64,000 nucleotides of DNA from contig NC_092372.1 in assembly GCF_030028105.1 (NCBI RefSeq), positions 200,547,898 to 200,611,897 on the forward strand, given 5' to 3'. Numbering within the stretch: position 1 is the first letter of the stretch; the number at the start of each line of letters is the position of its first letter. The translations under genes were made by a program, and so were the position numbers. Below, piece by piece: positions 1 to 64,000 of this stretch. Under the pieces are notes generated by a model, which saw only the letters and a program-made list of their open reading frames with translations, ran no database searches and was not told the origin of the DNA. Source of the DNA: Mobula birostris. Lineage: Eukaryota.

Positions 1-282
1 ACAGACAGGATCGCATTGTGTTGTGTTACAATGTAATCAGACTACAATCTGAAACACAGCAATGTCATCAATGAGGGAACATAAGAAACAATGAAGGGAG
101 AGGGGAAAGTAACAAAAGGTGATAATTAGTTTTATTTTAATTGACTTTTTCAACTCCGCTTATAATTAAGCTGTTCAAAAGAACTGTGACTAATGCATTC
201 CTGTCATGACTTCCCAGTCATTTTATTTTGGCAGAATTTAACGGCCTATCAAACATCATGGCATTGATGTTCAGGATAAAAT

Positions 283-1141
283 ATAGAACATAGTACACTA
301 CAGCTCTGAACAGTCCATTCTGCCAAAATATTCTGCCAACCTTTTGACCTACTCTAAGATCAATATAACTCTTTCCTGTTACATGGCCTACCATTTTTCT
401 ATCAACCATTACCTATCTAACAGTCTCCAAAAGCCTAAAAACAATCATGGATACAGTCCAATTCATCACGGGTAAGGCATCTATAAGGTGCGGTGTCACA
501 GAAAAACAGATAGATCCTGCTTTCATCATGGATCCCCACCATCCAGGCTATGTTTTCTTCTAGCTGCTTCCACCAGGAAGGAGGTATAGGAGCCTTAGGT
601 CCCAAACTACCAGTTTCAGTATCAACTATTACCCCTCAACCATCAGGCTCTTGAACTGGAGGGGATAAATTCATTCAACTTCACTTCCTACAAAACTTAA
701 CTGATTCCACAACACATGGATGTATTTTGAAGGATGTTGCAACTCATATTCTTGATATTTATTTGCTAATTTATGTGTAATTATTATTTTGTGTTTTTTC
801 TCTTTTTGTATTTGCAGATTGTTGCCTTTTGCACATTAGTTGTTTGTCGGTCTTTGTTATGTGTGGCTTTTCATTTATTCTATCCTCTTTGTATATACTG
901 TGAATGCCCAGAAGAAAATGAATTGCAGAGTAGTATATGGTGACATATATGCACTTTGATAAATTGCCTTTAAACTTTGAACTTTGAATGTATATTCCCC
1001 TAATATATCTGCCTCTACAACCTCCACTGATTGTGGGTTCCATGCACTTTCAACTCCCTGTGTAAAAAAAACTTACCTGTGATATACCACCTATACTTCC
1101 CTCCAATCACCTGCAAAGTATGCCCCCTCATATTAGCCATA
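283..1141 (-). mobile_element. CR1 LINE 3' end fragment, split by a Rex-type insertion (about 436-986)
   Basis: Starts with the reverse-complement CR1 3' tail (atagaacatagtacac); CR1 3' sequence resumes at about 987 (gcctctacaacc...aaaaaacttacc), matching other CR1 ends in the window such as 24890-25150. Confidence 0.7.
436..986 (+). mobile_element. Rex1/Babar-type LINE 3' fragment
   Basis: Decayed HPGHALFSLLPSGRRYRSL...SYYPSTIRLLN coding end and a (ttgaact)n tail at about 974-986. Confidence 0.75.
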
Positions 1142-1949
1142 AATAAAGTAAATTGGAAGTGTAATATTCATGGAACTTGACATTAGATGGAATAAGAACA
1201 AAACTATTAATTCGAGTCGTAGAGTCACAGAACCCTGCAGCATAGAAAAAGTCCCATCTAGCCCATGATAAACCATTAATCTGAAAGTCCCATCAACCTG
1301 CACATGGACCACAGCCCTCAATAACCCTCCCATTCACGTATATATAGAATTTTTTAAAAAAAATATTGAAATTGCACGTGAATCCATCACTTGCGCTGGC
1401 AGCTCATTCCACACTCTCACCAAACCACCCTCTGAGTGAAGGTTACCCTTAAACATTTCAGCTTTCACACTTTTCCCATGACCTCTAGTTGTAGTCTTAC
1501 TTCACCTCTGTGTCAAAAGCCTTCTTGTATTTGCCCTATCTATACCTATCATAATTTTGTATACATCTATCAAATCTCCCCTCAATCATCCTCATCCAGG
1601 GAATAAAGTCCTAACCTACTCAATTTTTCTCTATAGCTCAGGTCCTCAGGTCCCAGCAACAACCCTGTAAATTTTCTCTGCACTATTTTAATCTTAATAA
1701 ACATTTCTCTTTTAGTTAAGAGACTACAATTGCACATGATATGCCAAATTAGTCCTCATCAATATCTTGCACAATTTCAATATTGTTTTATGAATGCACT
1801 GTGCCAAAAGTTTTCTCCCTGACCCTATCTACCTGTGACGACACTTTCAAGGAATTATGGGTCTGTATTCTGAGATCCCTCTGTCCTTCCACACTCCTCT
1901 GTGTCCTTCCATTCACTATGTAAGACCTACCCTGGTTAGTCCTCCCATA

Positions 1950-2392
1950 GTCGAGTCAAGTCACTTTTTATTGTCATTTCGACCATAACTGCCGGTACAG
2001 TACACAGTAAAAACAAGACAACATTGGTGTAAATGTCTGTAATGGCAGGACGAGAGACCCCAATGATCTTCTCAGCTGACCTCACTATCCGCTGCAGGGT
2101 CTTGCGATCTGAGACGGTGCAATTTCCGAACCAGGCAGTGATGCAGCCGCTCAGGATGCTCTCAATACAGCCTCTGTAGAATGTGGTGAGTATGGGGGGT
2201 GCGAGATGGACTTTTCTCAGCCTTCACAGAAAGTAGAGATGCTGCTGGACTTCCTTTGCTATGGAGTTGGTGTTGAGGGAACAGGTGAGATTCTCCACCA
2301 GGTGAACACCAAGAAATTTGGTGCTTAACAATCTCTACGGAGGAGTCGTCGATGTTAAGCGGAGAGTGGTCGCTCGGTGTCCTCCTAAAGTC
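1950..2392 (-). mobile_element. Rex-type LINE fragment, 5'-truncated and internally deleted
   Basis: (agtca)n-type tail followed by tttattgtc (antisense polyA signal); antisense RT C-terminal sequence. Confidence 0.75.
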
Positions 2393-3354
2393 AAAGTGCT
2401 ATACCTTACACTTGTCTGCATTAAATTTCATTTGCCATTTTTCACCTCATTTTTCCAGCTGGTCCAGATCCCACTGCAAGCTCTGATAGTCTTCCTTGTT
2501 GTCCTTTACAACTCCAATCTTGAAGTTATCCATAAATTTTCTGATCTAGTTTACCACATTATCATCTAGATTGTTGATATAGATGACAAACACCAATAGA
2601 CCCAGCACCATTTCCGGTGGTACAGCTAGTCACAGGCTTCCAGTTAGAGAGGCAACCAGTTACTACAACTCTCTGACCTCTCCCACGAAGCCAACATCTA
2701 ATCCCATTTACTACCTCATTTTGAATGCCAAGCTACTGAACCTTCTTAACTAACCTCCTACGTGGGACCTTCTCAAAGGCCTTGCTAAAGTCTGCGTAGA
2801 CAACATCCACTGTCTTGCCTTCATCAGCTTTTCTAGTAAATTCCATTTAAAAACCCTATAAGATTCGTTGGGCACAACCTACCACTCATGAAGACATGTT
2901 GACTATCCCTAATCAGTCGCTATCTATCCAAATACTCATATATCGAGTCCCTTAGAATACCTTCCAATAACTTACACATTACTGATTCAGGCCCACTGAC
3001 CTATTATTCCCTGGTTTATTCTTAGAGCCTTTCTTAAACAATAGAACAACATTAGCTATCCTGCGATTTCTCGGCACCTCACCTATGGCTAAGGACATTT
3101 ATATATCTCTGCTAGGGCCCCTACAATTTCTGCACTAACCTCACTCAGGGTTCAAGAAAACACTTTGTCAGACCTTGGGGATATATTCACCCTACTTTTC
3201 CTCAAGACAACAAACACCTTCTCCTCTGTAATCTGTATCTGGTCCATGACGTCACTGCTTCTTTGTTTCATTTCTATAGACTCTGTGGTATCTTCTGAGA
3301 AAATACAGATGTCAAAAATCCATTTAAGATCTCCCCCATATCTTTTGGTTCCAT

Positions 3355-3928
3355 CAACACACATCAAAGTTGCTGGTGAACGCAGCAGGCCAGGCAGCAT
3401 CTCTAGGAAGAGGTACAGTCGAAGTTTCAGGCCGAGACCCTTTGTCAGGACTAACTGAAGGAAGAGCTAGTAAGCAATTTGAAAGTGGGAGGGGAGGAGG
3501 AGGGGGAGATCCAAAATGATAGGAGAAGACAGGAAAGGGAGGGATGGAGCCAAGAGCTGGACAGGTGATTGGCAAAGGGGATCTGAGAGGATCATGGGAC
3601 AGGAGGTCCGGGGAGAAAGACAAGGGCGGGGGGGATCCAGAGGATGGGCAAGGGGTATAGTCAGAGGGACAGAGGGAAAAAACGGAGAGTGAGAGAAAGA
3701 ATGCGTGTATAAAAATAAATAATGGATGGGGTATGAGGGGGAGGTGGGGCATTAGCGGAAGTTAGAGAAGTCGATGTTCATGCCATCAGGTTGGAAGCTA
3801 CCCAGACGGAATATGAGGTGTTGTTCCTCCAACCTGGGTGTGGCTTCATCTTTACAGTAGAAGAGGCCGTGGATAGACATGTCAGAATGGGAGTGTGATG
3901 TGGAATTAAAATGTGTGGCCACTGGGAG
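3355..3928 (-). mobile_element. Penelope-like element 3' fragment: GIY-YIG C-terminus, 3' UTR and hammerhead motif
   Basis: ORF 3752-3943 (LPVATHFNSTSHSHSDM...LEEQHLIFRLGSFQPDGMNIDFSNFR) is a typical PLE endonuclease end; perfect 15-bp TSD atcttttggttccat at 3340-3354 and 3929-3943. Confidence 0.9.
3417..3452 (-). ncRNA. Degenerate minimal type I hammerhead ribozyme motif
   Basis: Minus strand AGUC CUGACAA A GGGU CUCG GCCU GAAA CUUC GACU; stems I and II present, G8 and stem III mutated. Confidence 0.65.
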
Positions 3929-5702
3929 ATCTTTTGGTTCCATGCCTAGATTACCACTCTGATCTATCAGAGAACCAATTCATTTTGCTCTTAATATATC
4001 TCTAGAAGCTCTAGGATTCTTCTTCACCTTGTCTGCTACAACAACCTCATGCTTTCTTTTAGCCTTTCTGATTTCCTCCTTTTAACTGCGTTTCTCCTGC
4101 GTTTCTTATATTCCTCAGGTACCTCATTTGTTCCTACCTGCCTATATTTGATATGCACTTCCTTTTTTTGTTAACCAGGGCTTCAATATCTCTCAAAAAC
4201 CAATGTTCCCTAAACTTGTTATCCTTGCCTTTTATTCTGACAAGAAAATACAAACTCTATACTCTGAAAATTTCACTTCTGAAGGCCTCCCACTTATCAT
4301 GTACACTTCTTGCTGAAAACAATCTTTCCCAATCTGCACTTTTCTGAAGCCATCAAAATTGGCCTTTTTCCAGTTCAGAATCTCAGCCCAAGGACCAGAC
4401 CTATTCTTTTCCATAATTACCTTGAAATTAATGGCATTATGATTCTATTATGAATGAAGAAGAGACAATTCATGAGGGGCATCTTTTCTACTGGGGTCTC
4501 CCCCACCCACGTGACATACAGCTTTGACTTAGAGTATAATGGAGCTTGTAGATTGCACTATCTTGTACTTGTTAACACTGAAGAACCAAATTACCAAAAT
4601 TGATTTCAAGTCAGACACAAAGCAAGATAAACCAATTGCGACGATAGGATGAAGATAAAAGCTTTTGTTTCCTTTCAAGGTTTCTGGAAATCAAAAAGTG
4701 CTTAAAATGCTTAGCAAATCAGATAATGATTGGAAAATTGGTCTGATTTAGCGATGTTTATTGAGGAAACTGCAAAGACTTTTATTTTTGTTATTAACAT
4801 CATTCTGCATTCAACTGTGAGGTTTAACCAAGCTCAGAATCCTTTCCAAACACAAAACCTGGAACCTGTGTTAATGACTTATCATTCTTCTATTGGGAGT
4901 TTTCTGTACTGTGACCGCAGAATGGCTTCACATTATAAAACAAAGAAGGTGAAAGTTATGAGAAAAGTCATGCCTACAAAACACAAAATACTAAACCAAG
5001 TAAAGTTTCTAAAGGTGATGCTTTTTAGAATACTGTCTGTGAAGCCTTGAACTCATGCTGTGACACATAAATAGTAACTTTAATGTAAGGATAATCTAAT
5101 TTAGGTAATGTCTCTATTAAGTGTTGGATAGTAGAATTTTATATGACTGCATTATCTCATTCTACATTTTTGAGGCCAATAAGAATTAATATGCCTTTAC
5201 AAATTGAAAATTAAGTTAAAATTTGCTAGAGCTAGTCCTAATTTTCAAGTCAGTTGTAAGAAGAGAATGAAAAACTAATCAATGTTTTATTTGTTTGTGT
5301 GTGTTTTTTTTAAATTTGGTATAAGGAAAGAATACAGTAAATTATTTAAAATTCTCACTTCCTTTTTCAGTTGAGGTTTTAGGACATCCATCTTGATGTC
5401 AGCTATTGTGAAGAAATGTTCTGTTACATTTTTCTGGAATGACTACCCATCGGGTTATCAGAGAACACGTAAATCCACAGCGTTAACATCTCAGAGGGAG
5501 GAATGCTCTCATACCAGACAAATGAGGAAAACAGCATGGAACTGATTGTGCTTTCTCATGGGTAGCAGATACACACCATTTATAATTCTACAAACTCATT
5601 TTCTGAGAAGACGGTGAAAGCATCAGTCCTATGCAACAGAAAGCTCCCTTTAGCTAACACATAAACTGGTGTGCCTTTTCGAGTATCACTGAATGATACA
5701 GA

Positions 5703-5992
5703 AGCCTGATTCTCGGCGATTCAGGAACAGCTTCTTCCCCTCTGCCATCCGATTCCTAAATGGACATTGAAGCTTTGGACACTACCTCACGTGTTTTAAT
5801 ATACAGTATTTCTGTTTTTGCACATTTTTAAAATCTATTCAATAAACGTAATTGATTTACTTGTTTATTTATTATTATGCTTTATTTTTTTCTCTCGCTC
5901 TGCTAGATTATGTATTGCATCGAACTGCTGCTGCTAAGTTAACAAATTTCACGTCACATGCCGGTGATAATAAACCTGATTCTGATTCTGAA
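5703..5992 (+). mobile_element. Rex-type LINE 3' end
   Basis: RFRNSFFPSAIRFLN coding end; aataaa followed by (ctgatt)n tail. Confidence 0.85.
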
Positions 5993-6033
5993 TGTCAGCC
6001 CATGATGATGTCAACTTCTCTGGGACAACCATT

Positions 6034-6520
6034 TCAGAATCAGTTTTAGTAACTTCGGCATATGTCGTGAAATTTGTTAACTTTATGGGAGCAGCACAAT
6101 GAAATACTTGATAAATAAATATAGAGAAAAACTGAATTACAATAAGTAATTACAAAAGCTGAATTACAATATGTATATTAAATAGTTGTTAAAATAAGTA
6201 GCACAAACAAACAGAAATAAAAAAAGTAGAGATAATGCTTATGGGTCCAATGTCCATTTAGAAACCAGATGGCAGAGTGGAAGAAGCTGTTCCTGAATCA
6301 CTGAGTGTGTGTCTTTGGGCACCTGTACCTTCTTCCCGATGATAATAATGACAAAAGGGCATGTCTTAGGGAGTGGGGGTACTTATTGATGATGACGCCT
6401 TTCTAAGGCACCTCTCCTTGAAGGTGTCTTGGATACTGCAGAGGCTAGTAACCAAGATGAAACTAACTAACTTAACAAGTTCCTGCTACTTACTTTGACC
6501 TTGTGCCTTTGTTACCCATA
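6034..6520 (-). mobile_element. Rex-type LINE 3' end
   Basis: (agaatc)n tail and antisense copy of the same 3' region as 14305-14800. Confidence 0.8.
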
Positions 6521-6545
6521 CCTGCAAGCTATGCTTCTGTAGGAG

Positions 6546-6640
6546 GGCCAATGATGAAGGGTCTCAGCTCAAATCATTGACTCTTTATTGCTTTCCATAG
6601 AAGTTGCCTGGCCTGTTGAGATCTCCCAGCATTTGGTGGT
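6546..6640 (+). mobile_element. Short PLE-derived repeat with decayed hammerhead motif
   Basis: atgatgaagggtctcagctcaaatcattgact followed by the family tail ccatagaagttgcctggcctgttgagatctcccagcattt. Confidence 0.6.
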
Positions 6641-6689
6641 GTCACTCTCCAATGGTGGAACTGTAAGGTTATTGGAAGGCTTCGGTAGT

Positions 6690-6965
6690 GCCGTAGTAGC
6701 AAAGGAAGTTGAGTTTTTGAACTTAGCTCCGGATGCCTGGGCTGTTGATCTGGAGTCAGTACTGGCTAATTGAAATAAAGGCTATTAAATCTGGAAAATA
6801 AAAACTATGATCAGCAACGGCAACCATGACATCACTGGATTGTCCTTAAACCTCCTGTTGAAAATCTATGTATGGTTCCTTGCCCTATCTGGCTTGTTTA
6901 GGACTGCAGATCCACCAGTGTGGATGATAATTTCCTTCCTCAGTGACATGTTTGGGGACAGATAA
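6690..6965 (+). mobile_element. Ancient tRNA-type SINE remnant
   Basis: Similar to 60980-61270 (aaatctggaa...caaccatga...actggattgt); highly decayed. Confidence 0.4.
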
Positions 6966-8299
6966 TAACCTCCAACTTTCTCTGCAACATCTGCAGTCTA
7001 TGCATGAATATTCTTGTTGGAGCATTTTGCACACAAAAGCGCTACTATGCCTTGCAAGAAAACAAGGTGGGTGTGCCATTTAAAATAAATAGTACACCTT
7101 TAAAATAAGAGCTGGCGACATGCCTCATGTCCTTATGATTCACTTAAACAGCTGAGTGACGGATTGATTGGAGCTGCGTTGTCCTGCAGAATCACAGGAT
7201 GCTAACAGCATAGACGAAAGTTGGCTCATTGAGTCAGTGAGGACCTGCAGTATCAGAAGTAACATGGCTCCAACAGCCATTTTACTGTGTTTTCAAAACA
7301 GTCACTGTGATAATGTCTAACAAATATGCTGAATAAATATTACACTGCTGCCAAATTTCTCCCAGTTGATCTATCAGTGTTCTCAAATATCCAAGAATTG
7401 GCAACTAAACTTGATCTAATGGTGCTTACAGAATCAAATGTTGTAGGCAATAACCCACTGACAGGACAGAGCTACCTGAAGTTGTGAGCGAGGGATAGAC
7501 AGAGGGAAGGGATGCAGTCCTTGGACTCCAGGATTGGACAACTTGGACATTAGGGATTCCATAATCTTGTGTGCAGACAAGGACAAGGAAATTTTCTCCT
7601 AATTAACACCTGCCATTCTCCTTCAGCTACTCCTTATTGAAACATGTATCAAAGTAGCACTAACTTTAGTTAGGGCACAGAACATAGTGCCTGTTCTGTG
7701 ATTTTGAGTCCTTCACCAAGAGAGGCTTGGTTATCGATTGATCTGGCCATAGCATACAGCCACAAATCTGGGTCTGTGGCAAGCAGAGAAAATACCATCA
7801 TAAGGGGTAAAGCTGCCCCTCTTCAACACGTGCAGCTGTCAATGATATTATTGGTAGAGATGACAACTGCAGAGACGCTCTGCAGAGAAAATCCTGATTT
7901 CGCACTGACAGTATCGTCTATCAACCTTAACTCAATTCTCCTGAATCCAGAGTTTCTGTTTTTGTTTCAGTCCTTTGTAGTGCAAAGAGATCAACGTGGT
8001 CATAGTGTTGCTTTGCAGAGGTAATGACTAGAGTTGTGCAGATTGGTTCAAGAACTGAATGGTTGAACCGAAGTAGCTGTTCTTGAAGCTGAAGGCATTG
8101 AACTTGACATGACTGAATATTTAGCTCTTTTTTATTTTTCCTCAGAAAGTATCAGGTCACAGAGTGTTTCCAGCATTTTGTATTTTTATTTGTTGATTAT
8201 CTGCCTGCGGAAAAAAAAAACAAGGGAACTGTCTTCCAGTGGTATTGTTTCTAATCACTTACCTAACAACTATAGTATTTTGCTTCTCTGGAATTACAT

Positions 8300-8425
8300 A
8301 GAACGTAGAAGATGGAACATTACAGTACAGTACAGGCCCTTCAGCCCATTATGTTGTGCCAACCTTTTAACCTACCATAAAATCAATCTAACCCATCCCT
8401 CCTACATAGCCGTGCTTTTTTCTAT
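8300..8425 (-). mobile_element. CR1 3' terminal fragment
   Basis: tacagtacagtacaggcccttcagccc...tgttgtgccaacc, the same antisense CR1 terminus seen at 283 and 24890. Confidence 0.7.
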
Positions 8426-8555
8426 CATTCATGTGCCTAACTTGCTCTGATCGATGGCTGGTCCTGGGATTAGAGTCTGCTGACAATTACATTATTGGCT
8501 CAGACATAAAGAAGGTCATCACACAAGGCAGAGTCTTAGACAGCATCACGTATGC

Positions 8556-8650
8556 AGTTCTGATGAAAGATCATTGGTCTGGAACATTCATTCTGATTCT
8601 TTCTCCACAGATATTTCAATCATTTCTTACATTTTATGTTTTATTTCAAT
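8556..8650 (+). mobile_element. Older PLE-derived short repeat with decayed hammerhead motif
   Basis: AGUU CUGAUGA A AGAUC AUU GGUCU GGAAC; stem II pairs with a different sequence from the other copies; tail ttctctccacagat-like. Confidence 0.5.
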
Positions 8651-9064
8651 GTGAATTACCATTGTTAAAATGATAAAATGTTAACCTAAATTGAGTAAAA
8701 ATTGCACATGATAAATAATACTGTGATAAGCGTAATATCTTAGAAGCGACGAAGTCTGAAGTGAATTATAATTACCTGACAAATGGAGCTATTTATCATT
8801 TGGCATAATGGAATTATAATTGGTGGATTTTCACAAATCTTTACAATCCTGCCGATGTGCTCACTCAACCAGACACTAACAGCTTTCTAGACCTCCAGAT
8901 CATGAAACTCAAAACTCACCACAAGCAATCAGATTAATCATTGGAAAAATTACTTAAAGATAGTCTTGTTACTTCCAATCTGAAATATTCTAATAATCAA
9001 CTGCCTGGTGCCTTACCTTTAATTTTGCAATCCTGACCTACTTCAAAATGCTACTGCCAATATT

Positions 9065-10190
9065 CTGTTACAGATCTGTAGTGGCCCTTTATTGGTCAAG
9101 GTCAACCATTGATGTTGTATCCTCACTATCTTTGTTGGTGCAGCTGACAAAAGCGGCAGTCTTTTTTGCAACGTTTGCATCTGTATGCAGTCTCAGCTCT
9201 GCTGAAGAAGTAGTGTTCCCTTCTGTGGGCCTGTCTGTGTTCTGCAGCTTTCAGTATTTTTTCCTCGCCTGGCTTAAGGTGCTGTTTCAGGATGATTATT
9301 CATCTGATACTGTTGGCTGTAAATTCCTCCCAGGAGTCTCTGTTGATGTCCTGCACCTTCAATGCTGTTTGCAGACGTCCTCGTAGCGCAGACGTGTTTG
9401 ACCAGCAGTTCTCTTCCCTGAAGCCAGCTCGTTGTAAAGTATGTCTTTTGGGATGTGGTCATCCGGCACATGGCAGACATAGCCCTATCTTGCCTGAGCA
9501 GGGTGTACACTCTAGAGAGGCAGGCACAAGACAGAATCTCAGCATTGCGTACTCTGTCTCTCTAAAAGATGTCCAAGATGCCACAAAGGCACCTTAAATG
9601 GAAGGGGCTGAGCCCTTTCTCCTGCTTAGCATATGTTATTCAAGTCTCGCTTCTGTACAGTGGACAGTGTACAAGACTGTGCTTCTGTACAGTCTTACAG
9701 TGTGCTGGCGACGCAAGATTGTACGCTGCCATCTTTGTTTTGACTGAGAATCTGAAGTTCTCCCATACTCATGTGGTGAGGCAGGCAGGAGCTGTTGCAG
9801 CCTACCCGATGCGCTTGTTGATTTCTGCATCCAAGGAGAGGTTGTCACTGATGACCAGCAGTGCCAAAGGAATGCCTCAGGAGAAGAGCAAAGAAGATCT
9901 TGAAGAGTGTTGGGGCGAGAACACAGTCTTGCTTAACACTGCACCTTATGTCAAAGGACTTCAAAGAGCTGCTATTGTTCTATATAATCTTCTTCATGTT
10001 GTGGAAGGATTTGATGATGCTCTGTTGCCTTGGTGGTCAGCCTACCGTCGAGAGGATCTGAAACAGCACGTCTCAGCTGACTAAGTCAAATGCCTTAAGG
10101 AGATCAATAAGCACGATGTAGAGGAGCTTCTTATGTTCTCTGCACTTCTTTTGGAGCTGGTGGACAGAGGAAGTCATATCTCCAGTTTCA
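9065..10190 (-). mobile_element. RTE-clade LINE RT/C-terminal remnant
   Basis: Antisense reading gives LDAEINKRIG, RVWEN.RFSVKTKMAAYN and HIPKDILY.ELASGKRTAG..RLRY.DVCK, characteristic of RTE. Confidence 0.85.
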
Positions 10191-11410
10191 GCACATCCTT
10201 TCTAAGATAAGGGGCCCAGGCCTACTCACAATACTCCTACTGAAGCTCCAACAGTGCTTTATAAAGTTTCAACATTACATCCTGGCTTTTATATTCTAGA
10301 CCTCTTGAATTGAATACTGACATTGCATTTGCCTTCCTCACCACAGACTCATCCTGCAAATTAACTTTTAGGAAATCCTGCACAAGGACTCCCAATTTCC
10401 TTCATGTATAAGCTTTTTGCATTTTCTCTCCATTTAGAAACCAGTCAACCCTTTCATTTTTTCCTCCACAGTGCATGACCATACACTTCCTGACACTGTA
10501 TTCCATCTGCTATTTCTTTGCTCTTTTGCTCTTTCTCCTAATCTGTATAAATCCTTCTGTTGCCTCTCTACTTCCTCAAAACTACCTGCCCCTCCACCTA
10601 GTTTTGTATTGTCCACAAAATCGCCACAAAGTTATTAATTTTATCATCCATCGAGAATACATAATGTAAAAAGAATCGGTTCCAACGCAGACCACTAGTC
10701 ACCGGCAACCAATCAGAAGAGGCTCCATCTATTCCAGTTCTTTGCCTCCTACCATGCTTCATCCATGCTAGAATCTTTCCTGTAATACCATGGGCTTGTA
10801 GCTTGTTAAGCAGCCTCATGTGTGGCACCTTACCAAAGGCCTTCTTAAAATCCAAGTACACAACATCAAGCAATTCTCTTTTGTCTATCCTGCTCAATAT
10901 TTCTTCAAAGAATTCCAACAAATTTGTCAGGCAAGATTTTCCCTTGAAAAACCATGCTGACTATGGCCCTGAGACCTCATCTTTAGTAATCGACTCCAAC
11001 ATCTTTCCAACCACTGAGATCAGGCTAACTGGCCTATATTTTCCTTTCTTCTGCCTCTCTCTCTTCTTGAAGAGTGAAGTGACATTAGCAATTTTCCTGT
11101 CTTCTGGAACCATTCTAAAATCTAGTGATTCTTGAAAGATCATTACTAATGTCTCCACAATCTCTTCAGCCACCTCTTTCAGAACTCTGGGGTGTACACC
11201 ATCTGGTCCAGGTGATTTATCTATCTTCAGACCTTTTAGTCTCAGGAACTTACCCCAACGTCACACACTTCATTCCCCCTGACACCTGAAACTTCAACTG
11301 CCAGTATTCTTTTCCAATCAGTTCTGGCCAACTCCTCTCTCACACCTCTGTAATTTCCTTTCCTCCACTCTAATACTGATACATCTGACTTTAGTTTCTC
11401 CTTCACCCTT
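10190..11410 (-). mobile_element. CR1 ORF2 fragments
   Basis: ORFs 10598-10921 (DVVYLDFKKAFGKVPH) and 10961-11173 (YRPVSLISVVGKMLESI). Confidence 0.9.
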
Positions 11411-11419
11411 GGTTTTCCA

Positions 11420-12648
11420 GAGATCGCCCCTACACCACTTGTAAATTTCTTGGTCATCAGACTTGAAAGCTTCGGATCTAGAACTTAGGAGATTGCATTT
11501 CCCCTGGTCATCCAGAGCTTCTGGTTGGAGAAGTGTCTGAATGATCTTATGGGGATGCACTTGTCTACAAATGTTTTTATAAAGTCCATAACAATCACGG
11601 TGTATTCATTCAGATCCACAGATGAGTCCATGAACACGGCCCAGTTCACTGACTTGAAGTAATCCCATAGCAGGTCCTTTGCCTCCCGTGACCACTTTTT
11701 TGTTGCCATAGTCTCTGGATCTTTGCTCTTTAGCCTTTGCCTGAATGTGGTTAGGAGAAAGACAGCCAAGTGATTAGATTTCCTGAAATGGAACAGTAGG
11801 CATCCCAACAGTGATCTAGCGTGTTGGAACCTCGGGTGTTACAGGTTATATACTGATGACAATTGTCAGGAGTCTCTTCAGACAAGTCTGCTTAAAGTCC
11901 CTGAATCTGATTTGAAACGCCTCAGGATGGATTGATTTTTTTTGAGACAACATCATGCCGTCTTTTGGTTGGAGACAGTCTCCAGTACTTGATTATTGTT
12001 GGCCACTGGTGGTATGCAAACTCCAATGAGGATCATGGATGAGAACTCCCTAGGTAAGCAGAATAGACAGCATTTGATCATTATGTGTTCATGGTCAGAG
12101 GAACCTGAGTTCTACAAAGCCACCACATTGGTGCACCACAGAGAGTTTACCATTAAACGCACACCACCACCTTTTGCCTTTGCCTTTGTCAAATCAGCAA
12201 TTCGTTCCATCTTGTGAACTGAGAAGCTTTTGGGTCTGCTCGCCATATCTGGTGTGCTGGAAATAAGCCATCTCTCGGTCAAACATAAAACACAACAATC
12301 TCTCATTTCCCTCCAATATGGCAATCTTGCCCTCAGGTCCTCTCTTTTATTCTTTAGCAATTTCACATTTGGTAACAAGGATCTCATTCTTCTGTGTTTC
12401 AGCCTGGCTTGGCGTTTCCCCCTCCTGCCTCGCTTCCAACCATAGAAATGAATCTTCATCTGCTTAAAGGTACTGAGTCATTCAGAAGATCATGAAATCT
12501 GTAGATCATTAAGTCAATTTAAAAGTGCATTGCTTAGAAAGAAATTACATGCTGAAGACTGCAGTGAGAGTAATTCAAAAGAGGTATATTTAGGAGTAGT
12601 TTACATAGTCCACAGTACATCACAGTGGTTCATCGCCGCTATCTTGCT
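11420..12648 (-). mobile_element. Rex-type LINE 5' part (AP endonuclease)
   Basis: ORF 12112-12459 (REMRDCCVLCLTERWL...GGGVRLMVNSLWC) and 11485-11808; 5' end reads caagatagcggcg (YY1-like). Confidence 0.8.
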
Positions 12649-12651
12649 AAT

Positions 12652-12736
12652 ATTGGAGGAACTCAGAAAGTCAGGCAGCATCTACGCTGGGAAATAAACA
12701 GTCAGCATTTTGGGATGAGACCCTATGTTGGGACTC
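12652..12736 (-). mobile_element. Short PLE-derived repeat with decayed hammerhead motif
   Basis: ggaggaactcagaaagtcaggcagcatcta...cagtcagcattttgggatgagaccctatgttgggact, antisense of the family unit, ending at ggact. Confidence 0.6.
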
Positions 12737-13449
12737 TGATTTGGGTGCAGTTCATACAAAGGTATAGTACGTGGAGCAAACAGTTTGAATAAAGAGGAAG
12801 GTAATCAGGATCATCTCAAACAAAGGGTGATATACTGTACATTGAGGTGAAAAGGCTGGGAGAGGAAACGGTAGAGCTTAGGCCAAGGGTAGGTAAAGGC
12901 AGCTTTTCTAGAGACTGGACAGATTAAAATCTGAGATGGAATTAATAGAGGATGCTGGCTCAACTCAGCAAAACCTCAGTTTTAAATTCTGTTCCAAGTT
13001 TGTTTGTCCTTATTCTTTCAGGACATGTGGTTTGGAGCTTTTTATTCTTCATCCACTATTGTCCTAAACTGAGTGACTCACATGACTATTTCAGGGGAAA
13101 ATGAGGTCCATTGAATTTATTTATTTGAGTTTGAATTTATCTGAATTTATTTATTTAGATTTTACATCTGTCCCACAATGTAAAGGAGTAAAAATCTACT
13201 GAGTCACATCCATCATATCAGGCTAGGATAGCACAATTTCTTCCCTGAAAGACACTAGTGATACAATTGGTCATTTGAGACAAACCACTAATTACATACT
13301 GAAAGGTTTATTACCCAGTTTTATTTAATTACTGAATTTATATTTCTATCCACCATAACAAGATTCAACCTCTTGCCTTAAGTCAATGGGTCCAGTAAGT
13401 TTACTATTATCCTTCTAAACTCTTGCCACTCTGCTATTATATTCTGTGT

Positions 13450-13775
13450 TTTCAGCCCTCTCTACAGTTTCGGCTCTTCCAATTTTATACCCACAATCTG
13501 CTCTAAAACATTTAGGACTTTTACAGATTTTGAATAATAATTGCCCAACAATTCAAATACATGTTTTCAGCTGTTAATATCTTACTCTCTGGAATTATCT
13601 ATCTTTCTACCTCTTTCCAATTTGAGGATGTTATTTCAAGTCTACTTCCTTGTTCAATCTTTTGTCCACTGGTCTGGTCATCTCCCTAATGTCAAATTTT
13701 GATAGGTGATTTTATTGTAAAGAGCATTTGGAACAGTTTAGAATGTTAAAGACACTATATAAATGAAAGTTGTAC
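13450..13775 (+). mobile_element. Ancient L2-type LINE 3' end
   Basis: Ends gttaaagacactatataaatgaaagttgt, resembling the conserved L2 3' terminus. Confidence 0.5.
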
Positions 13776-13872
13776 TTTTTGTTCCAGGAAATAAATTGTT
13801 GTTCAATGCAATTCTTTCTTTCTGCCTCTTTTAACAAAACAAACCATATATTCAGATTCTGGTGAACTCACA

Positions 13873-14005
13873 AGTCCTAATGAAGGGTCTTGGCCCAAAG
13901 CGTCGACTCTTTACTCCTTTCCATAGATGCTGCCTGGCCTGCAGGGTTCCCCCAGCGTTTTGTGTGTTTTGCTTTGGATCCTGAGAATCTGCAGATTTTC
14001 TTGTG
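13873..14005 (+). mobile_element. Short PLE-derived repeat with hammerhead motif (G5 and G12 mutated)
   Basis: AGUC CUAAUGA A GGGU CUUG GCCC AAAGCGUC GACU at 13873-13908, followed by the family tail to ctgcagattttcttgtg. Confidence 0.75.
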
Positions 14006-14014
14006 ACTCTGATA

Positions 14015-14300
14015 TATGTTGTGTCCATTCCAGGCCAGCTCACCCAGTCTGGGCAGATAAGATCGACAGTGAGAGCCAATGCCAGGAAGACAGTGCTACA
14101 ACTCTCCATAGAGAGCGAAGGGCATGATAAGACACAGAAAATGTCATGTTCATCCACTGCAACCAAGGAAGACCCCAGTTTGTGATGCTTTTTTGTAGCA
14201 CTGGACCCAGACCTCTGAGGTTGAGAGAGTGGAACTGCTCCAATGCAATGGTTATTCCTCTTTAAAGACTCTTCTGTACAGACTTCCTCTTATCATCAGA
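14015..14300 (+). mobile_element. 5'-truncated older relative of the non-autonomous element at 48567-49126
   Basis: Colinear shared blocks, e.g. gataagacacagaaaatgtcatgttcatccactgc vs gacaagacatagaagacgtcctggtcatccactgc; cactggac; gagagagtg. Confidence 0.65.
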
Positions 14301-14304
14301 CTTC

Positions 14305-16082
14305 AGAATCAGAATCAGAATCAGGTTTAATATCACCGGCAAGTGTCGTGAAATTTGTTAACTTAGCAGCAGCAGTTCAATGCAATACATAATCTAGCAG
14401 AGAGAGAAAAAGGAAATAATAATAAATAAAATAAAACATAATAAATAAACAAGCAAATCAATTACGTGTATTGAATAGATTGCAAAAAAAAATGTGCAAA
14501 GACAGGAATACTGTGTATTAAAGAAAGTGAGGTGGTGTCCAAAGCTTCAAAGTCTATTTAGGAATCGGATGGCAGAGGGGAAGAAGCTGTTCCTGAATCG
14601 CTGAGTGTGTGCCTTCAGGCTTCTGTATCTCCTACCTGATGGTAACAGTGAGAAAAGTGCATGTCCTGGGTTCTGGAGGACTTTAATAATGGACGCTGCC
14701 TTTCTGAGACACCGTTTCCTAAAGATGTCCTGGATACTTTGTAGGATAGTATCCAAGATGGAGCAGACTAGATTTACAACCTTCTGCAGCTTCCTTCAGT
14801 CCTGTGCAGTAGCCCCTCCATACCAGAGAGTGATGCAGCCTGTCAGAATGCTCTCCATGGTACAACTATTGAAGTTGTTGAGTGTATTGGTTGACATGCC
14901 AAATCACTTCAAACTCCTAATAAAGTATAGCTGCTGTCTTGCCTTCTTTATATGCTGGGACCTGGTTAGATCCTCAGAGATCTTGACACCCAGGAACTTG
15001 AAGCTACTCACTTTCTCCACTTCTGATCCCTCTATGAGGATTGGTATATGTTCCTTCGTCTTACCCTTCCTGAAGTCCACAATCAGCTCTTTCATCTTAC
15101 TGATGTTGCGTGCCAGGTTGTTGCTGCAACACCACTCCACTAGTTGGAATATCTCACTCCTGTACGCCCTCTCATCACCACCTGAGATTCTGCCAACAAT
15201 GGTTGTATCATCAGCAAATTTGTAGATGGGCTTTGAGCTATGCCTAGCCACATAGTCATGTGTTTATAGAGAGTAGAGCAGTGGGCTAAGCACACACCCC
15301 TGAGGTGTGGCAGTTTTGATCGTCAGTGAAGAGGATATGTTATCACCAATCTTCACAGACTGTGGTCTTCTGGTTAGTCATAGTCAAAGTCATAGTCATA
15401 GTCATAGTCATACTTTATTGATCCCGGGGGAAATTGTTTTTTGTTACAGTTGCACTATAAATAATAAATAGTAATAGAACCATAAATAGTTAACTAGTAA
15501 TACATAAATTATGCCAGTAAATTATGAAATAAATCCAGGACCAGCCTATTGGCTCAGGTTGTCTGACCCTCCAAGAGAGGAGTTGTAAAGTTTGATGGCC
15601 ACGGGCAGGAATGACTTCCTATGATGCTCTGTGTTGCATCTCGGTGGAATGAGTCTCTGGCTGAATGTACTCCTGTGCCCACCCAGTACATTATGTAGTG
15701 AATGGGAGATATTGACCAAGATGGCATGCAACTTGGACAGCATCCTCTTTTCAGACACCACCGTGAGAGAGGAAGTCGAAGATCCAATTACAGAGGGAGG
15801 TACAGAGGCCCAGGTTCTGCAATTTCTCAATTAGGATTGTGAGAATGGTGGTATTAAATGCTGAGCTATAGTCAATGAGCAGCATCCTGACATAGGTGTT
15901 TGTTGTCTGAAGCCGTGTGAAGAGCCATGGAGATTGCATCTGCTATTGACCTATTGTGATGTTAGGCAAATTGCAATGGGTCCAGGTCCTTGTTGAGGTA
16001 AGAGGTCAGTCTAGTCATAACCAACCTCTCAAAGCATTTCATCACTGTCGATGTGAGTACTACCTGGTGATAGTTGTTAAGG
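14305..16082 (-). mobile_element. Rex-type LINE RT region with nested Rex insertion
   Basis: (agaatc)n tail; ORFs 14547-14756, 14904-15251 ([11 protein letters not shown]) and 15751-15939 ([13 protein letters not shown]); host resumes at about 15771. Confidence 0.9.
15378..15770 (-). mobile_element. Nested Rex-type LINE 3' end with (catagt)n tail
   Basis: Tail repeats 15378-15411; ORF end RSTFSQRLIPPRCNTEHHRKSFLPVAIKLYN. Confidence 0.85.
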
Positions 16083-16859
16083 CCTTGACAGACAACCTCC
16101 AAATGAATGGCTGAAGATGATCAAAAAACTTCTGCTGGGCAATGGATTGAAGAGAGCTCAGAGTCCAGACTTGACTGTCTTAGCATGACACAGTCATGAC
16201 TCTACTAATATCAATTAGTGCATTGACATATGTACCTAATTTGATTTCTCATTATGTTTGGTAATTTTATTGTAAGAAACCTCCAGTTTACTGGTTGAGG
16301 GGTACAGGTAGAGGGTTGTGGAGGACTGTGAGTGGTTAGGAAAGGTCTGAATTCTCCACAATTCCAAAACCGGCTTTGCCTCACACTTGTGAATGTCACC
16401 ACAGACCACAGCAAAGATCAGTTTAGGATTAAAATAATTTGCCTTCTGTTTTCAGTTGCTCCCAAAATAGCAGAACAACTCATTCAGCTTTATATATAGT
16501 ACCAAATATGGAATTGCTAAAATAAAAAAAAACAATTAATTGTTGTTGTCAGAGAGCAATAAATCATTCTCTACTTACAAGCCCCATATGCCATGCTTAG
16601 GGTGTGAAAAGTAAATACTGCTTCTCATGCAAGTAACTGCATGGATTGGTAATAAATTCTAGTTTGATTCCTCAACTCATTAGCTTTCAAATTGGGTTTG
16701 GTGCATATTGAGCCCTTATGAAAGGTCAAAACATTATTGAATTGTAAATAAGCATCTTGTTTCCTCAATATCAGTATGATGGGTGCCTGGCAGTGCAAGA
16801 TATATGTGGGAAGACTAAGGAAATGGAAGATCCTTTGATTTTAACCAGAGGAGCTAGTT

Positions 16860-17562
16860 AAGCAGTTTTCTACTGATTACCACCTTGAAACCATCCAGCC
16901 CAAACCAGTCAGGGTACATTAACACTGATAATAAGTCCCAGTCCATGAACTGATAAACACAACCACGATATTCCTTTTTATTTGCACTGTTTATTTTAAA
17001 GTTCAAAGTTCAAGGTTCAAAGTAAATTTATATTCAAAGTACATATATGCCATCATATACACCCCGAGATCCATTACTTGCAGGCATTCACAGTAAATAC
17101 AAGAGAAACGATACAGTCAATGAAAGACTGCCCCCAGCAGGATGGACAAGCAAACAATGTGCAGAAGACAACGAGCTGTGCAAACACAAAAGAAAGAAAC
17201 TAATGAACTAATAATAATAATAAATAAATAAATGAACAAATAAGCAATAAAAATCAAGATCATGAGGTGAAAAGTCTTTGAAAGTGAGTCCATAGGTTGT
17301 GAATACTGTTCAGTGATGGGTGAATAACAATCAGTGAAATTATTCCCTTTAGTTCAAGAGCCAGATGGTTGAGGACTAATACCTCTTCCTGAATCTGGTG
17401 ATGTTGGTCCTGAGGCTTCCACGCCTTCTTCCTAATGGCAGCAGTGAGAAGAAAGCATCACCTGGAAGGTGGGTTTAAAATTTATAGTCAACTTAACACT
17501 TTGCACTCTACTGCTGCTGCAAAACAACACATTTTACATCATATAAAGACAGTGATAATAAG
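16860..17562. mobile_element. Rex-type 3' fragments: minus copy (about 17000-17478) nested in a plus copy
   Basis: (ttcaaag)n tail at 17002; plus-strand tail ttgcactctactgctgctgc...gtgataataa resumes at about 17480. Confidence 0.65.
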
Positions 17563-17564
17563 AT

Positions 17565-18262
17565 CATAAGCCCATAAGACATAGGAGAATTAGAGCCATT
17601 TGCCTATCAAGTCTGTTCCAGCATGACTGAACCCATCTTGGCTAATTTGTTACCCCTCTCAACCCCATTCTCCTACCTTCTCCCTGCAACTTTTGGCACT
17701 GATTAATCAAGAACTTACCAATCTCTGCTTTAAATATGCCTAGTAACTTGGCCTCTACAGCCATCCACAGATTCACTACCCTCCGGTTTAAGAAATTCCT
17801 CCTTACCTCTGTCCTAAATGAATGCCTGTTTATTCTAAGGCTGTGCCATCTGCTCATAGCCATCCCACTAAAGGAAACATCCTCTCTACAACCACTCTAT
17901 CTCCACCTTTTAATATTCAATGAGATTCCACCTTCCTTCATTCTTCTAAACTCCTGTAAGTACAGACCCAGAGCCATGAAATGCTCCCTACATGTTAACC
18001 CTTTCGTTACTGGAATAATTCCCATGAGCATCTTCGGGATCCTCTCCAATGCCAGCACATTTTTTTCCGTAGATAAGGGGCCCAAAACAGTTCACAATAC
18101 TCCAAGTGCGGTATGACCAATGCCTTATGAAGCCTCAGCATTACATCCTTGCTTTTATATTCTAGTCCTCTGGAAATGAATGCTAACATTGCATTTGCCA
18201 TCCTTACCACTGGCTTAACCTGCAAGCTAACCTTTAAAGAATCCTGCCCGAGGACTTTCAAA
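17565..18262 (-). mobile_element. CR1 3' portion
   Basis: (cataaga)n tail; ORFs 17642-17863 and 18007-18261 (PHLEYCELFWAPYLRK). Confidence 0.9.
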
Positions 18263-19962
18263 ACCCAAAACTGATTGTTACTCTAATTCTGAATATGCAG
18301 TAGGAAGGAAGAAGGGTCTTTCGAAATTTGGGGAAATAAAATCTGAAGTTGAGCCCAAAGAAATCTTTGGTAAAGCTTGGATGTAGTCCAGACTACAGAG
18401 AACACAAGTTACTTAATCTCTGTACTTGGAAGTTCTGCCAGGCATGACACTGCCCTCCAATATCACAATGATTTTAATTTTTTGGCTGCATCAATCTATT
18501 CCACCAGTTTCAGCAATTGTCTGATTAGGTAGTAACATCGTGGTTGGGTTGGAAGGGAGAAGTTTGGAGACAGGGCACAAAGCTTTAAAATTTTAACCTT
18601 TCCCTTGCAACAATACTATGGGGCAGTGCAAGCAGAGATGGAAGGCAATCTGAAATGGTGGCAGAGGGGTTGTGTTTGGAAAAATTTATAATTTGATCCA
18701 ATGTCTCTAAAATTCCTAGGCTCCTATTCGGTACTTTTTCTGCAAAGTAACTCATTGGATTAAAAAAAAAATGCTTTTTGTTTACAGCTTATGGGAAAGC
18801 TTTATTATCTGCAGTGATAATATATTCTGGGGTGTTGCTCAGAAGTTAGGAAGCTGCAGAATTATGTTGGTATATGTTGAGAGTCCTCGGGGGGGGGGCA
18901 TCACGGGTGAATATAAGTTATCAGTAAGCCTTCATCATTATGACAATGTTCCCCGGGGCTGTGCAATAGATTTCATGGTATCCATAAGTATATGTAAATA
19001 ACTCAGGCTGCTGCCGAGACTGTGTTGAACAGAAAAGTGCTGAAACTGTGAGGTTTACTTTGTTTGTTATATTTGTAGTTAATAACAAAGTCAAAAGGGA
19101 GCCTGCGCTGAGTATGTTGTATGTTCTTTATAACTTTATTTTTTCTGCCTGTTTGACACCTTTCACCATCTTCTTTTGTTTCTCCCTCGGTAGCTGCTCT
19201 GTTATCTTATTCGATTTCCTCTTGTACGATAAAGTCACAATGCAACCTGACAGATTCGAGACATCTGTCTGAGGTAGCTGTGAAGAAATGTCAATGGCTG
19301 CCAGCAGACCTGTAAAATCCGTACTGAACTGGATAAACATAAAGGAATCAGCTGTCGACTGAGAGGGACCGACATTCTTAGAAGGTCAAATTAAACTCAT
19401 AGAATTTTATTGCAAAGCTGCTATCACAATCCCTTCATCTGTGTGGTGCTATGCAATTCAAGACAGGCTCTGATGAATTTCCTGTGAATTACATTGATAA
19501 GAATATCCAATAGGTCAAATTGAACAACCCGACAGCAGGAAAATAACACTAAGAATAGTTCTAACTTTATTCCAATCCAAGTTATTTTTACCTCTGTAAA
19601 ATCCAGTATAAAGTTAGAATGTACTCCATATGCTCTTAAGGACATTTGAGTTCCATTAAAAAAAGTCGCCAAAGCTAGTACATAAAGCTGTTGCTTATCT
19701 CTGACACTTTTTTTTTCCCTTTAAGGGTTATGGTAGCAAAATAACTAAGAAACTAATTAGACATCTAAAGGCCTCAACTAGTGATACAGAGACCTGAATT
19801 CAAATTCCATCTTAGCAGCTAGTTTCATCAATGATGAAAAGCAAAAATCTAAAATCAAGTCAGGAAATTCTGGCATATTGAGCATGGCAAAGTTATTGAT
19901 TTTGCTTCCCTCTGCATTGATGCTACCTGACCACTTGGGAGTCCTGAGCATTTTCTGTTTTG

Positions 19963-20267
19963 TGTCACGATATGTAGATAAGCAGCAGGGATGATTAAGG
20001 TGCAAGGGATCACTTTAAAAATGAACTGCAGAATGACAAGCCATGCAGGGCCACAAGATGAGAGAATGGACACTTAACATGTCACGACAACAAGGTAACT
20101 GAAGGCTAGGAGCAACTGATTGAGGCTGGCTGGTTTGATAAGTGAAAAAGGGTTGTGGATGTGAGCTGGGTTTAAATAGACTGCAGGTGATGAGTTAAAA
20201 ATGAGAGGCAGGTGACTCCTGTTAGCTGTGTAGAGACTGGGAGGAGCCTGTATGTGTAGGCCTGAAA
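19963..20267 (-). repeat. 3' LTR of the Gypsy element
   Basis: Plus strand begins tgtcacga; homologous to 25688-25945; abuts the polypurine tract. Confidence 0.85.
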
Positions 20268-21692
20268 GGACCCTCCCCCCACCCCCTTACAGCCAGTCCA
20301 GGATGATCCTGATTGGTCCAGTGGGATTCTTCAATGAGCGATAGATCCAAGATAAATCTGGACAGCACCCAAGTACTCTCCCCTGGACCATACCCCTCTC
20401 AGTTGTCCAGACAGGGTAGGATGTATATGGTACCTGGACCTTCTCAAATGATGGACTGTGCACACGGACCACCTTCCACTATCCTTGACTCAGGTGGCTT
20501 GAGTGGTCCATGGACAACGGGTTTGAGGCAGGACCTGTGGAAGGTAGGTGTGATCCTGAGGGATGGTGGAAGCTGAAGATGGTGAGTGACTGGGTTGATG
20601 TGATGAGTAATCATAAAGGGATCAATGTACATGGGCAAGAGCTTATGGGAGTTGGTGGGCAGGGTCAGATCTCAGGTGAAAAGCTAGACACAGTCCCCAG
20701 GTTGGAGTAGTCTAGCTTGGCATCTGTAGGTGAAATTGACAGTGGGGATGTCCTTCCATTCACTCCTTCAAGCATTCTGGCAGCAGTGAACCAGGGCCCT
20801 GATGGATGGGACCTCCAATGTTGACTCTTCTGTGGAGAACATTGGGATTTGGTAGTTATGATGCACTGCAAAGGGTGATATACCTGTGGCAAAGAAGGTG
20901 TGTAGCTCAGTCCAGAGCAGATATTTCTTCCATGTGGAAGAGCAAAAGGTGGCAAAGCATTGCAGAAACTTCTCCAGATGCTGATTGGTCCCTTCTAACT
21001 GTCCATTCTTTTGTGGATGATGGCCAGAGGACAAATTCACTGTGGGGCAGAGGAGGGAACAGAAGGCTTTCCAGAAGTGGGAGATGAATTGGGGCCCACA
21101 GTCTGGCAAAATGTCCTGAGGGAAGCTGTGGAGATGGACTACATGTCGGAGAAACGGATCTCCCCTTACAGTGACTGCCGGAAGTTTGGGAGAGCAGTTA
21201 AATGTGCTGCTTTGGAGAACTGGTCCACCATTATCACAATCACATTGGCCCCATTGGAAGGTAGCCAGTCCATGATGAAATCCATAGCGATTTGGGAGCA
21301 TGGGCATCCAGGAACTGGCAGGGGCCACAGGAGCTCAGAGGGCTGCTAACTGGAGGAATTAAACTGGGCACATTGAGGATAAGCAGGACGAACTGATGTA
21401 CATCTAGAATCCCAATGGGCGATCAGAACTGGTGTTACAATCTGTTGTGTGCTTAGATGGCTGGAGAGGGGTGAGGAATGAGCCCTCTGAAGTACCTCAG
21501 AGCACATGGCCACTGGCATGTACATGTGGTTATCAGGTGTGTCAGCCAGTGTAGGTTCATGCTGTAGGGCCTGGGGGTTCTGGTCCTCAAAGTCCCAGAC
21601 AGCAGGGAGAAGAATCTAGTAGGATGGAATGATGGGTGATTTCTATTTCAGCTGGGTCGAACTGCCATAACAAAGTGTCTGCCTTTGTGTTC

Positions 21693-21734
21693 TTGCTGCT
21701 GTATCTCTAGGATTTGCTGCTGTATCTCTAGGAT
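21693..21734. repeat. Perfect 21-bp tandem duplication inside the Gypsy pol region
   Basis: ttgctgctgtatctctaggat occurs twice, head to tail. Confidence 0.9.
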
Positions 21735-22326
21735 TTGATAAAGTCAAATTGCTTGAGGAAGAGGGCCCAGTGACTCTGATGTGGTTGAGTTGGAGGGTCT
21801 GTGGTATGGATACGAAGGTCCAGTGGTCAGTTCAGATCAGGTAGGGCTTGGTGTTTTCTATCAGCCAATGTCTCTGTTCCTCCAAGGCCCATTTGAAGGT
21901 CAGTAGCTCCCTGTCTCCTACTTCATAATGGCACTCTGTAGAGTCGAACTTGTGCAAGACGAAACAAAGGTGTGTCTTCCTATCTGGTCCGCACTGGGAG
22001 AGGATGACCCTGGTGCCTCACATCAGATGCGTTCACCTATACCTCTAAAGGTCTAGAGTGGTTTGGACGGCAGAGAATGGGAGTGATGGTGAAGTGTCTT
22101 TTGAGCTCCCCAGCAGTGCAGTCCATGGCAGCAGACTAAGTTATCCATGAGGGAGGTGACTTTGTGACGAATGTGACAGAAGCAGTGATTAGGCTGTAGT
22201 TCTTGTTGAACCACTGATAGAAGTTCGAACAGCCCAAGAAGCACTGTAGCTGTTTGAGGGAATGTGGTCGGGGCCATTTAATGACAGTGTGCATTTTCTC
22301 TGGGTCCATGGTTATGCCTTGGGCTT

Positions 22327-22830
22327 TGCATCACAACCTGGTACTTCAGCTGCAGTGCTGTAGACAAAAAAGCCTTGCAGAGGATGGTTAGGGGAGCAGA
22401 AAAGTCTTCTGTCCAAGACTTCTTTCAGAGTCGATGCCTCCAGAAGACACCGTACATCACTAAAGACCCCTCACACCCTCTCCATGAACTGTTTGTTCTT
22501 CTGCCATCAGGCAAACGTCACAGGAGCATCAAAACTAAAACCACAAGGCTACTAAACAGCTTCCTCCCACAGGCAGTCAGACTGCTAAATAGCTGCTCCA
22601 CCTGACTCTGCTTTGGACACTTTTAACTTGCACTGGACACTTATAACTTGATTTTAAGTGACATGCGGCTGTTGTGTTTTACTATTTATTGTTATGTTTA
22701 TTAGTTAGTGTTGCATTTGTTATGTTATGATTGCACTGCTCCTGGGAAATGCTGTCTCATTCTGCCCTGCAGAGCTGATGTACGGTTAGAATGACAATGA
22801 AGTTTTTTGAATCTTGAATCTTGAATTGAA
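22327..22830 (+). mobile_element. Rex-type LINE 3' end inserted in Gypsy pol
   Basis: ORF 22375-22605 (KDPSHPLHELFVLLPSGKRHRSIKTKTTRLLNSFLPQAVRLLN); (ttgaatc)n tail. Confidence 0.9.
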
Positions 22831-24831
22831 ATCACCCAGGAAGGAAATGACCGCCATTTCTCTGACTTGCAGTACAACCGGTTTGCAAGGAGATACTTAA
22901 GGAATGAACGGACGCGACAGACGTGGTCGTGTGGGTCCTGGGGGAAGATGAAGGTGTTGTTGAGGTATGGTAATTGAACGCATGCCTGTGTAGCATGTCT
23001 TGGAAGATCTCATTGATGAAGACTTGGAAAACAGCTGCACTGTTTGAAAGTCTGAAAGGCATCACCAAGTATTTGTAGTGGCCAGCGGGTGTTATGAATG
23101 GCAGCTTCCACTCATCCCCAATTTGATGAAGTTCTGAACCCTGCGGAGTGTTTCAAATGTGCTATCCATCAAGAAGAGAGGGTAGCAGTTTTTAATGTTG
23201 ATTTTGTTGAGTACACGATCGTTAATGCAGGGATGAAGACCCCCCATCTTCTTGACAGAGAAGAATCCTTCACCAGCTTAGGGCTGGGATGGTCAGATGA
23301 AGCCCTGCCGTAGAGCTTTAGTGATGTCGTCATCCATATCTTGGGTCTTATGAGGCGAGAGGGAAAACAGATGACCTAGTGGTGCCCAAGAGGCGGTCGA
23401 CTTCCCAGTTGTGTGGTCTGTAAGGCAGCAGGGTGCCAGCCTCCCTTTTTCTGAAAACGATGTCGAAGTTATGGTATTCCTGTGGGAGTTTGTTGAGGTT
23501 AAGGTTTCCTGTCTCTACAGAGTTACGGGATGAAGTCAACCGAGGTTGCAGGCAGGTGGGTCCACATCTCAGCTATTCGATGACCAGACAAAAATGCAGG
23601 TCAAGAGTAGAAAGCCAGGGGTAACACAAGATGAGAGAAAAGTTGGGCGAGTCAATAAACAGGACTTGCAGTGCTCTCTGATCCTCGTGTGCACAGGCTG
23701 TGTGCATGCACTGACCATCCCAGACTCCAAGGGACCTCTGTCATGGGCTGTGATGTTGAAGGAGTGCGAGATAGGCTCAGGTAGAAAGTCCAAGCTGCAC
23801 ACTGTCTGGTCAGTGCCTGCTGCGCTGGAATCCATCAGAGCCTCCTGTGTGCGTAAAGCATCAGGATGTAAAAGAGGACAGTGAGTCAGGCTATGGTGCT
23901 GGAATGAAGGGCTAGTGGTAGCTTATCAGATAAAAGGCCCTGGTCGTGCCATTTTCCCAGGTAGAGTGGGCATTGAGCATGCGTGATCAGCTACTCCACA
24001 GTAAGCCTACAGGTCGTTCCTCCACTGATGCACACGCTCTTGGGAGGGGTAAGGGACCTCTCTGTAACTCCGTGGGTTCTGAAGGTGTGATGATGAGGCT
24101 TCTGCAGTCTGAACTAGTTCAGCGAATGGAACAAGGGTTTTGGCTGACAATTTGGAGGGTCATTCCATTCCATGCTTGACAATGCAGAGGGCCAGAGTGA
24201 TAATGCTTTCAAGGTTGGTGAGCATCTCCAGGGTAGACAGCTCATCTTTCAAGTGATCCAAGAGACCATGATGGTAATAGGCCAGCAACACTTCTGCTTT
24301 CCAGCCATACTCCACCATAAAGGTCCTGAATTCCATGGTGTAATCCAGCACCGAGCGTGAGACTTGACACAGGTGAAATATCTGATCTGCTGCCTCCGTT
24401 CCGCTTCCCAAATGGCTGAAAACCCAGTGCATCTCAGCAGTGAATTCCTCATTTATTGCAGATGGCAGTTTTATTGTCCAAGCTAGCAGTGGCCCAGGTC
24501 AGAGCTCACCCAGTCAGAAGAGAGGTGACGTGGGCAATCTGGGCTCAGTCTGGAGAATATGTGGATGGCTGCCGCTCAAAGTGCATGACACACTGGGACA
24601 GGAAGTTGCGGTGTCAGGTTGGGGATGCATCCAAGGGTTTGAGCACTGGAATCCAGGTTTCTGAGGGAGGAGGTTGACTGGTATAGGGTTGCTGTAATGA
24701 GACAGAGTTGGTTGAGAGTGGTGAGCAGATGGTCAATGGTTTCCTGCTCTTCAGGATTGTGTACTTTTTAAGATGGATGTCTTCCTCTAGGCCAGCAAAC
24801 TCTGTTGGGTCAATTGCCACTTCACTCATCC

Positions 24832-25945
24832 TGTCAGGAAGTGTACAGCAGATTTGACCCAAAAGGAGAGCAGTGGAGATTATTTAACATAGAAACAGAG
24901 AAAACCTACAGCACAATACAGGCCCTTTAGCCCACAAAGTTGTGCTGAACATGTCCCTACCTTTGAAATTACTAGGCTTACTCATAGCCCTCTATTTTCC
25001 TAATGTACCTATCCAAAAGTTTCTTAAAAGACCCTATCGTGTCCGCCTCCACCACCGTTGCTGGCAGCCCATTCCACACATTCACCACTCTGAGTTTAAA
25101 AAAAAACTTACCCCTGAAATCTCCTCTGTACCTACTCCCCAGCACCTTAAACCTGTGTCCTCTTGCGGCAACTATTTCAGCCCTGGGAAAGAGACTCTGA
25201 CTATCCACATGATCAATGCCTTTCATCATCTTATACACCTCTATCAGGTCACCTCTCATTGCCCCAAGGAGAAAAGGCCGAGTTCATTCAACCTATTCTC
25301 ACAAGGCATGCTCCCCAATCCAGGCAACATCCTTGTAAATCTCCTCTGCACCCTTTCTATGGCTTCCACATCCTTCCGGTAGTGAGGCGACTAGAACTGA
25401 GCACAGTAATTCAAGTGGGGTCTGACTAGGGTCCTATATAGCTGCAACGTTACCTCTCGGCTCCTAAATTCAATTCCACAGTTAATGAAGGGCAAAACAC
25501 CGTATGCCTTCTTAACCACAGAGTCAACCTGCACAGCTGCTTTGAGTGTCCTATGGACTTGGACCCCAAGATCCCTCTGATCCTCCACACTGCCAAGAGT
25601 CTTACCATTAATACTATATGATGGCAGAATATGATACTTGACCTACCAAAATGAACCACTTCACACTTCCCTAGGTTGAAGTGGAGAGCAATCACTTTAA
25701 TAATGAACTGTAAAATAACAAGGCACGTGGGACTATAAAACAAGAGAGAAAAGATGCTTAACGTGGCAGGGCACCAAGTTAACTGAAGGCTAGGGGCAAC
25801 TGGTTAAGGTTGGCTGCTTCATATAAGCAAACAAGAATTGTGGATGAGATCTGTGTTTAAGTAGGTGGTGAATTGGAAATGAATCGCAGGTGACTCCTGT
25901 TAGTTGGGTGGGGACGGGAAGGAGCCTGCATGTGCAGGACTGATA
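24832..25945 (-). repeat. 5' LTR of the Gypsy element, interrupted by a CR1
   Basis: tgtcagg at 24832; LTR homology resumes at 25688; ends ctgata before the TSD. Confidence 0.8.
24880..25679 (-). mobile_element. CR1 3' portion inserted in the 5' LTR
   Basis: 8-bp TSD agtggaga (24872-24879, 25680-25687); ORFs 24978-25259 (RGDLIEVYK) and 25391-25588. Confidence 0.92.
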
Positions 25946-25974
25946 TTTTGTTTCATTCACCTATGTAATATGAC

Positions 25975-26497
25975 TGTAGGTTGAACAAGTGAGGGATTTC
26001 TCTTTTGAGCCAAGGAGGATGAGAGGTGACTTGATAGCAGTGTTTAAGATGATAAGATGCATACATGGAATGGATAGCCAAAGACTTTTTCCCTGGATGG
26101 AAAAGGCCAATTCAAGAGGGCATGATTTTAAGATGATTGGTGGAAACTATAGGGGGAATGTCAGAGGTAATTTCTTAACACAGATAGTGGTGGGTGTGTG
26201 GAACTCCCTTCCAAGGATAGTAGCAGATTAAAATACACTAGCCTAGGCTTCCCAACCATTTTAATGCATGGGCACTGACCAATAACTGAGGGAACCGTGG
26301 ACCCCAGTTTGGGAGGTTGGGAAGCCCTGCATTAAGGGAATTTAAGAAACTCTTAGGTAGGCATATGGACGATAGAAAAATGGAGGAGTATGTAAGAGTA
26401 AAAGGTTAGATTGATGTCAAAGTAGATAAACTGGTCAGTGCTTCTCTGTGGGTCGAATGGCCAGTACTGTGTTATAATGCTTTATGCTCTATGTTCT
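25975..26497 (+). mobile_element. CR1 3' end
   Basis: ORF 25989-26231 (RRMRGDLIAVFKMI); tctatgttct tail. Confidence 0.85.
26243..26329. mobile_element. Short hAT-like MITE inserted in CR1
   Basis: Terminal inverted repeats ctaggcttcccaacc / ggttgggaagccctg (13 of 15 match). Confidence 0.6.
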
Positions 26498-27479
26498 GCT
26501 GTATGTACCAATGTGACTGACACATCGCTTCATAAGTAGTAAGATTGACATTGCCTTCTCTGCCAAGAAAAATTAAACCTCAGCTGTGTTAGATACCTCA
26601 AATGTAAGATAGAACTTATTCCATCAGAATATGTAATAGATGTTGAATTTGCTTTATTCTGGTGAATACACTTACAGGGAGCTTATGCAAGCCAGCCACC
26701 AGTGAAAACCAGTCCCAAAACTATATAAGGTATAGATGGAAGCAAACAATAGGCAGAGCAGACAGTTTAAATGGTCCAGCACAAATGAGATGGGCTGAAA
26801 GGCCTGTTTCTGTGCTGTATTTTTCTATGACCCCATGACAGGAAAATTTTACAAGACAAAATCAATAACAGAGGAAGTACATGGCATTGAACACCAAGGC
26901 TGAAAAATAATTTTCTGATCTTAGGCTCTTCTGTCCAGAAGGGATGATGAGAGAGGTCAGACACCAAATTCCTCGTGATTCAAAAGTAGAGTATTCAAGT
27001 CCCTTGTCCGGCTAAAGGAAACTTCGAGTTGCAGGGAAGAAGACTAAACATGAATCATTCGGTTCCAAATGAAGTGTCTGTTGTTTTGTAACTCAAGGTT
27101 TCTGTGCCTTTCCAATATGACATTTTCTATCTAAGCACCATCCCATGACTTTCACGTGTTAGGCTTTTGTCCTGGATCTTTCCAGTTTTCTCCCTCACTT
27201 TCCTTGTATTTGTTCTTTGAACCCTTTGATTATCAGTCATAATATCATGCAGCAATACATAACACATTATCTGATTATGATCATTTGAATTGGCTTAGGG
27301 CATTTTCCTATGCTACAAGAAATGTATCAGTGTAAGCTATCGCTTTCAATCCTCTGACAAATCAGTGTTAGACTGGTGACAGTCTGAAAGTCATTGTCAG
27401 CCCAATACTTGTCAGCCTCCACTTGGACAGTGCAGTCGACCCCTTTTAGATGAGATACAAATGCAGTAAGTATACCCAT

Positions 27480-27915
27480 GATGTACATAGGAGGAGCATT
27501 TGATGGCTTTGGGGCTGTACTTGCTGGAGTTTAGAGGAAGTTGGGAGGGGCATCTCATTGAAGCCTATCGTATATTGAAAGATCTAGTCGACTCCTAATG
27601 GGAGAGTCCAGGACCAGAGGACACAGCCTCAGGATAGAGAGGCGTCTTTTTAGAACAGAGGTGAGGAGGAATTTCTTTAGCCAGAGAGTGATGAATCTGT
27701 GGAATTCATTGCTCCACACAGCTGTGGAGGCCAAGTTATTGGGTATATTTCAAGTGGAGTTTGAAAGGTTTTTGTTTAGTAAGGGTGTCAAAGGTAATGG
27801 GGAGAAGGCAGGAGAATGGGTTTGAGAGGGATAATAAATTAGCCACGATAAAATGGTGGAGCAGACATGATGGGCCAAATGGCCTAATTCTGTTTGTATG
27901 TCTTATGGTCTTATG
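27480..27915 (+). mobile_element. CR1 3' end
   Basis: ORF 27598-27825 (SRTRGHSLRI...RRNFFSQRV); (tcttatg)n tail. Confidence 0.9.
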
Positions 27916-28009
27916 CACGCAAACCTCAAATATATACTTGAGGAACTAGAAGACAGGTTATGCGCAGCCAGGCCCACACATTTCTGCTGAGTTTAAGCCT
28001 GGACTACAA

Positions 28010-28338
28010 GAGCAGCATGGTAGCATAGTGATCAATGTAACACTTTACAGAGCAAGTGATCAGAAGGTCAGGGTTCAATTCCCACCGCAGTCTGTAAGGA
28101 TTTTGTATGATCTCACCGTGACCACATCTGGGTGTTCCGGTTCCCTCCATGTTCCAGAGTCGTACAGGTTGGTAAGGATTAGTAAGCTGTGGATATGTTA
28201 TGTTGGTGCCAGAAGCATGGCAACACTTGCTGACTGCCCCCAGCAAATCTTCAGACTTTGATCATTAATGCAAACGATACATTTCACTGTTTCCTTGTTT
28301 CCATGTACTTGTGATAAATGAAGCTAATTTTTATCTTT
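28010..28338 (+). mobile_element. tRNA-derived V-SINE-like element
   Basis: A-box-like tggtagcatagtg; B-box ggttcaattcc; V-domain-like gtaaggattttgtatgatctcaccgtgacc...gggtgttccggttccctcc; Rex-like tail. Confidence 0.75.
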
Positions 28339-28385
28339 AAAGGAGGCTCCAGTTGCAAACAGATTTCTGGGTCTTGTAAGATAAG

Positions 28386-28887
28386 CACTCAGTAGCCACT
28401 TTATTAGATAGAGTGGAACCCACTGTGGTCTTCTGCTGTAGCCCATCCACATCAAGACTTGACTTGCTGTGCTTTCAGAGATGCTCTTCTGAACATCATT
28501 GTTGTAACATGTGATTATTTGAGCATTGTCGCCTTCCTGTCGGTTTGAACCAGTCTGGCCATTCTCCTCTGATCTCTCTCATTAACAAGGCAATTTCAAC
28601 CAGAGAACTGCTGCTCACTGGATGTTTTTTTTTAAATGCACCATTCTCCGTAAACTCCAGAAACTTTTGTGTGTGAAAATCCCAAGAGATCAGCCATTTC
28701 TAAGATACTTGAACCACCCTGTCTGGCACCAACAAGTGTTCCTCCATCAAAGTCTGAACAGCAAGTGATCCTCTTCACCATGTCTGCATGCCTTTATGCA
28801 TTGAGTTGTTGCTACATGATTGGCTGATTGGATATTTGCATTAATGGACAGATATACAGCTGTACCTAATAAATTGACCACTGAGTG
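28386..28887. mobile_element. Non-autonomous Tc1/mariner element
   Basis: TIRs cactcagtagccactttattag / ctaataaattgaccactgagtg; TA at the right flank (28888-28889). Confidence 0.85.
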
Positions 28888-29934
28888 TATTTTCCCGGCA
28901 TCAGAATCCATCAAAAATCTACTACACATTCCAAGCTTAATTCAGAAATAACCATTACCATATGTCCCACTACAGCTTGGCAATGAGCTTCAAGCTTTGC
29001 TTTTTTAAAAAAAATCAGACTATTTGCTTACAGATACCTTTTGTTTAAATCTAAAAATTTTAAAGAAAGGTGATCATCTTGAAATCTAGATTCTGTTTCT
29101 TCACAGAGGGCGACTGATCCACCAGCATTCTCTGTTGCAAATTCTGATTGCAAAGGCTCATGTTCGAGAACATCAGTCAACCCTTTAGTGACAGAGCAAT
29201 GGCTTGATAAGAATTGTTTCATTAAGACAAGTATTGGCAAAGATTCAAGTTGAGTTGGCAAGCATGCTTTCAATCAATACAATAGATGGCCCTTTAATCA
29301 TAAATAACAATCTATTTTCGTGAACCCTTTGGTTTAAGTAGTTTCTTGTTAGTTTGCATAGTTATTTTTCCATGTACTTTAGGTAGCAGCAACTGCTGGT
29401 AAGCTTTCTGAAGTAGCTTAAACTTGTTTTACTGTGCAGAGAGATTGATAAAGAAATCAAACCTGTTCTAGCTGTTGGAGGAGTGTTCTGTGCAGTAAAA
29501 AAAAATACTTGAATCGTGTAGGCTTTTGAACACTGAGGCTAACACACACCTTTGCAAAAAGTGTGTGAGCTCTTGCATCTTCACTAAAAGCCACCTGCGT
29601 ATTCTTCACCTCTGTTGATTTCTTCTCCTCTCATCCTCATTTCACTGGAAGAGTATTTCCTTGCATGGGAACTTCAACAATATGAGGGCCAATTACGTAC
29701 TTTAGGATGAAGAGCAGTGCAGCTTCCAAACACAATATACTGTGCATGAATTAGCAAAGCTGGTTTATTTATCAGTACCATTCAAGACATAATAGAAGAG
29801 AATCAAAATTTTGCATTGCAACCTAACATTATTTCACTTGAAATAATGGCTTAATTATGGTGCATACCTCTGTCAAAAGGTCACGGCTCAGGGATTGTTT
29901 CAAGGATGTGAGCACACACATCCAGAAAGGCACT

Positions 29935-30770
29935 TTTTCAAAATGGTGGCACACCAAGTAGCAGTGGCCTCTCCGATTCCAACTAATGATGTAATTGTTT
30001 GCCCTTTATGTCTGTCTTACGATTGCAGAACTCTGCTGGGTATTAAGGACACCAAGTACTGCAAGTCTTCCTCATTGGTGAGTTGTTGGATAGCTAATGA
30101 GCTGAACAGCATGGGCTTAGTGTGTATTGTGTAGTCACCTGCTACAGCCACCCGGGGAAGATGGTGCCAGAAGCAGTGTGAAATGCAGCACAAGCGTGAA
30201 TAGTGTGCTGGTATTCATGCAAGATGAAAGGTGAAAACCTGAAGGACAACTCTCCCGTCGATTCTAATTTCAAACATTCAATCAATAGAAAATAAAGTAG
30301 ATCACCCACGTCCGAGACTGAATCAGCATGAAATGAAGGATTGCTGCGTGCTCATCCTGACGGAAACATGGCTCCGGGATACCACCCCTGAAGTGGCTTT
30401 TCATCCAGAGGGTTTCATCTCTCTTTGGGCTGACAGAATCCCCGTGACCACTTGCAAGACCTGCAGCGTCTTGTTAATAAGAACTGGTGTGTGAACACTT
30501 CAGTAGTGATGACTCACTGTTCACCTCTGGTAGACTCCTTAACAATGAACTGTATTTACTTCTATTTACCAAGGGAGTTCCCTGCTATTGTGATGTGTCA
30601 TAAGTGCCCCTAGTTACTTAATTAATTTGTGGTAATATTATTTTAAGTGTTTTGTGTGTGAGTTTTATGAACTGTATTGCACACTGAAGTCTGAAGCGAT
30701 GTTGTTTTCTTTGGCGATATACATGTGTATGGTTGAATGACAATAAACTGAAATTTAACTTGAACTTATT
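29935..30770 (+). mobile_element. Internally deleted Rex-type LINE (5' endonuclease piece plus 3' tail)
   Basis: EMKDCCVLILTETWLRDTTP motif at about 30330-30390; aataaa and ttgaactt tail at about 30743-30767. Confidence 0.65.
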
Positions 30771-30884
30771 ACTTTCAAAGGGTAGATAGTAAAGATCCCT
30801 TGATGTTGTTCTGAAAAAGAGCATATTGATGCAATTACATAAAGGGCACCCCAGCGGCTATATTTCATTCGGAGTTTGAGACTT

Positions 30885-33745
30885 AATATGTCACTAAAGG
30901 CTCCAGTAAATTTCTACAGATGTACTGCGGAGAGCATTCTAACTGGTTGCATCATCATCATCATCTGGTATGAAGGGGCCACTGTGCCAGAAAAGCAATA
31001 AATTTCATAACATATGTCAGTGATAATAAACCTGATTCTAATTCCGATCTGATTCTGGTTCTGAAGGGCAGAATTACTTTTGGTTCCTCAGCAAATCTTT
31101 GTTCTTCAGTCAACAGTTCCAAAGAGAATCAGAATCAGGTTTATTATCACAGGCACGTGATGTGAAATTTGTTAACTTAGTAGCAGCAGTTCAATGCAAT
31201 CCATAACATAGAAGAGAAGAAACATATATCAATTACAGTATATGTATATTGAATAGATTTTTAAAAATTCCAATAAACAGAAATACTGTATATTAAAAAG
31301 AGGTAGTGTCCAAGGGTTCAATGTCGATTTAGGAATCGCATGGCAGAGGGGAAGAAGCTGTTCCTGAATCTGTATCTCCTACCTGATGGTAACAGTGAGA
31401 AAAGGACATGCCCCGGGTGCTAGAGGTCCTTAATAATGGATGCTGCCTTTCTGAGACACCACTCCCTGAAAATTTCTTGGGTACTTTGTTATTTTTTTCT
31501 AGGAACTTGCTGTGACCATATTGGTTGTTATATTTCCCACATCACAACTGTGACTGCAAGTCATAAGTTCTCTGATGTTCACTGACCACCAGCACTGGTA
31601 CACCTCAAGGCTGTGTGCTTAGCCCCCTCTCCTCCTCTCTTTACACCCATGACACTGTCGATTAAGCACAGCTCCAAAGCCATCTACAAATTTTCCAATC
31701 TGTTGTTGGACAAATCATGGGGGGGTGACGAGTCTGTGTACAGAAATGAGATGGAACATCAGGTAGCATAGAACCACTAAAAACCTGCATATCAACAAAA
31801 CCAAAAAGGAAATCATTGACTTCAGAAAGGGAATGCATGGAGAGCACATGCCATTTCTATTAGTATGTCACCAACAAATTTCTACAAATCTAACATGGAG
31901 AGCATTCTAACTGGTAGCATCACTGTCTGGTATGGAGGGGCCAATGAACAGGATCAGATAAAGCTGCAGGGGGTTGTAGACTCGGGCATCTCCATCATGG
32001 GCACTAGCCTCTCCATCAAGGAGATCTTCAAAAGGTGATGCCTCAGACTTTTGGCATCCATTATTAAGGGTCCCCACTACCTAGGACATGCACTCTTCTC
32101 ATTGCTAACATCAGAGAAGAGGTACATGAGCCTGAAGTTACATACTCGATATTTTAGAAACAGCTTCTTCCCCTCTGCAATCAGATTTCTGAAGGGACAT
32201 TGAACGCATGAACACTATCTCACTATTTTTGCTCTTTTTGCATTGCTAATTTCATATTTAAATATATCTTTATTATCATTTATGTATTTTATGTATTGCA
32301 CTGTACTACTACCATAGAACAACAAATTTCATGACATATGTCAGTGTAAAGAAATCTGATTCTGATTGTCTTAGGTGAGTTAGAGACAGAGTTTGCAACT
32401 TGAAATCCATTGAGTGGCCTGTCCTGGGCTCAGTACACATCAGTGCAAACATGAAGAAGCTGCACCAGTACCTCTACTTTCTGAGGAATTTAAAATTTGT
32501 CATGTCTCCAAACACTCTAACAAATTTCTACAGATGCAGTATTGAAAGTATCCTGACTTTTTTAAATCATGGCCTGGTACAGCAATTCCAACACACAGGA
32601 AGACCAGAGGCTACAGAGAGTAGTAGACACAGCCCAGTCCATCACAGGCACATCCGTCCCCATTAGTAACAGCATCTACAGGAAATGCAGTAATTCAAGA
32701 AGCAAGCATCTGTCTTCAGGGATCCCACAATCCATGTTATGTCCTCTTCTCAAAGCTATCATCAGGTAGGAAGTACAGAAGCCTAAAGTCCCACAAGGCC
32801 AGGTTCAGGAACAGTTACTTTCCTCCAAACATCAGGTTCTTGAATCAACCTGCACAACATGAAAATACTACTTCAGCAACAGAACCCCATGGACCTGCCT
32901 CTGCTGGAGTTCAAAGTAACTTTTTCATCAAGATATAGATGTCATCATACACTTATACCTTGAGATTTGTTTTCTTGCAGGCATTTACAGGAAAATAAAG
33001 AGAACTGTAGAATTTATGAAATACTATATTAAAGACTGACAAACTGTGCAAAAGAAGATATATCGTACAAATTATAATAAAAATAAATTCAGTAAGAATC
33101 CTGAGTTGTCAAGTATTTGAAAGTGAATCTGTAGGTTGTGGAGTCAGTTCAGCATTGTAGTGAGTGAAATTATCCACACTGGTTGGGGAGATTGGTTGTA
33201 GGTAATAACTGTTTCAGAACATTGTTGTGTGGGACCTAAGGTTTCTGAATCTCCTGCCCATTGACAATAGAGAATGGCCTGCATAATGGGGGGTCCTTGA
33301 TAATAGATGCTGCTTTCTTATGGCAGCACTACTTATAAAGCTGCTCAGTGATGGGGAGGAATTTGACTATGATGGATTAGGCAGTATCCACCACTTTTTG
33401 TAGGCTTTTCTGTTCCTGGGCGTTGATGTTTCCCTAACAGGTCATGATGCAAGCAATCAGGACACTCCCCATCGCACAACTATGGAAGGTTTCTTCAAAG
33501 TTTTAGATGACATGTGGAAACAATGCAAACTATAAGAAAGCTGCGGCTCCGGTGTGCCTTTGTGGTGGTACGTATGTTTTATGCAGATGTCTTGTTTTCC
33601 ATAGACTTTTTTCTCTCTTCACTTTTTTGTATAACTTATGTGTAATTTCTATCTGGTTTGTTGTCTTAATGCCTATAATGTCAGTGCACACTTTTCATTG
33701 TATCTATATCACCTGGGCGCATGACAATAAAATCACTTGACTTGA
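30885..33745. mobile_element. Cluster of Rex-type LINE 3' fragments (+30885-31063, -31125-31490, +31560-32366, +32420-32900/33540-33745, nested -32908-33535)
   Basis: Repeated NFYRC.ESILT motifs, SFFPSAIRFL ends and (ctgatt)n/(agaatc)n tails. Confidence 0.75.
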
Positions 33746-34047
33746 TTTCCCTCAAGGCGATTTACATATTGTTTCACTTCCTTTGTTCTCTTTGCAAACA
33801 TCTTGCTTTGGTTCATTCTCCCTTTGGTATGGTCATAGATAAAACCGTGAACAAATTTGAAACTAGTGTTTATTGAATGAAGTGTGGGAATAAGGCTGTG
33901 TTCAGATAATTGAATGGTGTGATTTGACGAAAATTCCGTATGCCCTCACTAGGTTTATTTTAGAGCAGCTTGTGGTTGGGCCCACTAGGGATAAGGCAAT
34001 TCTGGCTTAGGTCTTGTATAATGAACAAGATTTGTTTAGAGAGATTA

Positions 34048-34184
34048 GTTCTCCGTGGATTGTCACCTTGTCACGGTGGAGAAGCTTGTGTGGTCCTGGC
34101 ATCCCGAGAGCAATGCCGTCTGGAGCTATGCTCCTGGTAGGGTCACCCATGGTCGAGGGTGAGATCCCTGACAAAGAACAATCC
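34048..34184 (+). ncRNA. Candidate HDV-like ribozyme fold at the element 5' end
   Basis: P1 (G)UUCUCC/GGAGAA(G); P2 GGAUUGU/ACAAUCC; P3 ACC/GGU; L3 UUGUCAC; J4/2 ACAAA. Manual fold only. Confidence 0.45.
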
Positions 34185-34448
34185 AACCAAGACCTCAACT
34201 GTGGAACAGGCGGATGAAGTTACTTCGTACTTAACGGCTGTGAAGGCGGATGAAGGCTGCAACAAATCCATCTGCTCCAATCCTCGTGGTTTCCATGCCA
34301 TTGGAATCAGTTGGTTGATTTTTGAAGTATAGTGTGCTTCTTGGAGTTCAACATCAAGTACACGTTAAACAAATACGCGCACAGGCATCTTCGCTCTGTA
34401 CAAAACAAAGACCATCATCCGCGACCTCGAGGGATAGCCACGACGACA
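34048..34448 (+). mobile_element. Non-autonomous RTE-derived element (RTE-like 5' UTR plus short 3' tail), 401 bp
   Basis: 10-bp TSD agagagatta (34038-34047, 34449-34458); 5' end caccttgtcacggtggagaagcttg resembles Expander/BovB 5' UTRs (recalled, not aligned); (cga)n tail; no ORF. Confidence 0.8.
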
Positions 34449-37400
34449 AGAGAGATTAAGATAAAGGAACCTTTAAGGGTGTATAATATAGAATTCAGTT
34501 TGAGAAGGGGAAGCCAAAGTCAGACATATCAGTATTACAGTAGAGTAAAGGGAATTGCAGCGGCATGAGAGAGGGGCTGGCCAAAGTTGATTAGAAAGGG
34601 AAACTAGCAGGGATGATAGCAGAACAGCAATGGCTGGATGTTCTGTGACCAATTCCGAAGAATCAGGATAGATACATTCCAAAGAAGATTTTAAAGGGAG
34701 GATGAGGCAACTGTGGCTGAAAAAATAAAGTCAAAGACAATATGAAATTAGAAGAGAGGCATCTAACACAGCAAAAATTAATAGGAAGTTAAAGGATTGG
34801 GAAGCTTTTAAAAACCAACAGAAGGAAACCAAAATAGCAATAAAGTGAGAAAAGATAAAATAGAGTAAGCTAGCAAAATAAAATAAAAGTGATACAAAAA
34901 GCTTATTTTCAGATAGGTGAAGAGTCGAATAGAAGTTGGAGTAGATATCGGACTGCTGAAAAATTAAACTGGAAATGTAGTGATGTGTGTGTCAAAGAAA
35001 TGGCAGATGAACTTAATGAGTATTTTGTGTCAATTTCACTGTAGAAGACAGCAGTAGTATGCCAGAAATTGGAGCGTGTCTGGAGACAGAATTGAGTGTA
35101 GTTGCTATTATGAAGGAAAAGGTGCTTAGGAGTCTGAAAGGTCTGAAGGTAGATAAGTCACCTGGCCCAGATGATCCCAGGGTTCTGAAAGAGGTAACTA
35201 ATAACATTAGTAATGAACTTTCAAGAATCACTATATTTTAGAATGTACTAGAAAATTGCAAATAACATTCCACTCTTTAAGAAGGGAGGGAGGTAAAAGA
35301 AGGTAATTTATAATCCAGTTAGTCTGACCAGTGGTTGGGAAGATGTTGGCGTCCATTATTAAGGATGAGGCTTTGGGGTTCTTGGAGGCACGTGATAAAA
35401 TAGGCCAAAGTCAGTATGGTTTCCTTAAGAGGAGATCTTGCCTGATAGATCTGTTGGAATTCCTTGAGAAAATAACAGGCAGGATAAACAAAGGAGAGTC
35501 AGTGGATGTTACTTACCTGGATTTTCAGACGGCCATTGACAAGGTACCACACATGAGGCTGCTAATGAGATAAGAAGTCATGAAATTACAGGAAAATACT
35601 AGCATGGATAGAAGGATGGCTGACTGGCAGGAGGCAAAGACGAGGAATAAAAGGGTCCTTTTCTCGTTGAATGATGTTGACTAGAGGCGTTCTGCAGAGG
35701 TCAGTGTTGGACTGCTTCTTTTCACCTTGTGTGTCAATGAATTGAAAGCTTTGTGGTCAGTTTTGCAGATGATACAATGACAGGTAGAGGGACAGGAGTG
35801 TTGAAGAAGCTAGGAGTCTGCAAATGGACTTAGATTAGGAGAATGGACAAAGTGGCAGATGGAATATAATGTAGGGAAGTGCATGTTTTTATACTACAGA
35901 AGAAGGAATAAAAGCTATTTTCTAAATATGGAAAAAGTTCAGAATTCAGAGATGGTAAGGGAGTAGGATTCCTGAATGACTTGCAGGTTGAGTTGGTGAA
36001 AACATAAGGAAATGCAATGTTAACATTCAATTTGCGATGACTAGAATATAAAAGCAAGGATGTAATGCTGAGGCTTTATAAAGCATTGTTCCAACTGCAT
36101 TTGGAGTATTGTGAACAGTTTTGGGCTCTTTATCTAAGAAAAGATGTGCTGGCATTGCAGAGGGTCTGGAGGAGGCTCATAAGAATCATTCCAGGAATGA
36201 AAGGGTCAATGTATGAGGAGCATTTGATGGCTCTGTGTCTGTGGTTGTTGGATTTCAGTAGAATGAAGGTAGCTCTCATTGAAACCTATCAAATATTGTA
36301 AGGCCGAGACAGAGAGTGGATAGGGAGAGAACATTTTCTATAGTGGGGGCATCTCAGCTTTAAAATAGAGTGACATCCCTTTAGAACAGAGATGTGGAGG
36401 AATTTCTTTAGCCAGAGGGTGGTAAGTCTGTAGAATTCATTTCCATAGATGACTGTGGAGCCCAAGTCATTGGGTGTTTTTAAAGATGTTGATAGGTTCT
36501 TATTAGCAAAGGTGTCAAAGATTGCAGGGAAAAGGCAGGAGAATGAGGTTGAGTGGGATAACAATTCAGACATGATGGAATGGTGGAGCTAAATGGACTA
36601 ACTCTACTCCCATGCCTTATGGTTTTATGGCCTCACTGATATTCCTCTTTGAACTAACAGCAACAAACAAAATCAAATTAATCAATTATATTTATGTTGT
36701 GTAAACATGCCTGGCCGTGTAACAGTAATTGCACATCATATGTAATCCAATCTTTACAAAGCAAGCTGAAATGTCTCAGTGACCAAGGTAGGTCCCATAA
36801 AAATGTAAGTTCTTTGTTCTTGTTTGACTGGAATTAATAATTATGATAGTCTGGTCATCTAGTTAAAGGTCAGAATTAAATTCTAGCTTTAAATTGGGGA
36901 ATGAAGCACTAACATGATTTTATTAGCTAATTCAAACATTGATCAATGTCATATCAAAATTCTAGTTTCACTTCTCTTTCAAACAAGAATATCATTTATT
37001 TGCCAATGAAGAAAATTCAGGACCTCAGATACTTATAATGTGGTGGTTTTGAAATAATTAACTGAGTTTCAGTGTGGTTTAAGGTTGAAATATGGTATTT
37101 ATGCATTTAACAAAAAGGTACATTTTATCAAACTCAAATCCTTTTGGTTCTAATTTTGAGTCATCATCCAAATGATTTCAGTCTGCCCAGACCATTTTGG
37201 AGAGTTTCATTGTAATTAATGAAATCACCCTGCTGACAGCAGTAGTAATCTGTCCACACTATGCTATGTGTTGATGAATATCCAAGTGTTATAGCTACAA
37301 ATGACTCTTCAAAGTTATTTAATTATATTCTCTAAATGCACTTAGAATGCTTTCAGTGTGATGTGTTTTTTGACTTGCCTTAAACTCAACCATTTAATGA

Positions 37401-37819
37401 AAATTAATTCACAGTGGCCTTAATGTGAACACAGAGTTTTAACTTGTCAGATATAATGCATAATCTATCAGCTCAGTTCAGCCCACATCAATACAACCTA
37501 GCAAGGAGATTAGCCTGTAAGAAAGCTTATAAAATAAACAAGCTACTTTGCTTTTCCCCTAGAATTTGAGCACGTAAAGGTTTCCTGGAGATTGGAGGAT
37601 GTTAGATGTAATCCCAGTAGTTTAGCCTGACATCAGTAGCAGAAAATGCAAGAATCCATTCATAGAGTATTTTTTAAAAAATGTGATATTTAGGACAATA
37701 TTAACTTGCCCAAGTTCAGATATGTACATATTTTAGCTTGCCTTGGTTCATCCACGTAGATGCTATAGCTCAGAAACCACACCAGCATGTACCTCAGAAG
37801 GCGAAGGAAATTTAACATT

Positions 37820-38375
37820 TCTCTATTGACCCTGACCATTTTTTATAGATGCACTATTGAAAGAATTCTATCCAGATGCATTACACCCAAGTAGGTAATG
37901 TAACTGCTGTGTCCATGACCGCAAGGAATTGCAAGGATTTCAGTCCATCATGAAAACCAGTTTTCCCTCCATGGTCTCTGTCTACATTTCTCATTGCCTC
38001 AAGAAAGCAGACCGCATAATCAAAGTTGCCTCTTGACCCATAACATTCACTCGTCTCCCCCCTTCCAATGGGCAGAAAATTTAAAGAAAAACTTAAAAGC
38101 ATTCACCACTGGGCTCAAGGACAGCTTCTATTCTGGTTTTATGAGACTGTATGTTAAAGATAAATTCTTGTCCTCATAATTTATGTCATGCTCATTTGCA
38201 TCTCATTGTCTACTTGCGCTGCATTGTCTCTCTAAATGGATTCTGCATTCTATTATTACTTTTCCCTTCTACTCCCTAAAAGTACTTGTGCTGGGAAATG
38301 ATCTGTTTGAATGGCATGCAAAACAATTTTCTCACTGTATCTCGGTACATGTGACAATAATAAATCAATACCAAT
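37820..38375 (+). mobile_element. Rex-type LINE 3' fragment
   Basis: FYRCTIERILSRCIT; SPLPMGRK; aataaa followed by caatac tail. Confidence 0.75.
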
Positions 38376-39084
38376 ACACTATGAAAACGTCAGTGGGATT
38401 AGAATGAGTCAGCAGAAATTTAAGAAAGGGAAATTGCGTTCGACAAAGCTACAGGATTTTTTTTTTCAGTATGTAATTGTTACAATAAATAATGGGTAAC
38501 CCAGTGCAGGTAGCCTTTGATAAAGTCCCACAATTTTCAAAATTAACAAAGTCATGATTGGCATGAACTAAAAATTTATTGACAGGAAATAAAAAAACAG
38601 AAACAAATAGGGTGGCAAGCAGCGACTACAAGGTTACTACAGGGATTGTGCTTGGGACCCAGCTAATCACAGTTTGTCTCAATGTTTTGGATAATGAATC
38701 CAAATGGAACATATGTAAGTTAGCCAATCATATTAAAATGTGTATTGTGTTTTGAGGAGGATGCAAAGTTTCTTGAAGATTATTTAGATGTTTGAGTTGG
38801 TGAATATGTGGCAGGTGCAGGTCAGCATGCAGGTGACAGGCCAAATGGCCTGTTTTCATGCCATTTGATTCTGTGATTATATGACTCCATGCTCCTACCC
38901 ACTATTTATGTATCAAGAGCAACTCAACTACGTGCACCCTGGAGAGGAGCCACACATCAAGAGAGTCCACATCTTCAAGAAAGAATTCACCATGTAATGG
39001 AACTTGCTGGGAGGGTGTCAGTAGGGCAAGAGACACTGTCCTAAACTCTCCATTTATCTTTTTCTTATTCTTTTCAATGCACAG

Positions 39085-39137
39085 TTCCCAGATACCGAAA
39101 GAAATTGCGTGGAATTCAAGCAAGTTGCCGAATACAT
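39085..39137 (+). CDS. Candidate 53-nt internal exon of an unidentified host gene
   Basis: Long polypyrimidine tract and cacag acceptor ending at 39084; GTAAGT donor at 39138; no stop in any frame (FPDTERNCVEFKQVAEY / SQIPKEIAWNSSKLPNT / PRYRKKLRGIQASCRIH); 3 CpGs retained; non-repeat context. Coding status and frame unknown. Confidence 0.5.
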
Positions 39138-41961
39138 GTAAGTTCAGTGGGCTCGACCGTGCATGCTCTCAGAATTATCGTTGCAGCTATTCTTTCCTTT
39201 AGTGTCCTTGAGGTTTGAATCAAACTCCGGACTTCTCTGACAGGGCTGTTCTGTAAAGCAATTCACTCCACAAGTTGCAACCATAATTCACAACTAAATT
39301 GAAGGCACACTTTAGCAGTTTTTAAAGGGTAATGTTATATAAGGCAAAGTAAAACAAATATTGTACCTGCACTTACCTTTCAGATTAGTGCTGACATTGG
39401 AATGAACAGGGCCTTGCTAAATGGGGCAGTAATGGTTGGCATCAAGCTGAGGACCCTGATACACAGTGGCCACACTGCTCAATACATCTGAATTTTATCT
39501 TGGCACTGAAGCCAGCTGCAGGAGGCCAGCTGTCCAAGGCCTGGACCTCCAGGACATTCCTAACTTCTGCGGTGTAGGAAACATATGCATTCACCCATTA
39601 AGGCCACCAGCTCCCTGGTCTTGCTGACATTAAGAAAGATGTTGTTGTGACATCACCCAGCTAGATGTTCAATCTCCCTCCTATCTGCTGATTTGTTACC
39701 ACCTTTGATTTAGTCTACAGCAGATGGTGTCATCAGCAAATTTGAATATAGCAATGAAGCTGTGCTCAGTCACGCAGTCATGAGTGTAGAGCAAGTGGAG
39801 CAGGGTTCTAAGCACACAGCTTTGTGGGTGGACCATTGCTAGAGGAGATTGCGGAGGAGATGTTTTAGCCAATCTGAAGTGATTGGGGTCTGCAAGTGAG
39901 GAAATCGAGGATCTAATTGCAGAGGGAGGTATTAAGGCCTAGGTCTTGAAGCTTATTGATTAGTTTTGAGGAGTTGATGACATTGAATGCTGAGCTGTGC
40001 TTGATAAAGAGCATCCTGATGTATGTATCTTTACTGTTCAGGGTTTGTTCCAGGGTTGAGGAAAGAGCCAATGAGATGGCATCCACTGTGGCCTTGTTGC
40101 ACCAGTAGGCAAATTGCAGTGGACTCAAGTCATTTCTCAGGCAGGAGTTGATATGTTTCACCATCAACCCCTCAAAACATTTCATAGATAGAGGTAGATA
40201 GATACTTTATTGATCCCAAAGGAAATTAGTGTCACAGTAGCATTGCAAGTGCACAGATATACAAGTATACAAATATTAGATGAGAAGTAAGAAAGAATAA
40301 AAAAAAATAAGTCACCTGAAACAGTCTAACAGGAGGGTGCTATATTGACTCATTATAGAGCCTAATGGCTGACGGTAAGAATAACCTCATATAGCGCTCT
40401 CTGGAGCCATTTGTTTGTTTTAGTCTATCACTAAAAGTGCTCCTCTGTTCAGCCAAGGTGGCATGCAGAGGGTGAGAAACATTGTCCAGAATTGCCAGGA
40501 TTTTCCATAGGGTCCTTTGTTCTGCCACAGCCTCCAGTGTGTCCAGTTTGACTCCTATAACAGAGCCAGACTTACCAATCAGTTTATTGAGCCTGTTGGC
40601 ATCATCTGTGTTGATGCTATTGCCCCAGCACACCACAGCATAGAAGATTGTACTGGCGACAACAGACTGGTAGAACATGTGAAGGAGAGGCCTGAAACTC
40701 CAAAAGCACCTCAGTCTCCTCAGGAAGTAGAGATAACTCTAGCCCTTCTGAAATGCAGTCTCTGTGTTGGTGTCTTACCAAGTCTATCATCCAGGTGCAC
40801 CCCCAGGTGCTTATAGGTCCTCACCACATCCACATCCTCACCATCAATAGTAACTGGGGGCAGTACAGGCTTGGTCTTCCTAAAGTCCGTTATCATCTCA
40901 TCTGTCTTACTGATGTTGAGCTGTAGATGATTCAGCTTGCACCATTTGACAAAGTCCTCCACCAGGGTCCTGTATTCATTCTCCTGTCCTCCCTTCATAC
41001 ACCCAACTATTGCTAAGTCATCAGAGAATTTCTGCAGATGACATGACTCAGTGTTGTATCTAAAGTTCGAAGTATACAGGGTAAACAGGAAGGGAGTCGA
41101 TACAGTCTCCTATGGGGCCCCAGTGCTGCTGAAAGCCATGTCTGACGCATAGATCTGAAACCGCACAAACTGTGGTCTGCCACTCAGGTAGTCCATTATC
41201 CAGGATACAATGGAAGTGCCAATCTGCATTGAACAGAACTTTTACCCTAACAATGAGGACTGTATGATATTGAAGGCACTTAAGAAATCAAAAACATGAT
41301 CCTCACAGTGCTGCCCTGGTGATCCATATGGGAGTAGGACTGTTCAGCAGGTGGATGACAGCATCATCAGCTCCAATGTACTCCTGGCAGGCAAACTGCA
41401 GGGGATCAAAAGCTTATCTGACCAGGGTCTTCATGATGTGTGAGGTCAGGGCCATGGGACGGTAGTCATTTAAGACTTTCGGTTGGCCCTTATTGGATAC
41501 TGGGATCTCACATGATGCTTTCCACACAGTTGGACCCCTTTCCAGGCTGAGACTCAGACTGAAAGTGCGCTGGAGATCCCCACACAGCTGCTCAGCACAC
41601 TCCTTCAGGACCTTGGGGTTCACACCATCTGGTCCCAATGATATGCCATTTCTGAGTTTCCCCAGAGCCCTTGTCACCTGCTCAGTTGCGAAGGTGAGTC
41701 CATGATGACTGGGGAGTTGGTGGAAGGTGGGGACTGAGGAAGGTGATAACAGTTGGTATGTGAGGTGTGGATGTAGGTGTAAGTCAAGGAGGGGGATGTA
41801 GTTGGTGGTAGCCCGTGTTGTTCATCCACGTTTTGAACTGGAGGGAGGAAGAGAAGGAGGGGAGGCATTGGTGCTGAGGAAGCATTGAGTGCCTCAGCAC
41901 CTGGACTGATGTGCTGATGGGTGTGTTAACAAGGAGGACAATTATCAAACATATTGAAGAA

Positions 41962-42315
41962 ACACACATAAAAATTGCTGGTGAACGCAGCAGACCAGGT
42001 AGCATCTCTAGGAAGAGGTACAGTCGATGTTTCAGGCTGAGACCCTTCGTCAGGACTAACTGAAAGAAGAGCTAGTAAGAGATTTGAAAGTGAGGGGGGA
42101 GGGGAGATCTGAAATGATAGGAGAAGACGGGGGGGTGGTGGAGGGATGGAGCTAAGAGCTGGAAAGTTGATTGGCAAAAGGGATATGAGAGGATCATGGG
42201 ACGGGAGGCCTAGGGAGAAAGAAAGGGGGAGGGGGGAAGCCAGAGGATGGTCAAGGAGTATAGTGAGAGGGGCAGAGGGAGTAAAAGGAGAGAGAGGAAA
42301 AAAAGAGAGAAAAAC
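41962..42315 (-). mobile_element. PLE-derived 3' fragment with hammerhead motif, nested in Rex
   Basis: Closely similar to 3355-3700; imperfect TSD attgaagaa / attggagaa (41953-41961, 42316-42324). Confidence 0.85.
42022..42057 (-). ncRNA. Minimal type I hammerhead ribozyme motif, catalytic core intact
   Basis: AGUC CUGACGA A GGGU CUCA GCCU GAAA CAUC GACU: CUGANGA, GAAA and an NUH triplet (AUC), with stems I and II. Confidence 0.75.
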
Positions 42316-42883
42316 ATTGGAGAATTGGTTTAAGTCATTAGCCTATTCAAAGCTGCATTCCAAGGTTCTACAACTAGGCTGGTTGAAGTCATTGATGTTC
42401 TTCATGCTTCTCCACTCTTCCTAAATACTACTCTGCCAAGACTTGTTCTCCTGCTCTCTCCTGTATTCCTCTTTAGCCACCTTGATCTTATCATTTAGCA
42501 CCCCCTGCACATGTTTCAGTTCCTCCCTGTCCCCTGTTCTAAAGGCCTTTTTTGTGTCAGAGAAGATCCTTTAGATCTCTGGTGACCCATGGTTTGTTGT
42601 TAGGGAAGCAGCGAACAGTCCTTGATAGTATTATGGTGTCCATACAGCTGTTGACGTAGCCAGTGATGCAATCAATAAGTCCGTTAATGTCCTCACCCAT
42701 ATGGTTCACAAAGCACACTCCAGTCAGTAACATCAAAGCAAGCCTTGATGGCCTCTGGAGATCATTTCTTTACTATCTTGGTGATAGCTAGCTGTTGCTG
42801 TACTTTGGGTATGCCTACTTGAAGCTGATAGGTGACTCTGGCTGCCGAAGTGAGAGGTTGAAGATATCGGTGAACCTTCCAGT

Positions 42884-43168
42884 CAGTTGATCAGATTAAG
42901 ACTTTAGTACACAACCAGGTAGTTCATCTGGGGTGGATACTCTCTCTATGGGTTCACCCACCCTGAAAGATGCTCTTCAGCCAGTAGATCAGCACACATC
43001 TTTAGTACTTGGCCAGATTACCACATCTGGGCCGGATTCTCTCCTTGGGTTCACCCCTGTGAAGGATGCTCTCCAGACAGTAGGTCAGCACAGGTCTTTA
43101 GTACTTGGCCTGGTACCCCATCTGGGCTGGATACTCTTTGTGGGTTCACCCCCTTGAAAGATGCTCTC
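42884..43168. repeat. Three diverged tandem copies of a 96-98 bp unit inside a Rex element
   Basis: tttagtac recurs at 42903, 43001 and 43097; tgggttcaccc and gatgctct also recur three times. Confidence 0.85.
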
Positions 43169-44576
43169 ATATGGGCCTTAGAGATTGAAATCACAGGGTC
43201 ATCGGGGGCTGTGGGGGTTCATGAAGGTTTCTCCATGTTTTTACAGTCAAAACAAGCATAGAAAGCACTGAGCTCATCTCGGAGCAAAGCCTTGTTGTCA
43301 CCTATGTCGCTTGGTTTCACTTTAAAAGCATTCAAGCCCTGCCGCAGCTCTCAAGCATCCTCAGAGATTTAAATTTAATCCTAAATTGCCATTTTGCATG
43401 TGAAGTGGCTTTTCAGAGATCGTGCCTAGACCTCTTGTATCTTACTTGGTCACCAGACTTGGATGCCACTGATCTGTCCTTCAGTAAATTGCGGATCTCA
43501 TGGTTCATCCAGGGTTTCTGGTTAGGGAAGACTCTTAATAATTTTGTGTGCTACACTTATATATGACCGTTTTTATAAATCTTAGAGAATCTGAATGAAT
43601 AAACCACAGTTGTCAGAGTCCTTGAACACAGCTCAGTCCACCAACACATAGCAATTCCATAACTGCCCTTCTGCCTGCCGTGACCACCTCTTTGTTGTCC
43701 TTATCTCTGGAGACTTGCTCTTTAGCCTCTGCCTATAGGAGGACAGCCAAGTGATCAGATTCCTAAAATGCAGTCTAGGCATGGAACAGCAGGCATTCCT
43801 TATTGTAGTATAGCAGTAGTCAAGTGAGTTGGGACCCTTGGTGTTGCAGGTTACATGCTGAAGCATATTAGGCAGATATTTCTTCAAACAACCCCTCCCT
43901 TATCACTGCTTCTTCATCAGCCTACTCTCTCCCTCATTATTGACCCTCCATTAATCAACACGCTCCCTGATCACTTCATCAGCCTGGCCCCTCCCTCATC
44001 ACTGCCCCTCATGACTCTACACTGCACTACTGCCTGCCCCAAGAGATGGCCAGGTAACAAAATGCTGAATAACAGAGTTTTTACTAAATATAGGACCAAT
44101 GATTCCAGCAAAAACAAGTGACAATTTCAGAAGGTACTGTCAAACCTGCAAGAAAGCTGAGAACAACGTAACCAAAATTCTCGCGATGCTAGATGCTGTT
44201 TTCCGCCATTGATCCTATCCTCTTAAACCTCACCCCAATAACAAAATAGCGAAATATCATCCCCTCCCTGCTCACCACCCTTCCACTAATCGATCCAGGC
44301 CCTTATTGCCTTTACTCATCACTTCCAGGTCTTCTGTCCTAACTAAAGCATTGCCAACTCCACGCCCCCCACCTCCCAAAACCAGGGAACTGACCTGCTC
44401 CTCTTGTCCTGACCCACCTCAACCCCTGTCTAATTCTCTCTCCAAGCCCACAGATATTTTGATCTCCCAACCCCAAATCTGCATGAATTACTCCTTTTGC
44501 TGTTCATTTACAAAATCCCATGGATATGAAAATACGATGGATTCCAAAGCTGTGGAGCCAAAAGACAAATTGAAAG

Positions 44577-45168
44577 TGTAATCTTCAGGCTTGGCCAGCA
44601 CGTGTTCATCTAGGGGATGACAGCTTCTGGCCCCACCAAACTGAGAAATTACGTTTGTGTGGCTGCTGCATGATGTGTTGCCTGGTTACAAATCTGTACC
44701 TCAAAATACCAGACAATACACCATATGCAATTAAATGATTGAACTTTATTAATCTTAATCTTAATATAGGATTAGTAAAGAAAATAAAAAGAAAAAGGGC
44801 CTATTTTAAGGAAAAAGTCAAAAGTGCACATTGGAGTTCACTAATACGGCCATTCATCAACCATCGACCTCCTCCAAGTGTCACCAACCTTCAGACCCTC
44901 ACTCCTAGTCCACTCCATCTGGTGGTCTACTAGCTCTTTCCACACGCGTCTTCCTTCTTCCTCTCTCGCCAACAGAATTCTGCGAAAATCTCTCTTCCAG
45001 ATCCACAAGAAAGAACAACATTTCTCTCATTGGATAGCCCTGCATTCCAAAGCCCCGTGATCTTTCGTCCTAACCCAAACATTGCTGCTACAGAGAAACC
45101 ATTACCTTAGCAGTGAAACATTACAGAGAGGCCATTACATTAGCAGCAAAACCTTACAGTATGTTACA
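44577..45168 (-). mobile_element. Solo LTR (592 bp)
   Basis: Termini TGTAA...TTACA; 4-bp TSD aaag (44573-44576, 45169-45172); minus-strand CCAAT (about 45029) and AATAAA (about 44745-44750). Confidence 0.85.
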
Positions 45169-45234
45169 AAAGCAATGCTCATAAGATGGTGGTGTACCTG
45201 ATGATTTATCTGAAAGGCTTTTAAGAGTTTTAAG

Positions 45235-46461
45235 CCCATAAGATATAGGAGCAGAATTTGGCCCATTTATTCTGCTCTACCATTTCATCACGGCTGATCC
45301 AATTTTCATCTCAGCTCCAATTTCCTGTCATCTCCCCATATCCCTTTATGCCCTGAGCAAGCAGGAATCTGCCAATCTTTGCCTTGAATATACATAAATA
45401 CTTGACCTCCACAGCTGCCTGTGGCAAAGAATTCCACAGATTCACCACCTCTGGCTAAAGAAATTTCTCCTCATCTCTGTTCTAAAAGGGCACCCCTCTA
45501 TTCTGAGGCCGTGCTCTCTGATCTTAGACTCTCCCACCATACGAAATATCGTTTCCACATCCACTCTATCAAGACCTTTCACCATTCAATAGGTTTCAAT
45601 GAGGTCACCCATTATTCTTCTGAATTCTAGTGAATACTGGCCCGGAGCCATCAAACACTCCATATGACAAGTCATTCAATCCTGGAATCATCATTTTCGT
45701 GAACCTCCTTTGTACCCTCTCCAGAGTCAGCACATCCTTTTAAGATAAGGGGCCCAAACCTGCTCACAATACTCCTTGCTTTTCTATGCTAGTTCTCTTG
45801 AAATGAATGCTAACATTGCATTTGCATTCCTCACCACAGACTCAACCTGCAAATTAACCTTTAGGGAATCCTGCACAAGGACTCCCAAGTTCCTTTGCTG
45901 CTCCATTTTTTGTATTTTTTCTCTATTTAGTAAAGGGTTAACCCTTTCATTTTCTCTACTGAAGTGCATGACTATACACTTCCCAACACTATATTCCATC
46001 TGCCATTTCTTTGCTCATTCTCCTAATCTGTCTGTCCTTCTGTAGCCTCTCTACTTCCTCAAAACTACCTGCACCTCCAGCTATCTTCATATCGTCTGCA
46101 AACTTTGCAACAAAGCCTTCATTTTCATCATCCATATCGTTGGCATGTAATATAAAAAGAATCTGTCCCACCACAGACACCTTTGGAATATCACTAGTCA
46201 CTGGCAACCAGCCAGAAAAGGTTCCCTTTATTCCCACTCTGCCTCCTGCCAACCAGCCACTGCTTTACCAATGCTAGAATCTTTCCTGTAATGCCATTGG
46301 CTCATGGCTTATTAAGCAGCCTCATGTGTGGCACCTTGTCAGAGATCTTCTAAAAATTCAAGTACACGACATCACGCAATTCTCCTTTGTCTATCCTGCT
46401 TGTTATTTCTTCAAAGAATTCCAACGGTTTTGTCAGGCAAGATATTCACCTGAGGAAACCA
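45235..46461 (-). mobile_element. CR1 3' portion (RT to tail)
   Basis: ORF 45989-46252 (FVAKFADDMKI) and 45784-45999; cataagatatagg tail. Confidence 0.9.
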
Positions 46462-48566
46462 TATACTTGTAGAAAGCCTTAGGGTTTTCCTTAATCCTGC
46501 TTGCCAAGGCCTTCTCATGATTCCTTCTCGCTCTGCTAATTTCATTCTTAAGATCCTTATGCTAGCCTTATAATTTTCTACATCTCGATCATTACCTAGT
46601 TTTTTGAACCTTTTGTAAGCTTTACTTCTTGACTAAATTTTCACCAGCCTTTGTACACCATGGTTCCTGTACCCTACCATCCTTTCCCTGTCTCATTGGA
46701 ACGTACCTATGCAGAACACCACGCAAATATCCCTGAACATTTGCCACATTTCTGCTGTACATTTCCCTGAGAACATCTGTTTCCTATTTATGCTTCCAAG
46801 TTCCTGCCTGATAGCTTCAGATTTCCCCTTACTCCAATTAAACGTTTTCCTGACTTGTCTACGCCTATCCCTCTCCAATGCTATGGTGAATGTGATCATT
46901 ATTTCCAAAATCCTCTCCCGCTGAGAGACCTGACATCTAACCAGGTTTATTTCCCAATACCAGATCAAGTACTGTCTCTCCTCTTGTGTCAGGAAACCTT
47001 TCTAAACACACCTAACAAACTCCACCCCATCTAAGCCTCTTGTTCTAGGGGGGTGCCAATCAATATTGGAGAAATTAAAATCTCTGACCATGACAACCCT
47101 GCTCCAGAATCTCTCTCCCTATCTGCTCCTCGATGTCCCTGTTACTATTGGGTGGCCTGAAAAAACAACCCAGTAGAGTTATTGACCCCTTCCTGTTTCT
47201 AACTTCTACCCACAGAGACATAGTAAACAATCCCTCCATGACTTCCTCCTTTTCTGCAGCTGTGACACTATCTCTGATCAACAGTGCCACACCCCCACCT
47301 CTTTTGCTTCCATTCCTGTCCTTTCTGAAACATCTAAAGCCTGGCATTCTAAGTAGCCATTTCTGCCCCTGAGCCATCCAAGTCTCTGTAATGGCCACAA
47401 CATCATAGCTCCAAGTACCGACCCTCTAAGCTCATCCACTTTGTTCACGATGCCCCTTGCACATCTCAAACCATCGGTCTGAGCGCATCCCTTCTGTATC
47501 ACCTGCCTGTCCTCCCTCTCACACTGCCTACCTTTCACTATTTGTGAGCCAATCGCCCCTTCCTCTGTCTCTTTAGCTTGGTTCCCACCCCCTATCCATT
47601 CTAATTTAAACTCTCCCCAATGGCCTTAGCAAACCTCCCTGCCGGGATATTGGTCCACCTCGGATTCAAGTACAACCCATCCTTTTTGTACAGGTCACGC
47701 CTGCCCCAAAGTAGGTCCCAATGATCCAGAAATCTGAATCCCTGCCCCCATTCCAATCCCTCAGCCATGTATTTAGCCTCCACCTCACTCTATTCCTAAA
47801 TTCACCGTTGCGTGGCACAGGCAGCAATCCCGAGATTACTACCCCTTGTGGTTCTGCTTCTCAGCTTCTTTCCTAACTCCCTGTAGTCTGTTTTCAGGAC
47901 CTCCTCCCTTTTCCTACCTATATTGTTGGTACCAATATGTACCACGACCTCCAGCTGTTCACCTTCCTGCTTCAGGATATCGTGGACACGATCAGAAACA
48001 TCCTGGACTCTGGCACCTGGGAGGCAAACTACCATCCATGTTTCTTTCTTGTGTCCACAGAATCGTCTGGCTGACCCACTAACTATAGAGTCCTTTATCA
48101 CTGTTGCCATCCTCTTCCTTTCCCTACACTTCTGAGCCACAGGCTCTGTGCCAGATACGCATCCACTTCTGCTTCCCCCAGGTAGGTTGTGTTCCCCGCC
48201 CCCTCCCCCCATCAGTACTCTAACAGGAGTACTTATTGATAAAGGGGACAGTCGCAGGTATACTCTCTAGTATCGGACCCTTCCCTCTCCTGACTGTTAC
48301 CTACTTATCTGTCTCATGAGGCCCCGGTGTGATTACTTGCCTATAGCTCCTCTCTATCACCTCCTCACTTTCCCTGACCAGATGAAGGTCATCGAGCTGC
48401 ATCTCCAGTTCCCTAACTTAATCCCTAAGGAGCTGCAGCTCGATGCGCCTGGCACGTAAGTGGCCATCTGGGAGGCTGGAAGTCTCTCAGACATCCCACA
48501 TCCGACGCCTTGAACAGAACACTGGCTTCACAGACACACTTCCTATTCCTATTCTTCACAAGTAAC

Positions 48567-49126
48567 TTGTTTGTTTGTCCATCATTGATGTCGATGAGGA
48601 CCTCGACACCAATATGGTATCGAGACTAGCGCGTGATTTGGATTTAAGTGAGGGAGAGTTGCGCAGCGTCAGCCTCACTCTCTCTTCCCAATTCCCATCT
48701 TGATCCAGTGGCAAGACAGAGTCTAGACGGCTGGAGATGGGACTAGGCGCAGTGGATGACCAGGACGTCTTCTATGTCTTGTCCTGCTCTACACGTTCCA
48801 CGACACTTGCAGAGACTGCCTTCTTGACCGTTGGACCTTCCATTGGTCTCATCTGCTCAATCCGCCGGAGTCTGTCTTCACATGTTGGGATAGACAACTC
48901 CCTATCTCACCGAGGGTTTGAGACCCATCGGCTACCCTCACCTGGTTTAGCCGGCTTGTCGAAGCCATTGCCTGGGGTGTGGCCTCTGTCGCATGCAAAC
49001 AGCTACGGGGAGCCACAGGTGAGAGCAGAGTGCCAGGTGGGGACCAAAGGTGGACTAACCGCCCTGAAAAGGACGCGACATGTTTCCCCACCAGAGGTGC
49101 TACCCCTCCCTGACACCCCCTACACC
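48567..49126 (-). mobile_element. Young non-autonomous retroelement (probably RTE- or Vingi-derived) inserted in CR1
   Basis: CpG-rich, non-coding, about 560 bp; (caaa)n 3' tail; highly structured 5' end; interrupts CR1 5' sequence; related copy at 14015-14300. Confidence 0.7.
48932..49120 (-). ncRNA. Candidate HDV-like ribozyme with structured J1/2 and a hairpin inserted in L3
   Basis: P1 GGGGUGU/ACACCCC; P2 CUGCUCUCACCUG/CAGGUGAGGGUAG; P3 GGC/GCC; L3 UCCCCGU; P1.1 CC/GG; P4 GGCUU-CGAC-AAGCC; J4/2 GGCUAAAC; all in canonical order. Confidence 0.65.
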
Positions 49127-49859
49127 CTCGCCCTGACAGTTTATCACCGAAGCCCCATTGAGCTAAAGTCCTCCAACTCTGACTCCAATTTGTCACCTGC
49201 TCTATAAAGCTGCCTTTGTAAATTCTTCCTGCTGGCCTAACTTGCTGATGTCCACGTGCCAGTGCAGTCGTGCCTTCATCAAACTGCTGAAGAAAGAATG
49301 ATGATCTTTTAAATTCTTCCCACTGGTCTAACTCACTGACATCCACGTGCCTGCGCAGTCATGCCTCGATCAAACAGCTGAAGGAAAAAGATGTATATAT
49401 CTATAAATTTATCCAAACAATCATCCACTCAGCTTGTCTTCTCATTTTCAAAAATCCTCACTACTTGTTGTACTTTAAATTGTTACGGTCACATAATTAT
49501 CTCCATGATACTGTATGTGGTGCAGTTTACATGAAACTTAACATAAACATTGGAAAAAAAAAACTCAAATTAACAACTGCAACTAAGTCAATTCAACAAT
49601 ATATTTGGAACATGACAGAATATTATGAAATCACTTGGACCATTCACTCTTTTACTTATCTTTCAGCACTCCCTGTCTACCTGGCTCTGCTTTCAAATTG
49701 TTCTGTATTGTGACTTTCCTTCACACCCTACCTGTTCGAGTTTCACCTTTTGTGGCGATTGCTTCCCCCCCCCCCCATCTGAGACAGGTACTTACTGTTC
49801 CCATTTGAACTTTCCACCCACAACCTTGCTAGTAATAAAATGTCCTGTCTAGTTATGCA

Positions 49860-50382
49860 GTTATATCAATGTCTGGTATGGGATTTGCGGGACATCTGAC
49901 TGCAAGACCCTGCAGTGGATTGTAAGGACTGCTGAGAGAATCATCAGGGTGTCTCGACCCACACTACCCCCACCCCACAATTCAGGACATATACCAGAAG
50001 CTCTGTATTCACAGTGCTCTCAACTCAAGGACCCCTCCCACTGTCCTACAATCTCATTGGCCTCCTACCATCAGGCAGAAGGCAGCCTGGTATAAGAACA
50101 AAGACTGCTAGTCTGGATAACCACTTCTTCCCCAGGCTGTGAGGCTTCTGCTAAGACCCTACTAATATCCAGTACACATTATTTATGGCATTCTATTGTT
50201 GTATATTTAACTATATGCTTTATGTCAACTTGTATATCTACATATCATTTTATTATGTGTTAATATTATTTTATGAGGTAGATATGATATATGTACTGTG
50301 TTTTGCACCTTGGTCCCATAGGAATGTTGTTTTATTTGCTGTATATATGTGTACGGGTGAATGACAATAAACTGGAACTTGA
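49860..50382 (+). mobile_element. Rex-type LINE 3' end
   Basis: TLQWIVRTAERII; LLPSGRR; aataaa followed by gaacttga tail. Confidence 0.75.
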
Positions 50383-50539
50383 GTACATCAAAAAAAAGCT
50401 ATGGTTCACGGGTTGCCTAGGTTAATAAAAATGAAACATTCTATGTCACTTCTTCTGTGGGCTCTCTCAGTCTCAAACACTATCATCAACCGTGATGGGC
50501 AGTCTGAATAATGGGAGCCACAGCCCACACTCCTTTTAA

Positions 50540-53052
50540 ACACAGGCTAATGTGTGAGGCGAGGGAGGAGACTGCTGAGCCTCTGGTGGTGATCTTTGCA
50601 TCATTAATGGGGACAGGAGAGGTTCTAGGGAATTGGAAGGCTGCGGAAGTTGTTCCCTTATTCAAGAAAGGGAGTACAGATAGCCCAGGAAATTATAGAC
50701 CAGTCAGTCTTACTTCAGTGGTTGGTAAGTTGATGGAGAAGATCCTGAGAGGCAGGATTTATGAACATCTGGAGAGACATAATATGATTAGGATTAGTAA
50801 GGGTGTAACTAAGCATACTGATGAAGGTAGAGCAATAGATGTAGCGTATATTGTTTTCAGCAAGGCTTTTGATAAGGTACCTCATGCAAGGCTTATTGAG
50901 AAAGTAAGGAAGCATGGGATCCAAGGGGAACTTGCTTTGTGGATCCAGAATTGGCTTGCCCACAGAAGGAAAAGAGTGGTTGTAGATGGGTTATATACTG
51001 CATGGAGGTAGGTGACCAGTCGTGTGTCTCAGGGATCTGTTCTGGGACCCCTTCACTTCGTGATTTTTATAAATGACCTGGATGAGGAAGTGGAGGGATG
51101 GGTTAGTAAATCTGCTGATGACACAAAGGTTGGGGGTGCTGTGGATAGTATGGAGGGCTGTCAGAGGTTACAGTGGAACATTGATAGGATGCAAAACTGG
51201 GCTGAGAAGTGGCAGATGGAGTTCAACCCAGATAAGTGTGAGGTGATTCATTTTGATAGGTCAAATATGATGGCAGAATATGGTATTACTGGTAAGACTC
51301 TTGGCAGTGTGGAGGACCAGAGGGATCTAGGGGTCCGAGTCCATAGGACACTCAAAGCTGCTGCACAGGTTGACTATGTGGTTAAGAAGGCATACAGTGC
51401 ATTGGCCTTCATCAACCATGGGATTGAGTTTAGGAGCCAAGAGTTAATTTTGCAGCTATATAAGACCACAAGACAAAGGAGCAGAAGTCAGCCATTTGGC
51501 CCATCGAATCTGCTCCACCATTTTATCATGAGCTGATCCATTCTCCTATTTAGTCCCACTGTCCTGCCTTCTCACCATAACCTTTGATGCCCTGGCTACT
51601 CAAATACCTATCAATCTCAGCCTTAAATACACCCAATGACTTGGCCTCCACTGCTGCCCGTGGTAACAAATTCCATAGATTCTCCACTCTCTGACTAAAA
51701 AAATTTCTTCGCATTTCTGTTCTGAATGGGTGCCCTTCAATCCTTAAGTCATGCCTTCTCGTACTACACTCCCCCATCATGGGAAACAACTTTGCTACAT
51801 CCACTCTGTCCATGCCTTTCAACATTCGAAATGTTTCCATGAGGTCTCCCCTCGTTCTTCTAAACTCTAAGGAATACAGTCCAAGAGTGGACAAACGTTC
51901 CTCATATGTTAACCCTCTCATTCCTAGAATCATTCTAGTGAATCTTCTCTGTACCCTCTCCAACATCAGCACATCCTTTCTTAAATAAGGAGACCAAAAC
52001 TGCCCACAGCACTCCAAGTGAGGTCTCACTAGCGCCTTATAGAGCCTCAACATCACATCCCTGCTCTTATACTCTATTCCTCTAGAAATGAATGCCAACA
52101 TTGCATTCGCCGCCTTCACCACCGACTCAACCTGGAGGTTAACTTTAAGGGAATCCTGTACGAGGACTCCCAAGTCCTGTTGCATCTCAGAACTTTGAAT
52201 TCTCTCCCCATTTAAATAATAGTCTGCCCGTTTATTTCTTCTGCCAAAGTGCATAACCATACACTTTCCAACATTGTATTTTATTTGCCACTTCTTTGCC
52301 CATTCTTCCAATCTATCCAAGTCTTTCTGCAGACTCTCTGTTTCCTCAGCACTACTGGCCCCTCCACCTATCTTCGTATCATCAGCAAACTTAGCCACAA
52401 AGCCATCTATTCCATAATCCAAATCGTTGATGTACAATGTAAAAATAAGCAGCCCCAACACGGACCCCTGTGGAATACCACTGGTAACCGGCAGCCAACC
52501 AGAATAGGATCCTGTTCAGACCCCACTTGGAGTACTGTGCTCAGTTCTGGTCGCCTCACTACAGGAAGAATGTGTAAAGCATAGAAAAGGTGCAGAAGAG
52601 ATTTACAAGGATGTTGCCTGGACTGGGAACCATGCCTTATGAGACTAGGTTGAGTGAAATCTGCTTTTCCTCCTCGGAGCGACAGAGGATGAGAGGTGAC
52701 CTGAAAGAGGTGTATAAGATGAAGAGAGGCATTGATCCTGTGGATAGTCCGAGGCTTTTTCACAGGGCTGAAATAGCTAACATGAGAGGGCACAGTTTTA
52801 AGGTGCTTGGAAGTAGGTACAGAGTTGTTAGGGGTATATTTTTTATGCAGAGAGTGTTGAGTGCATGGAATTGACTGCCAGTGATGGTGGTGGAGACAGA
52901 TACGATAGGGTCTTTTAAGAGATTCCTAGACAGGTACATGGAGCTGAGAAATATAAGGGTTATGGGTAACCATTGGTAATTTCTAAAGTAAGTACATGTT
53001 TGGCACAGCATTGTGGGCCAAAGGGCCTGTATTGTGCTGTATGTTTCTATGT
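50540..53052 (+). mobile_element. CR1 ORF2 RT to 3' end, split by an antisense CR1
   Basis: ORFs 50511-51011 (PGNYRPVSLTSVVGK), 51012-51536 (QGSVLGP...SADDTK) and 52590-52874. Confidence 0.92.
51466..52510 (-). mobile_element. Young 5'-truncated CR1 with an uninterrupted 303-aa RT C-terminal ORF (51550-52461)
   Basis: FADDTK, RPHLECCGQFWSP and RGHDLR-type motifs with no stop codons; nested in an older CR1. Confidence 0.92.
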
Positions 53053-53489
53053 TAAACTTCCTTCATTTTCTCACCTCCTGCACCTGTGTTTGTCAACTTC
53101 ACTTCCATCTAAACTCAGTCTGGACTTCTTTCCACTCTGAATCAAGAATAGTATTTACAGCATTGTCTCCATTCTTGGCGTTGATTTTGCTTCTAAACTA
53201 ATCTCACCCAGGATTTATTATTTGAATCAGACTTCCTGCTTTTTTTCACATAACAATTGTTTTTGTGTTCTTTATTTGGCTTGGATCTTCATCCACTATG
53301 GCACAGTTGGAATCCATGTTATGCAGACCTGCTCCTATTCAAGGTGTGCAGTGTGCCTGGTGCCTTCTTGTGACATCAGCCAGTGTTACTCAAGGATCTG
53401 TTTCAAGGTTCACAGTAAATTTATTATCAGAGTACATTGTCTTTATATCAGCAGGAATTGATAGGTTTAGAAAAGATGTCGATTGACAG

Positions 53490-55065
53490 TTTTTCTCTGG
53501 GAATGCATACAGATAGATCTTGGTGGGAGGAGGGGGTGGGTAGGGGATGTGTCAGAAATGGACCCAAGTGAATTTAGACGCAGGTGGAAGTTGGAGGCCA
53601 AGTTGATGAGATTGACGTCTTCAGCACATGAAGCAGCACCATTGCAATTGTCAATGTAGCGCGGGAGGAGTTGGAAGCATTACCAGAGTAGGCTTGGAAC
53701 ATGGACTTTTCTATACAACTAATGAAAAAAATAGGCATAGCTGAGTCTTTTGTGGGTGCCCATGGCTGTCACTCAAGTCTGAGAAAGTGGGAGGAGCCAA
53801 AGGAAAAATGCTGAGGGTGAAGACCAGGTCTGCCAGATGGAGGAGGGGAACTGTATGGTTCTTTTATTGAGAAATAAGTGGAGAGCTTTAAGATCTTATT
53901 GATAGGGGTTAGAAATGTATAGGGACAGGACATTGATGGTGAAAATGCAGTGGTCAGTGCCAGGGAATTGAAAGTTAGTGAGGAGTTCAAGGGCATGAGA
54001 AGTGTCATGGATGTAGGTGGGAAGGAACTGAACCAAGGGGATAGAATGGTGGTGAGATACGAGGACACAAGTTCTGTGCGGTAAGAGCAGGCAGAGACAA
54101 TGGGCCTTCCCGGACAGTCTGATTTATGGATCTTGGGTAGGATGTAGTAGTGAGCAATATGGGGCAAGGGAATTATGAGTCTGGCGAGAGTGCATGGGAG
54201 TTGTTCAGTGATGGTGTTGGAGACGGTTTTCTGATGCTCCAGAGTGGTGTCACCTTCAAGGGGTAGATGTGAGGAAGTGTCTGAAGGTTGTTACCTGGCC
54301 TCAGCAAAGTAGAGATCAGTCTACAACAGCATCCCTTTCGTTTACAGGTTTGATGGTGAGGTTGGGATTGGTGTGGAGAGAGTGGAGGACAATGCTTTCA
54401 GGGGGAATAAGTTTCCAGGGGGATGAGCAGTGCTGAGATCGAGACAGTTGCAGTGTAGTTGTCAATTGAAGATGAAAAGATCCAGCGCAGGCTGAGAACC
54501 AGAGTGGTGTGTCCGAGGAGAGGAGGAGTGATGGAGAGGGAAGATCGGGTCATCAGTACAGGGTATTGAATTCTGGCCAAAGAAGTGGGCTCAAAGTTGG
54601 AGATGATGGAGGAAGAGCTCGACATTGGGGTGTGCATGGAAGTCAGTGAGGTACGGGCAATGGGGGGACAAAGGAAAGGCTCTTGCCGAGGACAGAACGT
54701 TCCACCTCCAAGAGGGGAAGGTCAGGAGGGAATGGTGAATACACGGCAAGGATTAGAGCAGGAAGCAGAGAGGGGTTAGAGTGTTGGTGGCACTGGGGGG
54801 GGGGGGGTGTTGGGGAGCTCAGGGAATGTGGTGTGGGAGGAAGATGGAGTCTCTGGAGACCCAGAAGACCTGGGGTTGGAAAGGGGTGTTGTGGGGAGCG
54901 GGTGTCGCAGGGCCTCAGTGGCAGCAAGTAAAATCTTAGCCTGGAGGTACTGGCGGCCAAGGTCCAGGCTAGAGCCAGAGCTAGAGCCTATGCGATTTGT
55001 TGTCTGAAGGCGTCCAGGCCTCTAGGAACCGGAGTAGGTGGCCGTGAAATCTGAGATCTGTATCC
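53490..55065 (-). mobile_element. Penelope-like element reverse transcriptase remnant
   Basis: ORF 53769-54167 (YILPKIHKSDCPGRPIVSACS..TELVSSYL); FSFGSSHFL followed by AMGT, typical of PLE RT. Confidence 0.88.
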
Positions 55066-55465
55066 ACTTGGGATTGTTGATAGGTTTTTCATTTGTCAGG
55101 GCATCAAAGGTTATGGAGTGAAAGCAGGAGAATGGAACTGAGCAGGATAATATTCAACCATGGACACACTCAACAGGCCGAATGGTCTAATTCTGCTCCT
55201 ATGTCTTATGGTCTTATTTCAAATTTCCAGTGTCAGTTATTTTCCTTGAGTACATTATAGAAGAGCCATAGAAAATTACTGTGGAGAGCAAGCCTAATCA
55301 GGCTACCATATCTATGTGCACTAACACAGACTCTAGGGTAATTCACTTCCATGCTTTTGGTCCCTAACACTGCAGCTAATGGATCTTCAAGTGTTTATCT
55401 TGGTGAAGAAGGTTTGTACTCCTGCTTTATTGCCCAGGGAGTTCCATTGCCCTACTACTTCCTAA

Positions 55466-55727
55466 AGTCTGTAACGAGCCTTATAGGCTCATCAGGCCGG
55501 TGCATATGCCGGTTTCCGTGGCGTGAAGCGACTGAGAGTACGAGATTCTCCACTGGATAGGACGCCAGGTTAAGCCCCAGCAATTTGCCGGTACCCATTT
55601 TCAGCTGTGTGGACTGGAGCAGTGTGTGGTTAAGTGCCTTGCTCAAGGACACAACACGCTGCCTCAGCTGGAACTCATGACCTTCAGATCGCTAGTCCGA
55701 CACCTTAACCACATGGCCACGTGCCAC
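55466..55727 (-). mobile_element. tRNA-derived SINE with CORE-like body and LINE-type tail
   Basis: 12-bp TSD actacttcctaa (55454-55465, 55728-55739); head tggccatgtggttaagg (A-box); gtgtccttgagcaaggcacttaacc...gaaaatgggtacc. Confidence 0.85.
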
Positions 55728-56032
55728 ACTACTTCCTAAGTGAAATGTTACTGTTTTTTTCTCTCAGTTCCCCAATAAACTATAGCTTAAATCTATGTCA
55801 CCTAATTGTTCAACTTTCTGTCTAATGAGTTCTTCGGGCTTGTGCAGGGAGCCAGAAAGCATTGGACTTCAAGGTTTTCAAAGTACCTGAATTGATGCTT
55901 AATGAGAGTCATTAATTGTTTAGAGTTCCTTGTGTTTTTTTTCTTGAGCAACCCTCTCTTTGTAATGCAATCTCCTGATGCTCTGTTTAAACTTGTTAAA
56001 TTTATTTTGATAGGCTTGGGGAGTCCGTGTTA

Positions 56033-57764
56033 CATTGGTGCTAGCAAGTTTGTGAACCCCGTAGAATTTTCTCTTTTTCAGCATAAATATGACATAAAAG
56101 GTGATCAGTTCTTCATGTAAGTCCTAAAACTAGATAAAGAGAACCTAATTAAATAAATAACACAAAACATTATATTTGTTCATTTATTTGTTGAGAAAAA
56201 TGATCCAATATTACATGTATTTGTTGGAAAAGGTATGTGAACCTCTGGAGTAATGCCTTTTACAAAAGCTATTTAGAATCAGGTGTTCCAAGCAAGGAGA
56301 TGAGATTGGAGATGTGAGTTGTAGAGATGCCCTGCCCGATTTAAAAAAAAGACATAAACAGGAGAAAATCTGCAGATGCTGAAAATCCGAACAACACAGA
56401 AATGGTGGAGGAACTCAGCAGGCCAGGCAGCATCTAGGAAAAGAATTCAGTTGACATTTCAGGCCAAAACCCTTCAGCAGGACTAAGACACACAAAGTCA
56501 GGTTACTGACAGAACCTACTCTACTCAAAGAGATCTGCTTATGTGCACCATCCCTTGATCAAAACAACTTTCAGAGGATCTTAGAAGAATTGTAGAGCTG
56601 CATGAAGCTGGAGAAAAACTACAAAAGCATTTCTAAAAGACCTGAGTGTGCATCACTCCACAGTAAGAGAAATTGTCTACAAATGCAGGAAACTCAGTAC
56701 TGTTGCTACTCTTCCTAGGAGTGGGTATCCTTCAAAGATCACACCAAGAACACAAAATGCATTGCTGAAGGAAGTGAAAAGGAACCCAAAGGTAACCGCA
56801 AAAGGCCCGCAGAAATCTTTAGAACTTGCTATTGTCTCTGTTCATGTGCCCACCATAAGAAGAACACTGAACAAGAATGGTGTTCACGGAAGGACACCAT
56901 GGAGGAAACCTCTGCTCTCCAAATAAAACACTGCTGTACATCTAATGTTTGCAAAAGACCACCTGGGTGTTCTACAATGTTTCTGAGATAACATTCTGTG
57001 GACAGGTGGGACAAAAGTTGAGTTTTTGGCAGAAATACACATTGCTATGTTTGGAGGGAAAAGGGCACTTCCACAGCAACACCAAAACCTCATCACAACT
57101 GTGAAACATGGTGGAAGGAGCATCATGGTTTGGGGCTGCCTTGTTGCCTCAGGCCCTGGATAACTTGCAATCATTGAGGGAACAATGAATTCAAAATTGT
57201 ATCAAGACATTTTATAGGAGAATTTCAAGGTAGCAGTCCGGTACCTGAAGCTTAGAAGAAGTTCGATAATGCAACAAGACAATAATCCGAAAGACAAGAG
57301 TAAATCAACAACAGAACGGTTTAAAAAATATAAAATTCGTGTTTCGGAATGGCTAAGTTAAAGTCCTGACCTTAGTCCTGTAGAAATGTTGTGGAAGGAC
57401 CTGAAGCAAGCAGTTCATGCAAGGAAGTCCTACAAGTTGAGGAATGGCCAAAAAATTCCTCCAAACCGATGTACAGGATTAATCAACAGTTACCAGAAAT
57501 GTTTGGTTGAAGTTATTGCTGTGCAAGGCAGTCTCACCAGTTACTGAAGGCAAAGATTTACATACTTTTTCCAACAATACATGTAATATTGGATCAATTT
57601 TCTCAACAAATAAATGAAGTATAGAGATTTTTTATGTTATTTATTTAATTGGGTTCGCTTTATCTAGTTTTTGGACTTACATGAAGGTCTGATCACATTT
57701 TAGCTCATATTTATGGAAAAATAGAGAAAATTCTACAGGGTTCACGAACTTTCTAGTACCACTG
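56033..57764 (+). mobile_element. Tc1 DNA transposon, Frog Prince-like, with about 210-bp TIRs; transposase pseudogene about 56550-57547
   Basis: TA duplication (56031-56032, 57765-57766); long TIRs; STVREIVYK...LPRSG.PSKITPR...RKPLLSK; QQDNNPK...SPDLSPVEMLW with a 34-residue D-E spacing; first catalytic D mutated; stops and frameshifts. Confidence 0.95.
56355..56484 (-). mobile_element. 130-bp PLE-derived hammerhead-headed repeat inserted in Tc1
   Basis: 6-bp TSD aagaca (56349-56354, 56485-56490); minus strand begins AGUC CUGCUGA A GGGU UUUG GCCU GAAA UGUC AACU. Confidence 0.85.
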
Positions 57765-58239
57765 TACATGAATTATTGAGGCAGATGCCCCATTAGTATT
57801 GATCGTAGTCTGCTAGCTTTGAGAATGTTATGCCTTGAGTTGGTGTTCGGCCAAATTTGGAGTTCTTATGAATAAACTCTGGATGCCGTCTCTACATTGG
57901 CATCTGTCTTTTTCTGCACATGGGTTACAATATTGACAGCGTACATCGTGACATTCTGTTAAATTTTAAAAGAGGTCCGTGCTGTTTTATATTTCTAGAT
58001 TTTGTATTCACTGCCTTGGTTAATAAATTATCCCATATGTCGCCGCAGCTATCTCTCCTGATCCCTTTTGGGATTTGAGCACACACACTTATGGTCTCCT
58101 TGCTCCTCTACAATTCTTGAGAAACTACCATGTATCACACCCACTTTTTTCTTGTTTTCCCTCCCCAAATATATTTTGACATGTTTGTGGGGACTGGATT
58201 TTATTTGCAACTTCTGTGCACACCTATCCAGGTCCTAGA

Positions 58240-60225
58240 ACTTTACCAACTATCAATTGCATTGCCTATTATGTAACCATTGATAAAGTTCTATATTTAA
58301 GTCCAAGTCATATCACAAAAAACGAAGGATATGGTCCTGTGCTCTTTGCAGCCCCACTTCATCCTATCATCCAATTACTAAACTTTATACTTTATACTTT
58401 ATTGTTGCCAAACAATTGGTACTAGAACGTACAATCATCACAGCGATATTTGATTCTGTGCTTCACACTCCCTGGATTACAAATATTAAATATTAAAAAT
58501 AGTTAAAATTAGTAAATATTAAAAAATTAAATTATAAATCATAAATAGAAAATAGAAAAATGGGAAGTAAGGTAGTGCAAAAAGACCGAGAGGCAGGTCC
58601 GGATATTTGGAGGATACGGCCCAGATCTGGGTCAGGATCCGTTCAGCAGTCTTCAGCAGTCACAGTTGGAAAGAAGCTGTTCCCAAATCTGGCCGTATGA
58701 GTCTTCAAGCTCCTGAGCCTTCTCCCGGAGGGAAGAAGGACAAAAAATGTGTTGGCTGGGTGGGTCGTGTCCTTGATTATCCTGGCAGCACTGCTCCGAC
58801 AGTGTGCGGTGTAAAGTGAGTCCAAGGATGGAAGATTGGTTTGTGTGATGTGCTGCGCTGTTTTCATGATCTTCTGCAGCTTCTTTCGGTCTTGGACAGG
58901 ACAACTTCCGTACCAGGCTGTGATGCACCCTAAAATAATGCTTTCTACGGTGCATCTATAAAAGTTAGGGAGGGTTTTAGGGGACAGGCCAAATTTCTTT
59001 AGCTTTCTCAAGAAGTAAAGGTGCTGGTGGGCCTTCTCGGCAGTGAACTCTGCTTGGTTGGACCAAGTCAGGTCATTTGTGATATTGACCCCGAGGAACT
59101 TAAAGCTTTTGACCTGTTCCACTTGCGCACCACTGATGTAAATTGGGTCGTGCGGTCCGCTACTCCTTCTGAAGTCAACAACCAATTCCTTCGTCTTGCT
59201 GACATTGACGGATAGGTTATTGTCTTCGCACCATGTCACCAGGTTCTTAATTTCCTCTCTGTACTCAAACTCATCATACGGCCTACAATTGTTGTGTCAT
59301 CAGCAAACTTATATATTGAGTTTGATGGAAACCTGGCTACACAATCATGGGTGTACAGTGAGTACAGCAGGGGGCTGAGTACACAGCCTTGTGGGGCACC
59401 GGTGCTCAGAGTGATTGTAGAGGAGAGCTTGTCCCCTATTTTTACAGCCTGAGTCCTTCCTGTCAATTCTAATCTTTTCAACACCAAGCCAATATTTAAT
59501 CCAATCAATAATTTTTCCATAGATCGTAGGGGCCGTTATATTATTAATCATCCTTGTGGGATTTCAAGTGACTCCTGAAATCCATGTTTATTCTCTAGTT
59601 AACTAAAATAAGGCTTTAGACAGGAGGAGGATATTGAATTTCTGGTCAGTTGGGCAGGAAAGTGACAAATTGAACTTAACCTAAAGAAGAATGAGGTAGT
59701 GCATTAAGTATGGCCCAACAAGGCAAGAAATAGTAGGATATTAAGTAGTGTGGCGGAGGAGGCTAGAGGTCCTTAAAAAGGCACATGGAATACATTCTTT
59801 TATGTCTTAAGGCATATGATATAAGAGAAAATGGGTTATGTTCTAACTGTACACCATACTGGTTTACAATACAACTTGAATACTGTGTACAGTTCTGATC
59901 ATGATACTAAAAGAAGCATGTGATTGCACTGGAGTGGGTGCAAGAATTCATGCAAAGATGTTACCAGCACTAAAATATCGTAAGGTTGGAGAAACAGAAA
60001 AATAATTACACCTAGTGGGTGGAAGCTATTAGGGATCCACTGCCTGATTGAGTAGTAGAGGCAGAAACCTGAACAAGTTTAAACAGTACTTGGACGTTTC
60101 CTTGAAAAGCAATGTGTGCAGGACCTAGTGATGGAAGGTAGGGTATGCGTGTAGCCCTTTTTCTCAACCATCTTGGATATGGCAAATAGAAAAACCTCCT
60201 GCTATGTTATAACCATTCTATGTAC
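58240..60225. mobile_element. Ancient CR1 remnants: minus 58240-58380 and 59464-59600, plus 59610-60225
   Basis: Decayed MDFQ...WI..WL and GP...DLD motifs on the minus strand; EDI..LV.WA.K.Q.E.N and LEYCVQF on the plus strand. Confidence 0.55.
58381..59463 (-). mobile_element. Young Rex-type LINE RT/3' end
   Basis: 198-aa ORF 58643-59239; [20 protein letters not shown]...KFADDTT; (tatact)n tail. Confidence 0.92.
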
Positions 60226-60977
60226 GCAAGGCGTTATATATGTATGCTTCTTTCCTGATTATGCAGTCAGAAAGCAACTCAACTTTGAATTAAAAGCAGC
60301 GACTGTGCGATATTGATGTCTATGCATTAGTGGTACCACACTTAAAAAAAAAATCAGCTCCATCTAAGTATATTGATATTTCTGAATTGTGTGTCCAGGC
60401 CTGGAGATCAGAGAAGTCTTTTCCTGAAGATGATTCCTAGAAACATTTTAGTTCATGAATTGACAGACTAATTGCCCTTTTATTACAAATTCTCCAAAGC
60501 CATATTTTCACTGTGCAAATGTGTTCTGAAGCATCTTTAAAAAAGTTCCTCGTTGTTGGCAAAAGCAGCTGACTTTCACTGCCTGCAATCCATTTATAGC
60601 TAGTTGGATTACTATACTCTCTCTGTTCCAAAAGTACTTTTTGATCATTTTCCAAGTTGTGCAGAATACTACTGGGAAATTTTCTTTACTTTAACTAGAA
60701 GTTCAGTACAAGATTCATAAGCATTTTGAGTTGTGCCAAGATTTAAAATATCTCTGTTCCTGTTTAAGCAAGGAATACGATTAGCTCCTTTTAATCAGAC
60801 AAACCGTATTTGTCTAGACATTTGTTAAGTGTTTTCTTTTCTTTTTGAGGTCTTATGGCATTGTGCGTGGCTGTTAATGCATAGATTTGCATATATAATT
60901 ACTTTTCAGAATTTTAAAGCAATAATTTGTTTGGGAACTTCCCCACTTTCCCTCCTGATCACAAAGTTAGCGGGACA

Positions 60978-61272
60978 GGTAGCATAATGGGCAAGTATCC
61001 AAAGGTCTGGAGCATTGATCTGGAGATATAAATTCAAACTCATGGTAGCCTTAGAATTTAATTTTAAGTCATTAAGCAAATCCGTAATGGCAACTATAAA
61101 ACTGCTGTTGGTAAAATAAAAAAATCTGCCACACTCAGCTCTTAAGGGAAAAGAAATCTTCAGTCTCAACGTAAATATAGTACCCTAAAGACATCCTCAG
61201 TTCAGGAGCAATAAGGAATAGACAATGTATTCTGACATTGCCAATAATACCCACATCCAGTGTAAAAAGAAA
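60978..61272 (+). mobile_element. Ancient SINE with L2-type tail
   Basis: Tail gcaataaggaatagacaatgtattctgacattgccaataatacccacatcc followed by an A-rich end. Confidence 0.5.
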
Positions 61273-61504
61273 CAAGTCCGGGAGCTGAAAAATATTGTGA
61301 GGCCCTGCCAATTTTAATGGCAGGGCCTCTGAAAATCAAAGCCTGGCCACAATAGTTACACAAATGCAATGTTGTTCTAATAAAAACCTGAATTTCATTT
61401 GCCTATTTGGCAATACTGTGCAGAGAATTTGACAGCAGAGAGCAATCGAAGTCCAGAAAACATTATCTGAGAAACCGTTAGGCCAGGTACATTAGATATA
61501 TTTA

Positions 61505-61933
61505 TCAGATTCAGGTTTAATATCACTATTATATGTCGTGAAATTTGTTAACTTAGCCACAGAAGTACAATGCAATACATGACAATATAGAAAAAAGTAA
61601 GTAAATCAACTACAGTATGTATATATGTGTGTTAAATTAAAAATAGAAATAATAAAAAAAAGTGGGTTATTGTTCACGGGTTCATTGTCCGCTTAGGAAT
61701 CGTGTGGAAGCGAGAAAGAAGCTGTTCCTGAATCACTGAGTGTGTGCCTTCTGCTTCTGTACCTCCTTCCTGTTGGCAACAATAAGAAGAGGGCACATCC
61801 TGAGTGACGGGTGTCCTTAATGATGGGTGTCGTCTTTCTGAGGCACCACTCCTCGAAGATGTCTTGGATACTATGGAGGCTAGTACTCAAAATGGAGCTG
61901 ATTAATTTTACAACTTTCTGTAGCTTCTTCTGT
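61505..61933 (-). mobile_element. Rex-type LINE 3' end
   Basis: tcagattcaggtttaatatcac tail; SLHSIQDIFEEWCLRK...LLPTGRRYRS. Confidence 0.8.
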
Positions 61934-61934
61934 A

Positions 61935-64000
61935 ATTGAGAAGCAGGACCTCCCGGGTAGTAATTTCTGGATTGCTGCCTGTGCCACGCGCCAGTGAGGA
62001 CAGAAACAGGATGGTTTGACAGATAATTATGTGGCACAGGTTTAAAAAAAAGGGAGGAGGTCCTGAAGAGAGAATTCAGGAAGTTAGGTAGGAAGCTGAA
62101 AAGCAGGACCTCGCGGGTAGTAATCTCAGGATTGCTGCCTGTGCCACGTGCTAGCGAGTGCAAGAATAGCATGATCAGGCATATTAATGTGTGGCTGAGA
62201 GACTGGTGTAGGCGGCAGGGCTTCATATTCCTGGATCATTGCGGCCTCTTCTACGGGAGCTACGACCTGTACAAAAAGGACAGGTTTACACCTGAACCCA
62301 AAGGGGTCCATTATCCTAGCGGGCACATTTAATTGAGCTGTTAGGGAGGCTTTAAACTAATTTGGCGGGGGGATCAGAACCGGAGTGATAGGGTTGAGGA
62401 AGGGGAAGACAGAAATAAATCAAAGCTAGCTTGCAACAGAGATGATAGAAAGAACAGGCAGGAGATGAGGCTTAATACAACCAGTGGCATGAGTTACAGA
62501 GCAATAGAGGCATGGTGCAGTTAAAACAGAAAGCAACAAATACCTGGACTGAAAGTGTTCTATTTGAAAACACACAGAATAAGGAATAAAATGGATGATC
62601 TTGAAATTCAGCTACAGATTGGCAAATATGACGTTGTGGCCATCTCTGAAACTTGGCTAAAGGATGGCTGCCATTGGGAACTGAACATCCAAGGATATAC
62701 GGTCTATTAGAAAGATAGGTTAGTAGGCAGAGGGGGTGGTGTGGCTCTGTATATAAGAAATAATATTAAATCAGTAGAAAGCGATGACATAGGATTGGAA
62801 GGTATAGAGTCTCTATGGGTTGAGTTAAGAAATGGCAAGGGTAAAAGCACCCTAATAGTAGTTGTATACAGGCCTCCAAACACCAGCCGGGATGTGGATT
62901 ACAGATTACAGCAGGAGATAGAAAAGGGGTGTCAGAAAGGCAATGCCATGATAATCTTTGGGGATTTTAACATGAAAGTGGATGGGAAAACGAGGTCAGT
63001 ACTGGACCTGGAGAGAGAATTTGTAGAATGTCTAAAGGATGGCTTTTTAGAACAGCTTGTTGTTGAGCCCATTAGGGGATCGGCTGTGCTGGATTGGGTG
63101 TTCTGCAATGATCCGGAGGTGATAAGAGAGGTTAAGGTTAAGGAACATTGATATTTGAAAGGGAAAACATAAAATCCAATGTGTCGATATTTCAGTGGAA
63201 TAAAGGAAATTATCATGGCATCAGAGGGGAACTGGCCGAAGTTGACTGGAAAGGGACTTTTGCAGGAAGGAAAGCAGAGCAACAATGACTGGAGTTTCTG
63301 TGAAAAATGAGGGAAATACAAAACAGATATATTCCAAATAACAAGAAATTTTCAAAGGGAAGAAGGACGCAACAGTGGCTGACAAGTGAAGTCAGAGCCA
63401 AAGTGAAAGCAAAAGAAAACGCATACAAGGAAGCCAGAGCTAGTCGGAAGATAGAGGATTGGGAAGCTTTTAAAAACTTGCAGAAGGAAACTAAGAAGGT
63501 CATTAGGAAGGAAAAGGTGAATTATAAAAGGAAGCTGCTGACTAATATCAAAGAAGATACTAAACTCTTTTTCAAGTACATAAAGGGTAAAAGAGTCGAG
63601 AGTAGAAATAGGACCAATACAAAATGATGCTGGAGATATTATAATAAGAGATGCAGAGATGGCAGAGGAACAGAGTGCATATTTTGCATCAATCTTCACA
63701 GTGGAGGACATCTGCAGTATACATGACATTCAAGAGTGTCAGGGAAGTGAAATTTGTGCAGTGAAAAGTATGACTGAGAAGGTGCTCAGGAAGCTTCATG
63801 GTCCAAAGGTGGATAAATCTCCTGGACCTGATGGAATGCACCCTTGGGATCTGAAGGAAGTAGCTGGAGAGATTGCAGAGGCATTAACAATGATCTTTCA
63901 GAAATCGATAGATTCTGGCATTGTACTGCATGACTGGAAAATTATGAACGTTACTCCACTATTTAAGAAGAGTGGGAGGCAGCAAAAAGGAAACTATAGA
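61935..64000 (+). mobile_element. CR1 (ORF1 esterase C-terminus and ORF2 endonuclease/linker), runs off the window; preceded by a short second ORF1 piece (61935-62030)
   Basis: SGLLPVPRAS...WLRDWCRRQGFIFLDH; VVAISETWL; YRPPN; GDFN; KVDKSPGPDGMHP. Confidence 0.92.

What the first reader, a model, noticed from the sequence alone, without database searches (positions are those of the whole stretch)
42022..42057. Minimal hammerhead ribozyme in Penelope-derived repeats, probably dimer-dependent
Seen: AGUC-CUGACGA-A-GGGU(CUCA)GCCU-GAAA-CAUC-GACU has a complete catalytic core, stem I, stem II and an extra A between A9 and stem II. Comparing the window's copies (3417-3452, 13873-13908, 42022-42057, 56449-56484) reconstructs ...GAAACGUC, where stem III has no loop and is the palindrome ACGU. 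Known: PLEs carry minimal type I hammerheads that cleave as dimers through palindromic stem III. Inference: the ancestral RNA cleaved after GUC only as a tandem or trans dimer; most lesions in these copies fall at CpG sites.
Basis: partly seen in the sequence, partly recalled or inferred. Interest (0 to 1): 0.7.

Follow-up and report, generated by a model that had tools for sequence, protein, structure and literature searches.

The report
Decayed Penelope hammerhead; RNA starts there
This is a broken copy of the tiny self-cutting "hammerhead" RNA motif that Penelope-type jumping genes are already known to carry; the family has about 65,000 intact copies in this genome, and their left ends suggest the element's RNA likely starts at the motif's first base and is likely copied uncut.

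Summary
The motif is real and lies on the minus strand. It is a minimal type I hammerhead in the terminal repeat (pLTR) of a Neptune-like Penelope retroelement (RT, Cys linker, GIY-YIG). Near-full-length copies carry two same-strand hammerheads 3.2-3.9 kb apart. The genome holds 65,020 exact core-plus-ACGU-palindrome matches, against 1 in the control. This kind was described in 2014. The copy at 42022 has lost the palindrome (G16.2 to A) and is predicted not to cleave as a homodimer. Cleavage was not tested. Three additions. (1) Of 157 copies from evenly spaced stretches, 26 begin within the first five bases of the hammerhead and none at positions 32-34 around the cut; an extra G often precedes that start. 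This points to a capped, uncut template. (2) An old subfamily with the core change A6C, which includes the 56449 copy, was amplified; A6C cripples Mg-dependent cleavage in other hammerheads. (3) Folding predicts that inactive structures beat the active dimer. The scan had noted this motif, and point 1, on other shark or ray DNA. Verdict: new member of a known kind, modest interest.

The parts
42022..42057 (-). Minimal type I hammerhead, decayed. Stem I 5' strand 42057-42054; core C3-A9 42053-42047; extra A 42046; stem II 42045-42034; G12-C15.2 42033-42029; position 16.2 at 42028 (A instead of G, palindrome broken); U16.1 42027; C17 42026; predicted cut between 42026 and 42025; stem I 3' strand 42025-42022
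41961..42021 (-). Tail downstream of the hammerhead, ending at the nearer of two preferred 3' ends of the family
42058..42303 (-). Pyrimidine-rich pLTR upstream of the hammerhead, 5'-truncated, no ORF left; sits inside an older decayed RT-encoding repeat
3355..3928 (-). Sister copy: end of the GIY-YIG ORF (3752-3925), pLTR, hammerhead 3417-3452 (G8 and G16.2 changed) and tail; flanked by a 15-bp target-site duplication (about 3929-3943 and 3340-3354)
13873..14001 (+). Older-subfamily hammerhead (13873-13908, G5 and A14 changed) with tail; short copy
56357..56486 (-). Hammerhead 56449-56484 carrying the A6C core change, with tail; short copy
6554..6638 (+).
   Evidence: 80% over 85 nt to 13880-13964

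Best explanation
Window 42022-42057 (minus) is a decayed copy of the minimal type I hammerhead in the terminal repeat of a very abundant Penelope-like retroelement, likely of the Neptune type; this copy has lost its ACGU palindrome and is predicted not to cleave as a homodimer, while the intact motif likely cuts after GUC only as a double hammerhead and likely weakly or with the element's protein. Shown: architecture, position in the pLTR, copy number, ends of copies. Inferred: the element's RNA starts, capped, at the first base of stem I. Reverse transcription starts at one of two sites about 65 and 100 nt past the cut site and copies mostly uncut RNA. Starts in the 3' repeat give 5'-truncated copies such as this one; starts in the 5' repeat run off the RNA end and give 100-135-nt inserts that begin at stem I. 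Cleavage is then a side or regulatory step, not a required step of copying.
For: Element: 4 of 20 fetched 10-kb stretches hold two same-strand hammerheads 3,237-3,927 nt apart around an RT and GIY-YIG ORF, and 6 of 20 have an inverted upstream copy. Pfam RVT_1 E 4.4e-5 and GIY-YIG E 0.0035, both under the curated cut-offs. The ORF remnant beside the 3417 copy is 91% identical over 57 aa to that ORF. Copy number: 65,020 against 1 control; 75 hammerhead-spanning copies in 100 evenly spaced 10-kb stretches, 20 of 75 with intact core and palindrome. Stem III duplex -3.1 kcal/mol in intact copies, +2.8 for this copy. 5' ends: 26 of 157 tail-bearing copies at positions 1-5, none at 32-34 (5 of 162 dropped as too near an edge); Poisson p 1e-10 against the mean neighbouring rate, 4e-6 against the highest. 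6 of 19 non-inverted short copies have a flank repeat of 8 nt or more against 1.8% of 336 control pairs. Base before position 1: 58 G and 42 A among 100 listed hits (my hand count; p 0.0009 against 0.42); 27 of 30 such loci are truncations; of 7 with a duplication, 2 carry exactly one extra G and 2 carry 3-4 extra bases ending in G. Two 3' end clusters match the two RT start sites and optional tail in PMC11167929, which also reports uncut RNA as the main substrate and a protein-assisted ribozyme.
Against: No cleavage assay and no read-level RNA data. Stems show no double-sided compensatory change worth the name among 75 copies, and the tail at positions 51-81 is about as conserved across subfamilies as the hammerhead, so selection on the ribozyme fold is not shown here. 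Cleavage followed by religation into circles would also leave seamless copies. The G excess is modest, and 3 of 7 copies with a duplication have no extra base. Boundaries in old copies are alignment-based; one of the 26 (L148 plus) looks like an artefact; 3 copies begin at position 31 and 7 at 35-36. About half of the copies starting at stem I are arms of inverted pairs (13 of 30 flagged), so fold-back may add to the peak. No intact ORF was seen, but none was searched for properly.
Confidence: 0.72

Rival explanations
1. Cut-and-circle model of PMC4209133: both hammerheads of a tandem transcript cleave as a dimer, the unit is religated into a circle, and reverse transcription of the circle gives seamless, more-than-unit copies.
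For: Direct-repeat hammerhead pairs 3.2-3.9 kb apart with partial upstream repeats; intact core and palindrome in 65,020 places; dimer cleavage shown, at low level, for a Schistosoma motif (PMC4209133, part 2).
Against: A circle has no end at stem I, yet 26 of 157 copies start there with a G excess. None starts at positions 32-34, where linear cut RNA would leave ends. In Anolis no RNA-seq reads began or ended at the cut (PMC11167929).
Confidence: 0.14
2. The motif is a catalytically idle relic, kept because it overlaps the transcription start and the protein-binding or RT-start region.
For: A6C: 896 exact hits against 255 for the A6T control; 7 of 20 loci share a distinct upstream flank; 8 of 75 sampled copies carry it. 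A6C cut the Mg2+ rate of another hammerhead from 0.3 to 3.55e-6 per min (PMC7151607). G10.1 faces U rather than C in 34 of 75 sampled copies and 21 of the first 30 strict hits. Predicted inactive folds beat the active dimer by 9-19 kcal/mol. Naiad PLEs spread without canonical hammerheads (PMC8557442).
Against: Core, spacing and palindrome are kept across subfamilies whose immediate flanks differ. The folding model ignores core and protein contacts. The related Anolis motif does cleave when protein is present.
Confidence: 0.12
3. The pile-up of 5' ends at stem I comes from a 3' splice site, or from trimming or fold-back of cDNA at the base of the hairpin, not from a transcription start.
For: A pyrimidine tract and AG precede the motif; in Drosophila Penelope an intron ends at helix I (PMC4209133). 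The intact 36-mer folds as a long hairpin and many copies are inverted pairs joined in this region.
Against: Copies that start at stem I share no upstream exon. By eye I found no consensus donor in the pLTR, and the branch-point-like word varies between subfamilies. Neither route predicts an extra G.
Confidence: 0.15
4. Chance resemblance to a hammerhead in a repeat.
For: Loose descriptor at chance level in the window; fold z 0.41; no Rfam hit.
Against: All minimal-hammerhead features occur together, at the place in a PLE where they are described (PMC4209133).
Confidence: 0.02

Closest known systems
Minimal hammerheads (min-HHR) in pLTRs of metazoan Penelope-like elements, Cervera and De la Pena 2014, PMC4209133 (parts 1-2 of 4 read; one supplement file searched, the other not searchable)
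   Same: Type I; 4-bp helix I; one base between positions 9 and 10.1; loopless palindromic 15.2-16.2; mostly single dispersed copies, a few in direct pairs about 3 kb apart or in close inverted pairs.
   Different: Helix II is 4 bp here against 7-8 bp in their Schistosoma families. 65,020 intact matches against their 4,000 (coelacanth) and 9,000 (Xenopus), with different descriptors. G10.1-U11.1 is common and an A6C subfamily exists. No shark or skate name was found in the searchable supplement.
PAc, Poseidon element of Anolis carolinensis, Frangieh et al. 2024, PMC11167929 (parts 1-2 of 4 read)
   Same: Hammerhead in the pLTR; two adjacent RT start sites giving an optional tail; uncut RNA as template.
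   Different: In PAc the ORF starts inside stem II. Here the likely start codon lies about 135 nt past the cut, and a Cys linker points to Neptune rather than Poseidon.
Neptune clade of EN+ PLEs, as described in PMC8557442 (passages read)
   Same: RT, then a CX4CxxC linker, then a C-terminal GIY-YIG domain; partial tandems, inverted 5' copies and a 30-40-bp optional tail.
   Different: No tree was built; Nematis shares the linker and is not formally excluded.
Non-LTR retrozymes of vertebrates, bioRxiv 10.64898/2026.07.22.740005 (part 1 of 5 and passages read)
   Same: Type I hammerheads derived from PLE pLTRs, reported also from one chondrichthyan genome.
   Different: Retrozymes are tandem arrays; the window's copies are dispersed truncated ends.
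Dimer-cleaving PLE hammerhead variants, Lunse, Weinberg and Breaker, RNA Biol (not held; seen only as a title and as summarised in PMC6765202)
   Same: Palindromic, very short stem III and dimer cleavage, as summarised in the review.
   Different: Could not check whether it lists this family, A6C or G10.1-U11.1 variants.

Membership tests
PLE minimal type I hammerhead | Core CUGANGA and GAAA-H17 around a three-way junction with open stem I | tested here: met
   met by this copy and by the family
PLE minimal type I hammerhead | One extra base between A9 and G10.1 | tested here: met
   A in all 49 older-subfamily and all 26 young copies
PLE minimal type I hammerhead | Palindromic 15.2-16.2 with no loop 3 | tested here: met
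   Met by the family (65,020 hits); not met by the 42022 copy itself, G16.2 to A
PLE minimal type I hammerhead | G10.1-C11.1 pair | tested here: inconclusive
   G-C in 37, G-U in 34 of 75 copies; G-U in this copy
PLE minimal type I hammerhead | Location in the pLTRs of a PLE, sense to the ORF | tested here: met
PLE minimal type I hammerhead | Compensatory changes in the stems | tested here: inconclusive
   Stems nearly invariant; changes are single-sided or CpG decay
PLE minimal type I hammerhead | Cleavage as dimer but not as monomer | not testable with these tools
   Needs an in vitro assay; folding only
Endonuclease-bearing Penelope-like element | Single ORF with RT and C-terminal GIY-YIG between pLTRs | tested here: met
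   Weak Pfam hits to both domains in the right order, below curated cut-offs; all copies read carry stops or frameshifts
Endonuclease-bearing Penelope-like element | Partial tandems, inverted 5' copies, optional 30-40-bp tail | tested here: met
Neptune clade | CX2-5CxxC linker between RT and endonuclease | tested here: met
   CX4CxxC seen in the translations of L082 and L083; motif definition from PMC8557442
Neptune clade | Placement in an RT tree | not tested
   No reference PLE proteins were fetched
Non-LTR retrozyme | Tandem non-coding units, each with a hammerhead | tested here: not met
   Window copies are dispersed and attached to PLE sequence

The most novel reading that the evidence does not exclude
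The hammerhead works like the R region of a retrovirus. The RNA starts, capped, at its first base. The 5' copy, free of upstream sequence, acts as the enzyme. The 3' copy has its core masked by the upstream pyrimidine tract (predicted pairing 0.73-0.88 in the main subfamily) and offers only its GUC. One directional cut leaves an RNA with a 32-nt terminal repeat. RT starts in the 5' tail, makes a 100-135-nt strong-stop cDNA and jumps to the 3' repeat. Failed jumps are the short inserts that begin at stem I. This would explain pseudo-LTRs and partial tandems without circles. Against: masking is weak in the A6C subfamily, the one-site complex is predicted 8 kcal/mol less stable than the separate folds, and direct starts in an uncut 3' tail give the same DNA.
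Probability: 0.13. Interest if true: 0.7.

Novelty: new member of a known kind. Interest (0 to 1): 0.3.

Why it matters
The motif itself adds a large example from a probable cartilaginous fish to a class known since 2014. What PLE hammerheads do is still open (PMC8557442 says so). This family makes the question testable: tens of thousands of copies record where the RNA starts and where copying starts, and natural variants (A6, A6C, G10.1-U11.1) can be assayed side by side. If a subfamily with a crippled core spread this widely, cleavage is not needed for PLE mobility in vivo, extending the in vitro result for the Anolis element.

Tried and rejected
Rfam scan: no hammerhead model hit at E up to 5. 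Pfam on the two short window fragments and NCBIfam on two ORFs: nothing. Sequencing runs: no RNA holder listed; all were contigs of guessed type. Two layings cannot show starts, ends or strand, and only the best-supported joints were shown (15 of 216), so they say nothing about cleavage, splicing or circles. The first look at 5' ends was biased by selecting intact motifs and was replaced by evenly spaced stretches. A genome-wide count of tail-bearing copies was not obtained; the tail statistics rest on 1 Mb from six contigs. The protein search used an old diverged fragment, so it is no test for intact ORFs; the longest open frame listed was 510 aa. In one search locus L210 was read on the wrong strand and is not counted as sharing the flank. 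In one search the sixth sequence was mis-addressed and is ignored. L079 looked like a direct pair but its upstream copy is a separate insertion. A target-site duplication for the 42022 copy was not found with confidence. Literature searches: searches turned up no paper on this family, but the Lunse paper, one Cervera supplement and bioRxiv supplements could not be seen and may list it. Search of earlier findings by sequence: nothing.

Full report
Observation. On the minus strand, window 42022-42057 reads as a minimal type I hammerhead: 4-bp stem I, CUGACGA, an extra A, 4-bp stem II, GAAAC, AUC and the stem I partner. One copy alone is not above chance: 3 loose matches against 1.2 expected, fold z 0.41, no Rfam hit. 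The family is: 40,557 strict matches against 0 control and 65,020 core-plus-palindrome matches against 1 in a 4.0-Gb genome. In 100 evenly spaced 10-kb stretches 75 copies span the motif and 20 of them keep core and palindrome, which would extrapolate to roughly 300,000 copies. Against an intact copy the four window copies differ at 15 places, 11 of them CpG.

What it belongs to. The 3417 copy continues upstream into 57 codons that are 91% identical to the end of a longer ORF elsewhere and is flanked by a 15-bp duplication. Of 20 stretches fetched around RT matches, 4 hold two same-strand hammerheads 3,237-3,927 nt apart and 6 hold an inverted upstream copy. The ORF has RT, a CX4CxxC linker and a GIY-YIG domain, with weak Pfam support below the curated cut-offs; all copies read are broken. 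That layout is the Neptune or Nematis type in PMC8557442 (passages read), and the 2026 bioRxiv preprint lists Neptune and Poseidon as the vertebrate groups (passages read). The hammerhead is sense to the ORF, about 290 nt after the stop codon in L083, followed by a tail that ends about 65 or about 100 nt past the predicted cut. The 42022 copy is a 343-nt truncated end (41961-42303) inserted in an older RT-encoding repeat.

Can it cleave? This copy has G16.2 changed to A; its stem III duplex is predicted at +2.8 kcal/mol against -3.1 for intact copies, so it should not work as a homodimer, though its core could in principle act on an intact partner. For intact copies the loopless stem III can only form between two molecules (established argument, PMC4209133). 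The folding model, which ignores core and protein contacts, prefers inactive forms. The monomer folds as a rod in which G5-G8 pair with C15.2-C17 (-10.0 or -11.9). The active double hammerhead scores -9.5 or -14.7 against -20.0 or -23.8 for two monomers and -28.3 or -32.1 for the best dimer. With 15 or more upstream bases the core pairs with the pyrimidine tract (0.73-0.88 in two copies of the main subfamily, 0.21-0.68 in two of a second, 0.01-0.20 in two A6C copies). This agrees with the low activity in PMC4209133 and the protein dependence in PMC11167929. Against selection on the fold: the stems show no real covariation and the tail is about as conserved as the motif. For it: core and spacing persist while the flanks on both sides differ between subfamilies.

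What the copy ends say. Of 162 tail-bearing copies, 157 had enough flank. 43 run more than 60 nt upstream; 26 begin at positions 1-5 of the hammerhead (5.2 per base against 0.2-1.8 in the neighbouring bins); none begins at 32-34, around the cut; 3 begin at 31 and 7 at 35-36, mostly old diverged copies. Poisson p is 1e-10 against the mean neighbouring rate and 4e-6 against the highest. One of the 26 looks like an artefact and many are arms of inverted pairs. 6 of 19 non-inverted short copies have a flank repeat of 8 nt or more, against 1.8% of controls. An earlier scan note suggested a cap; I tested it. Of 1,998 copies with a purine before position 1, the 100 listed show 58 G and 42 A (hand count; p 0.0009); 27 of 30 loci are truncations, and 4 of 7 with a duplication carry extra bases that end in G, two of them a single G. 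The bases around position 1 also fit a pyrimidine-pyrimidine-A initiator consensus (recalled). The simplest reading is a capped RNA that starts at stem I and is copied uncut. A splice acceptor or cDNA fold-back remain possible.

Variants. A6C gives 896 exact hits against 255 for A6T; 7 of 20 loci share their own upstream flank while 4 are sporadic changes in the main subfamily; 8 of 75 sampled copies carry it. The 56449 copy carries A6C with an older-type tail and probably belongs here. In another hammerhead A6C lowered the Mg2+ rate about 100,000-fold while sparing Mn2+ activity (PMC7151607, passages read). G10.1 faces U in 34 of 75 copies, more than CpG decay alone suggests in young copies (21 of the first 30). 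Both point to weak dependence of mobility on cleavage, which is inference.

Mechanism, committed. Shown: anatomy, position, abundance, ends. Inferred: capped start at stem I; RT start at two tail sites; uncut template; cleavage only as a double hammerhead, weak or protein-assisted, as a side or regulatory step; this locus inert. Confidence 0.72. The boldest reading not excluded is the R-region model in the most novel reading (0.13).

Comparison and verdict. The architecture, location and dispersal are those of PMC4209133; tail and uncut template are those of PMC11167929. Six literature searches found no description of this family, but the Lunse paper and some supplements could not be read. Eight earlier scan notes describe the same motif in shark or ray DNA, two on this genome, and three already mention uncut templates or left ends at the motif; these are leads, not support. 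New member of a known kind; interest 0.3.

Noticed in passing
window about 53480-55080, minus: Old, heavily broken Penelope-type RT ORF fragment with no hammerhead attached; 60-70% identical to its best relatives in the genome.
   Followed up: partly
L114, L119, L128, L154, L172 and others: Head-to-head inverted pairs joined inside the hammerhead; the two arms often end at different preferred tail sites, which would fit independent priming on both target strands, as the Anolis protein does in vitro (PMC11167929).
   Followed up: partly
L083 6673-6708 and all intact copies: A second palindrome, GUCGAC, spans the cut site; its duplex (-10.3 kcal/mol) is predicted to be far more stable than stem III and would sequester the site.
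   Followed up: partly
L080 minus, 5' repeat: In a second subfamily the ORF frame is open through the hammerhead from the AG of stem I, without an ATG at the position used in the main subfamily; a spliced start is conceivable.
   Followed up: no
L051 and L211 (one locus); C1 3182948 and 3183150; C1 6021940 and 6022009: Short same-strand hammerhead tandems 36-200 nt apart, which could form dimers in cis and resemble retrozyme seeds.
   Followed up: no
L081 minus, ORF 5' part: Internal tandem triplication of a Pro/Ser-rich segment lengthens the element to 3.9 kb.
   Followed up: no
L122, L127, L153: A more distant family shares the tail but has a different sequence just after the hammerhead position.
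   Followed up: no
window 40340-42900, minus: Decayed RT-encoding repeat that hosts the 42022 insertion (RVT_1 E 5e-4); the window as a whole is dense in LINE-like remnants.
   Followed up: partly

What the first reader, a model, noticed from the sequence alone, without database searches (positions are those of the whole stretch)
48932..49120. HDV-like ribozyme fold with a hairpin inserted in L3 at the 5' end of a young non-coding retroelement
Seen (minus strand; plus coordinates given): all HDV elements occur in nested double-pseudoknot order. P1 GGGGUGU (49113-49119) pairs with ACACCCC (48974-48980). A long J1/2 has its own 8-bp stem (49085-49092 / 49036-49043). P2 is 13 bp (49016-49028 / 48932-48944). 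P3 is GGC/GCC. L3 starts UCCCCGU (compare HDV UCCUCGC). GG for P1.1 lies at 48971-48972, P4 is GGCUU-CGAC-AAGCC, and J4/2 GGCUAA carries the would-be catalytic C at 48950. The predicted cleavage site is within about 6 nt of the element's 5' boundary. Known: R2, RTE and L1Tc/ingi elements carry 5' HDV-like ribozymes. Unusual: about 21 nt forming a stem-loop (48984-49004) sit at the position of HDV's bulged U27, which fixed-length L3 descriptors would miss. Inference: a parasitic retro-RNA that releases its own 5' end from host introns instead of using a Pol III promoter.
Basis: partly seen in the sequence, partly recalled or inferred. Interest (0 to 1): 0.85.

Follow-up and report, generated by a model that had tools for sequence, protein, structure and literature searches.

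The report
Retrotransposon ribozyme with extra core hairpin
This is one damaged copy of a short jumping element, made of just the two ends of a longer retrotransposon and present in thousands of copies, whose front end matches the fold of the hepatitis-delta self-cutting RNA with an extra hairpin in a core loop, and whose intact relatives likely cut their RNA free at the element's first base, nine bases upstream of the site first proposed.

Summary
The motif heads a ~560-nt non-coding repeat (>3,000 candidates genome-wide) made of the first ~517 and last ~45 nt of a 4-kb RTE-type LINE of the same genome, which carries the same head. P1, P1.2, P2 and P4 show compensatory changes. The L3 hairpin recurs in a second family and three metagenome elements, but with one-sided (wobble) changes only; sister elements have a normal 7-nt L3. 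This copy lacks G1 and one P1.1 G and is likely dead; 205 copies keep a perfect core. Cleavage is untested and no host intron was found. Ribozyme-headed two-part retroelements are known; I found no L3 helix in the papers searched (key papers not held). The scan noted this motif before on other DNA.

The parts
48567..49127 (-). Copy of a ~560-nt two-part non-autonomous RTE-type retroelement; lacks family nt 1 (A at 49128); no clear target-site duplication for this copy
49122..49128 (-). P1 5' strand (first GGGGUGU unit); predicted cleavage 5' of 49128, where the family has G and this copy A
49028..49118 (-).
   Evidence: pair probabilities 0.93-0.98 in L012
49015..49026 (-). P2 5' strand (extended, about 12 pairs)
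49012..49014 (-). P3 5' strand GGC
49005..49011 (-). Core L3 nucleotides UCCCCGU (HDV U20, C21-C22, G25 equivalents at 49011, 49010-49009, 49006)
48984..49004 (-). 21-nt L3 insertion: predicted 5-bp stem 49003-48999 / 48989-48985 (outer pair broken in this copy), loop with invariant CAUG at 48995-48992
48974..48983 (-). P3 3' strand GCC (48983-48981) and P1 3' strand ACACCCC (48980-48974)
48968..48973 (-). P1.1 GG (48973-48972; 48973 is A in this copy, G in the family) and J1.1/4
48952..48967 (-). P4, 6 bp with 4-nt loop; 4 of 6 pairs change on both sides among relatives
48947..48951 (-). J4/2 with the predicted catalytic C at 48950
48934..48946 (-). P2 3' strand with one bulged C (48944)
48602..48624 (-). 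Junction of LINE 5' UTR and LINE 3' end (about 48613), set in an 11-bp inverted repeat whose arms lie about 3.5 kb apart in the parent LINE
48567..48613 (-). Last ~45 nt of the parent LINE with short CAA-type tail

Best explanation
The motif is the 5' head of an RTE-type LINE and of its internally deleted, non-coding derivative, and in intact copies it likely acts as an HDV-like ribozyme that cuts the RNA just before the element's first G (window 49128), with the L3 hairpin predicted to project from the core as a tolerated extra helix. Shown: shared ends with the parent LINE, 5' ends of copies, target-site duplications, conservation of all HDV core positions, compensatory changes in P1, P1.2, P2 and P4, and recurrence of the hairpin. 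Inferred: read-through transcripts from flanking promoters are trimmed by self-cleavage; the long P1.2 plus extended P2 would 'pinch' P1 and P2 together as in drz-Agam-2-1 (PMC4908430); the LINE's endonuclease/reverse transcriptase would then copy the short RNA from its 3' tail by target-primed reverse transcription. This copy is likely inactive.
For: Family: 3,219 first-look candidates. Parent: 8 of 8 long family-1 copies examined share nt 1-517/521 (one is cut at nt 84) and the last ~45 nt with the short element; they encode APE endonuclease and RT. 5' ends: of 84 copies not picked for their 5' end, 33 start at nt 1, 54 at nt 1-5 and 2 at nt 10; duplications often end at nt 1. Pairing over 7 rows from 5 lineages: 94.6% of cells paired, 13 pairs changed on both sides (shuffle mean 4.5, 0 of 500); P1 100%, P3 100%, P4 95%. 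L166 (U2-A) and L159 (A6-U) change P1' together with the first unit, not the second. Descriptor hits in 9 of 81 related 5' regions, 0 of 81 on the reverse strand; with the catalytic position set to A, G or U: 1, 0 and 2. Hairpin: family 2 of this genome (26 matches), L166, L174, L214, and a variant in run X13; stem 97% paired while the loop flanks vary in length. 205 copies keep an exact 74-nt core; only 1 copy matches a hairpin-less pattern.
Against: No cleavage data. The hairpin stem has 0 of 5 pairs changed on both sides (2 invariant, 3 one-sided), and the pair closing CAUG is unpaired in 2 of 7 rows; its pair probability is only about 0.45 in L012. The structure was drawn from these same sequences and only 5 lineages are independent. 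Within family 1 there is no covariation: 2 of the roughly 26 copies with the P1' C-to-U change that reach the 5' end carry the matching G-to-A. A pile-up of 5' ends at nt 1 would also follow from an internal promoter. Hairpin-bearing heads are not one clade on the endonuclease tree (3 changes). The RTE label rests on domain order, the names of homologues and recalled motifs, not on a tree with named references.
Confidence: 0.78

Rival explanations
1. The fold is conserved for another reason (internal Pol II promoter, translation element, or binding site for the LINE protein); the hairpin slows or blocks cleavage, and transcription start defines the 5' end.
For: Copy starts at nt 1 fit a promoter too; the L1Tc Pr77 element is both promoter and ribozyme (PMC3383444, start of abstract). 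A 19-22-nt insertion next to the active-site loop is unlike the 7-8-nt L3 of HDV and CPEB3 (bioRxiv 2022.09.22.508989, passages).
Against: Catalytic C, A78, U20/G25 and P1.1 equivalents are kept in all hairpin lineages while neighbouring L3, P4 and J4/2 letters change; the 5' end falls exactly on G1 of P1.
Confidence: 0.12
2. One reading: P1 forms with the second GGGGUGU and the RNA is cut at 49119, at least part of the time.
For: The second unit is fully complementary to P1' in family 1; 2 of 84 copies start at nt 10 and a third (L098) does so by its duplication. PMC3774820 section 18 proposes that duplicated P1 segments can both be used in R2.
Against: 81% paired with no compensatory change; the second unit is held in P1.2 with probability 0.93-0.98; nested energy -46 versus -68 kcal/mol; 54 of 84 copies start upstream of it, which cleavage there could not produce.
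Confidence: 0.05
3. P3 pairs with the GCU at the start of the insertion, giving a normal 8-nt L3, and the extra sequence lies between P3 and P1' instead.
For: GGC can pair with GCU (one G-U), which leaves an HDV-length loop.
Against: L174 has GUU there; GCC is invariant in 7 of 7 rows and directly follows a 7-nt L3 in the sister L159; in HDV-like ribozymes P1' lies immediately downstream of L3/P3 (PMC3774820 section 18).
Confidence: 0.05

Closest known systems
drz-Agam-2-1, large HDV-like ribozyme with P1.2 (Webb et al. 2016, PMC4908430; part 1 of 4 and passages read)
   Same: Nested double pseudoknot, long structured P1.2 in J1/2, extended ~12-bp P2, short linkers.
   Different: Here L3 is 26-29 nt with a predicted hairpin; the parts read describe none. 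Activity shown there, untested here.
HDV-like ribozymes at the 5' ends of RTE and other non-LTR elements (Ruminski et al. 2011; not held, seen only through passages of PMC5786205 and PMC6765202)
   Same: Ribozyme at the 5' terminus of an RTE-type LINE, proposed to free it from co-transcripts.
   Different: L3 hairpin; vertebrate host. I could not check whether that paper or its supplement shows an L3 insertion.
Bipartite non-autonomous RTEs (Bov-A, RTESINE1/2, WALLSI3, MAR4_MD; Kojima 2018, PMC5786205, passages read)
   Same: Only the 5' and 3' parts of the parent LINE, no ORF, parent's 5' end kept.
   Different: Parent and derivative both present here; junction set in an 11-bp inverted repeat.
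R2 SIDEs (Eickbush and Eickbush 2012, PMC3414825, abstract read); NARTc/SIDER with L1TcRz (PMC4035085, passages read)
   Same: Short internally deleted element that keeps a 5' HDV-like ribozyme and a 3' recognition end.
   Different: Different LINE clade; dispersed insertion with ~7-15-bp duplications rather than rDNA targeting; L3 hairpin.

Membership tests
HDV-like ribozyme | P1, P1.1, P2, P3, P4 in nested double-pseudoknot order | tested here: met
   (family and relatives); P1 and P1.1 damaged in the window copy
HDV-like ribozyme | G1 opens a 7-bp P1 at the RNA 5' end | tested here: met
   33 of 84 copies start at nt 1; P1 100% paired; window copy has A
HDV-like ribozyme | U20/G25 in L3, two C-G pairs of P1.1, catalytic C and A78 in J4/2 (list from PMC6326823 passages) | tested here: met
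   Of 49 family-1 copies: C 48, A78 49, U20+G25 47, P1.1 35, all features 17; kept in family 2, L166, L174, L214
HDV-like ribozyme | L3 of 7-8 nt | tested here: not met
   26-29 nt in hairpin lineages; 7 nt in 6 of the 9 descriptor-positive related loci. Treated as a variation on the fold, not as a test of catalysis.
HDV-like ribozyme | Mg2+-dependent, C-dependent self-cleavage 5' of G1 | not testable with these tools
   needs an in vitro assay
HDV-like ribozyme | Match to an Rfam HDV-type model | tested here: not met
   No hit; relatives with a normal L3 are missed as well, so uninformative
Bipartite non-autonomous RTE | Made of the 5' and 3' ends of an autonomous LINE | tested here: met
Bipartite non-autonomous RTE | Parent encodes APE endonuclease followed by RT, of the RTE clade | tested here: inconclusive
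   Domains shown; clade label from homologue names and recalled motifs; no tree with named references
Bipartite non-autonomous RTE | Target-site duplications, microsatellite tail, 5'-truncated copies | tested here: met
Pol III SINE | tRNA, 5S or 7SL head with A and B boxes | tested here: not met
   No B box in L012, L259, L174; one one-mismatch B box in L214; the tRNA-like insert of L006 and L083 gives both boxes as positive control; ARAGORN 0 in 5 sources

The most novel reading that the evidence does not exclude
The L3 hairpin is a working fourth arm at the HDV active site: its invariant, self-complementary CAUG loop docks a protein or a second RNA and gates cleavage, and the hundreds of intact copies in this vertebrate genome cut host transcripts that run through them.
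Probability: 0.2. Interest if true: 0.75.

Novelty: new variant of a known kind. Interest (0 to 1): 0.45.

Why it matters
L3 helps build the HDV active site and is described as 7-8 nt. A natural helix there, if cleavage is confirmed, widens the fold, shows that fixed-length descriptors miss a branch of these ribozymes across animals, and offers an engineering site beside the core. Sister elements with and without the hairpin give a ready comparison. The retroelement biology itself (5' ribozyme, two-part parasite) is already known.

Tried and rejected
Rfam: no match. Covariation within family 1: none. RTE families found through PF20049 are not the parent. Viral contigs: no protein relative; 83 pattern matches, none with the fold on inspection. 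Genome contigs: 3 loci, no model hit. Sequencing runs: no RNA holder listed; all 7 runs laid were contigs, which cannot show RNA starts or expression. Single origin of the hairpin on the endonuclease tree: not supported, 3 changes; L255 was dropped for low coverage. Papers not held: Ruminski 2011, Webb 2009, a Webb and Luptak review, Weinberg 2015; their text or supplements could show an L3 insertion. Eight literature searches gave no paper describing one. No supplementary file was opened.

Full report
Observation. A descriptor that allows a long L3 finds only this site in the window and no site of similar P2 length in 40 simulated windows (descriptor made after seeing the motif). Pseudoknot-free folding is unremarkable (z -0.94) and Rfam has no match.

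The element. A genome search gave 3,219 candidates, 40 scored. The 29 other copies fetched are mostly about 560 nt, non-coding, with CAA/CCAA/CTGAA tails and often 7-15-bp target-site duplications. Two copies, L094 and L101, continue after nt ~517 into an ORF. Following them gave a LINE of about 4 kb with APE endonuclease and RT domains. All 8 long family-1 copies examined share the 5' part (one is cut at nt 84) and the last ~45 nt with the short element. The short element is therefore an internally deleted derivative, and the ribozyme-like head is inherited from the LINE. Protein relatives at up to 86% identity occur in a shark, lizards, turtles, toads, corals, crustaceans and tapeworms. I call the LINE RTE-type from domain order, these names and recalled motifs. 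The window copy lies in sense in the 5' part of a decayed CR1-type LINE (esterase-like and endonuclease hits downstream); no host exon was found.

Register. Of 84 copies not chosen for their 5' end (4 duplicates or rearranged copies dropped), 33 start at nt 1 (window 49128), 54 at nt 1-5, 2 at nt 10 and 22 at nt 21 or later. Beyond nt 1 the flanks are unrelated. Family 2 of this genome starts at the same unit, and so does the deepest contig of run X13 (a contig end, not an RNA start). In L166 and L159 a change in P1' is matched in the first unit and not in the second. The second unit forms the base of a long P1.2 hairpin (probability 0.93-0.98 in L012) with two-sided changes in 6 pairs. This matches the 'pinch' architecture of drz-Agam-2-1: P1.2 plus a 12-bp P2 (PMC4908430, part 1 of 4). 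Duplicated P1 segments are discussed for R2 in PMC3774820 section 18.

This copy. It has A in place of G1, A in place of the first P1.1 G, and a broken outer hairpin pair, so it is likely dead. Of 49 family-1 copies scored, 17 keep every core feature, and 205 places in the genome match a 74-nt core exactly.

The L3 hairpin. I scanned the regions upstream of 81 related endonuclease genes (80 metagenome loci and L235; many contigs do not reach the element's start). Nine carry the fold on the sense strand, none on the reverse strand; replacing the catalytic C by A, G or U gives 1, 0 and 2. Three of the nine (L166, L174, L214) have the L3 insertion and six have a 7-nt L3; L159 has nearly the same P1, P2 and P3 without the insertion, which fixes GCC as P3'. 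A second family in this genome, about 77% identical, also has it (26 matches), as do a variant in run X13 and a decayed L156. The insertion is 19-22 nt, the 5-bp stem is 97% paired and CAUG is invariant. Against: the stem has no pair changed on both sides, the pair closing CAUG fails in 2 of 7 rows, the structure was drawn from these sequences, and family 1 alone shows no covariation. Only one genomic copy matches a hairpin-less pattern (L347), which is weak evidence. On the endonuclease tree the hairpin needs 3 changes, pointing to an old origin with losses or to exchange of 5' UTRs. That the HDV position replaced (U27) is extruded and dispensable is recalled, not from a call.

Mechanism. Most likely (0.78) intact copies are transcribed by read-through, fold the nested double pseudoknot, cut before G1 using the C at the 48950 equivalent, and are copied by the LINE protein from the 3' tail. 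There is no Pol III box pair in the head; an internal Pol II promoter is not excluded. T precedes G1 in 36 of 52 full-length family-1 copies (background 30%, p 7e-9), 10 of 13 in family 2, and 10 of 22 truncated copies. U at -1 is the best context for HDV cleavage (PMC1874588, start of abstract), but the bias may simply come from how the reverse transcriptase joins the 5' end. The deletion junction lies in an 11-bp inverted repeat whose arms are about 3.5 kb apart in the parents. I saw the repeat in the short copies; the idea to test it in parents came from earlier scan notes. Family 2's short form has a different junction and a 3' end that matched none of the 11 long copies examined.

Comparison and novelty. 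RTE 5' ribozymes and two-part non-autonomous LINEs are known (PMC5786205 passages; PMC6765202 passages; PMC3414825 abstract). HDV and CPEB3 L3 loops are 8 and 7 nt (bioRxiv 2022.09.22.508989 passages). Eight searches found no description of an L3 helix, but the most relevant papers were not held and no supplement was seen. Rfam also misses the normal-L3 relatives. Verdict: a real, conserved variant of a known ribozyme on a known kind of retroelement, with activity untested; interest 0.45. The scan had noted the same motif in this and other genomes; those notes are not counted as support.

Noticed in passing
L006, L077, L083, L093 (downstream of element nt ~517): Three-part subfamily: ribozyme head, a ~150-nt tRNA-like SINE with A and B boxes, then the same LINE 3' end; the target-site duplication spans the whole in L006, L077 and L093.
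   Followed up: partly
L238-L263: Second, ~77% identical family with the same hairpin ribozyme, its own long copies, and a short form ending in an ACG-type tail that matched none of the long copies examined; possibly a hybrid of two LINEs.
   Followed up: partly
position -1 of full-length copies: T in 36 of 52 family-1 and 10 of 13 family-2 copies, often the last base of the duplication; several extra 5' additions resemble the first repeat unit.
   Followed up: partly
window 48602-48624; L123, L350-L355, L357: 11-nt reverse-complementary arms in the parent's 5' UTR and 3' end, joined at the deletion junction.
   Followed up: partly
window 49099-49102 (minus) and relatives: A 4-nt UAGY bulge in P1.2 is kept in all 7 rows of alignment A3 and in L159 while the flanking pairs covary.
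   Followed up: no
L103, L109, L122 5' UTR: Another RTE family of this genome begins with a motif resembling a twister ribozyme (recalled resemblance; Rfam gives no hit for L103 and L122).
   Followed up: partly
L347: Single family-1 copy in which the L3 insertion is deleted, leaving an 8-nt loop.
   Followed up: partly
window about 18300-24900 (minus); 56606-56923 (plus): Decayed LTR-retrotransposon remnant (gag, RT and SH3 hits) and a Tc1-type transposase fragment.
   Followed up: no
window 7930-8151 (minus): Weak JmjC match, E 0.008, below the cut-off; probably chance.
   Followed up: no
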